Assembly (NCBI GenBank): GCA_965287045.1
Contig: OZ336874.1
Location: 71,858,001-71,922,000, forward strand
Length of the DNA stretch: 64,000 nucleotides
Source: Carcharhinus amblyrhynchos
Taxonomy: Eukaryota
Reading direction: 5' to 3'
The notes under the pieces: generated by a model
Databases searched by the model: none
What the model saw: the letters and a program-made list of their open reading frames with translations, nothing else
What the model was told of the DNA's origin: nothing
Program-made: the position numbers and the translations under genes
Shown here: one piece after another, positions 1 to 64,000 of the stretch
Layout of the letters: every line of letters begins with the position of its first letter
Position numbering within the stretch: position 1 is the first letter of the stretch

Positions 1-939
1 GTCCACTGGTGCCCTAGGAGACCATAGGAGTGGAGCATTGTCATTATTTCTGCTTGCCCAATATATCTTTAGGTTGACAGTTTAATGGATTATGGAAGAA
101 AATTTGACAAATTGCTTAATCTCTCAGTGTAGAATTTTCAAGGACCTCTTTTAGTTTCCCAGCATGTATAAAGTTCTATGGGTTTTGTTAAACTTATGTT
201 TATTAAATCCTTGTACATTTAAGCAAAGAGCAGACTCATCATTACTGGCACATATCTCGCACATTTGTATTGCACTATTCAGTAACAGAACTTAAAATTC
301 TGTTGCTTACGCAGGTAACACCAGGTGTATTGTGAAGAGATTTTGTACATGTTTTTTTTCCGTCTAACATAACTATCATTGATAGGTCCATTTTAAGATT
401 TACTATTCCAGCAGGATATTCAGAAGCTGAGCTTTTGTGCAGCCAAAGGGCAGCTGCATGACTTTTTCTTCATTAATGGACTGAAAATCATGCGGCTGTG
501 AATCAGGTGCACTGACCCCAATGCTCAAATTCTTGATTTATATCACATTTTGTGAAGCTCTGCACTGGGAGTACTAAATCATCACCTTCTCCTAATGTAT
601 ATTCTATCAACATTGTTGAAAATCAAATTGAGTTACTTTGTAGCAGGTGAGAGATGTCAGTGCTGTCTCACAATGTCACCATCAACCACATTCAGATCAG
701 CTATAATGTGATCAGATGTAAAGTTCCCTTTCAGTCTGCTCAATAGCACAGTAGAATCTCTCTAGCAATAGAATGGATAGGAATGCAAGGGCAAATGACA
801 ATTACTATGAATATGTCATACACATACTCAGGATTTGGAGGAGGTTTGTTTCTTTCTCAGCTTCTCTCAATCTTAGGATAGTGTTACACAGACACCAGCA
901 GTTCTTGGTTATTTAGCCAAATAGTTATTCTTCAATGTT

Positions 940-1200
940 GAAGTCCAGGATATTAGTATTGAGTTTGTCTATGACTGTGAGGTTGGGGCCACCACAACAA
1001 AGACAAATCATGGCCTTCATTTGACTTCCATACACATCTTTCTGGAAAGTATCATGGTGTAGTGATTATTACAGGAACAAAGTTGTGTTTCCCCCCCAAT
1101 TCCAGCATCCTCCATTACTGTCTTAACTTATGTTCGCCTGACTCAGTAAAGATCATGTGTGGGACCTCAGGCTTGCCTGGTTAATGTTACAGCATATTGT
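940..1200 (-). mobile_element. Old, highly diverged tRNA-type SINE relic (same family as 5060-5330, 20330-20600, 22560-22760, 46040-46320, 62960-63100)
   Basis: Shares degenerate blocks by eye with the other listed copies (CAGCTAACTCAG/GAGTTAGCTG, GGAACC-CTG, CCAGTGA motifs). Boundaries are approximate. Confidence 0.4.
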
Positions 1201-1218
1201 TACAGAAGGCTGAAAATT

Positions 1219-3950
1219 TAAAGGTTTACCTAACAAAGCTGATTGATATAGATGGGAGGGAAAAGGGGGTGGGGTAGCTCTGCTGATTAAGGATAATATC
1301 AGGGCGGTAGTAAGGGAAGATATAGGCTCCAAAGAGCAGAACGTGGAATCGTTGTGGGTGGTGATAAGGAACAGCAAGGGGAGGAAGATTCTGGTGGGTA
1401 TGGTCTTTAGGCCCCCAAATAATGACTTGGAGGTGGGGCAGGCTATAAACAAGCAAATAAATGATGCGTGCAGGAATGGAGCGGCGATAATTATGGGGGA
1501 TTTCAATCTGCATATTGATTGGATGACCCAGGTCGGACGCGGTGGGCTTGAGGAAGAGTTCTTGGAATGCTGCCGGGATAGTTTCCTTGAACAGTGCGTG
1601 TTGGAGCCGACGAGGGAGCGAGCTATCTTAGATCTGGTGTTGTGTAGCGACGCAGGAAGAATTAGGGGTCTTGTTGTGAGGGATCCTCTTGGGACAAGCG
1701 ATCATTGTATGGTTGAGTTTTTGATGCAGATGGAGGATGAGAAAGTAGGGTCCCGAACCTGTGTCCTCTGTTTGAACAGAGGGGAGTACGATAGGATGAG
1801 AGAGGAATTGGCAAATGTAGATTGGGGGCGCAGATTGGTTGGTAGGACTGCTGAAGAACAGTGGAGGATCTTTAAGGAGATCTTTTTCGGTGCTCAGCAG
1901 AAATATATTCCAATGGTATAGAAGGAATGTAGGAGAAGGGATAACCACCCGTGGTTATCGAAGGAAATAAAAGGGAGTATTAAATTAAAAGCTGATGTGT
2001 TCAGAGTGGCTAAAAATAGTGGGCGAGTAGAAGATTAGGAGAGGTTTAAAAATCAACAAAGAATGACTAAGAAGTTGATAAAGAAAGGAGGAATAGACTA
2101 TGAAGCTAAACTAGCACTAAATATAAAAAAGGGCAGTAAGAGTTTTTACAAATAAAGAAGAAGAGGCTGGCTAGAGTGAATGTTGGGCCCTTAGAGGATG
2201 AGAGGGGGGATTTAGTGGTGGGAGATGAGGAAATGGCTGAGGCCTTAAATAAGTTTTTTACCTCGGTCTTCACGGAGGAGGATGCAAATAGTTTGCCGGA
2301 TATTAAAGATAGAAGGATAGTAGGAGTTGAGGGCCTGAATGCGATTACTGTCACTAGAGAGGTAGTGCTTGATAGACTAACGGGACTGATGGTGGACAAG
2401 TCCCCAGGACCAGATGGAATGCATCCCAGGGTTCTGAAGGAAATGGCAGAGGTGATAGTAGATGCCTTAGTGATTATTTACCAAGCTTCGCTGGATTCTG
2501 GGGAAGTGCCGGAAGATTGGAAAACGGCTAATGTTACGCCGCTGTTTAAATAAGGTAGCAGGCAAAAGGCAGGGAATTATAGGCCAGTTAGTTTAACATC
2601 TGTAGTTGGAAAAATGCTTGAATCCGTCATCAAAGAAGAAATAGCGAGGCACCTAGAAAGGAATGGTTTGATAGAGCAGACGCAGCATGGATTCGTTAAG
2701 GGGAAGTCGTGTTTGATGAATTTATTGGACTTCTATGAGGATGTGACTAGTGCGGTAGACAGAGGGGAACCGGTGGATGTGGTGTTTCTCGATTTTCGAA
2801 AGGCGTTTGATAAGGTGCCGCATAAAAGGTTGCTTCAGAAGGTTGGGGGCATGGAGTTGGGGGTAAGATGTTAGGCGTGGATAGAGGATTGGTTGTCTAA
2901 TAGGAGGCAGAGAGTTGGTATCAATGGGTGCTATTCTGATTGGTGGTTGGTGCCGCAGGGATCGGTGCTGGGACCTCAGCTATTTACCATTTATATAGAT
3001 GATCTGGAGGAGGGGGCTGAGTGTAGGGTGACGAAATTTGTTGATGACACAAAGATGAATGGAAAAGCAAATTGCACAGAGGGTGTGGAAAGTCTGCAGA
3101 GGGATCTGGATAGGCTGAGCGAGTGGGCGAGGACCTGGCAGATGGAGTACAATGTTATAAAGTGTGAGGTTATCCACTTTGGCAGAAATAATAGTAGGAG
3201 GGATTACTATTTAAAGGGCAAAAAGCTGCAGCATGCTACAGTGCAGAGGGACCTGGGGGTCCTTGTGCATGAGTCGCAAAAACCCAGTCTGCAGGTGCAG
3301 CAGGTGATTAAGAAGGCGAATGGAATGCTGGCCTTTATAGCGAGGGGGATAGAATATAAAAGCAGGGAGGTCTTGCTGCAACTGTACAGGGCACTGGTGA
3401 GGCCGCAGCTGAAGTACTGTGTGCAGTTTTGGTCGCCGCACTTGCGCAAGGATATTTTGGCCTTGGAGGGAGTACAGAGGAGGTTCACTAGGGATGAGGG
3501 GGTTAGACTATGAAGAGAGATTAAATAGACTGGGTCTGTACTCATTGGAGTTTAGAAGGATGAGGGGGGATCTTATAGAGACGTATAAGATAATGAAAGG
3601 GATGGATAGGGTAGAGGTAGAGAGATTCTTCCCGCTCAGAAAGGACAGCAGGACTAGAGGGCACAGCCTCAAGATAAGGGGGGGTGCAGTTTAGAATGGA
3701 GTTGAGGACGAACTTCTTCACTCAAAGGGTGGTGAATCTCTGGAATTCTCTGCCCGTTGAAGCGGTGGAGGCTACCTCGCTAAATATATTTAAGTCACAG
3801 GTAGATAGGTTTTTGACAGACAAGGGAATTATGGGGAGAAAGCGGGAAAGTGGAACTGAGCCACTTCAGATCAGCCATGATCTTATTGAATGGCGGGGTA
3901 GGCTTGAAGGGCTAGATGGCCTACTCCTGCTCCTATTTCTTATGTTCTTA
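1219..3950 (+). mobile_element. CR1-clade LINE (HER1-like), 5'-truncated inside the endonuclease domain; ORF2 broken by stops and frameshifts
   Basis: ORFs 1343-1921, 2176-2553, 2614-2874, 2893-3513 and 3684-3953 give APE motifs (IIMGDFN, ILDLVL, LGTSDH) and RT motifs (KSPGPDGMHPRVLKE, QHGFVKGKSC, FLDFRKAFDKVPH, PQGSVLGPQLF, KFVDDTK). The 3' end is a (TTCTTATG)-type tail. Candidate TSD TGAAAATT lies at 1211-1218 and 3951-3958. Confidence 0.96.
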
Positions 3951-5059
3951 TGAAAATTATTTTCACAAGTAAAAATTATTCTTTTTAACAGATGTCTATG
4001 ATGTCCAACTTGGAGCTGAAGGAGAAACTATTTATTCTGTAGTTATTGTTATTTTCAGAATGTGCCATGTTAATCCACCAATGTGAATCAAAACCCAATC
4101 AACCACAGTCCCAAATGTAAAATGGTAATCAAACAATATCTCCATGTGTCTAGACTTCCATGTAAAAATGAAACAGACCTGCTCGAATTCATACTTTAAA
4201 CAGAACCTATTAAACATGTCCCCAATCTGAAAGGGAATGCCATATGCTTGATGGCACAAACACATGCAATCTCCCGTTTTAACTTGCAGAGGTTTGTGGG
4301 TGGATTCTTTGGTGGTCTTAAACTTCAAATGCTAACTCATTATCAACCTTACCACCAGAAATGGGAAATTTGAGATAGTGCAATGTGGGCTGGTGATGTC
4401 ATCATTTTAAAGCTTTTGATGGTTGACTCAGTAGTCTTTGAAGAACATTAGTTCAGATGTAGAGATTTATTCTATCTCAAGCTTTGTCAATAGTATTCAA
4501 CTCAATCATGGGAATCACAACAAATTCAACTGAGCAGTGGAAAGTTTATCCTCATTACAAAAATATTGTATCACTACTTCTCATGAAAGTATCTTTGAGT
4601 TAGATTAGCCAGTTTGGATTTAATCACTGTCACTCCTGGAACTGATGAGAAATGTAATTTGCAGGCTCAGTTGAAAACTGTTAACTATTAACTAAATGTT
4701 TTATCATTTTCACAGAGTCATGATGCCCTGCAATCTTATACAGCAGTGAACAAAGGGCTATTATTTCTAATCAATGTTGGTCCATAGTTATATACTAACA
4801 CTTAAACTGACATGCAAAGTTTCTGAAAAGTACAATTGGAGGTTTTTCTTGGGAAAAAAAGTGAAAGAGGTTGTTTAGAACAATTAATGAAATGTTTAAT
4901 TGAAAGAAGATCTAGAACTTGCTGTTTTTTCTGATTATCATTTCAATTTAATCTGCAAAAGAAAGTACTTCAACATTATTTTAGAATTTAAAAACTTTCT
5001 TTCGTCCTATCCTGAGAGCACACCTTCCTTGGATACGCTTGTATGTCAGCAAGTAAACA

Positions 5060-5330
5060 GCAAATGTTGACTGTGACAAGGATTGGAATGTCATAGCTGT
5101 GCCTAATCTTGTCACACAAGATTAACACACAATCGTGCTTTTATTCAGGGTCACTGATTAGCAATCAGACAGGAATCCTCATTCACCATTTTCCATTCTA
5201 GAATTGAGATGCAACACCTTTGTCACTATGTCTTCTGAGTTCAGCTAAATGAGACCAGACATCAGACCTGGAATCTTCCTGGTCTAATTTGGTTCCATAA
5301 TGGGCAATGCATTATCATTTGGAACCATCA
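5060..5330 (-). mobile_element. Old tRNA-type SINE relic
   Basis: Reverse complement reads head-like AGACCAGGAAGATTCCAGGTCTGATGTCTGGTCTC..TTAGCTGAACTCAG, then ATTCCTGTCTGATTGCTAATCAGTGACCCTG. Similar to the + strand copies at 22560 and 46040. Confidence 0.5.
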
Positions 5331-5426
5331 AAGCCACTGATTCCAAGAGACATTATAAGTTTCCCTTTGTTGTTGCAACCTGTGCTACAAGCTATTCTTG
5401 TTTTATTTCACAAGGGAAGATTTTAT

Positions 5427-5764
5427 CATAGAATCATAGAAACCCTACTGTGCAGAAAGAGGCCATCTAGCCCATCAAGTCTGCATGACCACAATCCCAC
5501 CCAGGCCCTACCCCCATATCCCTACATATTTACCCACTAATCCCTCTAACCTACGCATCTCAGGACACTAAGGGGCAATTTTAGCATGGGCAATCAACTT
5601 AGCCCACGCATCTTTGGACTGTGGGAGGAAACTGGAGCATCCGGAGGAAAGAAACACAGACACAAGGAGAATGTGCAAACTCCACACAGACAGTGGCCCA
5701 AGCCAGGAATCGAGCCCAGGTCCTTGGAGCTGTGAAGCAGCAGTGCTAACCACTGCGCTACCGT
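5427..5764 (-). mobile_element. HE1-type V-SINE, near full length
   Basis: Minus strand has a tRNA-like head (CGGTAGCGCAGTGGTTAGCACTGCTGCTTCACAGC..GGGCTCGATTCC), the V-domain (GTGTGGAGTTTGCACATTCTCC..CTCCCACAGTCCAAAGATG) and a CR1-like tail ending (TTCTATGA)n. Confidence 0.92.
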
Positions 5765-7009
5765 AATATATTTTACCTTTGCTTTCTTCATGCCCATGAA
5801 CAAAGCATTTACTGGTCGAGCTATCGATGAGAATTTCCACCTGAATTACATCTTGTCTACGTTAATACCTCAGCTGTAATGTTTAAACTTTTCTTCAATT
5901 CACCTCATTCCCTGAAGATTCTGATTGCCCTACAGAAGAATAATTACATGAATGGTGACTATTCCCAGGTACCTTGCTTTTACTCTTGAGACCAAAGGTA
6001 TAATTTTGACATTTGTGGATAATGTAAAACATGCAGTATCATTTTGGCCACCCTTTAAACAGCTCCCTTGATTTTCCTTTCTGTTGAAATTAGAGGAACC
6101 ATCTTGGATAAAGCCTGAAAGGATGTCTCCTCTGCCATCTGCTGCACATCCTCTGAGGAGATTTGCAATGCTTTGATATGGTTTTGATGCACTGCAAGCA
6201 ATTGTTTTCTGATTTTGCATTTCTGCTAAATACAAGAGACTCATCCAGAGTGTGAGAATCAAATAAAGAGAAATAATATCTGATCTTTAACCATTATCAG
6301 TTAATCAGTACAATCTTGTCCCAGGCCTAACACCATTAACTTCTTGTAGTCAGTTCTTCTCAGAAATCAAATGCAATGTTCCCTGCATGACAAAACGTTT
6401 ATTATCAGAAATAGACAGTTAAATTTGAAAATTATCAGTGAATTCTCATCATTTTTCTTAAACACATCTCCCATCTGTTTCGACAGTATATGCATTTTTG
6501 GACGTTGTATACACAGATGTTTAGTGTTAAGGGCCATGCCCTTTGAGAAATGACTGCGCTTTCAGGATAAATATAATTTTACTGTCTGAAACATCCCAAA
6601 TATACATTAATAACAGCTTGCATCTATTATACTTATCTTTACTGACCTTGCAGGTCACTAAACTTCATCCTAGTAGTTAGGAGATTGCCACTCATTGCTT
6701 ATACCACTTCCTTTACGTGGAACTGTCAAGTCTCTTAGCACTCAGTCCCATTATTGCATCCTCACCCCAATCCTTTGTTAACTTTCAATAAGAAGGATCT
6801 CTCTGACATTCTCTTCTTCTTTCTGTTAAAGCCATGTCTTCATGTTGCAATATGCTAGTTCAGCTTTGATAGCACCCCTGTTTGAAATGCTGCAGCTGTG
6901 TCCTCGCAAAGGCTTCCTCATAAACTACCTTAACATATTTTCTAAACATCACAGGCACAGTGCTCAAATTGTTAGTGCAACTCATGCTTTTGTTCCAGCA
7001 GCCATCAAT

Positions 7010-7118
7010 ACTGTAACAAGAAAAGAAAGTGCTGAAAAACTCAGCCAGTCAGGCAGCATCTGTGGAGAGAGAAGCCAAGTTAATGTTTCGAGTTCAATAT
7101 GACTCTTCTTCAGAACTG
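7010..7118 (-). mobile_element. Short Penelope-like repeat, family B (TCTCCACAGATGCTGCC-GAC-TGCTGAG tail), with hammerhead motif
   Basis: Same tail as the copies at 13930, 16020, 26170, 32450 and 62850. It is preceded on the minus strand by CTGAAGA..GAAA. Confidence 0.75.
7078..7117 (-). ncRNA. Minimal type I hammerhead ribozyme motif (family B); helix III palindrome mutated
   Basis: Minus strand reads AGUU-CUGAAGA-A-GAGUC-AUAUU-GAACUC-GAAA-CAUU-AACU. Stem I is AGUU/AACU, stem II is GAGU/ACUC, and the core CUGANGA and GAAA are intact. Confidence 0.7.
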
Positions 7119-7270
7119 TTGTAAAAAGCTAACCTCGTCAGTGACCATTGGCATGGTCAGTGACGGAACTATTTAGGGATAAGTCCATGCCCTATAGCAT
7201 CTGTGGGAGCATTTCAGAGTCCCAGAATTTATCAGTGCACAGCCTCACAAAATGTCCTGTTAAAAACTAA

Positions 7271-8337
7271 GGAACGCAATTCTCAGAGCCCGCTAGAGCA
7301 GTGCAACGAGCTGGGAGACGTCAATGGAGGTCATGTGACAGGCTCCCCGCTGGGCGCCACAACCTCCGCATGTCTCTGGCTGCCAAATTTCCAACATCAA
7401 CAGGTCCACACAAACTGGTGCAGGACTAAATAAGTTATTTAAATGGAGACATATATCTCACTAGCAGGCCTGGGACTGAAGCCTCCGGGCCCGCTCGCAT
7501 CTCCCCCCATCAGGAGTGTTTCACTCCAGAGCGGTTTACAACAGCTCGCCACTAGCGGAGGGCTGATGGCCAGACCCCGTTGGAGTGAAGATGCTCTGTA
7601 GCACCCCAAGCAGAAGGGGATAAGGGGGGTGCCCCTTGGCATTGCCAGCTTGGCAGTGCTAGCTTGGCCCCTGGCATTGCCAAAGGGGCAAAGTTGACAT
7701 GCTTGGGGCACCTTGGCACTGCCCACCAGGCAGTGCCAAGGGAGTGGAGCCTAATGGAGTGGGGCTTCTGGGGGGAGATCGGTGGGGGTGGGGTGTCCTG
7801 CTGCCACTCTGCATTTTGGATTTGTGACAGAGGGAGGGAAGGGCTGATCAGGGCGAGCCATCAGAGTGGGGAGGGGCGGTTGGCCTGCCAGGCAGGTTTG
7901 AGTCTATGGGCTGCAGCAGGGGGAGGGGGGCTGGATGCGTGTTGGTACCGCGTGCAGTAGGGGTGTGGGATCAGGAGATCAGGACTACTGGTGGGTATGG
8001 GAAGGAAAACGAGTCAGGGTGTGGGGGGTGGGGGGCGTCGAATGGCCAATGATGCAGGGATGTGGGGCTGGCCAGGGATTGAGCTGCCCAGCGATCAGGA
8101 GGCTGGAGACTATGGCGATCTCGGCACTGACAGATCAGCGTGTGTGCAGTGGCCCCGGGCTGTCCAGCTGGAATAGGCCCCAGCCACTGATTTTTAGCAT
8201 GATTCATGCTAGGGCATTCTGTGATGCACAGAGTACGGGAGATTCATTTTGAAAATCCCATTGAAAAAGCCAGCCTGCTTTATTCCAGTTTTTATACAAA
8301 TTCGGCACTTAGAATTTTTTTTGGGAGAATCCCACCC
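7271..8337. mobile_element. GC-rich non-autonomous DNA transposon (Harbinger-type MITE-like)
   Basis: Abrupt GC-rich block in AT-rich DNA with imperfect terminal inverted repeats GGAACGCAATTCTC ... GAGAATCCCACCC. No credible ORF. Confidence 0.6.
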
Positions 8338-8794
8338 TCAGTTTAGGCTGTAACTCTCAAAGGATTGAAGCACTAAGAACGTGCAGAGCTTTGTTATATA
8401 TATATCAGAGAGCGCTTATACAATTAAATAGCTTTTTCCAAGATTTAAGCAGCCTTAAAAGCAGCTGTTGTGAAATGTTGTGATTTATATTTGTCAGAGA
8501 GAAACATCAATCTAGATCTAAGAGTAATGTACATTCAGAGTGAAAGAGAAACATTGGTTCCAATGTTTCAAAATATTTTTGAAGGAATCAGATGCTCAGT
8601 TCCATTTAGTACTGGTTGAAAGCCTGATTGTGCATTTATAATCTAACACTGCTAGTGACTCCAACAGTTATGTTGTAATACAAATGAGGTAAAACTAGTT
8701 TCTGGCAACACAAAGTGACCACATCAAGACTTGCTTTCTCCTCAGGCTGCCAAAAGCATAGCATTCCTAATAGCAAACATAAATGGAACTGAGG

Positions 8795-9050
8795 GGAACT
8801 GAGAGGAACAAGGGAACAAGAGTAGTTCATTCAGCCCTCGAACTTGCTCCGCCACTCAATTTCGATCTTTGCTGATCTATATCTCAACTCTATTGATCCA
8901 TGTCCATTGTACCCTTAGCTAACAAATATCTATCATTCTATCAGTCTCGTAAATTTCAATTGGTGCTGTAACCACAGCCTTTTAAGAGAGTGTTCCATAT
9001 TACCCCTACACTTTGTATGAAGATGTGCTCACTGATATCTTGCAGAATTC
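8795..9050 (-). mobile_element. Decayed CR1 3' fragment
   Basis: GGAACAAGAGTAGTTCATTCAGCCCTCGAACTTGCTCCGCCACTCAAT..GCTGATCT is the reverse complement of the 3' UTR seen at 3865-3935. Confidence 0.7.
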
Positions 9051-9113
9051 TGTGTCTGTGGCACCACCCTGTCCGAAGGCTTGTGTTACTAATGCAACCC
9101 CCTTTCTATCTAT

Positions 9114-9450
9114 GGGTGGCACGGTGGCACAGTAGCACAGTGTTTAGCACTGCTGCCTCACAGCACCAGGAACCTGGATTCAATTCTGGCCTTGGGTGAC
9201 TGCCTGTGTGGAGTTTGCATGTTTTCCCCATGTCCATGTGGGTTTCCTCGGGTGCTCTGGTTTCCTTCCACAGTCCAAAGATATGCTGGTTAGGTCGATT
9301 GACCAAGCAAAAGAAAATGCCCCTTAGTGCTGGGGGGACTAGCCGGGTAAATACGCGGGGTTACGGAGATATTGCCTGGATGGGACTGTTGTCGGTGCAG
9401 TCTTGATGGGCTGAACGGCCTCCTTCTGCACCATATAGATTATAAGATTT
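9114..9450 (+). mobile_element. HE1-type V-SINE
   Basis: GGTGGCACAGT..TTAGCACTGCTGCCTCACAGC head, B box GGATTCAATTC, V-domain, and tail GGTGCAGTCTTGATGGGCTGAACGGCCTCCTTCTGCAC. Confidence 0.9.
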
Positions 9451-9559
9451 ATTATTATACATATCACATCTCAAGGGCCTAGCTCTATTTGTATTTGTTC
9501 TGAATTCCCTTAACAAATGAAATAATTTATCCACATCTGCTCTATCAAATTATTTTATT

Positions 9560-9890
9560 ATTTAGAGGGATCAAGAACCAAAGGACACTGATTTAAAGTG
9601 ATTGGCAAGGGAAACAATGGCAACATAAGGAAAATCTGTTTTAATGCACTGAGTGTTTAGGATCTGGAAAGCACTGCCTGAGTATGTGGTGGAGGCAGAG
9701 ACACTCATGGTTTTCAAAAGAAGATTGGATAATTATAAGAGAAAATATTTGTTGGCTGATGGGGTAATGGCAGTATAGTGGCACCAGGTGAGTTGCTCTT
9801 GTTCTCACAGAGAGACAGAGAGACAGCACACATATGATGGACCAAGTGGCTTTCTTCTGTCTGTCCATTATTCTTCTGTGATATTACAAT
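9560..9890 (+). mobile_element. Decayed CR1 3' fragment
   Basis: Degenerate S-R-T-x-G-H-x-F-K and C-terminal ORF2 region, followed by a GATGGACCAAGTGGCTTTCTTCTGT tail. Confidence 0.65.
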
Positions 9891-9934
9891 TTTGAACGTC
9901 ACAATTAGATCACTCTTCAGACTTCTAAGTTTAA

Positions 9935-11060
9935 TTTTTTTGGGCTGGAGGAAAGTCTGTAGTGGCGTTCCCCATGGTGTTGATAATGAGAACCTTGCTT
10001 TTCCTGATATGTATGAATGATCTAAATCTTTGTGGACAGGGAACGATTTCAAAGTTTGCAGATGGTGCAAAACTTGGAAATATTATAAACCATGAAAAGG
10101 ACAGTGTTGAGCTTCAGAAGGACATAGAGTGGAGTGGGCAGATAGGTGGCAAGTGAAGTTCAATGTGGAGAAGTGTGAAGCAATGCATTTTGCTCGGAAG
10201 AACATGAAGTGATAATATAAATTAATGGGTAAAATGCTTAAGGGCTGCAGGAGCAGCAGGACCGGGGTGTATATGTACATAAATCATTGAAACTGGTAGA
10301 ACTGGTGGACGGGGCAGTTAATAAAGCATATAGACTTCTTAGTTTTATTAATAGGGGCATAGAACACAGGAGCGAAGAGGTTATGCTGCACTTATACAAG
10401 ACACTGATGAGACCTCAGCTGGGATATTGGGTACAGTTTTGGGTATCACACTATGGAAAGGATGAAAATGCATTGGAGAGAGTGCAGAAGAGATACACAA
10501 GAGTGTTTTCAGGATTAAGGAACTTCAGATATAAGGGTAAATCGGAGAGGTTGGGACTGGTCTCCTTGGAGAGAAGAAGGCCAAGAAGAGATTTGATAGA
10601 AATGTACAAAATCGTGGAAGTGTTGGACAGAGTAGATAGAGAGAAAATGTTCCCACTCGTAAAAAGATCAAGGCAGAAACTCTACCACCTTGTCCGCCAT
10701 GGAATTGGCATGGCCAGTGTCCGACAATGGAAATCTCCGTTGACCTTGGATGGAAATTTCTGGTCTCGCTCGAGTGAGGCCATAAAATCCCGCCCCAAGA
10801 ATGAGAGAACATAGAATTACGAGTGATTTGCAAAAGTTGCAAATATGACATGAGTTTTTTTTTAACACAAATGGTTCAGGTCTGGAATGATGGGTGCTAG
10901 ATGCAGGTTCAATGATGACATTCAAGAGGGAATTAGGTGATTACTTGAATAGAAGCAGAGGTGTGGGAAAAAGGCAAAAGATGGCATTAAGTTATGATGC
11001 TCATTTGGTGCATGTACAATGGGCCAAATGACCTCCTTTTGTGTCAAAACAATTTTATTT
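9935..11060 (+). mobile_element. Decayed CR1 RT/3' fragment interrupted by a MITE
   Basis: TISKFADGAKLG (9962 ORF) and AYRLLSFINRGIE..LYKTLMRPQLGYWVQFW..LERVQKRYTR (10287 ORF). The homology resumes after 10798. Confidence 0.88.
10672..10795. mobile_element. ~125 bp Harbinger-type MITE inserted in CR1
   Basis: Interrupts the CR1 sequence GATCAA|GAATGAGAG. Apparent 3-bp TSD CAA (10669-71, 10796-98) and ends GGCAGAAACT ... AAAATCCCGCCC. A second copy lies inverted at 46738-46847. Confidence 0.8.
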
Positions 11061-12344
11061 CTTGAAGAATTAAATGACACAGTGAAACATTGCAAGCCAT
11101 ATTTTACTCTAAGACTGTACCTCTTTTTAAGTATGATACATTTTTTAAAACCTCTGATGTAAATTGTTTTTGCTAAATTGTATTGATACTAATAATGTAT
11201 CAAATGCTCCCGTTATGCTGTGTTCGAGCATTCAATCAGATCAGGAGTTCCATGTAATCTGACCTTCAAAATTCAGCACATCCAATCTTTCTTATGGATT
11301 CAAAAGGTACCAGTGCGAACTATACCAGCCTCACCTGTGAATTTTTGCCAGATTTGCACAAATACTGAGATGACATCACCAATCATATCTCCCTCCCCAA
11401 CCCCCCATCTTTTCCCCTTTATTACCTCTTCTGATATTGTGTTCTCCACGCAATTTGGGAGCTGTCCTGCTTGAATTTCACCTTTATTAAGATAAAGACT
11501 GACTAAACAGTCAGCGGATTGATCGCTTTATCATAACTGGGACACACCATTTCACTAATTCTTGTATTGTTGAATATATTTGAACAATGTCATTATATCA
11601 GACAAATTCCTACTTTTTGGTCCATTAGCCAAGCTGGCAATGGGGAAACTGCAATTACTGCAGAATTCTGAGCTTGGAATCAGCCAGGTTTCCCATATCT
11701 GACTGGCCCAGCAAACTGCTACTCACCATCTGTGATCGTACATTAAAGCTACTTTAATGCAGTCACTGTTTTAGTTCAGATTCCAGGAGGCAGTTGTCCT
11801 CGGACATCTCTTAGCATTATATTAGTAAATCTAGCTCCCTTGTCAACTAACCAGGCATACTCATAAGTTCAGCTTCTTCTATGCCAGTAATTCTGCCGCT
11901 GAGTTAATGGAGCTTGATTTAACAATGTAAACTTTTAGCTACCAGTCGTTCAGAATTCAGTGAAAATTCCACTACAATTGGACTCTGGAATGTAGCATCT
12001 GTAGACAGCTCCATGTGACTATCATCATTCCTTAAGAGATAAAAGAGAAAAAAATTGGAATATTGGAGGGAAATTACCTAAAATAATAACTCTGAATGTT
12101 ATAAGGCCACATCGATTAGAGTGAAATTAGATCATGTCACTGATGTAGCCAAAATATAAATATGCCTCGTCCAGGATCTTAGTCCACTGCTAGTTTAAAA
12201 CCAATATTTCTTCAACATCATTCCTATACAGGTCAACTAGAAAGCTGGCAAAAGCTGACCAAGAGCCTCAAGGTACTAACACAGCCTCCAAAAGGCTAAC
12301 AATTTAACAATAATACTGATAACAAATCGTTGATAGAAAGCTCT

Positions 12345-12510
12345 GAATCTATATAGACTTGTTCAAGACCTCTGGATGTCTCAAAGCACTTTACACTCAG
12401 TGTTGAAAGTTCTGTCATCACTATTGTAGCGTAGAAAAGACAGCAGCCAGTTTGTACACAGCAAACTGCCACAAACAATGTGACAATGAACAGATAATCT
12501 GTTTTGGGGA
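12345..12510 (-). mobile_element. SacSINE1/DeuSINE-like 3' fragment
   Basis: Reverse complement matches the 3' half of the copy at 52030-52480 (AAACAGATTATCTG..CATTG..TTTGTGG..TTGCTGTG..AAAGTGCTTTG). Confidence 0.7.
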
Positions 12511-12524
12511 TATTTTTCCCCTTT

Positions 12525-13680
12525 TACAGGGTATGTGTGTCACTGGCTAGATCAGCGTTTATTGTTCATCCATTATTCTGCATAAGAAGGCAGTGATAAG
12601 CTGTCTTCTTAACACTGCATTCTATGTGGTGCAGTTAGCCCATGGTACTAATAGGAAGTGAGTCCCAGATTCTTAACCCAATGATGGTGAAGGAAAGACA
12701 GTGAAGGAACTCCCAAGTCAGAATGGTATGTGGCTTGGAGGGGAACTTTCTAGTGGTGGTGCTCTTATGCATTGTGGAGGTGATAGGTTAGCCGTGTTAT
12801 TGCTAGACTATTAATCCAGAAACTCAGCTAATGTTCTGGGGACCTGGGTTCGAATCCTGCCCTGGCAGCTGGTAGAATTTGAATTCAATAAAAAATATTT
12901 GGAATTAAGAGTCTACTGATGACCATGAAACCATTGTTGATTTTTGGAAAAACCCATCTGGTTCACTAATGGCCTTTAGGGAAGGAAATCTGCCGTCCTC
13001 ACCTGTTCTGACCCACATGTGACTCCAGAGCCACAGCAATGCAGTTGACTCTCAACTGTTTTCTAAAATGGCCTAACAAGCTACCCTGTTTCAAAGGCAA
13101 CTAGGAATGGGCAATAAATGCTGGCCAACTAGTGGTGCTCATGTCACATGAATGAAAGAAAAATCTGCTGCCCTGTCCTTCTAGATGGAGGAGGTCATGG
13201 ATTTGGAAAGTGCTGTCAGAGCGACTGGTTTTCAGATGGTGTGCTGTGCCCATGAAAAGGGTGTAAGTGTGTTGCAGCCACTGGCACACCCACGTGCACA
13301 CCTTTGCATCAAGCCACCTGACAAACTCCAACCCTTCAACTGGTGGTGCAATCACACCAGTTATTTCTCCCCAGTGGGAGCCATTGGTCTAAGGAGCATA
13401 GGTGAGTTGCTGCAGTGCATTTTGTAAATGGTACCCATTGCTGCTACTGTGCATTAGTGGTGGAGGGAGTATGTTAGTGAAAGGAATGAAATCAAGCAGG
13501 TTTCTTTGTCTTGGATGATGTCAAGCTTCTTGAGTGTTGCTAGAGTTGCATTCATCCAGGCAAGTGGAGATTGTTACTATCACACTCCTGACTTGTGCCT
13601 TGTTGATTGTGGACAGGCTCTGGGAAGTTAGGAGGTGAGTTATGATCAGCAGAGTTCCCCACTTGCCCTTGTAGATACTT
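12525..13680 (-). mobile_element. CR1/Zenon-like LINE 3' fragment, interrupted by a SINE (12775-13163)
   Basis: Minus-strand translation resembles LTSQSLSTINKAQVRSV..SPLAWMNA..TLKKLDIIQDK..LHH..TVAA..TIYKMHCSNSP. Collinear with 26640-27250. Confidence 0.75.
12775..13163 (+). mobile_element. tRNA-derived SINE, full length, whose 3' tail matches the Zenon-like LINE
   Basis: Perfect B box GGTTCGAATCC at 12847-12857. Tail GGCAACTAGGAATGGGCAATAAATGCTGGCC..ATGAATGAAAGAAAAA. Other copies at 15025-15200, 30288-30570 and 40820-41185. Confidence 0.85.
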
Positions 13681-13925
13681 GGCAGAACCATTCCAGAATC
13701 ACACTAAGTGTGGTAGTGGGAGGGACAAAAGTCAGTTAACCTGATTGTTCCAATGGTGGGTTTCTGTGCTGTATTGCCCATCTGCTTCCAAGAACTAGCT
13801 GGTTCATTAATAATGCGTTAACAATAAACATATCAGTGGAAGGCCACTGCAACATCCCCTATCCCTGCTGTGGCCACAGGAGATTTACCAGAATCACCCA
13901 ACCAGGAGTCTGGAAAGAGTCATCC
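13681..13925. mobile_element. MITE-like element
   Basis: Imperfect inverted termini GGCAGAACCATTCCAGA ... TCTGGAAAGAGTCATCC, resembling the GGGCRGRAT ends of the other MITEs. Confidence 0.45.
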
Positions 13926-14045
13926 AAACTTTAAATGTCAGTTCTGTTCTCTGTCCACAGATGCTGTCAGATCTACTGAAATTTTCCATCATTTTCTCCT
14001 TTTGCTTTACATTCCAACATCCACAGTAATTTATTTTGTCTTATA
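13926..14045 (+). mobile_element. Penelope-like family B tail
   Basis: TCTCTGTCCACAGATGCTGTCAGATCTACTGAAATTTTCC..ACATTCCAACATCCACAGTAATT. Confidence 0.65.
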
Positions 14046-14687
14046 TGAGACCATGAGAGTTTAAAAGGGAAACCCAAATGCTGAAGATACAAGATCAGTG
14101 ATGTTTTGTTTTTAGGGAGTCCATAGGAATGCTCCAACAGCAAATTCCACTGGAGTGGTAATTGAGTCAGATTGTACTCCACTCACAATCATTTATCTTG
14201 AAATCCAGTTACTCTTATCTCATTCAGTCTTCCAACTCAGGGTGGGGTAGTGGGAGATGGGGGTAAGATAGGATCCTATGGAGTGGGGGGAAGGTGAGGT
14301 AATAGGGGAGGGATAGTGGGTGAAGTCCAATCAGGGTTGGGGAGAGTGGGATGCACCCTTGATGTTTGGGATGTTCAGCACAAGTTACTGAGAAGCTAGA
14401 AGTGGTTTAAATTCTTTTAACTTTCTCTGGCTAACTATTTTATATGACAGTCAGAAACATCCAATGTCTGGAAATTTCAATCACATTTTTGATGGTTCCT
14501 AGTGCAGGGCAATTGCCCTAAAAGAAGTTGGAATTTCCCAGGAAATTAACAGTGCAATCCTTACCTGGCACTGTCTGAAGTGAAGTGGAAGTGGAGGGTG
14601 GTAGGGGGGAATGGTAGTTTCCCGGAGCACCTTTGAGGGCCACCCCAGACACACTGCCCTGGAGCTCAGGGGTTATTGCCCACATCT

Positions 14688-14987
14688 AGAATCACAGAAT
14701 CCCTACAGTGTAGGAGGAGGCCATTGGGTCCATCAAGTCTGCACCGACCATAATCACACCCAGGCCCTATTCCCGTAACTCCACATATTTACCTTACTTA
14801 TCTCCCTGACACTAGGGTTAATTTAACATGGCCAATCAATCTAATCCACACATTCAGAAACCGGAGCACCCGGAGGAAACCCACACAGACACAGGGAGAT
14901 TCTGCAAAGTGACCTGGGGCCAGAACTGAACGCGGGTCCCTGGTGCTGTGAGGCAGCAGTACTAACCACCGTGCCATCATGCTGCCC
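14688..14987 (-). mobile_element. HE1-type V-SINE with small internal deletions
   Basis: Collinear with 5427-5764 (AGAATCACAGAATCCCTACAGTG ... GCAGCAGTACTAACCACCGTGCCA). Confidence 0.9.
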
Positions 14988-15024
14988 TAATATTTCAAAT
15001 CCTATGTTAAGGCTTTGAACTGTA

Positions 15025-15200
15025 AGTGAACCAGATGGATTTTTATGAAATGGTTTCATGGTCATCATTATGCTTTAATTCCAAATTTTTAAAAAATTCA
15101 AATTTCACTATCTGCTGCGGTTTTGAAGCCAGTGCCCAGAGCATTATCCTGGATCTCTGGATTGCTAATGCAGTGTTAATACTACTTCTCCACTGCCTCC
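15025..15200 (-). mobile_element. 5' half of the tRNA-derived SINE (12775 family)
   Basis: AGTGAACCAGATGGATTTT..ATGGTTTCATGGTCATCA..TTAATTCCAAA..CCCAGAGCATTA..TCTCTGGATT is the reverse complement of 12800-12968. Confidence 0.75.
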
Positions 15201-15367
15201 AACTAGTACTTTTACTTTCTAGTTCATTTTAAAGACTATTGTTTTTCAACATTTCTGAAATTATTTAATTGACAAAAGAAAAATCAGAGTCACTCCTGAT
15301 ACTCAAACTTCTCTGGGGGTTGGCATTTTGATTTATTCTCATGCATTTTCCTTTTCCCTCTGTCCTT

Positions 15368-15500
15368 GTCTCACCTGATGAAGGGGCAGCGCTCTGAAAG
15401 CTAGTGGCTTGTGCTACTACATAAACGTGTGGGACTTTAACCTCACGTTGTGAGACTTCTTACGGTGTTTACCCCAGTCCAACACCGGCATCTCTACACC
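15368..15500 (+). mobile_element. Short Penelope-like repeat, family A (pLTR end plus 3' extension)
   Basis: ATAAAC-TGT-GGACTTTAACCT..GTTGTGAGACTTCTTAC-GTGTTTACCCCAGTCCAACACCGGCATCTC, shared with 29545-29655, 33210-33295 and 43230-43275. The family is physically linked to GIY-YIG-type coding sequence at 33611-33770. Confidence 0.85.
15372..15406 (+). ncRNA. Minimal type I hammerhead ribozyme, catalytic core intact (family A)
   Basis: CAC-CUGAUGA-A-GGGGC-AGC-GCUCU-GAAA-GC-UA-GUG. Stem I is CAC/GUG, stem II is 5 bp, the core CUGANGA and GAAA are intact, palindromic AGCU replaces helix III, and predicted cleavage is after CUA (15403). Confidence 0.78.
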
Positions 15501-16009
15501 TTGTCTCATGGCCATTCATTTTTATTTCCTTGTCCTTTCTGCGCCACTCCAGCCTGAGTCCTGGACCTAATTCCAGGCACTCTTTTGCTCCCTAATTCAT
15601 GTGGTGGGTGAGAACTTCTACCTACAGTTCACAATGGACAGCATCATTAGCAGCAACTTGGGGCCAGAGGTTCTGATCTATGTTGGTCTTTGGCACAAAG
15701 CACCGATGCATATCGAATGCATGGGTTATGAAGCTGCCCACATGTATGCATAATTAACCGATGTCTTCCTTGCAAATACATATTATCTTTGCATATATGT
15801 GTAATGAATATTTCATTCCTACCAAATAAAGCAAAAAAAGGCTGTGGATTTGCATTGAAAATAATAGAAATTCCTGCTTATTCAAGAATGCCAGAATTGC
15901 ATTGCTTGGTATCTGTACATGCATATTTGAAATTTTAAATTGCCCCAAATTAAATATCGCATAGCAATGAAAATGAAGTTTTAATAACTAAAGAGGTTCA
16001 GGGAAAGTT

Positions 16010-16360
16010 ACCAATCTGAAGATTAAATGTTTCTCTCTCCACAGTTGTTGCCAGGCCTGCTGAGCATTTCCATAGAAACACTACAGCGCACGAGGAGGCC
16101 ATTTGGCCCACTGAATCAGCACTGACAACAATCCCACCCAAGCCCTATCCTTATAACACCGCAAAATCCCCTTGACCACTAAGGGACAATCCCGCCCCGA
16201 CCGGTTTCCTTTAACCCCCAAGTATTTACCCCACTAATTCCCCTAACCTACACATTTTGAAGCACTAAGGGGCAATTTAGCCAATACATCTAAGCTGCAC
16301 ATCTTTGCAGTGTTTCCTGTTTTTATTTCGGTTTTGTTTTAGCATCCGCTGTATTCTGTT
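16010..16360. mobile_element. Penelope-like family B tail (+) split by an HE1 SINE 3' fragment (-, ~16071-16306)
   Basis: TCTCTCTCCACAGTTGTTGCCAGGCCTGCTGAGCATTTCCA [HE1 tail] GTGTTTCCTGTTTTTATTTCGG..AGCATCCGCTGTATT. Confidence 0.7.
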
Positions 16361-17299
16361 TGGTGATTGTAGTAAGAAGTCTCACAACGCCAGGTTGACA
16401 CCGATACGGCAAACATTTTGTGTTACTGCAGCATGTGTGCTTTTCACTGTTTACCAATGCAGTGCAATAATAAATCAAATCAGTTTAAATGTAGAGGTGT
16501 ATTTCTGTACTCGGTCAGTTACCCTTGCTGTGTGCTACAATCCGGGAAAGCGGATGCCTTACAGCAGTTTGAAGTGACCGCGGCCAGGTACCAATACAAT
16601 GAGAACAGCGGAAGGCGAAACTATTCAACATTTACCAAGAGTTCTCTCCGCTGCAAAAAGTACAAGTTGACATAAGTATGCAATTTCGGGTGTGCTGAAT
16701 TTGCAGTTTGCCGATTTGCGCTCTCTTTCTGTCGATGCCATTGTCTCCCCTGTCTTTCCACCTTTCATTATTTGCCCAACCTCCCGTTTCTCGCCTCATT
16801 TTTTGTCTGAAGCAGTCCGCAAGTCGTTCACTCATTTATCGCCCTGTTTAACCCATCCCCCCTCTCCATTCTTTAAAACCTAATTGAAACGCCTGGTTAG
16901 GTTTGCAGTTTGAGGAAATGTGCTGCATCCAAAGTGTAAATTGAAATAGAAACAAGACAGGAATAAAGTTAGAGGGATGTTTGCTAATTACAGTCGCTGA
17001 CTGACCCTCTGTTTGTTTTCTCTCTGTTTTCATTTCGGATTTCCAGTCATTGAAGTTCCGCCCCAAGTTTACATTAGATCTCTTCTGGTGGATATCAGAG
17101 GAAGGTCCGGATTTGAAGTCAACCAAAAAAAAAGCCCAGCTAGTAAAAATATACAAACCAAATTAAGGGAGGGTTGGAGAAAAAATTGATGGTTTTTGTT
17201 TGTTCTTCGACGTGTATGAAAAAACAAATAAAACTTTATTTTGAATGAATATATGTAATTATTTGAGGAGGGATTGTTGCCCGTACCCTGAAATTAAGA

Positions 17300-17720
17300 G
17301 TCTATTATTAATAGAATCGATCCTGACCGTTCAAAACGGATTGGCTCTCGGGCTAAGCCCAAGCTGGCAGTCGTTTCCAAAATGCCAGTGGACTATCCAG
17401 GATCTCTGATTATTCTCTTGGCACCGAGTGAGTGTTTAATTCTCAAAAACGCCGCCCCATAAATGTTTGAGCTGACGGCGAATGGGATGTGGGTGCGACT
17501 CCGGAGCGGCGGAGCCCACTCCCGGGTGCCTGAATAAAGCGAAGAAGAAGCTGCAGTCCCGATCCCGGGGAGGAGTCCAGGCCAGGATTTGAGTGTTGCC
17601 TGCCTCCAAATCGGATAGGCAGTGACAGCTGGAGTTGGGAGGCAGGGATGGGGGTAGGAGAGGGGGCACTTACTGGCTCTGCCTGCCCCGCACTGCTCCA
17701 CATAAGATGAGTCGGAGCTG
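17300..17720 (+). promoter_or_regulatory. SEMA6A: Probable SEMA6A core promoter within a CpG-rich region (~16.4-19.6 kb)
   Basis: Marked CpG/GC enrichment against a CpG-depleted background, essentially repeat-free. Inverted CCAAT (ATTGG 17340-44), GC box CCGCCCC (~17452), TGACAG (~17622), and a strong donor downstream. The TSS position is inferred. Confidence 0.6.
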
Positions 17721-18173
17721 GTGTGTGTGTAGCCAAGCCCGCGGTTGCCTGCTGTGACAGGGAACCCCCCGGGCCAGGAGGCTTCTTCATAACCTTATCC
17801 AGCAGCCTTGGAGGAGAAGAGAGAAGCCGGGACTTGACCCAAGTTCTCCCCCCACCCCACACACACACATACACTGCCTCCCCCCTTGGTAATCGGGTGG
17901 AATTGCTGATGCTTTCCTGAGTGGATTTCTGGGTCATTGTGAAAAGAAAAGAGGGTTTTGTTTTGTTTGGAGCAGCAAAAGTTCCACATGTTTGTTGGGC
18001 TGCTTGGGGAAACAGCCGAGTTACTCTGCCCCTTGTCAAGACCAGGCACATGTACCTTCAGAGCGGCTGACAAGCGCGGTGTGTGTGGATCAAATTGGCC
18101 AGAGATAGCCTTAAATGGATTACTAATGAGACAGCCGGTTCGTTCCCCTCGCTTGCCTTTGCAAAGCCAGAAG
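17700..18173 (+). other. SEMA6A: Probable non-coding exon 1 (5' UTR) of SEMA6A; start approximate
   Basis: Strong donor AAG|GTAAGA at 18173/18174 inside the CpG-rich region, followed by a pyrimidine-rich tract. The first coding exon begins with an acceptor, so an upstream non-coding exon is required, as in mammalian SEMA6A. Confidence 0.62.
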
Positions 18174-21100
18174 GTAAGAGTGCTGAACGCGGCTCGGCAT
18201 CTTTTTGTTTGTTTCTGCAGGCTGCGAGCACCGGTTCTTTGTTATTTGTGAGTGCCCTTTCCTTGGGATTTGTTCTTGCTAATTGTTCACCCTCGGCAGT
18301 GAGCAGATCCACAGGGAGCCCGAGTGTATGGAGCTGGGGCTGGAACCTGGAGTCTGATTCTCAGCTCCTGTGGATTGCTGCTCACTGGTGTTAAATATCG
18401 CTTCTGGATTCGTGTTTTCTCCCGATAAATGCTGAGTCTGGTTTTAACATCAGAACCTCAAAGCATAAATCACAGTTTTCTATCTGGTAGACAATGCATA
18501 AACCACATCATTTAAAAAAAACTGTTCCGACGGGCGGTTTCTTGCTATTTATTGAAGTTGCCTTCAAAATTTTTGTATCTTGTTTGCTTCTTTAAATTAA
18601 AATATTGCCTTTTTTCAACTGTTTTTACCGCCCGGGCGTACAAAGATGTTTTGCTTGGTAACTCTAGTAAGCGGCTCGAGTGTATTTACAAAGGGCTTTG
18701 CACAGACGTACTTACTGAGGCTCCAGGATTTGGTGGAGCAAGCGCTCAGATTTGTGCTGTGTGTGTATTTACTCTCTGCTCTGAGAGTAGGGGGTGGGTA
18801 AGGGGCTGCAGCAGCAGACCCTATTGCTGTGCTGTGTGTACCGAGCTATTCCCCTGATCAACATTAGAAACAGTCTGAAAATTCCCCACGTGTTTTTTTT
18901 TGGAGGGGGAGGGCGGTGGATGGTGTTCTGATCTGACAGCAGTCTAGTTGGAACATTAAACACCTGGAAAGCAGAGGAGGGTCGCCTCTGTGAGGGGGGC
19001 AGGGAGAGAGAGGGAGAGAAGTTTGGATATGCAGCTGCTAAAAAGCATATAGGAGCTGGTCCGTTTTCTCTGCATGACAAGGGTACGGGAGTGTCTCTCT
19101 CGGAGTTGGGGGGGTGGGTGGTTAGAAGCGTGGAGCACGGGGGTCAGGCCAGAGGTTACAGTCCAACAGCTGCTTTAGCGGGAAGGCTGTGTGGCAATAA
19201 CACCCAGCAGATTTCATACAGTGGCTGGCGGAGGAGACCCTTCTTTTGGCCCTCACCGTTTATCTGTTGTGAAAGGGGAGATGAACCGCGTTTACTGCTC
19301 AATATGTAGTGGGTTACACAAATCTGCATTTTAAGTGTGTCTGTGTGGCTGGCGGGATACCTTGACTGCAGTGGAAATAGTCCCCAGAGACCCAGCTCCC
19401 CATGCATCACAGAGCTGGTGTCAGAATTAAATTGGCCTGAGCCAGTATATATTTCTGCTTGTTGGTCGTGTGGTCGCGCAGATGCTTATCAGTGCGCGTA
19501 CAGAAAGTATAAATGCATATCGTGGTTAGGCCTGTCGGACCACAGAAATAAAATGCAATCACTGAGTGGGAAAAAAATCTGTACTTCAAAATTGGCTTTG
19601 TGTGCGTGCGGATCCTAGTCTTGAGTTATGGCTCAGCTAGGGATCTTCATCTATTAATCATGGAAGCTACTTATTTATTCAGTTTCCATAGTTTCAAAGC
19701 CTCTGATAGTGTTTTAGTGTCTTGGGAATGGCTTGAAATACAGTAGGGCCACATGCTCACAGCCTTTCTGTAGTATGGACCTTTTTTATTGAAAAAAGGC
19801 TTCAGTGTTTGACGACAGCTTCCTTCCTTCTGTTCCTGCCTCTGGTGTGAACTTTGGGTACAGAGACTTTGCTCAGTGTTGCTGCTGCTGGTTTAGTTTG
19901 GGCAGTAGAAGCTTTCTATTTATCAAATGACACATGTAGAGTAAAATGATGGCCTCTCCAATCAGCATTGAGTATTTGCAAATGCCAGTCATGATTTCAT
20001 GATTATTCATCAGCAGATGCTATGTTTTCTCATTACAACCTTATGCCGGAAACAAATATTCCATATGGATGTGTCTGACACTTGGAAGTGTTAACCCAGT
20101 TTTTTTTATATATCAAACTGCTCTGTGGCTTTCCCATAGGCCACGACCGAGTGACAGACTGCCTCGTTTTGTTAAGCAGAGCAACGTAGGTGTCTATGAG
20201 TATGTTGATGTTTGTGTACACGAGAGGGTGTTTATATTTTCTACACGTTAACGTTCTTGTCACAATGCTGGTCTAGGAATCGCGATTCCTCTTTCAGAAA
20301 GGGCTGAGTGACAACGTGGGGGGTTAGGAGCATCCAATCAGTCCCAGCAGCATCCACAGTCCCCCTCAGCCCCTTCCCACATACTTCGCAGGAAGGGATG
20401 GGGCTTGCTGCTCCTTCCACTTTTCCCTCCTTTGCCCGCTTTTTGTTCTGTGCTCCATCTGGTGGCCTGACCAAGAATTGGAGCAACCAGTAAGGCCAGC
20501 TGAGTTCAAATCTCCGCCGAGATGAGGATTCAAAGGTGGGACCCTCTTTGAGAGTGGGATTCGTGCATCGCGCTGTTTTTGAGATATCGCCTTACCTTCG
20601 GAGTGAAAGGTGTTATCCCAAGCCTGGCATTGTGCTAATGTATCGGGTTGCAGAGGCGCAATAAAAATGTGTCCTCGTAAATCCTTCCATTGTGATTTGC
20701 TGGGAGGAGAAGTGTAATGTTGTGATCTGATATGAGTGAAACATTACTGGATCAAAGGCTGGTCATGCTCACAGGACTTGCTACACAAACCTGATTGTCT
20801 GCCGCTCCTGGCTCTGCAGGATAAGGACTTGGGCTGGCGTTGGAATGTAACAGGGCAAACAAAACGCTGTACTGTCTCATCAGAAAAAGTAAGTTGAGTT
20901 TTTGTGTAGCTGTGATTTGGATTGAATGCCTTTTCACTTTGAAGCTTACAACTGTTTGCCAAACATTACGAATGATTGTTGGATGCATCTTTATTTTGCT
21001 CTCTACATTTGACTGTAATTTGGGTCTGATCCGTGCAACAACAATTTTCTGTGATGAGTGAGGTGTCTGCAAATGTTAGCTTTACTTTTAAAATATCTTG

Positions 21101-21339
21101 ATTTGCTGATGATTTGTTGAAATGCAGCCAGTGGAGAGTTTTAAAATTTGAACACGTTTCCTGAGTACTTCCATGTCTTCCAGTCCGGTATTTCACAGCT
21201 TACCTTGAGGTGCCCTGGCGGATTTCCTTTGCCTCCATATACCCCACATAATCATCTTCAGTGAAAAATGTATTTATTTTTTCATGATTAGCCATAGGAA
21301 ACTTGTTAGTTTTGCTTGCTTGTTACATAACACTGCAAG

Positions 21340-21505
21340 AGTACTGCTGAGTGTCAGCACTACACTCGGAGAGTTAGGACTGGGGAAACTGCCATCTGTA
21401 AGCAAGGTTGCAGAAACCCCTTTAGCCTAGAGATGGAAAGAAAGCCTATGGCACTGCCTCTGAAAACAGCACTGAACGTGTGAAAATGACTGGCTAATGT
21501 CAACA
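21340..21505 (+). mobile_element. DeuSINE (Deu-domain) relic
   Basis: AGTACTGCTGAGTGTCAGCACT..AACTGCCATCTGT..GATGGAAAGAAAGCCTATGGCACT..TGGCTAAT resembles the central part of 52140-52290. Confidence 0.45.
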
Positions 21506-22559
21506 TATGTTCTGTTTTGTTGAGTTTTTTGACGCTTTATTTACTAGTAATAATGAAATTGCAGCATATGGTCTAATATTAGAACTATGTTTCTTTGACA
21601 AACAGCAGTATGACTAATTTATCTTATTGTGTACCTTTCTTTGTATAAATCAGCTTTTGGCTTCCCTTCCAAGCAACACTAGGAGGATCAGATTTAATCA
21701 AAGCCTCTGTGACTGTCTGCACTTTGTTCATTTGTTAAATGCTGAATTTTGGCACCAGATAACTTTTAATCAAATGCAAGCATCGCTAAATCAGATTTAC
21801 CAAACATCAACAGGCAGAATCCTTAGCAGCAGAGCAAAGCTTTTTAACATCCCACTGAGTGAGAATTTTAATCAAATAATGAACTCGAACCAATTCACTG
21901 GCAAGATGAAAGAATTCACCCCATCTGTGCGCGAGATGCTGCAAAGTCACTGCACAAGAAATCTTAAACACATTTTTTTAAGTGCTATGCACTTGAGTTG
22001 GTATTGCAAACACGTTGCAAATGCTGTAACTAATGTAATTCCCATCTAGCACAGTAGGCATAAAATATAGGTCGCACAAAGATGGTAGAACAGGAAGAAA
22101 AGTCACAACTTTTCCAACAATTTATAGTTAATCTTGTAGGCTTTACAAGGAAGGACGGTAACTAAATGCAGCCATTGACAAGACTAACAAGGAAACAGCA
22201 CATACATAGAAGGCCACTAAGATCAATTATTAGTAGCAGTTTTATTGTGTTGTCTTGAAAATCAGCTGAATAAGTGCACCCATTAATAAAACTACATTAC
22301 ACAGGTTTTTGTTCAGATTTTATTGAAACATGATGACGCTCACATTGTCTCAGCTACTAAAAATGGAAATAACAATCAAGCATCCAAGTAACAATCCAAG
22401 AAAAGCATAAATTTATGTATTTGAAGTTAGGATCAGGTAAAATGTTCAGGTAAAATGTACAGTGGTTCAAAAGACCAATTCAGTTCAGAAGTTCAAAAAA
22501 TGTAAAGCACAAATAATTTTCCTAATAAATTAAGCTTAATGTCCTTTGAAGATGTGAAG

Positions 22560-22760
22560 GTTAATTGCCTAATTTAAACTGAGTTAACTGAGCTCTGATG
22601 AGGGGTAGTACAGTTGTTACAATTGGCCTCAATGTCTCCGCGCTGAGAAGAGAATATTCTGAAAGGGTGCATTGTACAGGATGGTGGGGTTGGGACTGGA
22701 TTAGGTTCAGTTGCGATGTCTCCCATGGCCAAATATCATGCCAGTGCTTGCTCTCAGGAG
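22560..22760 (+). mobile_element. Old tRNA-type SINE relic
   Basis: CTGAGTTAACTGAGCTCTG..TTACAATTGGCCTCAATG..GGACTGGATTAGGTTCAGTTGCGATG; same family as 5060-5330. Confidence 0.5.
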
Positions 22761-23909
22761 ATGATTTTGATTGATGGCTACAAAGCATTGGCACATGTAA
22801 ATTTGTACCAGTGGAAATATCTGTTGAAATCTCTTTTCACACAGGGGAAAGAGGGAAAGAAGGTAGTATATACATAAAGGGCAGAAAATGATAATCTGTA
22901 GGTTTGATGCATCTGTCTATTCTGTACATTTCAGAATGAAAATTGCAAACTTTATAGAATGCTATGTGGTATAAGTACTGGAACACAATTTTTGTAAATC
23001 ATGAAGGCAGTGTTGTGTATCTTTCTACAAAAATACAGTTCCCTAGCTTGTTGTGAAGAATATAATGAGTAAAATGTCAAAGATGTGTGTCTGGTTTGCA
23101 GGTTACTCGTGAAAGAGGAAATTTCTCAATTGGTACTGTTCACAATAAAGATGTCAGACAAATGTTAGTTACACTTGTAGCTATTAATCAAAAGTATAGA
23201 CCTTGAGAATTGGAAGCAGTAAATGAAAAGAGATGGGAAGGGATTTGTAATACTGATTGAACTCTGCTAGTGATCACACTGCCCTCTAATGTTTGAATGT
23301 TTACACTGCAGCTGATTGCAGGGACACTTGGCGCTGAAGCTGTTACAAAAGGTTGTACACGTTGATTCTATCCTAACTTGTTAAATCAATAAAATAAATT
23401 ACATTACAACAATAACGAGGGAATCATTGTGCACGAATTGCAGAATGGCTGTCCTGTTTACTTACATAAATCACTCAATTCAGGAAAGTAATTTGTTGGT
23501 ACGCTTTGAGATGTCTCTGCAAGATACTTTGTAAGTCAGTACAGTGTTAAGTGAACACTTGTTACATTAAAAGGACTGGCATGAATTCCCAATTCCAATC
23601 ATGAACATTACTTTTGCAATTTCTTTAAATATTAGCAATTACCAAAATGCATACTTCCTGAAAATGGTTATGCTACAAATTGATTCACTTTGATTTCTAA
23701 TATTCTTATTCTTGCCCCAGCAACCTATTTTTTCCTGATTTTGATGTTGGGGTTTGGGGGAACTGCAAGGTGTTAATCTTGGATTGCCTTTCTGGTTATA
23801 ATACTTTTCTTAAGGAACTGTTGTTATGGGATTAGACACAATGGGTGTTGTGGGGTGGGGAAACCAATCAGACTTTCACCCAGTGGCTACATATGAAGTC
23901 TTGCCAGTA

Positions 23910-24108
23910 AAAGTCCAAAGATGTGCGGGTTAGGCTGATTGGCCATGCTAAAAATTGCCCCTAAGAGTCCTGAGATGCATAGGTTAGAGAGATTAATGGG
24001 TAAATATGTAGGGATATGGGGGTAAGGCCTGGGTGGGATTGTGGTCGGTGTAGACTCAATGGGCCGAATGGCTTCCTTTTGCACTGTAGGTTTTCTATGA
24101 TTCTATGA
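23910..24108 (+). mobile_element. HE1-type V-SINE, 5'-truncated
   Basis: AGTCCAAAGATGTGCGGGTTAGGCTGATTGGCCATGCTAAA..GGGCCGAATGGC..CTATGATTCTATGA; closely matches the reverse complement of 5427-5620. Confidence 0.9.
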
Positions 24109-26144
24109 AGTCATTGGATGTTGATTTTGTGTGAACCTTGGCTGACTGCCCCCCACCCCCTGCACAACTCACACCAAGTCCCTTCTTCGCCACAGCCAAC
24201 AGACCGATGTCAACTGTAACATACCAATACTAGGTCAGAAAATTGAACACATATCAGTTCTGAATATGGGGCAGTCTTATTCTTTAAGGCTCAGTAGTAC
24301 ACCAACAGTGAATATATCCTTAAAACCATCTGAGAAATTCCTTTATTCTTATCTATGAAAAACTAATTATACCCCCACTGGGGTATTGCTGCAGTAGTGT
24401 TAAGTACCAGCCACTTAAATGTAGAGTAGGTTACAGTTGGGGTTCCTGGGCAACAACAGCCCAGATTAATTTGGTGGTACTCGGAGAAACACTCCTGCTT
24501 CTTTAGCTTTCACAAAAATAATTTAAAATGTAAGTTTGCGGTTGTCCCTCCCACTCTGTTGCCTGTAGAATTGATCAATGTGCATGGGTCATGCTACAGT
24601 TTCAACCTAAAATGGAAGTCATTGTGCTCAGATCCAGCATTGTCATCTGAAATAATCAAGTGTTTTGACAGCTCAGCCACATTAACACCAGCAAAACAAA
24701 TTGAAATTGACCCCATTGAGTTTTAAATAAAGAAAGAACTTTCAGGGAACTGAAAAATAAAAGTTACCATTTGACAGTTTGATAAAGTCCAGATTGAAAT
24801 CATATAGGATTTATTGTGATTCTTTCAGGATATGTTTCTGTAGGCAAATAAACATGCAAGTTGATCTAAATTATTTTAGTTCTTTTAGAAGTTTAAATTT
24901 ATCTTATTTAACTCAACCAGCTTCAGCTCACTACCAATTTGCAATACTATGATAAGCAGTTGGATTCCTTTGCTCAGGCACTGGATCCTAGATTTTCTGA
25001 TTACAACCATGGTGCTAATCTGTTTAGGATAGATTGGTTAACACTAAGCTGAAAATCTAGTCTTCAGTGTCAATATCTAATACTACAGACAAGTATCCTT
25101 TTATAATTAACACCATTCTGGTTTATTTTGAAGAGACTAATTCTCTCTGCCTGACCTCTGAATATGTGTCAGATTCAAACTGATTACATATAGGTAAATT
25201 CATCCAGGCAATTAGTGTGCCCTCTGAAGTGTGGCAACTATAGAGTTAAAAGGTTGTTATGGTTGCTCAGAGCTGGAACTGCTGCTCCATCATAAATCCA
25301 TCAATTACTGAATGACACAAAGTTAATGAAGGGGAGAATAGAACCTGCAATTAATTCAATCTGCACCCTATCTGTGTTTTCTGAGGTGATGTTTTGGGCA
25401 TCGGATTTGGGCATTAAGTGCTGACCTGAATTTTGATTTGTGATCAGTCCGAATTGGCCTTGCTCAAAAAGATTCAAACATTAGAGGATTTGGATTAAGA
25501 TAAATGTGCCTCTTAATCCATTGATTGCAGTCCCTCATGCATGCACACTTCCTTATTTATTGCTCACATAAATGGCACCTACTACATTGACTGTATACTG
25601 CCCGTGTACTTTCATATTTCTGAGATTTCTAATGCTGGCAGCTGGCAAGTCTCTCTTTTGAGGAAATTTGTCTTGCAAATGAGCACTTAATTTCAGTGGT
25701 TGTGCAGTGTCTGGGGGAGAAGTCTTCATCCACTCGTTTATTCTTTGTAGTTTAGAAGCTGATGCTGCTTTCCAGTGATTTTCTCTAGGAAGGTTCTTCT
25801 CTCTAGCCATTTATTCACTGGCTGTGTTTTCATTGGGTGGGTGTCAGAGCTTGAACAGCAGCTAATCGCAATTTATGAGGAAAGGAGCCTGATTATGACC
25901 TGAATTTTAAATGAATCTGACTTTCATTCCTAGCAACCACTTGGGATCTGAAGACATCCCGAGAGCTAGCTCAAAAAATCGTCCTGTAATTGCCTGGGCT
26001 GAACACAAGATTTTATGAGTTGGAAAACGTGTAGAGATTGTCCAAATGTCAGCAATTTAAGGAAATATGAAATGTGAAGTGGCTGCTTGAATCTGTTTTA
26101 CTTTATACTCACTCAACTTGATCACGTCTGCTAGGAATTCTCAG

Positions 26145-26245
26145 CTGGTCAGACAGCCTCTATAGAAGAACATGCTGCCTGACCTGCTGAGTATTTCCAG
26201 CATTTTACGTTTTCATTTTAGATTTCCAGCATCCACAATTCAGCT
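26145..26245 (+). mobile_element. Penelope-like family B tail with short inverted arm
   Basis: ATGCTGCCTGACCTGCTGAGTATTTCCAGCATTTT..AGATTTCCAGCATCCACA, preceded by inverted TGCTAGGAATTCTCAGCTGGTCAGACAGC. Confidence 0.65.
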
Positions 26246-28227
26246 TATTGATAAGGTCCGCATTGGTTGTCAAAATATTATTCACGTCTTGTGTAAAATT
26301 TCACTTCCTACTGATGCAGCCATCTGAATGTGTATACGGGCAAAAATGCCCTTTTGTGTGCAAGCTGCGGTGAAATTATAATGTGTTCTTTGTAGATGCT
26401 TTTGATTTTGCTACAGTTATTGAGCAGGGGGAAACTCCTTATGTGTAGCTGATAAAATGCTTGCATACTTGCTTTATGTTTATGTACCAGAAACACTTTG
26501 CACAAAACAGTTGCTGCAGTATTCTGTCATGAGGATGTTAACTCCTTGCTGGTATACTGTAATTGACCTCTGATACCTTGCTGAAGTGTCCATTATTTGT
26601 GTGTAAACACTGATTTTTTTTTTAAAAATTGTTTCTTTATATATTCATTGGATATGGTTATCACTGCCAAGGTCAGTATTATTCCCCATTCCTAATTTTA
26701 CTTGAGTGGCTGATGGTGAGCTGCCTTCTTGATTCACTGCAATCCATGTGGGGAAGGTACTCTTTTGGTGCTCTTTATAGAGCGATTCCAGGATTTTGAC
26801 CCAGTGACAATGGAGGAACAGCTTGGTGGCTTATTTCTAAGTCATGATGGTGCATGACATGGAAGGGAGATTGCAGATGCTCATGTTCTTCGTGTGCCTG
26901 CTGTCCCTATCTTAGATGGTAGCAGTTCCAAGTTTGAGAAGTGCTGTTGAAGAAGCTTTAGCAAGTTGCTGCATTGCATTTGTAGATGGCTCACATTGCA
27001 GCCACAGTGTTAAGTGGTGTTTGTTCAAATAATGGATGGAGTGCCAATCAAATGGGCTGCATTGACCTGGATGGTTTTGATCTTGAGTGTTTTTGGAGAT
27101 GCAATCATCAAAATAAATGGAGAATATTCCTTTTCAACCCCTGAATTGTGCCTTGTAGATGGTAGAAACACTTTGGAGAATCAGGAAGTGAGTTACTTGC
27201 CACAGAATTCCCAGCCTCTGACCTGCTCTTGTAGCCACAAAAGTTTTATGACTGTAAGTTTCTGGTCATGTTGATCCCCAGGATATTGATGGTGGGGAAT
27301 TCAGTGATGGAAATACCATTGAATGTCAAGTGGAACTAATTAGACTCTATTTTTGGATTTGGTCAATGACTGGCACATGTGCCACACAAATGTTACTTGC
27401 TATTTATCAGCCTAAGCCTGAACGTTGTTGAGATCCTGTTGTAAGAAAGGAGTACTTAATTATCTGAGGAATTTGCTACATTCAGTGCGCTCAGCTGTTC
27501 CTTGATGTCACATGGGGTAAAGATTCAAATTGGCTTCCGCAATTGTGGGGACTCTTGGAGTAAGCCAAGATGGATCATTCACTTAACTCATTTGGCTGCA
27601 GGTGTTTGCAGCTGCTTCAGCTTTGCATTTTGTACTTGTGTGCTGAGTTCCATCATCACTAACATGGTGATATTCATGAAGTGCCTTCTTCTTTTAGTTG
27701 TTTAATAGCCCATCACCATTCATTATTGAATGTGGCAGGACTGCAGAGTTTTGATCTGATCCATTGATAAAGAAATTGATTATCTCTATTTATAGCATAC
27801 TGATTCTACTGTTTAACATACACATTGTCCTGTGCTGTAGCTTAACCAGGTTGGCACCTCATTTTTCGATATGTATAGTGCTGCACTTGGCATGTTATCC
27901 TAACTCAACGAATCAGAGTTGATCCATTAGTTTAATGGTACTGGTAGATTGAGGGATATGCTAGGCCAAAAGGTTGAAGAATGTGGTGATGTACAGTCTT
28001 GCCACTGCCAGTGGCATATTATCCTTTACGATTAGCGAGGTTTCAGTTGCTGGGTCTATTCTGAATCTGTCCCAATTAACTTAATAGTGGTATCACACAA
28101 TATGATGGATGATATCATTAGTGTATAGACAAAGCTTTGTCTCCAATAGAACTGTGCAGTGGCTACTTCTACCCATCCATCTGTGACAGGTAAACTGGTG
28201 AGGACAGGGTAAGGTAGGGTTTTATAT

Positions 28228-29390
28228 AAACATAAGAAATAAGTGCAGAAGTAGGCCACTCAGCTACTCAAACCTGCTCTACCATTCAAAAAGGCCTGGC
28301 TGATTTAGCTCCGTTCCACCTTCTCTTATTCCCCATTGTACCCAAAAATCTGTCAACAATTGTCTTTAATGTATTCAATCTCTGATTATCCACAGCTCTC
28401 TATGATAGAGAATTCTAAAGGTTTGCAGCACTTTGAGTGAAGACGTTTTTCCTCATCCCAGTGCTAAATGGCCAACTTCTTATTCTGTGACTGTGATCTC
28501 TTGTCCTGGATTCCCTAGATAGGGGAAACATTTCTTAGCATCTACCCTGGTCCCTTAAGAATTTTATATGTTTAGATGACCTCTCATTTAAGGGAATTTG
28601 GTCTGGTCTACACAAGCTTCTCCTCATAGGAAAATTCCCTCATTCCAGGAACCTTCTAATGAATCTTCATTGCACTCTTTTAAGGCCATGTATAATTTCC
28701 TTAAGTAAGGAAATCAAAACTGCACACAGCACTCCAGATATGGACTCACCAGTGTCCTGTATAATTCCTTACTCTTATACTCTAATACTTTTGTAACAAA
28801 ATATAATATATAAGTTGTCTACTTAATTGCTTGCTTCATCTGAAAGTTAACTTTGTCTGATTTATGAACAAGGATACCCAGATCTCTCTTAATGCAGATA
28901 TTTCCCTGTCTCTCACCATTCAAAAAATATTCTGTCTTTGTTTTTCCTACCAAAATGGATAACTTTATACTTCTCTATGCAGTGCCTTGTTCTTACCTAC
29001 TCACCCAACCTATCTACATCTCTCTGCAGCCACCTTATGTCCTCCTCACTGCTTACTTCCCATCCTCACATTGCATTATCAGCAAACTAGGACACATTAC
29101 AACCAACCTACATTGACAGTATAGATTGTCAATAGCTGAGGCCCAAGTACTGATCCTTGCAGTAAACCACTAGTTATAACTTGTCAATCTGCAAATGTCT
29201 TGCTTATTTCAACACTCTGCATTCTGTCCATTATCAATTCTCTGATATATTGATGCTAATATATTATCTCCAATCCCATAGTATTGTAAAATAGTCTTTT
29301 GTGTAGTACTTTATATAGTGTTTTTTGCAAATTCAAATGTACCAGGTAGACTCCCCTTTATTCATCCCAGTGGATCTTTAAAAAATGCAA
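28228..29390 (-). mobile_element. CR1 3' portion nested in the Zenon-like LINE
   Basis: Begins AAACATAAGAAATAAGTGCAGAAGTAGGCCACTCAGC (reverse complement of the CR1 tail). Contains the reverse complement of GFTARISTWASA-like (degenerate PQGSVLGPQLLTIY) sequence at ~29120-29165. Confidence 0.85.
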
Positions 29391-29431
29391 ATCTTTTAGT
29401 TTGGGTTTTTTCTCTGACCGTGTGTCACAAA

Positions 29432-29668
29432 GTAAGAAGTCTCACAACACCAGGTTGAAGTCCAATAAGTTTATTGGATAGTAAACCCACAAGCTTTCGG
29501 AACACTGTTCCTTTGTCAGGTGAGTGGAAAGTTCTGATCAGCGCGTTCCGAAAGCTTGTGGGTTCACTATCAAATAAACTTGTTGGATTTTAACCTGGTG
29601 TTGTGAGACTTCTTACTGTGTTTACCCCCGTCCAACACCGGCATCGCCACATCATAACTACCATTGAC
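29432..29668. mobile_element. Penelope-like family A insertion: inverted pLTR plus 5'-truncated direct copy with 3' extension
   Basis: Arms 29431-29503 and 29545-29617 are inverted copies. Flanked by a 15-bp TSD ACCGTGTGTCACAAA (29417-31) / ACCGCATGTCACAAA (29669-83). Hammerhead on the minus strand at 29488-29522. Confidence 0.88.
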
Positions 29669-31269
29669 ACCGCATGTCACAAACCCAGTCTGACAGATAT
29701 GTCCTTCAGAACTTGGCCAACCTAGTCAGAAATGGTTATTCTGAATCAATCTTGGTGAAACCCCCTCCTTACCACCCTTGCCCCCCGCCCCCACTGACCT
29801 CCACCTATTTCTTGCTGTCCTCAGTGCTTCTTTCAAGTGGTCTTCAATATGGAGAGGCACTAACTCATCAGCTGAGCGAGGTGGTAATCAGCAGATGTTT
29901 TTCTTGTCAGCGTATAACCTGATGCCAGTTGACTTCATAGTGACCAAAGTTAATGTTGAAGACACCCAGGGTCATTTCTGTACTGTATATCAGTGTGCTG
30001 TCACTGCTGGTGGGGCTGCACAGCCAATATAACAGGACACGCCAGGCATGGTGATGGAGACATTGGCTGTGAAATATGATTTTCGTGTACGACTATGTCA
30101 GGTTGTCACTTGGGACAGCTCTCCCAATTTTGGTACAAATCCCTAGATATTAGTGATGAGGACTTTGTCGGGTTGATTGAATGGGTGTACCTTTGCAATG
30201 TCTGAATTCAATGCCTTAACCAATGTCAGGTGATTTGTCTGGTTTTACTGTCCTCTGTTGTCTGTACTTTGTTGTAGACATTTGGCAGAACTGAGTAGCT
30301 TGCCTTTTTGAGAGGGTAGTTAAGAGTTAACCCCATTGCTATACACGTGAAATCACACATCAGGGCAGCTTGAGTAAGAATGTTAGATTTGCTTTCCGAA
30401 ATGACACTCACGAGCCAGACAGTTTTTTTTGTGGCAATCCAACAGTTACATGTCATCTTTACTGATATTAGCAATTTATTCTCAATATTATTCAATAAAT
30501 TGAATTTGAATTTTCTCGATAACAGGATGGGATTTGAACTGGATTACTAGTCCAGTAACTTGATGACCACTTTTCTGTTCCTATTGAATGGTGCTTGTCA
30601 GCAAGCTGATTAACTACAGTAGCAGGACAGTCAAGCTTGGTCCATCCATTTGTGGTTCAAGTGAACTTTTAATAGATGTTGCTGGATAGTTAACTAGAGT
30701 GGAAATGTTAGCTGACTGCTTCATCTATGGTCATCCAGACGCAAACTATTGATCACTTGACTGACTGAAAGTTGAAACACTTTAAAGTGAAGCTGGGGGC
30801 TCACATGACCTATATAGCTTGGTTACTCGCTGGTTCAATTGGTCACTGTGGGTTAAAGTGACCATTTTACACTGACCAGAATAATATGGGATATTCTGGT
30901 CTGTGGCCTGATGTCACATGGCTACATAGGCCCTCTCTATGGCTCTATTCTGTGGTATCTTTTGCATCCTAATTGGATACTACAGTTATGTAAACCAATA
31001 TTGAGCAAAGTGTAAACTTGTACTTTGATTGCTTGAGAAATTATTTATCAGACAGTGTCTTTGCATGAAAGCATGATGTGATTATGTTTGAGGAAAAGTT
31101 AAAGTCTGTTTATAGGAAGCCACATGTGCATGGGACAGGAAGTAACTGCAGGCTAATAAAATATTGCCTTGGTGTGTGTCTTTTTATGAAGTATTTGCCT
31201 TGTGTTAAGACACTTTCAAGGGGCTAAATGTTTTTGTTTGGGACCATGATGTCATGCATTTTGGGGTCT

Positions 31270-32300
31270 TGACCCCTTGTTACATTGGTGCTTGATGCCA
31301 AATTTGGTTTTTGATAAGCAGGCCAATTAGTGACCATGGTGCATGCCCACAGCCTAATTATGGAAGCTGGCAGGCATCTGAGGGAGGGGGGCAATAGGAA
31401 CCGCCCCACCAAACCCCCCTACCCCCAGCACTAACGGATCGGAAACCTCATTGTCAAAGATGGTGCTGCCAAAATAGGGAGGAGAGTGAGAGAGTATGCC
31501 AAAATGGAGGCATCCTGTGAAAAGCTTTTTTTAAAAAGTTTGTACAGCAAATCCCATGTTTGGCAGAGCAACCCTCAACTGGATGGCAATAGCCACAGCT
31601 GCATCTCGATGGCAGGTGCCAGTTGTCAGAAGGCCACCTCCATCTCTGGACCACTTTTCACCCTCACTTGCAGACTGGAAAATTCCAGTCAGAGTTTGGG
31701 CAAGTGGCCTTAAAAAACCCTTTAGTTGTCCTAAAGGGAGTCCTGCTTCAAGTAGCAAGTAGTCATCTGGTGGGTAGTCATCAACCGCCATCACCCCACC
31801 CATCTTTCCAGAACTAAATAGTTCAGAGGCGGGATCATAGGGGGAGACCAGTGGCAGGAAATTATGGGTCCTCTGCTTTTGAAAATTCAGGGCTGGATTG
31901 TACCACCCCCAATCAAGCAGATTTTCAGCTAAATCCCCCCTCCTCCCATTCTCGCTACACTCTCGTCCTTGGCTGCCGGAGCTCTACCCACCCATAAAGG
32001 TCTGAATTTCCTGATTCAAGAGTCCATCTCCTTAATGAAGATGCTTAAAGTCCCCGTGGTGTCAACTATTGAGGTCTGGTGCTGCTGTGACTGTGAGAGC
32101 TACCAACCTGACTGATTAGCTGGCAGCTCTTGAGGGGCACAAGTCCTGTTTAGCCCACTGGCAGCACCTTATACGACTATGGGATGGGCTTTTTGGGGTG
32201 TTGGCTGCCAATTGACTATTGTAATGGGGGCCAATCAGTACAGGCACCCTTCCCTGGACCCCCACCCTCCCCCACTTTTTCAGGAGGCTGTCCAGTCTTG
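31270..32300. mobile_element. GC-rich decayed repeats, probably non-autonomous DNA transposons
   Basis: GC-rich block with GGGCTGGATT-type terminus at ~31890 and no ORF with protein-like character. Family unresolved. Confidence 0.35.
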
Positions 32301-32310
32301 TATTCCTGAA

Positions 32311-32500
32311 GATAAAAGCAAAATACTGTGAATGCTGGAATCTGAAACAAAAACAGAAAATTCTGGAAAATCTCAGCAGGTCTAACAGCATTTGTGAGGA
32401 GAGCTGACCAAGGGTCATCTTGACTCAAAAAGTTAGCTCTATTCTCTTTCATAGATGATGTCAGACCTGCTTAGATTTTCCAACATTTTCTGTTTTTGTT
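32311..32500. mobile_element. Penelope-like family B, inverted pair around a degenerate hammerhead
   Basis: Arms ~32346-32396 and ~32449-32500 are inverted. The centre reads GAG-CTGACCA-A-GGGTC-ATCTT-GACTC-AAAA-AGTT-AGCTC. Confidence 0.8.
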
Positions 32501-33124
32501 CCTGCATTCACCAGCACTCACTATTAGCAATTGGCATGATCTAGGTTGTAATCACAAGTTTGGATTTGCCAGCCTAGGTACAGGAACTGCGCAAGTCTTG
32601 AATGATCCAATTCAAAGCAACTTTACATAGTGCCATAGGTATTGTAAAAGAACCCAGGGCACTTCACAAGAGAGTTACCAAACATACTTTGACAAGGATC
32701 CACTTAAGGGAATGTTAGGTCGAGTGACTAAAATCTCAATCAAAGCGATGGATTTTATTTTAAGGAACATTTTGAAGGAGAGGAGAGAGTTAGAGAGGTT
32801 TTGGCAGGGAATTTCATAATTTAGGGCCTGTTCAGCTGGGTGAGACCTGAAATAGGAGAGAGCAAGAGTGTGGGCTGTGTGTGTGGTTGCAGGTTTGAGG
32901 ATGTGAAGGGAATTGAATATGAAATGGACACACATTGCTACACTGAACCATACCCACCCTGGCAGTTTCGACTAGCAGTCAAATGGGCAAATCACCCCAA
33001 ATGAGATTCCACCTCCCCTCCCATTTCACTTCCTGAAGATCAGTGAGTGCAATTCCACAGCACAACAGGGTCAGCAGTTTCTGGCATGGAAGAGGAAACA
33101 CTGAATGAGAACCTCAAACTCCTG

Positions 33125-33295
33125 AGTGCCTTTATATGCTCTGTGTGTGACCAGAACTCTCCACTCACCTGACAAAGGGGCAAACCCCAAAAGCTAGTGG
33201 GTCTCCTATCAAATAAACCTGTTGGACTTTAACCTGGTGTTGTGAGACTTCTTACTGTGTTTACCCCAGTCCAACACCGGCGTCTCCACATCATG
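33125..33295 (+). mobile_element. Penelope-like family A pLTR with degenerate hammerhead (33166-33199)
   Basis: CAC-CTGACAA-A-GGGG-CAAA-CCCC-AAAA-GC-TA-GTG, then AAATAAACCTGTTGGACTTTAACCTGGTGTTGTGAGACTTCTTACT and the 3' extension. Confidence 0.85.
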
Positions 33296-33305
33296 TCTCC
33301 AAAGA

Positions 33306-33772
33306 CAGTAAGAAGTCTCACAACACCAGGTTAAAGTCCAACAAGTTTATTTGGAGCAAGTGCCACTAGTTTCAGAATTGGCTGTGCCTTCGTCCGGTGA
33401 GTGGGGAGTTCTGTTCACAAACAGGGCATATAAAGACACAAACTCAATTTACATGAATAATGGTTGGAATGCGAGTCTTTACAGCTAATCAAGTCTTAAA
33501 GGTACAGACAATGTGAGTGAAGAGAGGGTTAAGCACAGGTTAAAGAGATGTGTATTGTTTCCAGACAGGACAGTTAGTGAGATTTTGCAAGTCCAGGCAA
33601 GTTGTGGGGGTTACAGATAGTGTGACATGAACCCAAGATCCCGGTTGAGGCCGTCCTCATGTGTGCGGAACTTGGCTATCAGTCTCTGCTCAGCAACTGT
33701 GCGCTGTCGTGTGTCGTGAAGGCTGCGTTAGAGAACGCTTACCCGAAGATCAGAGGCTGAATGCCCGTGACT
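33306..33772 (-). mobile_element. Penelope-like element 3' end including C-terminus of the GIY-YIG endonuclease ORF
   Basis: Minus strand 33769-33611 reads HGHSASDLRVSVL*RSLHDTRQRTVAEQRLIAKFRTHEDGLNRDLGFMSHYL* (H..E..I..F.T...GLN signature), followed by a 3' UTR, a degenerate hammerhead (33364-33399) and the family A terminus. Confidence 0.88.
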
Positions 33773-35135
33773 AGGCTGACAGCATTCACATTCTATGTTA
33801 TAAGAGTGGGGAGGGGAGGGGAAACATTCATGGAGATGTGGAAAAGACCTGCAAAGGGAATATCCCACAAGTGGTGCTGGGTCCAGTTTGGGCTGTTGAT
33901 TGCTCTGCCCCAATGTGTATTTCAACTCTGTGAACTGTTCCTGTGTGGGGGTGGGGGGACGGGGGGGGGTTTGTGGGGAGCGGTTATTGAGCGCTCAGAG
34001 CGGGGCTGCAAATTGTACTGGGTCTAAGTCTTTCACTCAGGACAACAAGAAGGTCTTATCCCACCTTATGGGGCGGGATGAAGTCCAGTCGTTGTTTTCT
34101 CAAGTCGCCTTGTGTGCTGGAGAGAATTTATTTGAGGAGGAAATGTTTCTGAAGGCTCCCTTTTCATATGGTAATTTCTGATCATTTACAAACCAGCAGC
34201 ATCTTCTAATGTGCTTTGTGTGATCCGAGTTGTCACTCTGGGAGGGCAGTGCTGGAGGCAGTGTGACAGGTTTGCAATGGGAGGGTCTCCCTGGGAGGAC
34301 AGCACTTGCTGGGGATGGGGAAACGTGCTGGCTTTTTGTAGCACTGGGCGCTGCCGCTTCCTTTGTTCGCGGCTTTGCTGAGAGCCTCTCTCGGAACGTG
34401 AATAGCACCAAAGTCTGAAAGCTGCCAGGACTGAAAGCAGCAGTGGAAGGTCGCAGTTTGGCACCAAGAACAAAAAGAAAAGCTGCTGTGACTGGTTCAC
34501 TCATTAATTATTGAGAATGGAGGGGATTCAGTAATAACCCCGGCCTTGGCTTGTTTTCAGAAATAAGAACGATGGCACATCACCATAATCCCTTTTTACC
34601 CAATTTTTTTTACAACGATACCAAAATGAAATGAATTTTGTGCTTCTCTTGATTCTTGATTCTCTGCATTCATCAGATAATCCAAACAATTCAGCCCGCC
34701 TCAGGCCCCTCACCCTTCCACTGCAGAATCCACTGCACATTGCAGAATCGCCTGATTAAAAATCACAGTGACTGAGAGGGTGTCAACAGTGAAACCGACT
34801 GGGTGACCTTGGCTGGGTCCTTTTTTTGTACCAACACTATTCATATCGATTTGAATCGACTTGATCCGGCAAAGCTGCAAGGCGGAGGAGAATTGAAGAA
34901 AAACGCAGTCGTACTGTCCCTTTATTTAAAGGGAAATCATTAGAATGCCTTATGGTCCCTTCTGAGTGCATTTCACCAGCCACTGCTCTTCCTAGGGTGC
35001 TTCCCAATTAACTGTTAAAAGATTTTCAGTTCCAAAAAAAGCACTGCTTCGGAGACCTGTTGGAATTTAACTGATTTGAAATTGACAATTGGCAGCGGGA
35101 GGGGGAGAAGGAGAGACCTGTAATCAATCCTATCA

Positions 35136-35430
35136 AAAGTTTATTTATTATTTATTAGTCACAAGTAGGCTTACATTAACACTACTGTGAAGTTACTGTG
35201 AAAATCCCCTAGTTGCCATCTGGCACCTGTTTGGGTATACTGACGGAGAATTTAGTATGGCCAACACATCTAACCAGCATGTCTTTTGGACTCTGGGAGG
35301 AAACCGGAGCAAACCCATGCAGACACAGGGAAAACTTGCAAACTCCACACAGACAGTGACCCAAGCTGGGAATCAAACCCGGACCCCTGGTGCTGTAAGG
35401 CCGCAGTGCCAACCACTGTGCCACCCCAGT
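35136..35430 (-). mobile_element. V-SINE with HE1-type head and core but a different 3' tail
   Basis: 35255-35425 matches the HE1 head and V-domain. 35136-35250 is unrelated to the CR1-like tail of the other copies. Confidence 0.85.
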
Positions 35431-36719
35431 TGTCATCCTAGACTATCGCTGAAAATCCCACATTGGCACACATTTTGGGCAGCAGATGTGAAGATCAGTG
35501 GTTTAACTTTGGGCTAAGATAAACTGCTATCGATGGTTACTGAGTTTGGACACTACTGAATCTGGTAGAGGTTTTAATCAAATGTTCTGTCGCATCCCTC
35601 TACCTGACCATTTACCACCGCACTGGTTAACAAACAAGTCAAATTGGGGGAAACCCAATTGTAAACCTTAAACAATAGGCCAAGTTCACCTGCTTTTAGG
35701 GAAAAGCAGACTATCAATGGATTCAACCCTTCTGAATCAAGGCAGATTGATTTTTGCCAATACATAATTTAAAATCGACTGAGGCAAGTACAATAATTAC
35801 TTGTGGCAAGGACAGGTTTAGAGGTTAATATGCTTTCAGTTGATGCAACATGTTTTTCAAACATCTAATCACATTAGTAACTAATTTGGACTCCTGTTAA
35901 ATCATTAAAGGCAGCATGCAATAAGAGACAGCATTGCCTTAGAACTCCTTATCTCCACAGGTTCAAGGTTCCACTCGGATTCCCAGATCTGGAAAGAGAT
36001 TTGAATGCAGTTTTTTAATGAATGGGTGCCAACATGAAGAGACCCTCAAAAGAGGGTGGGCGAGAACTGACTGCTTTTTTTAAATAAACATGCATCCTTT
36101 TCCTTTGAGTCCTAATCACTTATTTAGAACGAGCAGGGTCAACTGGACAAGGTAAAGTTCCCTCGATCGGCGAGTACACCACCAAACGTCTGCAAGGCAG
36201 TAGCACTGTCAGTACCAGTAACTCATTATGCATCTTTGTAGAGCTCTTCCTGACTTTGTCATTAATAATTAGTACTCTAGCCTGACAGCTAAATGCAATT
36301 TGCAAGTTTAAGTTTGTCACATGACATGGAAGACCCGGACAGTAAAACATTGACAAACCTTGTATGAAGATACCCCTCCCCCCACCAATGAGAGGCGGCC
36401 ATTAGAGTACAGTAACGTGGAGCCTTTAAGTCCAAAGCGTTAGGTATTGCTGACCTAGATATTCATTCATGTGTAAGTTGTACCTGGATTTATTTATAGC
36501 TCTGCACTTAGTGTAGTTACCGGATGGTGATAAGTGCTGTGTGTACAAGTATTACTTCTGTTTGATTTTACAAAGTAATATTACACATCAAGTGCTAGTA
36601 GTTTTTGTTTTTCCTTTTGCTTTCTCGGTCTCTAAGATTGATTGATTAGAATTGAAATTTTAATTACTGGAGCTCCTGTTCTTTTTCCATTCATTTATTA
36701 TGATGTGATCTAATGAAAC

Positions 36720-37050
36720 ATCATTTACTGCCCCCAGGACATCACAAAAGTACTTCCCAACCAGGAATTATTGATTGAAGCACAGCCACAGTTATAGAAA
36801 AATGCAGTAGCTCGAATAGCAGATGAGGTAGATAACCACATCTCACTTTTTAAAGGTAGTTGAGCAGGGGAGTTAAATCTTGACAGTGCTGTGGGATCTT
36901 TTAGGGCCATTAGAATAGGTGGACAGGACTTGAGTTTTAATATTTCATCTGAAGAACGATGCCTTCAGTTGTCCAGCACTCTTCCACCTACTGTGCTAAT
37001 GCTAGCCTAGATTCTGGAGTGAGCCCTGAACACACAGCCCAACTGAGCCA
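36720..37050 (-). mobile_element. SacSINE1/DeuSINE-like relic
   Basis: AGTGCTGTGGGATCTTTTA..TTTAATATTTCATCTGAAGAACGATGGCCTTC..CAGCACTCTTCCACCTACTG..AGCCTAGATT is the reverse complement of the Deu-domain. Confidence 0.65.
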
Positions 37051-40000
37051 TTTCATGTAAAAGTAATTACATGTGTTATTGTGGGGCTTCTCCAATGGCT
37101 CAGAGGTAAAAGTCGCTAGCTGTGTGACCCATGCAGTGGTCAGGGTGCACACAATTCGATGTATTACGAAGCTCAATGCATGACGTGTGCAAATCAATGC
37201 ATGGCTTTTGTGTCTGCTTCAAACCCAAACTTGCCAAGCACTTTTAGTATTATTTTTACCCATTGATTTTGGAATGGTTCCTTTGGATCCTGAAAACCTG
37301 TCTTCTAATCTCTGTGGAATTTCACTGACCATGTTGGGAAAGGTACTCATTTCTTTCATGTGTAGTGGGATGATTTCTTACATTTTCTGTTTACTTACCA
37401 TCGAGAAGGCCTTACGTGTGTGAATCACATAACCTCACAGTCAAATGCTGTTTCTGCAGCAGCATTTGAGAACGCAATTGGTTTTGGGAGCCTGTTTAAT
37501 TCATTGTGTTGTGGCTTTAAATCAGACCTGTTATACTGCTTGTCCATGCGCCAGCCAGAGAAATAAAAAGTATTCAGTATTTCATTACAGTTTCAGAAGC
37601 AGTACATTAGCACTCTCACTCCACTGTCTTCAATGAGATCATGATGAACTTTGATTGGGTGCTATCCATGCAAGTTGCATAATGTCATTCCCATCACAGA
37701 GGTTTGCGTGTTCTGAAACCTGGGACAGGAGGGCTTATGTTCTTTCTGAATTCAGGACTGGAAGTAGATGGAGAATTTACAATCATGTTAGGGCTCGTAG
37801 ACTGGCCAAAACTGTTAACTGCTGCTGATGTTTGGTAACAGTACTGTTGGAAGCCTGCCTGCCTATTATTCTGGTAATGGCTTGGGGAACACATTTCTAA
37901 CCAGAGAACCGTGCAAGCGGCTGCTGTCATGCTATCTGCAACAATATATTCAACAGCTGATAAGGCATTGCTATTAACCAACTGGACATCTAAATCCAAT
38001 AACTAGTGAGAAGCCAGGAAATAAGCTTTCTTTTTTCAATTAGTTTATTTGAACAGCCAGAATAAGACATGACTGACATTCTGTTCTAAGTATAGTAGAC
38101 TATTTTAATGGTTGAGAATTACTGGTTAACTCTTATCTTGCTTTTTGCTGGATTCAATGCTGCTTAATTTTTTTTGCTGCTGGTGTTTGCTTGAATATAT
38201 TCTCATTAATGTTAGGGGTTTGTTATAGTAAACTGAATTTTATGTGATTTCGGCAGTTTGATGTGGAGCAGGTCATATAGAAGCAGCTGAATCATGCTGA
38301 GCACTCTTGGCTTATTTGATGGCACCATCTGGCTTGTCAGTTTCAGCCTGGATTATCTTCCTCTGATATTCCCATTTAATGTCACAGTTTATCTGGATAG
38401 ACACTGCAATGTAATGATACTCTTCAGTCAATATTGCATATGCAATGGTTTGCAAATAACTTTATGTGTGTAACATTATAATACAGACTTTTAAAATAAA
38501 TAGATATTCACTTTTTGAAACATATGAATTTGTATGGTTTATTTTAGAGACATTGAAGATTCACATCCAATGCTTTTTGTTAAGATAAAATTACTCAGAG
38601 AAGAAGAAATGTTCTGGAATTAAAGCCCTCGATCTGTATTTAACATCTTCAAAGTTGATTTTGTTTTTCTTGTTCCCCTCTTGGGTTCAAAGCTTCTCTT
38701 TCTATGCAGCGTCTTTTGGGAGAAGGTTTGCTCTGGGCAGTGGACTCTTCCTCCTCTCCCCCTGCACCTCCACTGCTAATGGTTCGGTTCTATCATCCTC
38801 TTGAAAACAACGACATTCTTTGATGAGGCCAGTCAGTCACTGTGTATCCTTCACCTGCTGGTGTGGCCAACAACTGCCAATGCTTGTCCCAACTGCAGGA
38901 GGCAAATTGGAGCGACTGGCCTCCCTCCTGTTTGACCCGCAGCCATCTGCTTGAAGAAAAGAGAATTTTGCTGCCAACACCAACAAACTTCTTACAACTT
39001 GTCTTTTTTTCAGGGAAGTGTCTATTCAAGGCTCAGTGTAAAACCAATCCACATTATACATTTCTCTGCATTTCAATAAAAATAGGAAATCTGCAACCAG
39101 AATCAGGTCTCAACCAGAAGCAGGACTAAGTGCAACAAATTTGACAGAATAGTGTAAAACTATAAGCAAAGAGGAAAAATACCTTGGCAGTCAAACAGGA
39201 TCTAAAGAGAAAGCGAGGTCAGTTGGTCTAAAGCCTTTTTGCTCATAAGATTTTGATAGGCTCACTTCTTTTTCCCACTGATGCATTCTAAATCTTTGAC
39301 TATATACAGACTACTGGATTTTCTTTTTGTGTTATGCTGCATATTTTAACAAAACATTTATATTTGGAATTTCCAGCAGATGGATTATTTTGCTTTCTTT
39401 GTAAAGCTACGATAGATTATCAGGGATTCTGAATTGCAACAGTCAGCTTGTTCTCATGTAGAAGACATTAACATTCAGATCTGTAAGAGATGTACGTCAA
39501 GGTTTCTTTGGCAGTTATGGAAATTTATAGCAGTGCAATGTTAGCAGGAACAGTATCAACTTCTTTTACTGGCCTGATATATAATACAAGATCTCCACAA
39601 TCCTCAAAATGTTTCATGTTTATCTCTTTAAACAATTGGAGTGTGCGGAAATGTTTAAGTTGACTAAGATAGCATAAATGACACATCCCAAAAACCTCTC
39701 TAATTATACTGCTTTGGTAACTCCTTTAAATTGTTATAAAATGGCTAAAGTGTTGGAAACTGGCAAATATTTGCACTTGGATGAATCAGAAACACTTTTC
39801 AAACAAGTCAACATTGCGCAGATTTTTACGGAATTGTAAACGGAAATTTATCTCGGGTGGTATCAGGTTGGCCACCCGTCCTACTCAGTGCCTGAATCTT
39901 TAATTTCATTGACAGCGATGGAATTGAATATCGAGCATTGTGTTTAACAGCCAGCTGATCCAATACTGCGTGTTTTGTGACATTTTCCAAGACAAGTTTC

Positions 40001-40819
40001 TATTCTCACCTTCCAAATAAAAGCTAATTTCTTACTGCATCAATTTGGTTAATTGCTGCAATGGATGTGAATTAAATAGATGTCTCCAAAACTGATCTTT
40101 AAATAATTCATTATCTAATACTGAAAAATGCTGAACTTGCTGCACTGACAGTACTCAGTGTAAAACATTACAATGCAATTAATTGTGAAAAGTAAGTTCT
40201 GTTCATGGGAACATTTGAATGGATCAGCAATTTTACACAATGAAATGCACTGGAAGGAGGATTGGTGCTTTTTGATTCTGCACATGGATCAGAGGAATGT
40301 CTATATGCAGTTATTGTGATGTATTTTCACAATGCATGCTAACATTGAAGTTTTGTGGAGATATTAGTGATAATGCTGAGTGAGTACCAGGGAGAAGATC
40401 AGATGAAAAATCCTGTGTTCCATGGGTGGTGTTACTCCACTCCTCAGTACAGTAGAAACCAGGTCATTTGCAATTATGTTAATAAATTGCAGACAGTCCA
40501 GAAATGCCATGTTTCAGTAATGAGGACATAATGTCAGCACTGTTTCCTACAGGCTGCTGAAGCTTTTATTGTGGATACACAGTGATGTGTGTTGGCATAC
40601 CCCTGATTCAATCTGAAAAGACATACTTTAGGAATAAGCATATAGTGCGGATTAAGAGAATGTCCCTGACTTTAGACAGCATCCTGATAAAGGTAGCATT
40701 GTTTAGAGGTTATTTTACAATCTGAATCTTATACCACAGCTAGACCAGATTGCCTATTTTGTTACTCTGTCTTTACACAGTGCATAGTAAACTGTATAGA
40801 TGAATTTATGTATTATTTT

Positions 40820-41185
40820 GTGAGATGTTGGTGTCAGTGGCAAGGCAGATTTATTATTCTTCCCTAATTGCCCTTGAACGGAGTGGCTTACAAGGCCATT
40901 TCAAAGGGAAGTTAAGTTGCTGTGGGTCTGGAGTCACAGGTAGGCCGGATTGGGTAAGGATGGCAGATTTCCTCCCTAAAAGAGATTAGTAAACAATTAG
41001 TTTTTACAAAAATCAGTGATAGTTTCATGGTTACCAGTACTGAGACAAGCTTCCAATTCCAGTTTTATTAATTGAATTGAATTTAAATTCTGAAAGCTGC
41101 CATGGTAGAATTTAAACTTGTGTCTCCAGAACATTAACCTGTGCCTCTGGATTATTAGTTCAGTGGGATTACTACTATGCCATGT
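40820..41185 (-). mobile_element. tRNA-derived SINE (12775 family), full length
   Basis: Collinear with the reverse complement of 12790-13150, including the tail CCCTAATTGCCCTTGAAC. Confidence 0.85.
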
Positions 41186-42142
41186 CTACAATATAAGAGG
41201 CTCCTTCTGGTAGACCCAGTCACTGGTATAAATGAGACCAGGGACTGCACATTATGGTGGAGGGGGAACCAGGGGCTCTATATTATATGGGGAAGGGCAA
41301 GCTGCATATTATGGGGAGGTGGATGGCTCCCCCTCCCCAGCTCCTCAGAAGCAAAGTGGGTGAGAAGCTGACTCACTCCAAACTGCCCCTCAACCGTAAT
41401 GTGCAACAGGCAGGATACATTGCCTGACAATGGGACTCTGCCCTCACTGGGTGGTGGGGGAGGGGGAGGTATTCCTGCCCACCAGAGCTGCTGGCCAATA
41501 CAGCAGGCATGACAGCGCCAAGAGTTCTGTAGGAGGTGCCACCAGAATTGCAAGCAGTCCCAAAAAGAATACCCAATGGATCCCAGAGTAAGGTCAGGAG
41601 GCTTCAGCAAGTGTGGGGATGGTGAGGAGGGTGGTGGGTTTTTGCTGAACAGGTGAGTAGGAAGAAAGAGGAGTCACCAGCTTATTCTCCAATGGGTGAC
41701 AAATGTGGCATCTGCAAACCACTGTGTTATGGGAGTGAGCAAGGGGGTGGATGGGAAGGGCAGTCAGATGGGCACTCGGCCTATTTCATGTGCACCCCCC
41801 GCCCCCACCTGCAAAAAAATGTTTGGGGACTTCAGCAGCCGGTCCTCTTGGAAATTGGGTAACATTCAGCTGCCAGCTGACAACTTTTGTGGGAAGCTGG
41901 AACTGCGTATTTGCACTTTTTTTTGTAATAATGGAAGAGTGCAATGTACCAGAAGATGCTGGTATCTGCTTGAAATAAAAAAGCTGAACTCTGGTGTATG
42001 CAGTTTGTTTTCTCAAAATTAGGTGCAACAAGAAAGCACTTTATGCCAAATCATTCTTCTGGCAGCTTTGACACTTGAATAAGAACTCAAATCTGTAAAA
42101 ACAGCATAATCGTACATGGTGGCATGTAAGCATGAAGGCTTA

Positions 42143-42495
42143 GGGCATCACGGTGGCTCAGTGGTTAGCACTGCTGCCTCACAGCACCAGGAAACCCCGT
42201 TCATTTTCAGCCTTAGGTTTTTGTCTGTGTGGAATTTGTACATTCACTCCATGTCTGCGTGGGTTTCTTTCTGTGTTCCAGTTTCCTCCCACAGTCCAGA
42301 AATGTGCAAGTTAGGTGGATGACTATCTAAATTGCCCCTTGCTGTCCAAAGTAGGTCAGGTGGATTAGCCATGGTAAATCGTGAGGTTACAGGAATACGG
42401 TGGGGGGGGTGTAGATTCTGTGTAAGATGCTTTGCGGAGCGTTGATGCAGACTCGATGGGCCTCCTGCACTGTAGGGATTCTGTGATTCTGTGAC
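42143..42495 (+). mobile_element. HE1-type V-SINE
   Basis: GGGCATCACGGTGGCTCAGTGGTTAGCACTGCTGCCTCACAGC..CTCCCACAGTCCA..GCAGACTCGATGGGCC..GATTCTGTGATTCTG. Confidence 0.9.
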
Positions 42496-43094
42496 TGAAG
42501 CTGAATTTTATTGAAATAGTTGTACAGATTAATGCCTCTTTCAGCTCAAATTGGAAACTTGCTCTTAAAGTTTTGCTTACTTAGGAATTAAATGAAAAAT
42601 TCTAATGTATGAATAAATTGCATTTGTTCTTTAAAGAGCCACTCTTCAGGAATGCTTTTCAGCAATTTTTACATCGAAACATGGAATGGAATACGACTGA
42701 AATGTATCCAATGTTGTCATCCCCCAAATCAAATATTACCCAATTGTTGAAGGCAGTGACATTACTTTTTATTTTCCCTCACCTAAAGAGCAGAATCATA
42801 GAAGATATTGCACCAAGGAAAGAGGCTATTTGTCGCTTAAATGGCTGTGATAGTGTTAATTGTTCAACTACAGAACTGAAAGAAAATATAAGGACTTTTG
42901 TTTATACCGTGCTTTACATGACAACAGGATTACATGTTAGATGGCACAGAAACAGGCTCCTTCATCAGGTGATATCACTCCAGGCTATTCATTGAAGCTG
43001 TAATGATTCTTGCCCTTCAACAACTTGAGTCTTATACATACCTACCTTCTAGCTTATTGCTTATGTGGACCACACCTCTTAATTTGGTAATAAT

Positions 43095-43277
43095 GTAAAG
43101 ACTCACATTCCAACCATTCATCACATTCCAATCTGTAATTATCTTGCAATTGTGTCTTTGCCTATATATGCTGTGTTTGTGAACTGACCTCCATTCACTT
43201 AATGAAGGAGCTCTGAAAACTCATGATTCCAAATAAACCTGTGGGACTTTAACCTGGTGTTGTGAGACTTCTTATTT
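43095..43277 (+). mobile_element. Penelope-like family A pLTR with degenerate hammerhead (43196-43225)
   Basis: AAAGACTCACATTCCAACCATT..TGTTTGTGAAC..CAC-TTAATGA-A-GGAGCTCT-GAAA-AC-TC-ATG..AAATAAACCTGTGGGACTTTAACCTGGTGTTGTGAGACTTCTTA. Confidence 0.82.
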
Positions 43278-44600
43278 TTGGTAATATCAGAAGCCTCAAC
43301 ATCACTGTTCATTATATCTCTGTAAAAACCATGTATGTATAAACAGGAAAGGAGAGAAGTCCAGCCCATATTTCCAGGAGACCATTGAAGTATTCGTAAA
43401 CTGAATGGATCAGAAACAGCTTCCACTGCAGGAGGACTTTGGGTTGGCAAGTAACTTGAGTCAGGAAATTTTTACATGTCTGACCTTCCTCAGTAACACG
43501 TGCCCAGAATCGCTCCATGGACTTAAGGGACACGAGGTGATATTGAGCCAGGCTAACCTAGAAACAGATGCTAAGAGGACACAGGAATGACTGAGTGCTG
43601 ATGTGGGCTGGTCAGAAGGTCTACCTTTGTTCTCTGAGACTTAGTTGCAGTTGTTCTGGAAGATTTTTCAGCCCTCTAGTCCTCACCACCTCGACCCCCA
43701 ACCAACTCCTCCCTTTGCCCCAAGCTTGACTGTCAATCAAAATATTCCAGCATCTTTTAAAAAAATGACAGCTGCAGCCAGCTCTTTTTTGCAGTTTAAA
43801 GAGCAGGGGATTTTAAAAACAACTTCAGATCATTAAAGACCATCAAACAGACCTTACCACTCTCCAGGAGCTTTTATGTATACTACATCAACTTTTGCTC
43901 CCAATCTGTGGTGAAGGCCCTTGGGGTTAGTAGTTACTTCAGATGGCCTTGCTAAGTTCAGGTTTCCCTCCTCTTGAAAGTCACTCCCCTCCCTCTTCCT
44001 CCTCCCAGCAAAAGCAGAACCTGTCGGAAATGGGGACAGGATGTCTGCATCTCGGGCCTCCCGTTAGTTTTAAAGGCCCTTGCAGTCATCCTAAAAGAAA
44101 CCCAGTCATGTGCTTTTTTTAACAGATCTCATGTTTGTATGTAAATAGTGCTTTGTGTACATTTAAACCACAAGGTAAAGCTGGGATTAAGATTTGTGGA
44201 AATGCAAACAAACTAAAGAGCTGTTTACACACATCTCTTTGAGTTTCAGCACTGCAGAATTCTGTTGGATTCCTGAACTTAGCCTGGTTGTCTGTGGAAA
44301 GAGATTCCATTATTAACTGAAGGAAGTGGTATAACAAGTTGTAAAAATGTTGATGAGGTGGGATATTTCATCCGACTTGCCGAGGGGGATTTTGAGAGAA
44401 ATCATTGAAGTGGGTATAAAAAGATCCCTTCCCAATACCACTATTGACTTTACACTTCACAAATCGAAATATGTATTGCTTGAAATGACGATTTGTGTGC
44501 TTGATTTAGAGAATGGACAATGGTTTGTTAAAAAAAAGAGGAGAATGGCAGAAGTAGGAAGAATGTGCAAAGACAGATCCAGCAGGCATCTTGATTCTGT

Positions 44601-44962
44601 GACCAGAATTTTTACTAGCCCTTTGGTGATGGGCTGAAGGGCAGGAAGGCTGGAAAAGTGGCATGGGAAGTCTTCCCACCACTACTTTGCCACCAGCAAA
44701 AGTATTGGTAGACCAGCCAATCACCGGGGCATGACTTTTTGGGAGGTCCATTACTCATGGAGGGGCCCCCCAGATGTCATCAGCACTGCTGGTACTTATG
44801 GAGCTCTCCCCAATTGTTGGAGCCTGCCTGCCTGACCCCTGGAATCTTAAAATTCCACATAGCACTCTTTAGGCCCCTGCTTATTGTGCTATCCTCTCCC
44901 TGCAGTTGATTGGGCTTTCGACCCTGGTAGCATGTCCTCTGCCCTTCCAGTAAAATTCTTAG
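44601..44962. mobile_element. MITE-like element
   Basis: GC-rich block bounded by inverted AGAATTTTTACT ... AGTAAAATTCT. Confidence 0.5.
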
Positions 44963-46737
44963 TGGCTGTCTGTCTTCTTTAGCCTGTTTACTAATGCAGC
45001 AAATTGAACTGAACAGGTGTCCTGTGAGATCCCAGGGGGACCATTTGCAGTAAAGGTTACAAACAGAATTGATTGGCTGACTGAGCTTCTCTGCTAGAGC
45101 AGGGATATTGGACTTCAATCTAACGGACCATGCCGTAACAGACAGTTTCCTATTTAGAGTGTAGTTATTAAAAGTGTTGTGTAGGTCAGGAGAGGGTTGG
45201 TTCAATTTAAACATTCATTTGTGCTTCAAAGTTGTGCTAACCCCTGGAGCGATATTGGCCCAGTGGATAATGCTGATGTGTCTGACAGGTTTACAGTTTT
45301 GTATTGTAATGCTTGTACCCTCCAGATACAGCATTAGACCTTGTCAGATTTCCCTCTCAGCTGCACTGGCTTATGATTTGTCGAAAAGGATCTCTCTGAA
45401 GCTTCCTATTACCTATATGGTAAGATGAAAACTATCTTTGCACCACTGATAGTGTCATTCAAAAGTGCTAAGATCAAACCATAAATGATTGTTTTTTAAT
45501 TCTTTAAAAAATCCTTTTTAAAAACATTTTTATAATGACCAAACATGCCAAAGTGCAGCTGTCATCTGTTTTGGCTTAATTTGTTTCAAATTCTTTGAAG
45601 TTTCTGAAAAGATTGAGATAAGAGCGAAATGTATAGAAAGCCTGGTGCTGCCAAAAGATGGTAACAAAGGCGGCATTGTCTATTTATCTACTTCTTGTGA
45701 GGATTAACCCTCGTGTGATTGATTCTGTTTTTCTTGCTGCTTTTGAATGGCTTGCGTAGTGATGGATTGATACAGTACTTACATTGAAAAGAAAGGTGTT
45801 CATCTGCTCGTGTACATATAAACACAGAGAGTGGCTTATAGAATGCCAAACTAATGCAACAACCCAACACTTTGGGCTCTGTACTGATTTCACTGCCAGT
45901 GGCTCTTAAGTATAAAGTGATGCGTGAATCAGTGGAAGCAGCAGAAAGTTACTCTGCCTGGGACTTGCAGCAGCTTGAAATGAGACAGCTATAAATACTA
46001 GTATGAACTGTCTGGAACACTGGCTTAGAATTATGTCATTGAATGCTCATTTGTTAAATGAGAACTCAACCAAACAGATCAGGTAGGTCCCAGCTTCTGT
46101 TCTTGGCTTAAAATTTCATGCTCCGCAACAAAACTTCATTTGTCTTCTTTGTCTGTAGATCAGAGTTTCTGCTCTCAATCATTATTCATTAACCCCTGCT
46201 GAGTGTGGCTATTGGATTAGAACAACATTAGGTTTGGTCTTGTTGATGCCTCTATAGTTCAGTTGCCCATCACCATTTGTAAAGCAAGTCAGGTGGCACC
46301 TGGAGAAGCTTTGCACGAGTGAAAAATAAATTAAGGGGGAAGGGGAGAGAAGTAATATATAATTAGTTACAGTTTTAAAGGACTGTTAAAACCATAATCG
46401 CACTGTGGAGTGATGATTTTAAAAAAACACATAAGACAGCGGAATTTTAATGGGGATAATTCTTAACTGTGAAGTCTAGACAGTGACCTCTGCCTCTGTT
46501 GTGTAACGTATTCTGTGGTATCTCCTTTGAGGTCTGTTTCTCAGCCCATTCCCCCCACTAGCTTCAGCTGCTCTCGCATAAGTGCTGTTTATTCCCGCTG
46601 CTCCCAATCTTCTGCAAAAAGTAATTCCTACAGTCCTTGCCTGAAAGTCATGTTTCATTTATTGGTGATTTAAAGTTGGAATTTTAACACAGGAGGAAGA
46701 CCCAGCAACAACCTTCCCAGTTAAATACAACAAGTAC

Positions 46738-46847
46738 AACCTCGCTCAACCCGAGACTGGAACATCCTGCAGAGGTCAATGGACACTTCCATTGTCCGTC
46801 CCTCGCCCACTCCAATTCCATGGCGGGTGGGGCAGTAGAATTCCAGC
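46738..46847. mobile_element. Second copy (opposite orientation) of the 125 bp MITE at 10672-10795
   Basis: CCTCGCTC..CGAGAC..AGGTCAATGGA..TTCCATTGTC..CCAATTCCATGGCGG..GTAGAATTCCAGC aligns to the reverse complement of 10672-10785. Confidence 0.78.
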
Positions 46848-47126
46848 AATGGTTTTTATTTGATGTGAAGGGTTGAAAGAAGAAGCACCCCATAGATATA
46901 GAATGAGGAGAGGAATAATATAGGAGCTGAAGAAATACTTGAAAAAAGGTTGTTGAAACAATTGGACAGGATGAGGATGGGGTTGGGTGTGATAGTAGAG
47001 AATAACTACAATCTTTTATCTTCTGAAATGATTAATGATTCATGGTTTAGACACACAAAGAAGAAAGATGATTGCTGATGTAAATGTAGGAAGAAACTGA
47101 TTCTGAATTCTCTTCTGTTCGCTATC

Positions 47127-47623
47127 ATTATAGGAAGGATGTGGAGGCTTTGGAGAGGGTGCAGAGGAGGTTTACCAGGATGTTGCCTGGTATGGAGGGG
47201 AGGTCCTGTGAAGAGAGACTCAGGGATTTGAGGTTGTTTTCGTTAGAAAGAAGGCAGCTACGAGGGGACCTTATTGAAACATATAAGATGATTAGAGGTT
47301 TAGATAGGGTGGACAGTGATAGCCTTTTTCCTCGGATGGAGAAAGCTAGCACGAGGGGGCATAGCTTTAAATTAAGGGGGGGTAGTTATAGGACGGATGT
47401 CAGGGGTAGGTTCTTTACCCAGAGGGTGGTGAGGGATTGGAATGCTCTGCCTGCTGCAGTTGTAAATGCGCCTAGTTTGGGGGCATTTAAGAGATCCGTG
47501 GATAGGTTTATGGATGGTAAGAGTTTGGTTTAGGTTAGAGGGTCATTGTTTTTTAACTGGTCGGTGCAACACTGTGGGCCAAAGGGCCTGTTCTGCGCTG
47601 TAATGTTCTGTGTTCTATGTTCT
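47127..47623 (+). mobile_element. Young 5'-truncated CR1/HER1 LINE end
   Basis: Open ORF 47141-47533 (ALERVQRRFTRMLPG..RGDLIETYKMIRGLDRVD..TRGHSFKL..FFTQRVV..WNALP). Tail (TGTTCTA)n; candidate TSD CTATCAT at 47122-28 and 47622-28. Confidence 0.93.
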
Positions 47624-50600
47624 ATCATAATATTATCATTGTTTGCATTCATTCACAATTATCAAACACCTTTGAATAAAGTTGTAAGGTATTTCACAGA
47701 GGGGAAACAAACACTGAGGAATGGTGGAAGAATGAAGCAGAGTTGACAAAAATTATGGTGGAAAAAAGTGGCAAGGCAGGCTTCATGGATCGGAGAGAAA
47801 ACAAGAGTACTAATGATATGACTGAATTCAATATTTCAAGTTACTGGTGGGATTAGAAGTAATTTGCAATCAGAATTTAGTGCAGGATGGGATGTAGGCA
47901 GAAAATTACAAGTTACTGTTTGTTTCTGGAGAAACTCAAAACAAGCGTTGGAAAAGTCAAATCTGTCAAAAACAAAAATGCAGACAAGGCTTCATGATAC
48001 TGGAGGTGGGATGAGGGTGGTACTGGAAATAAACAGCCGCATTGATGAATAGGCTATGAAATTTGAAAGTCAGCTCTGGAACAAGTAGCACACAGCAGAT
48101 TTTTTCAAACCATCTGCTGCAGCCTGAGCAAGTAATTGGAAGGAAGGACATCACCAGACAAAGGTACAGAATTTGTAGCAGGAAACCAATAAGATGGTTT
48201 CAACTTTCTTGATGCTAATTTCTGGGGCATTCTGGCTCCTTCAGTAGGACATTTGGGGCAATGAGTGGTGAACTTTCTTTAATGAATACAATTCATCTAC
48301 TATTGGAAATATTACCAATTAAATGTTTAAAATTTATTTTATGGTTCTCAAATCATGATTGTATGCTAGAGCGATGATTTATTAAAATGGCCTTAGGAAT
48401 CAATCAAGATTCATCTAAGAAAAGTAAATGCTATGGCAACCCTTGAATACTGATGGTTACCAGGAAGATAGCCTTAAATTTTCACTAATTATACTAACAA
48501 AGCAAAGAGTAAAGTACATTAAGATTAATAACTTTTGAACAGAATTCATTTGTAATTAATGTAATGCTCCATTAAATGAAGAATGATTATAGTACAAAGT
48601 TGGATAAAATTATCATTTATGTATCCAAACTGCGGCAACCTCTACTTAGAAATTTAAGCACAGAAGGAAGTAATTCAGCCCATTGTATGATACCAGTGCT
48701 GCTTTTACAATAAGGTTATCTAAACCAATCTCATTGCTATCCCTTTCCCTCAGAGTTGATGTGTGGTGGTGGCAAAACGATGTGTGTGTAGTCTATGGTA
48801 TTCAGCACCAGAGGAAAGCCTGCAATACTAGTCAAGCTGCCTGCCAACTGTCCCTGCTTTTCTCATAGAAGAGAGAATGAAGTTTGGTTAGCTTCCGATG
48901 AATAGACGGATGGCCTCAGTGATTTGTTGTAAGACGTTGCAGCTATCTCTAAATTCAACCCGGCAGGAATCACACACATGAAAGCTTATCACCACTGTCA
49001 CTGTCACAGTAATTGGTATAGGAGTTCTGTCCTATTCAGAATCTGCAGTTGTAGCCACTGTCGGGTCAGATTTCATTGAGGACCGAATATAGAAACACAG
49101 ATGCCCCACATATTAACTCTCACTGAGGTTCAGGTCGGAAAATTGCTCACTGAACATCCTCGATGAGCATCTCCTACCAAGACCGCTTCTCCCACTTCCC
49201 CTCTCCCCACTTCTAGTATCTTGCCCTGCTTTCCATGGCTTCTGTTCATTCTCCATTCCATACTCTATTCCCGAATGCCTATAAGTTCGGCCATGTCTGA
49301 AAGTAACTGATTAATTCCAAAACCTTAAAGTCAGCAAAAGATTCATCTGCCGCACCACTTGCTGGAGACATTTTGCAACTTGGAAACAACTATGGACAAT
49401 ACCAAGCACTTTTAAAATCATAGCAGGAGCCAGAGAAATCAACTGCGTCTACTCTCTAGATAGTTGATGATTTCTTTAAATAGTGCTGGTGTGAAGTCCT
49501 TCCTGTTGCTGAATGTGTATTCAGCTATGCGGGGTTAAGAGAAGGTGTTGGTTGGAGTGCTAAGCTGTTATTAAATCACCATTGCACAACCTCTGGTGGC
49601 CATTCACTGCATGGGAAGTAACACCTGCTCCAAAATAGATCTGGCACAATTCGCCCCACAATATGCACACACGCTGTGTCCGCCAGTTCGGAACTCCATC
49701 CAGCATACTCTGAAAAATGTAAGAGAACACTCGCAAAGAGTATAATTTTATATATTGATTTCCATTATGTCAAAATTTGGGTTTGAAAAGGTATTTGCCC
49801 TTAAAACATTAAGATGAATAACTGGTGTTGCAGGAGTACCACTGATACCAAGTGATTTCAGATCCTCACCATCAGGTCAGGTGAGCTGAGGTAGAATGCC
49901 TCCCTTCTTTTCCCACTCTGTGCTTGACTGTAACAGGGTTTTTTTTAAGGATGTGCATGTCAATTCATTGAGTCTTTAAATGTTTATGTGCCATGACAAT
50001 AAAAAGCACACAGAGACAGGTTTCCTTGTAACATTTTAAAAGGAAAAAAGAATCATAGTTATTGGACTTAACATCCAGGCTAAAGAAAATAATAAAAATA
50101 CTCCAACTTTAATGCATATGTTAACTAATGGATTCACATGTGCACACACACATATGGGAGTCAGATTAAGTAGCTTTTTAAAGTCTAGTATTAATTAGTG
50201 ATATGCAGATCTTGTAGATTGATAACTTGGATAATTTCAGATTGGGCTCAAAGGTCCCTCAGGATTCGACATCGAGGTAGTTTAAAGATACTGTTAGACA
50301 ATCATTGCTTCTGGAAACAGCAGCTGCTGGGTTAATTTGTAAAATGATGCCTGTGTCATTTTGATGGTTGGACAGCAGTCAGGGCTCTGGTGTGCAGGAT
50401 GGATGAAGAGAAAGAGAGAGAGAGTATGCCACTCTCAGGGTCTTATCTCTTCAGTCTCTCATCTGCTTCTCCTTATGGCCTGGAAGAAAACAATTTCTGG
50501 AAGCAAATAACTTTCTTTTATGTTCATCACATGCTCCCTTCTCGCCGCCTGACCAATTACCCAAACATAGTCATATCTAGTTGATTCCAGTCTGCGGTTT

Positions 50601-50811
50601 ACAGGATTGGATTCTGAACAAATTTCTTTTGCAGCAAGAGTCCATTGTCCAAAGTGATTACATATAATGCTTGGTCATCGTCCAGTTGAATACACAGGTG
50701 ATTGAATATTTTATGAATGGATCGAGAGAAGATCCATTCACACTCCACCAAGGTGATTGTCTCTGGGATTTTCTAAACAGGCTGAGTCCATTTTAATAGC
50801 TTTGGAATTTT

Positions 50812-50960
50812 TTGATTTGATTTATTATTGTCAAGTGAATTAGTATACAGGGAAAAGTATTGTTTCTTGCGCTCTATACAGACAAAACATACCATATAGA
50901 GAAGGAAAGGAGAGAGTGTAGAATGCAGTGTTACAGTCATGGCTAGGGTGTAAGGAAAGA
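50812..50960 (-). mobile_element. 3' tail of a non-LTR retroelement ending (TCAAA)n; second copy at 63735-63930
   Basis: TTTGATTTGATTTATTATTGTCA..AAAAGTATTG-TTCTTGCGC-CTATACAGACAAAACATAC..GTGTTACAGTCAT-GCT-GGGTGTA is shared by both copies. Confidence 0.8.
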
Positions 50961-52029
50961 GGTACAATGATGCAAATGTTCAGCCTGTTTAGGAGCTGTT
51001 GTTTTAAGTTACTGCAATGCTGTTTCAGTCTTTTAAAACTCAACCAGTAATTCTCAGCCTAAGAACTACCTAAAGTAATTTTTGATTTAAAGTAGAGCCT
51101 TGTAAAGAGATTGTTTAGAATATTACACAATGTTGGAATATTGGCTTAAGTGATTCTTATATTGTAAACAATCTGCTAGCACAGGCCTAGTGACAACATT
51201 AAAAAGCATATTGATATGGCGATAAAAAACCTTTTATTTCCCATTATGTGTTGCTATCATTATGTTGAATAAACCTAGTGACAGCAATGCTTCACAATTG
51301 GAACCTTAATAATCTATGAATGGCAAAAGTAGAAACCTTGAACAGCTTTCATTCCTTTTTCCTGTTCCAGTATAAGCTGTTATGGAATGTTTATACCTGA
51401 TTACTGCTTTAAATTGAGTTGTATTATCTCCTGTCATGCAAGGCAGATCTGAGGATGTGAATATCTTTACCCAGCTCGATACACTGTGCAATGCTTGCAC
51501 ATGACACACATATTGATCTTCAGTCATCATGTTCCTGTACCCAAGGCCTCCCACAGTGAAGTAAAACTGCCTGATTTTGGTAGAGGTGAGATGAGGCCAT
51601 ATCTTTGTGCCTCCACAATTACTGCTTGTATTTATCGAGCAGCTAAAATGAACCAATTCACTTGCCAAGGGCAAAACCAAATAAAATGTGACACTGAGCC
51701 ACAAAAGGAGATATTAGGTCAAATAAGGTCATACAAAATAGCAGATGTTTAAAAACTTGTTCGAAGGTCTAAATGTTAAGGTGTGCCTGAGAAGTTTAGG
51801 AAGAGAAATTATGTTTATGACCATGGTAGCTGAAGCCATGGCCGCCAGTTGTGTGGCAGTTAAAATTGGGGATATTTATGAGGCAAAAATTGGAGAACTC
51901 AGATAACTCAGAGTGTTTTAGGGCTGCAGGAGATTAGTCAGTGCCGCTTGCCAGCAAACTAGCCTTGATATAACTTTCAGGAATTTTCAGAGAGCAATTT
52001 GTGATATGATGGGTATTTAGTTGTGTCTT

Positions 52030-52480
52030 AGTGATAGTACTCTCACCTTTGAGTCAGCAGGTCATGGTTCAAGACCTTCCAGAAAATCATGAATTTATGT
52101 AAGTGACAAATAAGAAAGGACCCATTAGAGCAGATAATCTCAATGCAGTGCAGTATCGAGGGAGTTTTCCACTGTTGGAGGTAATGAGATGCTAAACCAT
52201 GGCATCATCTGTCTCTGACATGGATATAAGGAGTCTTATTTTCTATTCTAAGTACAGGGGAATTCTCCTGTTGGCCAAGCCAATATTTATTTAATAACCA
52301 ACATAAATAAAACATATCATTTGGTCATTATCGCATTTCTTTTTGTCAGGCCTTGCTGTGTGCATCTCGGCTATTGCATTTCCAACATTACAACTGTAAC
52401 TATATTGTATTACAGCAAGTACTTAATTAGTAGTGAAATGTGTAAGATCATGGAAGGTGCCATATAAATGCAAGTTCTCT
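52030..52480 (+). mobile_element. SacSINE1-like DeuSINE, near full length
   Basis: Head GATAGTACTCTCACCTTTGAGTCAGCAGGTCATGGTTCAAGACC, Deu-domain CAGTATCGAGGGAG..CACTGTTGGAGGT..GAGATGCTAAACC, tail GAAGGTGCCATATAAATGCAAGTTCT. Confidence 0.8.
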
Positions 52481-53659
52481 GTTTCTGTCTTCCCTTACGA
52501 TGGTGAGTTGAAGATGACAGAATTTTAGCACACTATTATTATAACATTTTATTGTAATTCAGGTTTGAAATGAAAATTTGGTATTGAAACTCTATTAATA
52601 TGCAAATCCATAGTGGGTTTAGAGGAATTTGCATAACAATCTGATACTTGTGTAATTAACAGCTATGGGACATTGCCCTTGAATGGCCGGTATTGTTAGA
52701 ACCAGCTACTGGTAATAAATGGCCATAATTTTCCTGACTACCCCTGCTATCAGCTTCTACAGTGATCATGTGGCTGTAGCAAATGAAGTATAGAATTAAA
52801 AATACATTAGAGGAAAAACGCAGAAACATATAAATGTCAACTACATGCATCCACAATTTTGCACTCCTTTTGTTTTCTCTACATGTGTGCAGTAGGAAGA
52901 ATAAGCTTACGGAAGAGAAAACAAGGGTTCTTTGGGAATCTAGGAGCAGTGATTTGGAAAAAGAGCAGCCAAGATTTTGGCTGCATCATGGAAACTTCAT
53001 GACCTATCAAATGGAGGATGGACCCAGGTCAAGTTGTACTGACAATGCGCTTGGCAGAAACCATTTTCCTTTGGGGGAAGGATGGGATTGCTATTGTAGT
53101 GGGAAGTCATTCCCACATGTGGGAAACTCAAGTTCAACAGTACCATTTGAACTCAATGTTGGACCTTTTTTTGCTGGAAAATGTATCATTTCCCACTGTG
53201 TTTGAATTACAGATTTTTGGAACTGTAAATGCCCTTGAAACATGCATAAGATGTGCAGAACTGCCTTGCATTCAAGGTATTTAAGTCCTTGGCCCTTTAA
53301 AGTTCAAAATAACACCTGGCTTCATCTGAGAGTTTAAATAAAATTTCTTCCAGCAATTTCGGTCGCCGTTTGTTGACATTACTCTAAGTGCCATCATTCT
53401 TGCATTATTAATGGTTGACTGCTTTTAGCAACCTATCATCACAAACGGTGAGGGGGGGGAGGTTGCAGTTTGATTGACATTTCAAGTAGGCTATTAAAGG
53501 ATTAGTTTTTGTGGAGTCATGAATACAAATGTTTGTTTTCATAAAGGATTAAGTGATTGATGGGATTTAAATTTATTAAATGGGCTTTCATGAATGAGAG
53601 TTTTTTTATATAGTGAAGATATTTAGAACTTTGTTTTAATTCATCCCAGCACAACCCCT

Positions 53660-54230
53660 GAGATCTGCCCATGGTACATACTAGTTAAGTTGGCATAGAT
53701 GTTGTAAGAGCTTGGAGTGTAGGGAGGGAGAGAGGTGTGCCATGAATTGGCACAAAATTGCCATAGGAGCCATAATAGGCAGTGGGGTGGATAAAGAATC
53801 ATGAGTTAACACTAAGTTGGCATAGGGGCTGTAAGAAGCCATTGAGTTGGTTGGGGTCATTGTTTGGCACAGGTTGACATATATGGGCATGGAGAGTGGG
53901 CAGTGGGTGAGGGGATGTGAGGGGTGTGAACCAAAGAGCTTAATGTTTAAGGATATAACTGGAATTGTGTCCCAGAGAATCAAATAGGCCTTTTAAGCAG
54001 CCCCCCTTGGAATATGGCAGCCCCGTGGCGAAGTGCAGCTTGTATTATATTCCACCTCTCCCCCCACCACTGGAACAAAGATATACCTGCCTCAGAGACA
54101 CTGTCCCCACATACCTGTCTCAGGAGCAAACATCCAGGCCAATGTTTTCCTATTTGTGGGATTTGAGAACTGAGTTCACACACCTTTTTAGTGTTCAAGA
54201 ATTAGAATAGTTTGGGTGTGAAAGTCAGGG
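53660..54230. repeat. Decayed element with internal degenerate tandem repeats (GTTGGCAT/GGCATAGG units)
   Basis: Recurrent AAGTTGGCATAG, ATTGGCAC, TTTGGCAC and GGGCATGG units at 53688-53895. Confidence 0.4.
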
Positions 54231-55313
54231 GTGAGGTGGGCCTGTGCCAATTTAGGAGTGTGTCTCCTGATGTGTTTTTGCAACACTAAACGGGTTATTC
54301 AATGAATTCAAAAAGACCTAGTTTACATTATTAACCACTGACTGCTGGCCTGAGGTCTATTCCGGGTGTCATTTGCAATAAGTATCGGATCTGCCCTCTT
54401 TACAATAGTCCTTGAAATGCAGGAGGTCATATGACAGCGATTGAGCTGTACTTGCTTATACTGCTTCAAGATAATTGCATTGCAGCAACATCAGAACACA
54501 CTGCCTTGTTAGCATATTTTATTATCAGATGATGGAGGTTATAATCCTTGTCAGAGTAGCATTGGGCAGTCTCTGATGCTGGCTCAATAGTTATCCTAAG
54601 GCAGATAGGTAAGTTTGTGTGCAGACATTGTTCTGGACTGCACAGTTGTCAACCACGGCACAAGATTTGAATGTGTAATGGATTAATTGTTGAATATATT
54701 GCAGTGTTGATTTTAGGTATGCAATTACACAGGGTTCAGCAGAATGTAAATTAAATTCTATTTTGGAATTGATAATTAAAAGTTGGCACAAAAGGACATT
54801 TGAATAAATTTTTTCCAGGCCAGTTAGTGTCAGCAAGACATTGATGCCAGGTTTGAAATCTTTGGTCCATTTAACTCCATTCTTACTTGTTTACTCTTTT
54901 CTGTTTGATTTATTTTGCAATCCAGAAGATTGTGAATTGTCCAAAATAAAAACAACTGAGTGATTTTGAAAAGCATTTGGAATATGGGGATAAGAATTTT
55001 TCCAATTTCTATCCTGATACATTAGTTGGAAATGCTTTACCTAGATACTCAAATGAATTTTTGAATGTAGGCAAAGCATTATCTCTTTTTCCCTCATTTC
55101 TCTTTTAGTCTTGGTCTCTTCATTCTTTCTCTCTATTCCCCTCTGTCTTGATTTCTGAACAATGGATGTATATGTGAAATGCAAAATAATGCTATTTCTC
55201 ATTACCAATCTTTCACAGTCATAGTTAAAACCCCTGATTGGATACAAAGTTGACATTATTTTCCTTCCTCCGCAGGCTTAAGTGAAAACAAGACGTGAGC
55301 TAGCTGCGCTACT

Positions 55314-55413
55314 ATGAAGTCTGAGGCCTTGCTGCTATATTTTTCGCTACTACATTTTGTTGGGGCTGGTTTCCCCGAAGACTCTGAGCCTATCAGTATT
55401 GCACATGGCAACT
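55314..55413 (+). CDS. SEMA6A: Semaphorin-6A, first coding exon (exon starts at 55276; signal peptide)
   Basis: MKSEALLLYFSLLHFVGAGFPEDSEPISIAHGN, nearly identical to the recalled human N-terminus MRSEALLLYFTLLHFAGAGFPEDSEPISISHGN. Acceptor TTCCTTCCTCCGCAG|, donor |GTAAGT, 100 coding nt, phase 1. Confidence 0.97.
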
Positions 55414-55748
55414 GTAAGTTTTCGAGTAAAATTTGTTATTTGCTGACTTAAGTGTAAACTCCAAAAATAAAAGGGAGAATGTTGTGAAATGGTGCATCTG
55501 TACGGAGTTAGTTAAATGTCTTTAACACAGAATAGTGGATAAAACAAATGCAATTTCCTTCCAAGTGAGCATTTTTCATTTTATGATGAAATTAGTGTCC
55601 CTGCTGGCTTGTAACAAGGATTACAGGAATGAATGCTTGTGAAATCTGCTGTGATATTACTTTACTGCCTTGGGGTACAAAGAGTGAAGGGCTAAGTGTG
55701 AGAATTGCAATTCAGGCTGATGTAGTTACATTCTTTCTCCTCTAACAG

Positions 55749-55866
55749 ATACGAAACAATATCCGGTATTTTTGGGTCACAAACCAGGTCGAAATAGCAC
55801 ACTAAGACACAAGCTGGACATTCAGCTGATTGTGAAAATGAATCGAACACTCTACATTGCTGCTAG
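55749..55866 (+). CDS. SEMA6A: Semaphorin-6A, second coding exon (start of Sema domain)
   Basis: (Y)TKQYPVFLGHKPGRNSTLRHKLDIQLIVKMNRTLYIAA(R). Acceptor TCTCCTCTAACAG|, donor AG|GTCAGT, 118 nt, in frame with the previous exon. Confidence 0.97.
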
Positions 55867-58800
55867 GTCAGTATTGTTTCACTAACTTGTCCTTATTGAC
55901 CAGTGTTCTGAAATGTCCCAACGAAAGTTGTTCTAATTCTCGTGTAATCTCATGAAGAGATTAATTTAAGTGAGCAGTTTTAGGCAACAGGCTTGTATTT
56001 GCTTGCAGATGTAAGAGATGGTTTTGTGTCCATTGAATCATTTTACAGTGTTGTTTCATGTATAGGCACAAAATACATGGAATAAAAGTTGGCCATTCAG
56101 CCCCCGTGATCGTATTCTGCCATTCAGTTAGAACCTTAGCTAATCTGTACCATAACTCCTTACAGAATAGTACTGGGAGGAGTTAGACACAAGGACACCT
56201 GGACATTCCTTGGATTGTAAGTGATGTTGAAGTTGAGTCTTGCTGTCAGGGCATTGTAGCTTTGAGTTGATGCTTGCTATTCCTACATTTGTAATTAGGG
56301 ACAGTGGGGAGTATTTTGACCTGTGTTGGTGTAAAGCAGATGATGACAAATTAGCAGCATGTTTTATATCTGTCCTCATTTTTCTTCCTATTGAAGTTAG
56401 GTAAATTGGAAGAGATATAAAACAGGTGGCTGATTCACCAACACCCATTTCCCACTATTACATTATATAAACTTTAACCCTGTGAGTCTTGATTGTTTTC
56501 ATTCCATAGTCTGCAATATAAAATATTAATATATAAATCAGTAGCCTGCCACCTTTACAAATTGAGCATAACAAACATAACTAGACAAACTTTGCAATAG
56601 GATTGCAATCTGAAATTAGAAGTCACTGTTTCCATGACAGTGATTTGGAAAATGTGTTTTTCCTTGTTGGTTCACAACAGATGATGGTGTGAAACATGTT
56701 GTTTCATTTGTATTGAGTGTTAGAATGCCAAAAATAACTCTGCACTCCATCCTCCCAAAACGTAAATACGAATTCCACTTAGATCCTGCCCATTTAGAGG
56801 AGGGTATAATACTATTTTTACACTTACCCTAATGTAGAGGGATCATGTTCAGGAAGTAGAAGGTCATTTTTGCACAATGGAATTAATTTACTGCCTGAGA
56901 TAAAATTATGGAAGCTAAATCCAATTTTGAAGCTGGAGACTGCAGAAGGAAAGTTATTTGGACTCTGGGAGCTCCTATAACTCAATTAGTGTTGGACAGC
57001 TAAAAAGAATATCAAAAAGAAAATGGTGGAAAGGAAGATAGAGAATTCATCTTTCTGTCAGCAGGATAGTAATCAGGTTTATGCATGGGTCTGCTTTGTG
57101 ATAGTTTGGAAAGGTCTTTCTTTTTCAGTAAAGTTAGTACCCATTTGGCTTTCATAACTTTTAAAGCAGAAGATTTAAGGGAAACCTTTTTATGGCGAAG
57201 ATAGCCTGTTGTATGTTTTCTATCTATGAATAGAATGGTATAGTTTTTTTTCCAGAGAGAAACATGCTATTTCATTTTCGTTGCAATGGTATCACCTGCA
57301 AGGAGGTGCTATTCAACTTAATTTGCAGCACTGTTTACAAACCATGCTTATCCGACAAATATTTGTGAAGATGTCTTTATAAGTTTATTGTTTTAGCTGC
57401 CTTGGCAGTTAAGTACTGGCAGAACGCAAATTAAGGAAATCCAATTCACCTTAATCTCCAATATACTGTGTATTGGATTATATTCTGAAGAACAGGTTCC
57501 TCTTCAATAATTTGAGTGATGCGAAATTACCTTTTGAAATGGCTTGTGTTTCATCCAAAAGGTTTTGATGGGATAAAAATGATGTTTAGTTCAATAGCTG
57601 TGAGGAGAGGAGCATCCCGTGTTGTTTTATTCTCAACCAAAGGCATGATCCACTGTGCCCATTTTCCCTTCCATCTTCCTCTGGAGAGTTAGCTGAGGCA
57701 CCCTCCATGGATACTAATCCCCACCCAATATCTCACCCATGTGCCAATTCGTCATTTATGAGCAGTGGTAGGAATCCTAACAATTTCCTCTTCTCTTTCC
57801 CCGATCTCCCTTGCACTAACCACTAACCTACACCAGGATGCAGACAGCAATTTTAGCAACTTTGCCACTGCTTTTACTAATAGCAGAACCAGGACTCTTT
57901 GACCTTGTTTGTCATCATGTGTACATGTTTAGGGAAAAAAAGCTTCTGTCTCAAGAAGATGGTGTCCTTTAAGTTTTTCCGATAACACAGTTCCATGTAA
58001 AAATAATAGTATTTTTGTTGAGACAACGTATTTAATAAATTGCTTGTGCCATATAGAACTGGCCATTTCAATAATTGGCTGTACTGATTACATCTACCAG
58101 AACATAGTAGACAGTAGATGACATGAGAACAACAAATTAGTATACCCAAAATCAATTCAATTTCTAAATAGTTTCTATTGAAATCAGTCAAGAGTTTGCG
58201 CAGATGTCCATTTAATGGCACCTAAATAGAAAATAAGGAAATGGGTTTAGCAGCTCAAGATAACTACTCTCTCCCCTCACAGCAAACCTTCCTGCCTATT
58301 CTGTTCTCACAGAGGGAGTGTGTGCAGGAGAATTTAAAAATAGCCCTGCATCTGATGTACTAATGGTTTCCCCCTTAGGAAGATTGGTGGATATTTGTAA
58401 AGAAAGTGCAGTTCTCAGCAACATGTAAGCAATTTGACATTTCACAAAGGAAAACTTAGCAAACACAATGGACTATTTGTCTGCATATGGTTTTGAATGA
58501 GTGAATGAAGTGCATTAGGCTCAAAGCACTATTTAATGCTTTGCAATTGTCGACATTGCAATTTCATTTTAACATTTACAGTGAAGGAACGTGCCACTTT
58601 GAGCATGTCCTTGTCAAGTATAAACAGTGTTTTGTTTATTGCTTAAAGTCAGATGATATCACCTCTAGGAAGGTTTCAAGTTAAGGGTATATGCAAGGGT
58701 GAATTTTAAAAATGCACAGCCAAGGGTTTCAAATTTGCTGTTTGTCTTTCTTTCAGGTTGGTGTCTTATGTCTACCTCTCCATATACAGTTACATTAAGG

Positions 58801-59389
58801 GGATCTAATTGTACTTGTCAGTGTTCTGTAATGGAAAGACCTGGTGTGCTTTAGGTGTGAGAAATTGTATCTCTGGCAATTCTGTATATGATGTACAGCT
58901 GTATACTGACTCTCCTTTTCTACTATTACATTGGTAGAAATGATCTTATCAGCAGAGGCTCTGTTCAACCTTCAGAGTTTAACACCAAAACTTTCTGGAG
59001 CCTTCCAGCAGTACTTAAGGTTTCTCATTTACTTGATAAGGACATACAGATCATTTGGTTCCATCAGTATAGATTGGAAATGGCGGCTGGAAAAAAATGG
59101 GGAATACTTCGGCTGGGTTTTCTGTGAAATCAGCAAAATCAGAAAGCAGGCGGGGAAATCGATTCAGAAATTGATCTGTCAGTGGCAATGGTGGCCTTTT
59201 CAGGAATTTCTTGCATCACTTTGTTGAAAAAAATTGAGAGGCAAGAGTTTTATATTGGATCGCTGGCGGGGTGGCCTCTGATTCAAATGCCCCACTGTAA
59301 CTTTGGGCTTTGTAGCCCAGGTGCCATATTAAAGGGTGCCCTGCCCAGAAGCAAGCATTTTCTAAGGGATCAAGTGGTACCAGAAAGTC

Positions 59390-60500
59390 ATGGCTTCCAA
59401 ATGGAGGAAACATGCTGCCCAAAATTCAGTGATGTCTCTCTCGAGCACCTGCTTCACGGAATAGAGACCCTCTGTGAAGTCCTCCATTTCCACTCTGGGT
59501 GAAGAGCTTCATCCAAGGTGACAAATCCAGCATGGGAGGCAATGATCAGCATCAGTGACCTGCAAAAGAGGACAGCCTCACAGTGCAGGAAGAGGATGAA
59601 TGTTCTCCTCCGTTCCACAGGGTAAGTCACTCTTATCACTCTCAACTCACACACTCATATCCATCACAAATGCACAGGGATCTCACCACTGCCAGCTCAA
59701 GGGACATTACCACCCACTCTCTCTGACTCACAACCAGAGAGGCCCTAGACTGGTGATAAAATGCCCAAACTGAAAACCCTCACCAATTTTTAGAATTAAG
59801 CCATCCAGCTGGCCAGCAAGGATGGATGAGGGCTGTTCCTGCGCTGACAGTGAGGTCAGTGGCATTCAACTAAGTGAGGATCCTGCACTACAACATCCAT
59901 CAGACAGCCACACTGTGAGTGATGTCTCCTGTTCTGAAGCATCCTGTCATGTAATAGTGAGCTCTCCATTATCTCACAGGCACACCTGGGAAGCAGCCAA
60001 GGATGTCCACAAGTCAAGCCCTTGTCTCAAGGTCCAAAGACACCTCAGAAGGTGAATCTGATGACGAACTAACTGAAGACCCATCACAGTGTTCACCCAC
60101 GCCCTCCATCAGTGCAGAGACACACAACTCAGTGGACCTAGTTCTAGAGTAGAGTACAGTCTGGCGAGTACATCGCAATGACTGAATCACAACAAGTGGA
60201 GGCAGGGACCTCCCATGGTGCTGGCACTGGGAGGATTACTGGAGGCCAGGAATCTGCTGAAGCTGAGTTAGATGAGGATTCCCTGCACTTGGTGCTGCCT
60301 CAGTTGCTGGAGCTGCAAAGACAAGCTGAATAACATTGGGAGGGTTGTCTGCTGCATTCCTTGAATTGTAAGACAGTGTGAAGAAGTCCACCTTCAGACT
60401 GAGGCAATCGTGCCAACATGCCAACGCACCAAGGTCAACATCAGTCGGCTGGTGATCGCCATGGTGATCAAGACATTGGTCTTGCACTGCACTTCATCAC
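59390..60500 (+). pseudogene. Harbinger Myb/SANT-like DNA-binding protein gene, disrupted (exon 1 59390-59621; downstream extent approximate)
   Basis: PKFSDVSLEHLLHGIETLCEVLHFHSG*RASSKVTNPAWEAMISISDLQKRTASQCRKRMNVLLRS, then donor G|GTAAGT at 59621/22. F-S..L..W..R...QC.K.M pattern of Harbinger Myb-like proteins. Confidence 0.78.
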
Positions 60501-60747
60501 TGAGGTATCTGCACAAAATGAAGTTACAAGGTGCACCCCAGGGGCCTGTCCTCTGTGTAGTGCAGAACCTTTTGACCACAGTGATTGTCCTATTTCAAAG
60601 TCATTGCCCACATCAGTGATGTCTGCACCATGATGTTGATTGTGTTCGCTGCAAGAACCTTGATATTGTTGGGTCACATGATGTGGTGTGTGAGAACCTT
60701 GGAGTTGAGGCTGCCTCCATCCTTCCCTCCTGCACTCTGGACAGAAG

Positions 60748-60932
60748 TGGGTGTGATATGAAGGGGACAGGTAATTATTGACAGAAGTAAGTGTGAAATG
60801 AAGGGGAAGGTGATTATTGATGGATGTGGATATAATGTGAAGGGGACAGCTGAGTATTGACATGTGGGTATGAAGGGGATAGGTGATTATTGGTAGATGT
60901 GGGTGTGCAATGAAGGGGATGGGTGATTATGC
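60748..60932. repeat. Minisatellite, ~5 degenerate units of ~36-41 bp
   Basis: Repeated TGAAGGGGA(CA)GGTGATTATTGA..ATGTGGGTGTG core. Confidence 0.85.
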
Positions 60933-61086
60933 TGAGAAAGGATCATGCGCATTAGAAGTCAATGTTCCTGCTGTATTCTGCCACGCTTTGCGTGAGATGA
61001 GACTCTGCACAGTGTGTGAGTGCACTGACTCTTGCCCAACTGTGCTGGACACTCCCAGTTGCTATCTTGTCCTCTCAGGAGAATCC

Positions 61087-62200
61087 TAACTATCCTCCTT
61101 GCGAGAACTTGTAGCTCTTAGGACTTCACAACAATGCCTGCCTCTTCTGGCCAGAATAAATAGCCTCATCACCAACAGGGCTTCCAGGACTTCATCACCC
61201 TCCTCCACTTGTTCCTCATCGGAGGAGACATCTCCACCATCTCCTCATCATCCAAGGCGTCCCTCCTTTGCATCGTCAGGTTGTACAGTGCGCAACAAGC
61301 CAGCCTCAGTGAGGCATGGCACTCTCTGAGGAGTGTACGGCAGAGCTCCACCAGATCTGTCAATGTACTAAAAATTCATTTTCAGGATCAAAGTGGTGTG
61401 CTCCACTAAAGTTGATTACGGCATGAACTCTGTTATACCTTTTCTCAGCTGGAGTCTCAGGCCACTGCACAGGCAATATCAGCCACATCCTCCATAGGTG
61501 GCCCTTGTCCTGAGGATCCAGTGCTTAAACTTCTGTGGATCCTGGAAAATATCAGAGATCTGAGATCTGCTGAGGATGTATGAGTCATGGATGCTGCCAC
61601 AATATTGTGCACAGACCTGGATGATCTCATTATTACAGTCGCAGACCAGCTAAAGGTTTTGTGAGAGGAAGCCCATGTGGTTCACACACTTGACTGATGG
61701 TTGCCACAGCGATCCTAGAGCCATGTGAGTGCAGTTGATGGCACCCTGCACCTGTGGAAAATCCCAACGAATCTCAGTTCTCTTGCTACAGGCTCAGCTG
61801 GTCTCGAATCAAAATTGACAAAAGTTGTATTTCTCAGTGAAGATATTGTCCGTGATCACCTGGATACATTTGTGGGTGAAGGTTTGAGAGATCCTGCACA
61901 GATCACCAAAGGTGTTCTAGAAGGAACCATTGATGTAGAAATTGAGCATTGCAGTCATTTTCAATGCCATGGGTAGTGGATGACCCCCAAGTCCCTGAAG
62001 CACCAAATCCTGCAGAAGGTGGCATACGTGAGTAACCAATTCACTTGCAGTTCGAGTAAGTGCCACTTATATAGCCTGGATTTTGCAAGGTGCCTACAAA
62101 TGACAGCCCTTTGTAGATCTTCCTCTATGTGCAGAGGAAGTCCAGCTGCCGCTTGCTCTTGAGGATTCTGCTCCACATTTGGGCACTACCAATGTGCCAG
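61087..62200 (-). pseudogene. Harbinger (HARBI1-like) DDE transposase, disrupted
   Basis: Minus strand gives LPMALKMTAMLNFY..GDLCRISQ, FPQVQGAINCTHMAL, NL*LVCD, YCGSIHDSYIL, WIL/DKG..WLILPV..PETPAEKRYNRVH, DRSGGALPY, ACCALYNL and an acidic tail. Several stops and frameshifts; the first catalytic D is replaced by N. Confidence 0.92.
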
Positions 62201-62849
62201 TTGGGCAGGACTATCTGTGTGCCAGGAGCAGTGTCAGGGTGTGAGGCCTGGTGGGGGCCATGGTGGCAGGTGAGGGGGGAGTGCGCTATGTGTAAGGGCT
62301 AGTGTAGAGGCGGATTGTAGAGGTGTCCTTACAGGAGGGCACGTCGAGGGAGCCCTGATGCAAACAATCTGTGTCTTGGAGGGGGCGGGTTGGTGGTCAC
62401 CCACTCCACTGTGAGATCAGTTTCACTCTTGCATAATGGCACCCAAGCTCTTTGCAGTCACCTCCCCTCCCCTCACTACCAGCACACAACTCACCACTCT
62501 CCGAAAAAATGACTTGTGTGACAAAAGATTGCGAAGCGGAACACATGCGAGAGATCAGCGCATTTCACCCCATTTTTCTCGCCATCATGACTCTCTGAAA
62601 TCTTTCACGAAAATTCTGCCCATTGTTTTCAACGAATGTTTTTTGTTCAATGCACACGTAACCCTCCTCTTCTGAAGCCGATGATCCTTGCTATGACAGC
62701 TGTCTGCGTATTATGGGTGCTGTCCTGACCCAAAGGCACATTGCTCATTATGGTGACCATTGCTAAGCACTTTTGGCAATGGGGAGAGGAGAGAGATTTG
62801 AGTGCATTGTGGGGACACATCACAGGAGAAACTGAAGCTATCCCCAACT

Positions 62850-62940
62850 GATTCTCCACAGATGCTGTCAGACCTGCTGAGATTTTCCAGTGTTTTCTGT
62901 TTTTGTTTGATGCCAGCATCCGCAGTAATTTGCCTTTATT
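62850..62940 (+). mobile_element. Penelope-like family B tail
   Basis: TCTCCACAGATGCTGTCAGACCTGCTGAGATTTTCCAGTGTTTTCTGTTTTTG..CCAGCATCCGCAGTAATTTGC. Confidence 0.75.
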
Positions 62941-63291
62941 ATACTGATACCCATGTGCGTTGACTCCTAACAGGGCTTGCTGGCTCCCAAGCAGGAGCAG
63001 GAGCCCCAGTAAAGATCAGGGATCAAATCTGAGCTCATTTCTGTTCAGTATTGCTCAGCTACTCACTGACTAAACGTAGCAATTGGGAAACCAATTTGCT
63101 TCCTCTTTATGAATAATCCATTGACCAAAATCTTTTCCAATGTATTTGTAATAGTTGTATTATTATGTGGTGAAGCATTTCAAATTGAATGATTTGCTCC
63201 TCCTGGTTTGCTGTCTGTTTTTTGCGATAAGATTCTGAAGTCTGTGGTTGAAGCCTGAAATGAACATGTATATTCTGTGTTCTATTTATAG

Positions 63292-63352
63292 AGACCATAT
63301 TTACACGATTGAAATGGATACATCCTTCACCGAGCAGATTAATTTTAACAAA
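63292..63352 (+). CDS. SEMA6A: Semaphorin-6A, third coding exon; gene continues beyond the window
   Basis: (R)DHIYTIEMDTSFTEQINFNK (recalled human: DHIYTVDIDTSHTEEIYCSK). Acceptor TTCTATTTATAG|, donor |GTAAGT, 61 nt, completes the phase-2 codon AG+A. Confidence 0.95.
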
Positions 63353-63734
63353 GTAAGTAGCATGTGTTTTCTTTGTTTCTGTAACTATGCTGTTTCAGTT
63401 TAAACATGAAGCCCCATATGCAGAACCCAGATAAGACTTGACTACTGTGAGTTAAAACAACTGGCAGGAAAGTAAGGGCTAGACGGAGACAGCTAAAAGC
63501 TTTGGTATAAGCAAGGCTTAAATGAATCCTGACTTTAAATTTCAAAGTACCATTCCCATTAACTGCCATTATGGAAAGGTTCTATTCAAGGGAGCACATT
63601 TTGTGGAACAAACGAACTATATATTTGCAAATAAATGTCTCACTTGGACTAGTGCTGTATTATAATGCTAAATAGTTTGTTTATACGGCACAGGTCTACA
63701 TACTTCAAAGATTATTTAATCAGTTAAGTAAATC

Positions 63735-63930
63735 TTTGATTTGATTTATTATTGTCACATGTATTCACGTGGAGTTAAAAGTATTGATTCTTGCGCACTA
63801 TACAGACAAAACATACTGTTCATAGAGAAGGAAACAAGAGAGTGCAGAATGTAGTGTTACAGTCATAGCTGGGGTGTAGAAAAAGATCAACTTAATTCAA
63901 GGTAAGTCCATTCAAAAGTCTGACAGCAAC
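63735..63930 (-). mobile_element. 3' tail of a non-LTR retroelement ending (TCAAA)n
   Basis: Longer copy of 50812-50960. Confidence 0.8.
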
Positions 63931-64000
63931 AGGGGTGAATATGATGCTGTGTATTCTGTAGTGATAGTCAATAAGATGTGTAAGATGCTACCTGGTTCTA

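Follow-up and report, generated by a model that had tools for sequence, protein, structure and literature searches.

A hammerhead-shaped motif upstream of a shark SEMA6A gene is probably the decaying remnant of a Penelope-like retroelement

The window, by which we mean the whole 64-kb stretch of Carcharhinus amblyrhynchos DNA analyzed here, carries exons of a semaphorin gene on its + strand. The first coding exon (55276-55413, with the ATG at 55314) was recognized by its translation and splice sites and the second (55749-55866) by phmmer, which matched it to semaphorin-6A chains at E 1.2e-15 as against 1.8e-4 for semaphorin-6D, confirming the identification as probable SEMA6A in an earlier note made from the letters alone. 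A likely non-coding first exon lies at 17656-18173 on the same strand, within a CpG-enriched region at 16-21 kb. It is outlined by spliced contigs from three studies (X1, X2 and X3; runs guessed to be RNA) that match up to the GT donor 18174 and continue elsewhere, the longest of them running from 17656, and its 5' end is not fixed; we infer that this exon is joined to exon 2 of SEMA6A. Over 17656-18174 a contig of organism A shows 0 differences in 519 bases and organisms B and C show 2 differences, the picture of a strongly conserved 5' leader. The hammerhead-shaped motif studied here, at 15372-15406, had been placed ~2.3 kb upstream of the SEMA6A start, and this distance stands: the exon reaches back to at least 17656, 2,250 bases from the motif, and the contigs themselves cannot fix the start site.

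The motif belongs to a repeat family of which seven fragments lie in the window, five of them covering the motif. The descriptor and family scans located, apart from the copy near SEMA6A, an inverted pair at 29416-29652 in which one copy has G8A and the other begins inside stem II, a further inverted pair at 33141-33424 with both cores broken, and a + strand copy at 43174-43277 whose core is broken and whose stem II is shortened. The copy at 15372-15406 is the only core-complete one among the five, as the earlier note had stated and the descriptor scan bears out. The two inverted pairs of pLTR stubs also cause spurious matches to plant microRNA families of Rfam, all far below the gathering score. 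Reading frames at 1247-3950, 10242-10811 and 47090-47530 resemble endonuclease and reverse-transcriptase (RT) pieces, which we take to be those of LINE-type elements. Another abundant repeat family contributes a second hammerhead-shaped motif at 7082-7116 on the - strand, in which the core boxes, the extra A and a G-C closing pair are present and the palindrome reads ACAT where its relatives have ACGT.

The motif at 15372-15406 (+ strand) has the anatomy of a minimal type I hammerhead, judged from its sequence, a descriptor scan with shuffles and variant counts. Stem I is formed by CAC (15372-15374) and GTG (15404-15406), and between these strands follow the core box CTGATGA (15375-15381), an extra A (15382), a 5-bp stem II of GGGGC (15383-15387) and GCTCT (15391-15395) with the loop AGC, the GAAA box (15396-15399) and the palindrome AGCT (15399-15402), with no helix III loop; A15403 is H17, and the predicted scissile bond comes after it. 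The core boxes CUGANGA and GAAA, U16.1 and H17 are each present, the unpaired core bases are complete, the palindrome stands at about 15.1-16.2 next to a stem I of 3 bp, and the extra nucleotide between 9 and 10.1 is A15382. Site, core bases, stems and the loop-less AGCU palindrome are all as the earlier note described them, the sequence and the strict descriptor being in agreement, and the extra base after A9 is, as it also held, a known hammerhead feature (PMC4209133). The bulged register of stem II, which accommodates the extra A, is worth -3.5 kcal/mol as against -2.0 for the bulge-free register. An alternative stem II register with A-U closure was rejected for its lower stability.

The hammerhead shape of the motif is real and beyond chance. 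The strict descriptor gave 2 matches in the 64-kb window as against a mean of 0.02 over 100 shuffles, and a palindrome-bearing match arose in 1 of the 100 shuffles; the loose core pattern alone, with 11 matches for 6.42 expected and 7 of 100 shuffles reaching 11, was not significant. A descriptor search had been put forward as a check, and its outcome was divided: the strict descriptor finds the motif, and an Rfam scan of the window, with 16 matches at E up to 10, yields no hammerhead family.

The word intact, which had been used for this hammerhead, does not survive inspection of stem II. Its closing pair is G10.1-U11.1, not G10.1-C11.1, and two of the five pairs are G-U wobbles, the other being 10.3-11.3. 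Loss of G10.1-C11.1 is expected to slow cleavage, the size of the G-U penalty being taken from general background. G10.1-C11.1 is one of four recurrent, highly conserved features of minimal hammerhead ribozymes (min-HHRs; PMC4209133), and a measured effect of G10.1-U11.1 was not found in our literature search. Because this pair is lost and the copy has no tandem partner, we class it as a decayed descendant of min-HHRs, not as an intact member.

To judge by its genomic copies, the family bears the marks of an EN+ Penelope-like element (PLE) of the Neptune/Nematis type in PMC8557442. Longer copies extend upstream via the pLTR into an open reading frame encoding a GIY-YIG endonuclease, which locates the hammerhead in the pLTR. 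PF01541 (GIY-YIG) scored above the Pfam cut-off in copies L009 and L127, and PF00078 (RT) reached E 6e-4, below the cut-off, in L058, in the same orientation and upstream of the repeat; these three copies give the order of RT upstream of a C-terminal GIY-YIG. A CX4CxxC motif precedes the endonuclease in translations of L009, L027 and L127, within the CX2-5CxxC linker definition that we took from PMC8557442. On the 3' side most family copies end in one of two groups of profile columns, 120-134 (48/110 copies) or 150-154 (42/110), ~30-35 nt apart, and the PLE tail is given as 30-40 bp in PMC11167929 and PMC8557442. Inverted pairs are frequent among the copies. The linkage to GIY-YIG and RT, together with the min-HHRs described in PMC4209133, upholds the earlier proposal that the motif is a minimal type I hammerhead, derived from a Penelope-like pLTR and dependent on an AGCU dimer. 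In L087, L163, L171 and L188 the inverted pairs are centred on or beside the hammerhead palindrome, as if the cDNA had folded back there.

Pairing in stem II is retained across the family in 198 of 232 cells (58 of 63 copies), with a shuffle mean of 178 and 0 of 2000 shuffles reaching 198, a result that is not a probability, the copies being mutually related. In the 58 copies the pair 10.3-11.3 occurs as A-U (31), G-C (16) and G-U (7), the closing pair 10.1-11.1 is G-C in 36 and G-U in 16, and position 17 is non-G in 56. Such counts indicate that the hammerhead structure was kept across subfamilies while the element was active. The family shows each min-HHR feature that could be tested; the copy at 15372-15406 does not.

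This copy forms the 5' end of a short pLTR fragment, 15370-15498 (+ strand), delimited by alignments to genomic copies. Its identity to the best of them is 88-92% over ~129 bp, a range scored on the best 40 of 4,136 candidates and omitting the window itself and one partial match. The same 10-mer stands at 15364-15373 and at 15499-15508 (+ strand), the left and right copies of a target-site duplication, and the final four bases of the left copy equal the element start, pointing to microhomology at the junction. Between the duplications the fragment is solitary, where a retrozyme has two or more units in tandem, all bearing a complete hammerhead, and it has no TATA-like box, host flank occupying the place of one. 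Alignments reveal a decayed poly(A)-type hexamer, CATAAA, at 15420-15425 (+ strand), where the family has AATAAA; base 15420 is A in nearly all family contigs. By 3'-end clustering, the last 35 nt (15464-15498, + strand) span the interval that separates the family's two common 3' ends and correspond to the PLE tail. At 15440-15452 three adjacent private changes form a perfect small hairpin, which resembles one template-switch event rather than three substitutions.

The insertion is likely common to organisms F and G, and would have been kept in related species. Contigs of both are 96-98% alike in the unique flank and extend into the element by 28-30 bases on the left and by 22-26 on the right, ending inside the motif; the sharing is graded only as likely because these overlaps fall under the 31-letter bar of the comparison. 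Among the matches listed from DNA runs there was no empty-site joint, X5 having no cover of the near flanks. A shared insertion speaks for co-option, that is, for a copy kept since it cuts read-through transcripts ahead of the SEMA6A promoter. Within the copy, 1-2 changes in the 35 nt of the motif as against 8-10 in the other 92 nt (counts read from alignments) amount to no excess conservation (Fisher p 0.29-0.73, with the little power that 35 nt afford).

The copy is one of very many. The genome contains its 35-mer in 83 exact copies and the downstream 23-mer in 37,742; 81 family fragments in 1.0 Mb of evenly spaced stretches extrapolate to ~240,000 genome-wide, and 9 intact G-C copies in 1.0 Mb to an estimated ~26,000. 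The larger sample comprised 110 fragments in 1.264 Mb, 63 of them anchored on the core. Thirteen of these 63 core-covering copies are intact by descriptor (11 G-C and 2 G-U), or 12 of 58 outside the window. At the latter rate, simple arithmetic gives a 69% chance of at least one intact copy in five, so that the lone intact copy among the five in the window is unremarkable.

The CpG at 11.1-12 allows two kinds of decay to be compared, since TG retains G12 and CA loses it, and G12 is the general base of the hammerhead (PMC6155905). A narrow pattern with C11.1 found 4,015 copies, the same pattern with U11.1 found 3,144, and with the core-breaking A12 (G12A) 2,726; an independent sample at this CpG gave 25 CG, 16 TG and 13 CA of 59. 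Because U11.1 is about as frequent as core-breaking A12 at the same CpG, the counts fit a decay of the family's hammerheads that is close to neutral after insertion. The ratio of U11.1 to A12 is 1.15 : 1, and this 15% excess (p 5e-8) could come from weak selection, strand bias or subfamily structure. The U11.1 of the copy at 15372-15406 is most simply a CpG decay product.

The copies also suggest where the RNA of the element begins. In a sample made up of L081-L200 and the window, 25 of 110 fragments start at most 6 bases before stem I as compared with 3 in the preceding 8 bases, inverted pairs counting twice. A TATA-like box, scanned with a consensus that we assume to represent it, stands 33-37 bases before stem I in 22 of 31 long copies, with a background of 4%. 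This cluster of starts, with a TATA-like box ~30 bases earlier, suggests that the element RNA starts just before the hammerhead, which would place the hammerhead at the very start of an RNA that seems usually to be uncut when copied. According to PMC11167929, reverse transcription begins inside the RNA, at two tail sites. A test for a cap-derived G at the 5' boundary gave 63 G vs 37 A in the first 100 of 2,423 matches (by eye; p 3e-5 vs 0.42), and G exceeds A also one position over, including copies that continue upstream. Fold-back of the element's own start accounts for G/C junctions (by eye, the first 100 of 183 have 57 G, 36 C, 6 A and 1 T).

No footprint of cleavage was seen at the cut site, either in one subfamily examined with controls or in the 110 sampled copies, of which 1 starts at the cut column. 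In that subfamily 90 copies begin at the cut site or one base before, and the control starts number 50 at 3 bases upstream and 166 at 3 downstream, the latter figure being inflated by internal deletions. A17 is retained in 65 of the 90 (by eye), which means that most of them begin before the scissile bond.

The minimum free energy structure of the bare 35-mer contains stems I and II (-6.3 kcal/mol, z 0.57). Since the bare 35-mer folds correctly and retains core, palindrome and stem I, a trimmed RNA of the bare motif may cleave as a dimer. The flanks are predicted to mask both the core and the cut site of this copy. In the predicted structures, which take this form once the flank has at least 12 bases, a pyrimidine-rich stretch of host flank (15360-15370, + strand) binds 15377-15389, in the core and the 5' arm of stem II, and a 7-bp hairpin at 15402-15419 (+ strand; -8.8 kcal/mol, the second strongest among 58 copies) buries U16.1 and A17 along with the 3' arm of stem I. 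With flanks, the hammerhead-competent fold lies 13.9-15.0 kcal/mol above the ensemble, and 13.9-14.2 where it was set against control copies, whose median gaps are 2.0, 5.5 and 5.7 kcal/mol at three flank lengths; at 40-nt flanks 1 of 15 controls exceeds the gap of the motif copy. The controls were 15 of 20 copies (five without stem I pairing were dropped), all chosen for C11.1, and the energy models omit tertiary contacts, proteins and co-transcriptional folding.

Cleavage as a dimer calls for a partner. The 64-kb window holds no other intact + strand hammerhead that could serve as the second one, and a search extended to 200 kb before the window placed the nearest intact same-strand copy 44.5 kb upstream. 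A single S. mansoni min-HHR was uncut as a monomer and cleaved weakly as a dimer (PMC4209133); for the Anolis PLE hammerhead, cleavage required the protein of the element, and RNA-seq ends at the cut site were absent (PMC11167929). We consider it unlikely that the copy is a residual ribozyme, without a host role, in which stray sense RNA pairs via AGCU with element RNA and is slowly cut after 15403, leaving SEMA6A unaffected. Such cutting would draw on the complete core bases and the palindrome, on family sequence that is plentiful in runs guessed to be RNA, on the estimated ~26,000 intact G-C copies genome-wide as possible partners and on a double-hammerhead core that still reaches -9.3 kcal/mol. 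This core is, however, the weakest of 16 (controls -10.1 to -16.3 kcal/mol, a contrast partly built in by the selection of controls for C11.1), the 4-bp AGCU duplex contributes just -2.5 kcal/mol, the flanks are predicted to mask the core, and the copy has no TATA-like box of its own.

A role at SEMA6A meets further difficulties. The motif is on the SEMA6A sense strand and lies upstream of the SEMA6A exon in the contigs, which cannot show its absence from the transcript. Divergent promoter transcripts run antisense. A divergent upstream transcript would therefore carry the reverse complement of the motif; to include the motif itself, a transcript would have to run in the sense direction from a point further upstream. 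The fragment, lacking a TATA-like box, cannot easily supply such a transcript itself; by analogy with the internal, TATA-less promoter of Penelope in D. virilis (PMC2377424), the stub may hold an internal promoter, which would start at or after the 5' end of the motif. Among the contigs listed from four runs of related organisms (runs taken to be RNA by guess), none joins the unique flank to the motif, and 15604-15905 is without cover, both of which are uninformative on transcription either way. CATAAA in place of AATAAA argues against termination. By chance, a pattern copy in sense orientation should lie at most 2.5 kb upstream of about 76 genes, a lower bound (7,159 pattern copies, 25,000 genes assumed), and the position of this copy near SEMA6A is likely chance.

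The earlier note had gone further and suggested a cleavage or termination point next to the SEMA6A promoter. The family rate of intact copies, the loss of G10.1-C11.1 and AATAAA, the lack of a near partner, the predicted masking, the want of excess conservation and the strand of divergent transcripts all weigh against it. Co-option in this sense seems to us highly improbable. It can point to the sense orientation 2.25 kb before exon 1, to the only complete core among the five copies of the window, to an insertion likely common to organisms F and G and to the hammerheads that amniote genes have domesticated (PMC6155905), but about 76 genes should have such a neighbour by chance, G10.1-C11.1 and AATAAA are gone, the 35 nt show no excess conservation, the fold is predicted to be masked, no partner is near, and the domesticated examples have other, fuller architectures (PMC6155905). 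There is an equally slight chance that several shark species have retained the insertion for cutting assisted by a protein or a partner, with read-through RNA on its way to the SEMA6A promoter pairing via AGCU with RNA from the element and being cleaved in trans.

The motif is a hammerhead at the 5' end of what remains, ~130 bp, of a PLE end repeat, and very probably this copy is decaying neutrally and does no useful RNA cutting here. Element identity, target duplication, copy number, G10.1-U11.1, the lost AATAAA, the missing TATA-like box and the lack of a near partner are the observed basis of this reading. The element's RT would have primed at the internal tail site of uncut element RNA and run ~130 nt to the likely start of that RNA just before stem I, and the cDNA would have joined the target via CTCA microhomology. 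Later CpG deamination would have hit C11.1, by luck sparing G8 and G12. In a sense transcript made today, core and cut site are predicted to be folded into competing helices, and cutting would be expected to depend on another molecule acting in trans and, probably, on the protein of the element.

The copy itself thus matters little, as a below-average specimen of a published pattern: thousands of scattered minimal hammerheads are what PMC4209133 describes for PLEs in fish, coelacanth, frogs and reptiles. The cluster of starts just before stem I has some value for the question, still open, of the in vivo function of PLE hammerheads. Cutting in trans, if true, would mark the first time that a host has put a dimer-dependent minimal hammerhead to use in that manner, and co-option, if true, would amount to a new form of promoter insulation by retroelement ribozymes; nothing here points to co-option.

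Domesticated vertebrate hammerheads (in the RECK intron and the Clec2 3' UTR; PMC6155905) share with the copy a retroelement origin and a place in or near a host gene. They are, however, found within host transcripts and have been conserved among amniote lineages, whereas the copy is decayed, one of thousands, and situated before the first exon. A type I hammerhead from PLE pLTRs is likewise carried by non-LTR retrozymes, which a preprint reports from one chondrichthyan genome (bioRxiv 10.64898/2026.07.22.740005); retrozymes count there as active only with two or more tandem units, and the copy is solitary. In PAc, the Poseidon element of Anolis carolinensis (Frangieh et al. 2024, PMC11167929), two 3' ends separated by one tail lie downstream of the hammerhead, and the main template is seemingly uncut RNA, as also appears for the shark family; the family probably belongs to another clade, and the PAc reading frame starts inside the hammerhead. 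With the Neptune/Nematis EN+ PLEs (PMC8557442) the family has in common RT followed by a C-terminal GIY-YIG, the CX4CxxC linker, a tail of 30-40 bp, and 5'-truncated and inverted copies. Unlike those elements, the window has non-coding stubs only, and the likeness is drawn from partial copies.

The supplements of PMC4209133 that were searched contain no shark terms, and a literature search for Penelope, shark and hammerhead ribozyme returned 'shark' only as a head shape; Lunse et al. 2017 may list shark motifs. The closest known system is the min-HHRs of metazoan PLEs (Cervera and De la Pena 2014, PMC4209133). These, too, are of type I, with a palindrome, no helix III loop and an extra base between 9 and 10.1, and they are located in pLTRs and dispersed as thousands of single copies. 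The copy upstream of SEMA6A differs in its G10.1-U11.1 and in having shorter stems than the S. mansoni families (3 bp plus one G-U in stem I and 5 bp in stem II, as against 4-5 and 7-8 bp). In how it works and in its descent, it is one of their line.

Follow-up and report, generated by a model that had tools for sequence, protein, structure and literature searches.

The window analysed here is a 64,000-nt stretch of contig OZ336874.1 of the shark Carcharhinus amblyrhynchos, and the features recognized within it are listed in Table 1. Judged from sequence comparisons, the locus of main interest is an old, decayed copy of an abundant 3.3-kb single-ORF LINE of the Zenon group. The preliminary description had placed a LINE with a SINE head at 26640..30570; a headed Zenon is indeed present there, but the copy is not intact, as it carries a deletion and has a palindromic repeat and a CR1 element nested inside it. 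The positions given for the B box, the junction motif and the start of the APE endonuclease were all confirmed on the minus strand: the 14-nt junction motif occupies 30301-30288 (minus), and the K codon of the KVLITNI motif is found at 30166, about 120 nt past the junction. The window Zenon is 66–72% identical to the family majority. The first ~15 nt of its head are unrecognisable, ~30 nt are absent between the anticodon arm and the B box, and the RT core (element nt ~1748-2435) has been deleted after the segment at 27472..28223. A duplication of ~15 nt flanks the palindromic repeat, several further copies of which are present within the window, and the best non-self matches of the nested CR1 fragment, among 1598 candidates, were at 67–78%. 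With its RT core gone and two insertions nested within it, this Zenon copy is dead.

Other copies in the window include two free SINEs. Both of them aligned with the head region of the window LINE with a local score of 103 (maximum of 41–42 in 100 shuffles), and with its tail at 44–48 (shuffle maximum 37–40), which for this old copy is weakly above chance. Two LINE tails had been reported earlier, at 26640-26705 and 12530-12585; both are Zenon tails, but the latter belongs to a second copy (13671-12514) and not to the window LINE.

Table 1. Features of the Zenon locus and of related copies in the window.
Feature	Position	Strand	Remarks
tRNA-like head of window LINE	30530..30571	minus	A-box remnant ~30571-30567
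Anticodon-arm-like stem-loop in head	30554-30540	minus	
B box in head	30539-30530	minus	
SINE-common body, up to element nt 317	30289..30529	minus	
Spacer, SINE-common part to APE motif	30167..30288	minus	
Decayed APE endonuclease region (element nt ~429-947)	29668..30166	minus	Pfam PF14529 on sister copy
Nested palindromic repeat, ~235 nt	29432..29667		self-inverted match 29427-29621; boundaries by eye
Nested canonical CR1 LINE 3' fragment	28224..29400	minus	oriented like host LINE; boundaries by eye
Zenon ORF, resumed (element nt ~966-1747)	27472..28223	minus	
Zenon ORF, 3' portion (element nt ~2436-3219)	26706..27470	minus	72% identity
SINE-common 3' tail (last codons, stop, 3' UTR, A-rich end)	26636..26705	minus	
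Free SINE with young-type head (element nt 3-317 fused directly to 3220-3285)	12776..13156	plus	88% and 86% vs family majority
Free SINE, old head type	40820..41183	minus	
Second Zenon, 5'-truncated (element nt ~2700-3290)	12514..13671	minus	split by opposite-orientation SINE 12776-13156
Partial head (element nt 3-194)	15025..15200	minus	75%

Recurrence of the headed junction and published relatives

Full-length copies of this family are ~3.3 kb long: the head resembles tRNA-Ser and has A and B boxes, a single APE-RT frame follows, and the element ends in a short A tail. The part shared with the SINE is followed by a spacer of ~105 nt that can be read through in the APE-RT frame without an AUG being met; the APE motif begins ~425 nt from the 5' end, and none of the upstream frames exceeds 42 codons. 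The recurrence check proposed in the preliminary description was carried out with two queries. All 39 non-self matches scored with the junction query, out of 7114 first-look candidates, covered at least 320 of its 341 nt at 86–91%, and with a query restricted to the endonuclease 26 of 29 other copies extended into the SINE-common head, 13 of the 29 reaching nt 20 or less. The junction is hence not unique to this locus, and in a junction-selected sample the same breakpoint and the ~105-nt spacer were present in 111 distinct spanning alignments. The headed junction is a trait of the family and not a chance insertion.

No alternative 5' UTR or ORF1, which in full-length copies would have refuted the preliminary description, was found among 30 APE-selected loci (those fetched out of 40 scored matches), whose upstream flanks shared no leader but only CR1 or other repeats that had inserted separately. 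A sequence common to the region upstream of four truncated copies was rejected as an alternative 5' UTR, as it consists of separate CR1 3' ends ~300 nt away. Head and tail were 2.97–3.26 kb apart in 11 of 40 fetched copies, and eight more contained both with large indels. Of the LINE heads 53 of 90, and of the SINE heads 42 of 74, begin within 5 nt of the same base, and most of the LINE and SINE copies shown end in short A runs, which are poly-A and not microsatellite tails. Target-site duplications scoring above the maximum of a cross-locus control were seen in 0 of 24 SINEs and in 2 of 14 LINEs, both within local duplications (five LINE copies with doubtful ends and six 5'-truncated SINEs were left out); head and tail are thus not tied to one insertion by this means. 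A pattern search for old-type heads returned eight loci, mostly young copies. In contigs from four runs of four organisms, which are not on record as RNA, 30 of 30 bins were covered at 80% likeness; the head-to-tail joint was present in contigs of all four runs and the bridge from head to APE in one contig. The body motif had no matches in metagenome contigs and none in viral contigs.

The family has already been described, as the Zenon of elasmobranchs (PMC13343379); this assignment is based upon near-identity, by eye over the first 400 nt, to the consensuses placed in Zenon by that study, and it agrees with the CR1/Zenon-like affinity proposed earlier. Seven of these consensuses (CarCar, HypSab, RhiTyp, ScyCan Zenon-1 and SquAca Zenon-1, -2 and -3) begin with the same head, one of them having a 1-nt gap in the B box, and like the window family the published elasmobranch Zenons are mostly 3.2–3.3 kb long, with a single APE-RT ORF, no ORF1 and an A tail. 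The young type is nearest to RhiTyp and the old type, to which the window copy belongs, resembles SquAca (first 400 nt, by eye). In contrast, two hagfish and one coelacanth Zenon in the same source lack such a head and contain runs of four or more T residues in their first 400 nt, as seen by eye. In the main text of PMC13343379 the words "tRNA" and "promoter" do not occur and "SINE" occurs once; the head, the partner SINE, the scarcity of T runs and the missing AUG were not found in that text. No tRNA-headed or Pol III-transcribed LINE was described in the open literature that was searched, Repbase, Dfam and subscription journals being outside that search. Although the Zenon family is already published, the present reading of its 5' end appears to be unpublished.

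Coding frame and partner SINE

The majority sequence of 20 of the 40 copies contains a single stop-free stretch of 936 codons, an APE-RT frame, and no ORF1, in accordance with the single ORF postulated earlier and with the consensus check recommended for it. The stop preceding this stretch is due to CpG decay (CG 33, CA 24, TG 20), and the frame then comprises 979 codons. Its first genuine ATG is codon 139, within the APE region, so that no AUG precedes the endonuclease. Upstream, a frame of 36 codons begins at a strong AUG (element nt 349) and overlaps the APE start; no canonical slippery site for a −1 frameshift from this frame was seen by eye. Three of four single-copy pieces had a Pfam match, with PF14529 (E 1e-10) and PF00078 (E 2e-12) being detected. 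Between the old and young majorities there were 71 synonymous and 47 non-synonymous codon changes, which by codon position were distributed as 78 in the third, 27 in the first and 18 in the second. This pattern of purifying selection indicates that the Zenon family is one that was autonomous in the past, as the preliminary description had suggested; the same cannot be said of the window copy, from which the RT core has been deleted. No intact copy was found in the loci examined, where the longest stop-free Zenon pieces are of 240–270 codons, and a protein search with a 245-aa piece gave four matches, two of them to gene models of sharks and two to distant RTs (32%), and was of no help in placing the clade. 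The ORF generally favours C-ending codons (Tyr 14:3, Ile 35:14, Phe 16:2).

The free SINE, of 387 nt, corresponds to element nt 1-317 joined to the last 70 nt, with ~97% identity, which bears out the earlier proposal that it is the head plus the tail of the LINE; its tail differs from that of Zenon at two positions, both at CpG. Old and young variants of head and tail are present in both SINE and LINE, whose heads are intermixed in a tree, and the SINE breakpoint is the same in both types, with 1 nt of microhomology. The mixed variants together with the fixed breakpoint fit with re-derivation or exchange between the two. The divergence of head and ORF per copy is weakly correlated (rho 0.21, P 0.085, n 66). 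A 4-nt microhomology at the junction, suggested by the majority of eight old heads, was not borne out in 27 individual copies, and splicing was rejected as the source of the junction, since the skipped part does not have GT-AG ends. The SINE may have arisen from the LINE by deletion, or the LINE from the SINE, two possibilities that the preliminary description also gave.

A comparable partner is Persaeus, a short internally deleted element of a Zenon of Lepidoptera (PMC6740152), which is likewise non-autonomous, measures 260–390 nt and is made of the two ends of its Zenon; however, Persaeus has no similarity to tRNA, 5S or 7SL and no Pol III promoter, and its breakpoints and centre vary, whereas the 5' part of the shark SINE is tRNA-like and its breakpoint is fixed. 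In Bov-tA, AfroSINE and SINE2_Gav (PMC5786205) a tRNA head has been added to pieces of the 5' and 3' UTRs of a LINE, but unlike Zenon the partner LINE is unheaded; the clades listed there for such bipartite SINEs are RTE, Ingi, Vingi and R2 only. RTE-1_DAn, treated in the same paper, has a tRNA-like piece. SacSINE1 (Deu-SINE) and HE1 (V-SINE) of sharks, and the MetaSINEs, are tRNA-derived like the shark Zenon SINE (PMC5499810, PMC4824008); the tail of SacSINE1 is of L2 type (PMC5499810), in contrast to the Zenon tail seen here. In bivalves, the Meta SINEs carry heads of Ser type, and CR1-Zenon can serve as their partner (PMC11481361). PMC1925062 has no passage on a start codon or promoter. A and B boxes match in the shark SINE head and are kept in its old and young types.

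Transcription of the headed element

RNA polymerase III (Pol III) normally makes only short non-coding RNAs, and a run of four or more T residues (T4+) is its stop signal. Against the tRNA-Ser(AGA) of the same genome, the SINE majority heads scored 49.5 (young) and 50 (old), the maxima of 1000 shuffles being 45 and 41.5, while the CpG-decayed LINE majority head, at 39, was below its shuffle maximum of 40.5. Default ARAGORN called a tRNA in none of seven copies and Rfam in none of six loci, so that neither recognized a full cloverleaf; relaxed ARAGORN calls on the majority heads fell on both strands. The absence of sense-strand T4+ runs, which the preliminary description had proposed as a check, holds for the young majority (3290 nt; 0 sense, 14 antisense) but not entirely for the old one, where there is one run in 2593 nt. 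Individual Zenon copies have 0.56–0.60 sense T4+ runs per kb, or 0.28–0.30 of expectation, compared with 3.85 per kb, or 1.53 of expectation, in 19 young canonical CR1 pieces of the same genome. Sense T3+ runs number 5, against 13.3 in dinucleotide shuffles, none of 300 of which was as low. The significance of the T4 absence varies with the null (P 0.007–0.10), and under the strictest nulls it is not significant alone (P 0.081, synonymous codon shuffle; P 0.097, dinucleotide shuffle).

We infer from these features that the head is a Pol III promoter. As the LINE begins with the tRNA-like head of the SINE, we lean towards the interpretation that the window locus is a dead Zenon with a SINE-type tRNA head, the active form of which was likely transcribed by Pol III from that head. 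On the fuller model our judgement is evenly balanced: Zenon would be an autonomous 3.3-kb coding element, with a full-length Pol III RNA from a tRNA-Ser-derived promoter and translation free of cap and AUG, kept across sharks and rays, and the SINE would be the same element minus its coding region. Pol III would start ~10 nt before the A box and would read through 3.3 kb because the T4+ terminators had been purged, and translation of the uncapped RNA would begin at a codon other than AUG, as has been proposed for R2. RNAs with the 70-nt tail would serve the protein as templates for target-primed reverse transcription, and in this way the SINE would be mobilised too. A switch of template to a tRNA-derived RNA is the likely origin of the head, which would date from the elasmobranch lineage; SINE and LINE may since have been kept in step by re-derivation or by further switches. 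R2, which is made by Pol I, and L1Tc are, like Zenon, single-ORF non-LTR elements, with uncapped RNAs for which IRES-like translation is proposed (PMC6765202); they differ in depending upon co-transcription and an HDV-like ribozyme, and Rfam gave no ribozyme match in six Zenon loci (head and APE). Alu RNA made by Pol III needs no ORF1p, whereas that made by Pol II does (PMC2666806), and the absence of ORF1 in Zenon fits with this; however, ORF1 is absent from all Zenons, headed or not (PMC13343379), and its absence therefore needs no Pol III.

It is possible, though we find it the less convincing account, that the headed LINE did move as a unit but depended on Pol II for its RNA, transcription beginning at an internal promoter (in the head or the body) or entering by read-through; the head would then be a 5' UTR acquired by capture, and the scarcity of T an ordinary strand and codon bias. 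LINE transcription is attributed to Pol II, and Pol III processivity is held to limit its RNAs to about 100–1300 nt (PMC10886601), for which 3.3 kb is long; the P values of 0.08–0.10 under strict shuffles, and the AUG at nt 349 with its overlapping frame, which could suit scanning plus frameshift, also accord with Pol II. Against this, both the old and the young type retain the A and B boxes, as do the seven published consensuses, the LINE 5' ends coincide with the start of the SINE, and T4+ runs abound in CR1, a Pol II LINE from this genome. We consider it improbable that the headed copies are recurring SINE-LINE chimeras formed by template switching at insertion, with a master Zenon that has another 5' end and a headed form that is not an autonomous unit. 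Such switching is an accepted route to composite SINEs (PMC5499810, PMC4824008), target-site duplications were not found, and SINE and LINE heads are mixed in the tree, but breakpoint and spacer are constant in the junction-selected alignments, the APE-selected loci have no other leader and the structure recurs in published consensuses from five species. Virtually no weight is given to a tail-less SINE having inserted by chance beside a truncated LINE at the window locus alone. The window copy is old and has two nested insertions, and juxtapositions are therefore common here; nevertheless, this explanation is refuted, since the junction recurs at dozens of loci spread over many contigs and again in published consensuses.

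The standard rule is that LINEs are transcribed by Pol II and SINEs by Pol III (PMC10886601). If there is indeed a coding LINE that uses a SINE head for Pol III transcription, this rule would be broken, and Pol III would be able to give a translated 3.3-kb RNA in a vertebrate germ line. Such an element would also provide a direct route between LINEs and SINEs, with deletion of the ORF yielding a SINE and its addition an autonomous SINE. The origin of SINE bodies, and the question of why some LINEs manage without ORF1, are thereby made testable, and counts of SINEs in shark genomes will take in the 5' ends of LINEs.

Head-to-APE junction in the window copy and across the genome

The Zenon (CR1 group) LINE at 26640..30570, on the minus strand of the window, is an old copy showing 66–72% identity in three blocks to the family majority; it lacks element nt ~1748–2435 and is interrupted by a palindromic repeat and by a fragment of a canonical CR1. 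The preliminary description had correctly positioned its B box (30539–30530), junction motif (30301–30288) and APE motif (from 30166). The tail placed at 12530–12585 is indeed a Zenon tail, but it comes from a second truncated copy split by a SINE (12776–13156). Directly after this tail, positions 12340–12500 on the minus strand presumably resemble the 3′ part of SacSINE1. A second short repeat family of the window, which we take to be possibly HE1, gave no alignment with the Zenon head or tail and is unrelated to the element.

The head-to-APE junction is a family trait, and it is virtually certain that the head-junction-ORF architecture is real and family-wide. With the window's own junction as query, 39 other loci were scored among 486 candidates, and the SINE-shared part was reached in 20 of 24 loci with APE sequence (five head-only loci left out). 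With a junction from a better copy, all 39 non-self scored matches, drawn from 7114 candidates, aligned over 320 or more of the 341 nt, with 86–91% identity. As this query selects for the junction itself, the search was rerun with APE sequence only, and 30 of 40 scored loci were fetched, one being the query itself. Twenty-six of the other 29 continue into the head, 13 of the 29 as far as nt ≤20, and three end in the spacer; the junction that had been proposed for a genome-wide search thus recurs at many loci. A different 5′ UTR in other copies had also been considered, and no common leader was found upstream of the 30 APE-selected loci, whose 400-nt upstream flanks have sequence in common in nine pairs. 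A common alternative leader was rejected; the 16 truncated loci examined show separate insertions of CR1 or other repeats upstream.

Repeats of the window and control CR1 copies from other loci of the same genome
Feature	Location	Remark
Palindromic repeat, ~235 nt, nested in the window copy	29432–29667	flanked by ~15-nt duplication
Further window copies of the palindromic repeat	15370–15507, 16371–16398, 33127–33483, 43094–43278	
Second short repeat family, many copies	5426–5764, 9129–9449, 14687–14990, 23912–24108, 35249–35425, 42140–42368	
Young canonical CR1 copies, T-run control	L093:3614–5125, L064:2569–3861, L201:1–1251	stop-free stretches of 417–504 codons

The partner SINE and the tRNA-like head

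The proposal that the SINE consists of the two ends of the LINE is borne out by the SINE majority (387 nt, 30 copies), which equals element nt 1–317 plus the last 70 nt with ~12 differences, mostly CpG. In the window, both free SINEs (12775–13163 and 40820–41185) align with the upstream region at 103 versus at most 42 in 100 shuffles, and with the LINE tail at 44–48, weakly above the shuffles (37–40). A tree of 119 full heads splits into an old and a young group; SINEs and LINEs occur in both, although old LINEs are few. Old SINEs have the same old-type head features as old LINEs. At one tail site, 20 of 25 young LINEs carry C and five of seven old LINEs carry T, with the matching SINE majorities in agreement; hence, SINE and LINE have changed together at the head as well as at the tail. 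The SINE breakpoint is identical in both age types, an outcome not obviously expected from repeated independent deletion. Four loci, L062 (1.24 kb), L076 (0.86 kb), L077 (1.63 kb) and L063 (2.11 kb), have head and tail with large internal deletions, and are possible LINE-SINE intermediates or were deleted later. No target-site duplications were found for the LINE and SINE copies.

Aligned with the genome's tRNA-Ser(AGA) genes, the young and old SINE majorities score 49.5 and 50 over their first 85 nt (maxima of 1000 shuffles, 45 and 41.5), and it is the A box, the anticodon arm and the B box that account for the match. For the LINE majority, which is more CpG-decayed, the score of 39 falls slightly short of the shuffle maximum of 40.5, and neither default ARAGORN nor Rfam reported a tRNA in single copies. 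Starts lie within 5 nt of one common base in 53/90 LINE and 42/74 SINE heads. Because hagfish and coelacanth Zenons have no tRNA-like head in the first 400 nt, as compared by eye, and lepidopteran Persaeus has no Pol III promoter in the portions considered of its description (PMC6740152), the head must, to judge from these comparisons, derive from a single capture event, its source being a tRNA or a SINE.

The full-length element and its reading frame

Forty copies were fetched with 7 kb each; both ends were placed in 19, of which 11 measure 2.97–3.26 kb. The family majority built from 20 of the 40 (3290 nt) contains, as anticipated, one stop-free stretch of 936 codons that begins at the APE motif and ends at a stop within the tail, and Pfam matched both the endonuclease and the RT domain in fragments of individual copies. 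The TGA immediately 5′ of this stretch is a decayed CpG (CG 33, CA 24, TG 20), so that, from nt 294 onward, 979 codons lie in one open frame. Codons 34 and 106 of this frame likewise read ATG through CpG decay, and the first genuine ATG comes at codon 139, within the endonuclease. At nt 349, a genuine AUG in a different frame, which six of the seven elasmobranch consensuses in print also show, opens 36 codons overlapping the APE start (element nt 349–458; decayed in the window at ~30243–30140); the APE frame across these bases is Arg-rich.

Between the old and the young majority, 71 codon differences are synonymous and 47 non-synonymous (616 codons identical; 35 CpG-type changes set aside), the changes falling at third, first and second positions 78, 27 and 18 times. 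This synonymous and third-position excess implies that selection acted on the protein of the Zenon lineage. None of the loci fetched contained an intact copy. Stretches 75% and 60% identical to the Zenon ORF occur in two gene models from sharks, aldo-keto reductase 1B1-like and GPR139 (protein matches P0001 and P0003), and reflect exonisation or annotation error. An open frame of 479 codons at locus L065 (5299–6735), some 4 kb away from a Zenon copy, has a hydrophobic segment at its N-terminus and presumably resembles a polypeptide GalNAc-transferase first exon.

Transcription and relation to known Zenon elements

Zenon has been reported from five elasmobranchs, in the portions of the study considered, as lacking ORF1, having a poly-A tail and being absent so far from repeat repositories (PMC13343379). 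Because seven elasmobranch consensuses in its supplement start with the same head and spacer (first 400 nt, compared by eye), we take the element to belong to this family. The family itself is known and the headed element is a variant of it. The words "tRNA" and "promoter" are absent from the main text of that study, and a whale shark preprint gives CR1-Zenon as a repeat class only. The literature searched contained no description of a Pol III LINE; Repbase, Dfam, closed journals and several supplements lay outside this scope, which may affect novelty.

The terminator check suggested earlier gave no T4+ run on the sense strand of the majority and 14 on the antisense, with a significance that varies with the null: the expected number is 4.8 when bases are shuffled (P 0.007), 4.4 for third-position-weighted codons (P 0.009), 2.1 when the majority's own codons are shuffled (P 0.08) and 2.0 under dinucleotide shuffling (P 0.10). 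T3+ runs number five versus 13.3 expected, and none of 300 dinucleotide shuffles was as low. The old majority has one T4 run. Decayed Zenon ORF pieces carry 0.56–0.60 T4+ per kb (0.28–0.30 of expected; 101 pieces), rising to 1.84 in the oldest pieces (0.73; 28 pieces); canonical CR1 pieces of the same loci carry 3.85 (1.53; 19 pieces) and, in a second set, 4.45 (1.14; 32 pieces). The scarcity of T runs is specific within the genome, but a general bias toward C-ending codons explains part of it. Pol II transcription using the captured leader is a less probable but serious alternative. For coding retrotransposon RNA that is uncapped and not made by Pol II, R2 provides a precedent in the portions considered of PMC6765202, and ORF1p is reported to be dispensable for Alu RNA made by Pol III (PMC2666806). 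On sequence grounds, Pol III transcription of the coding element is the most economical reading, and we lean slightly toward it.
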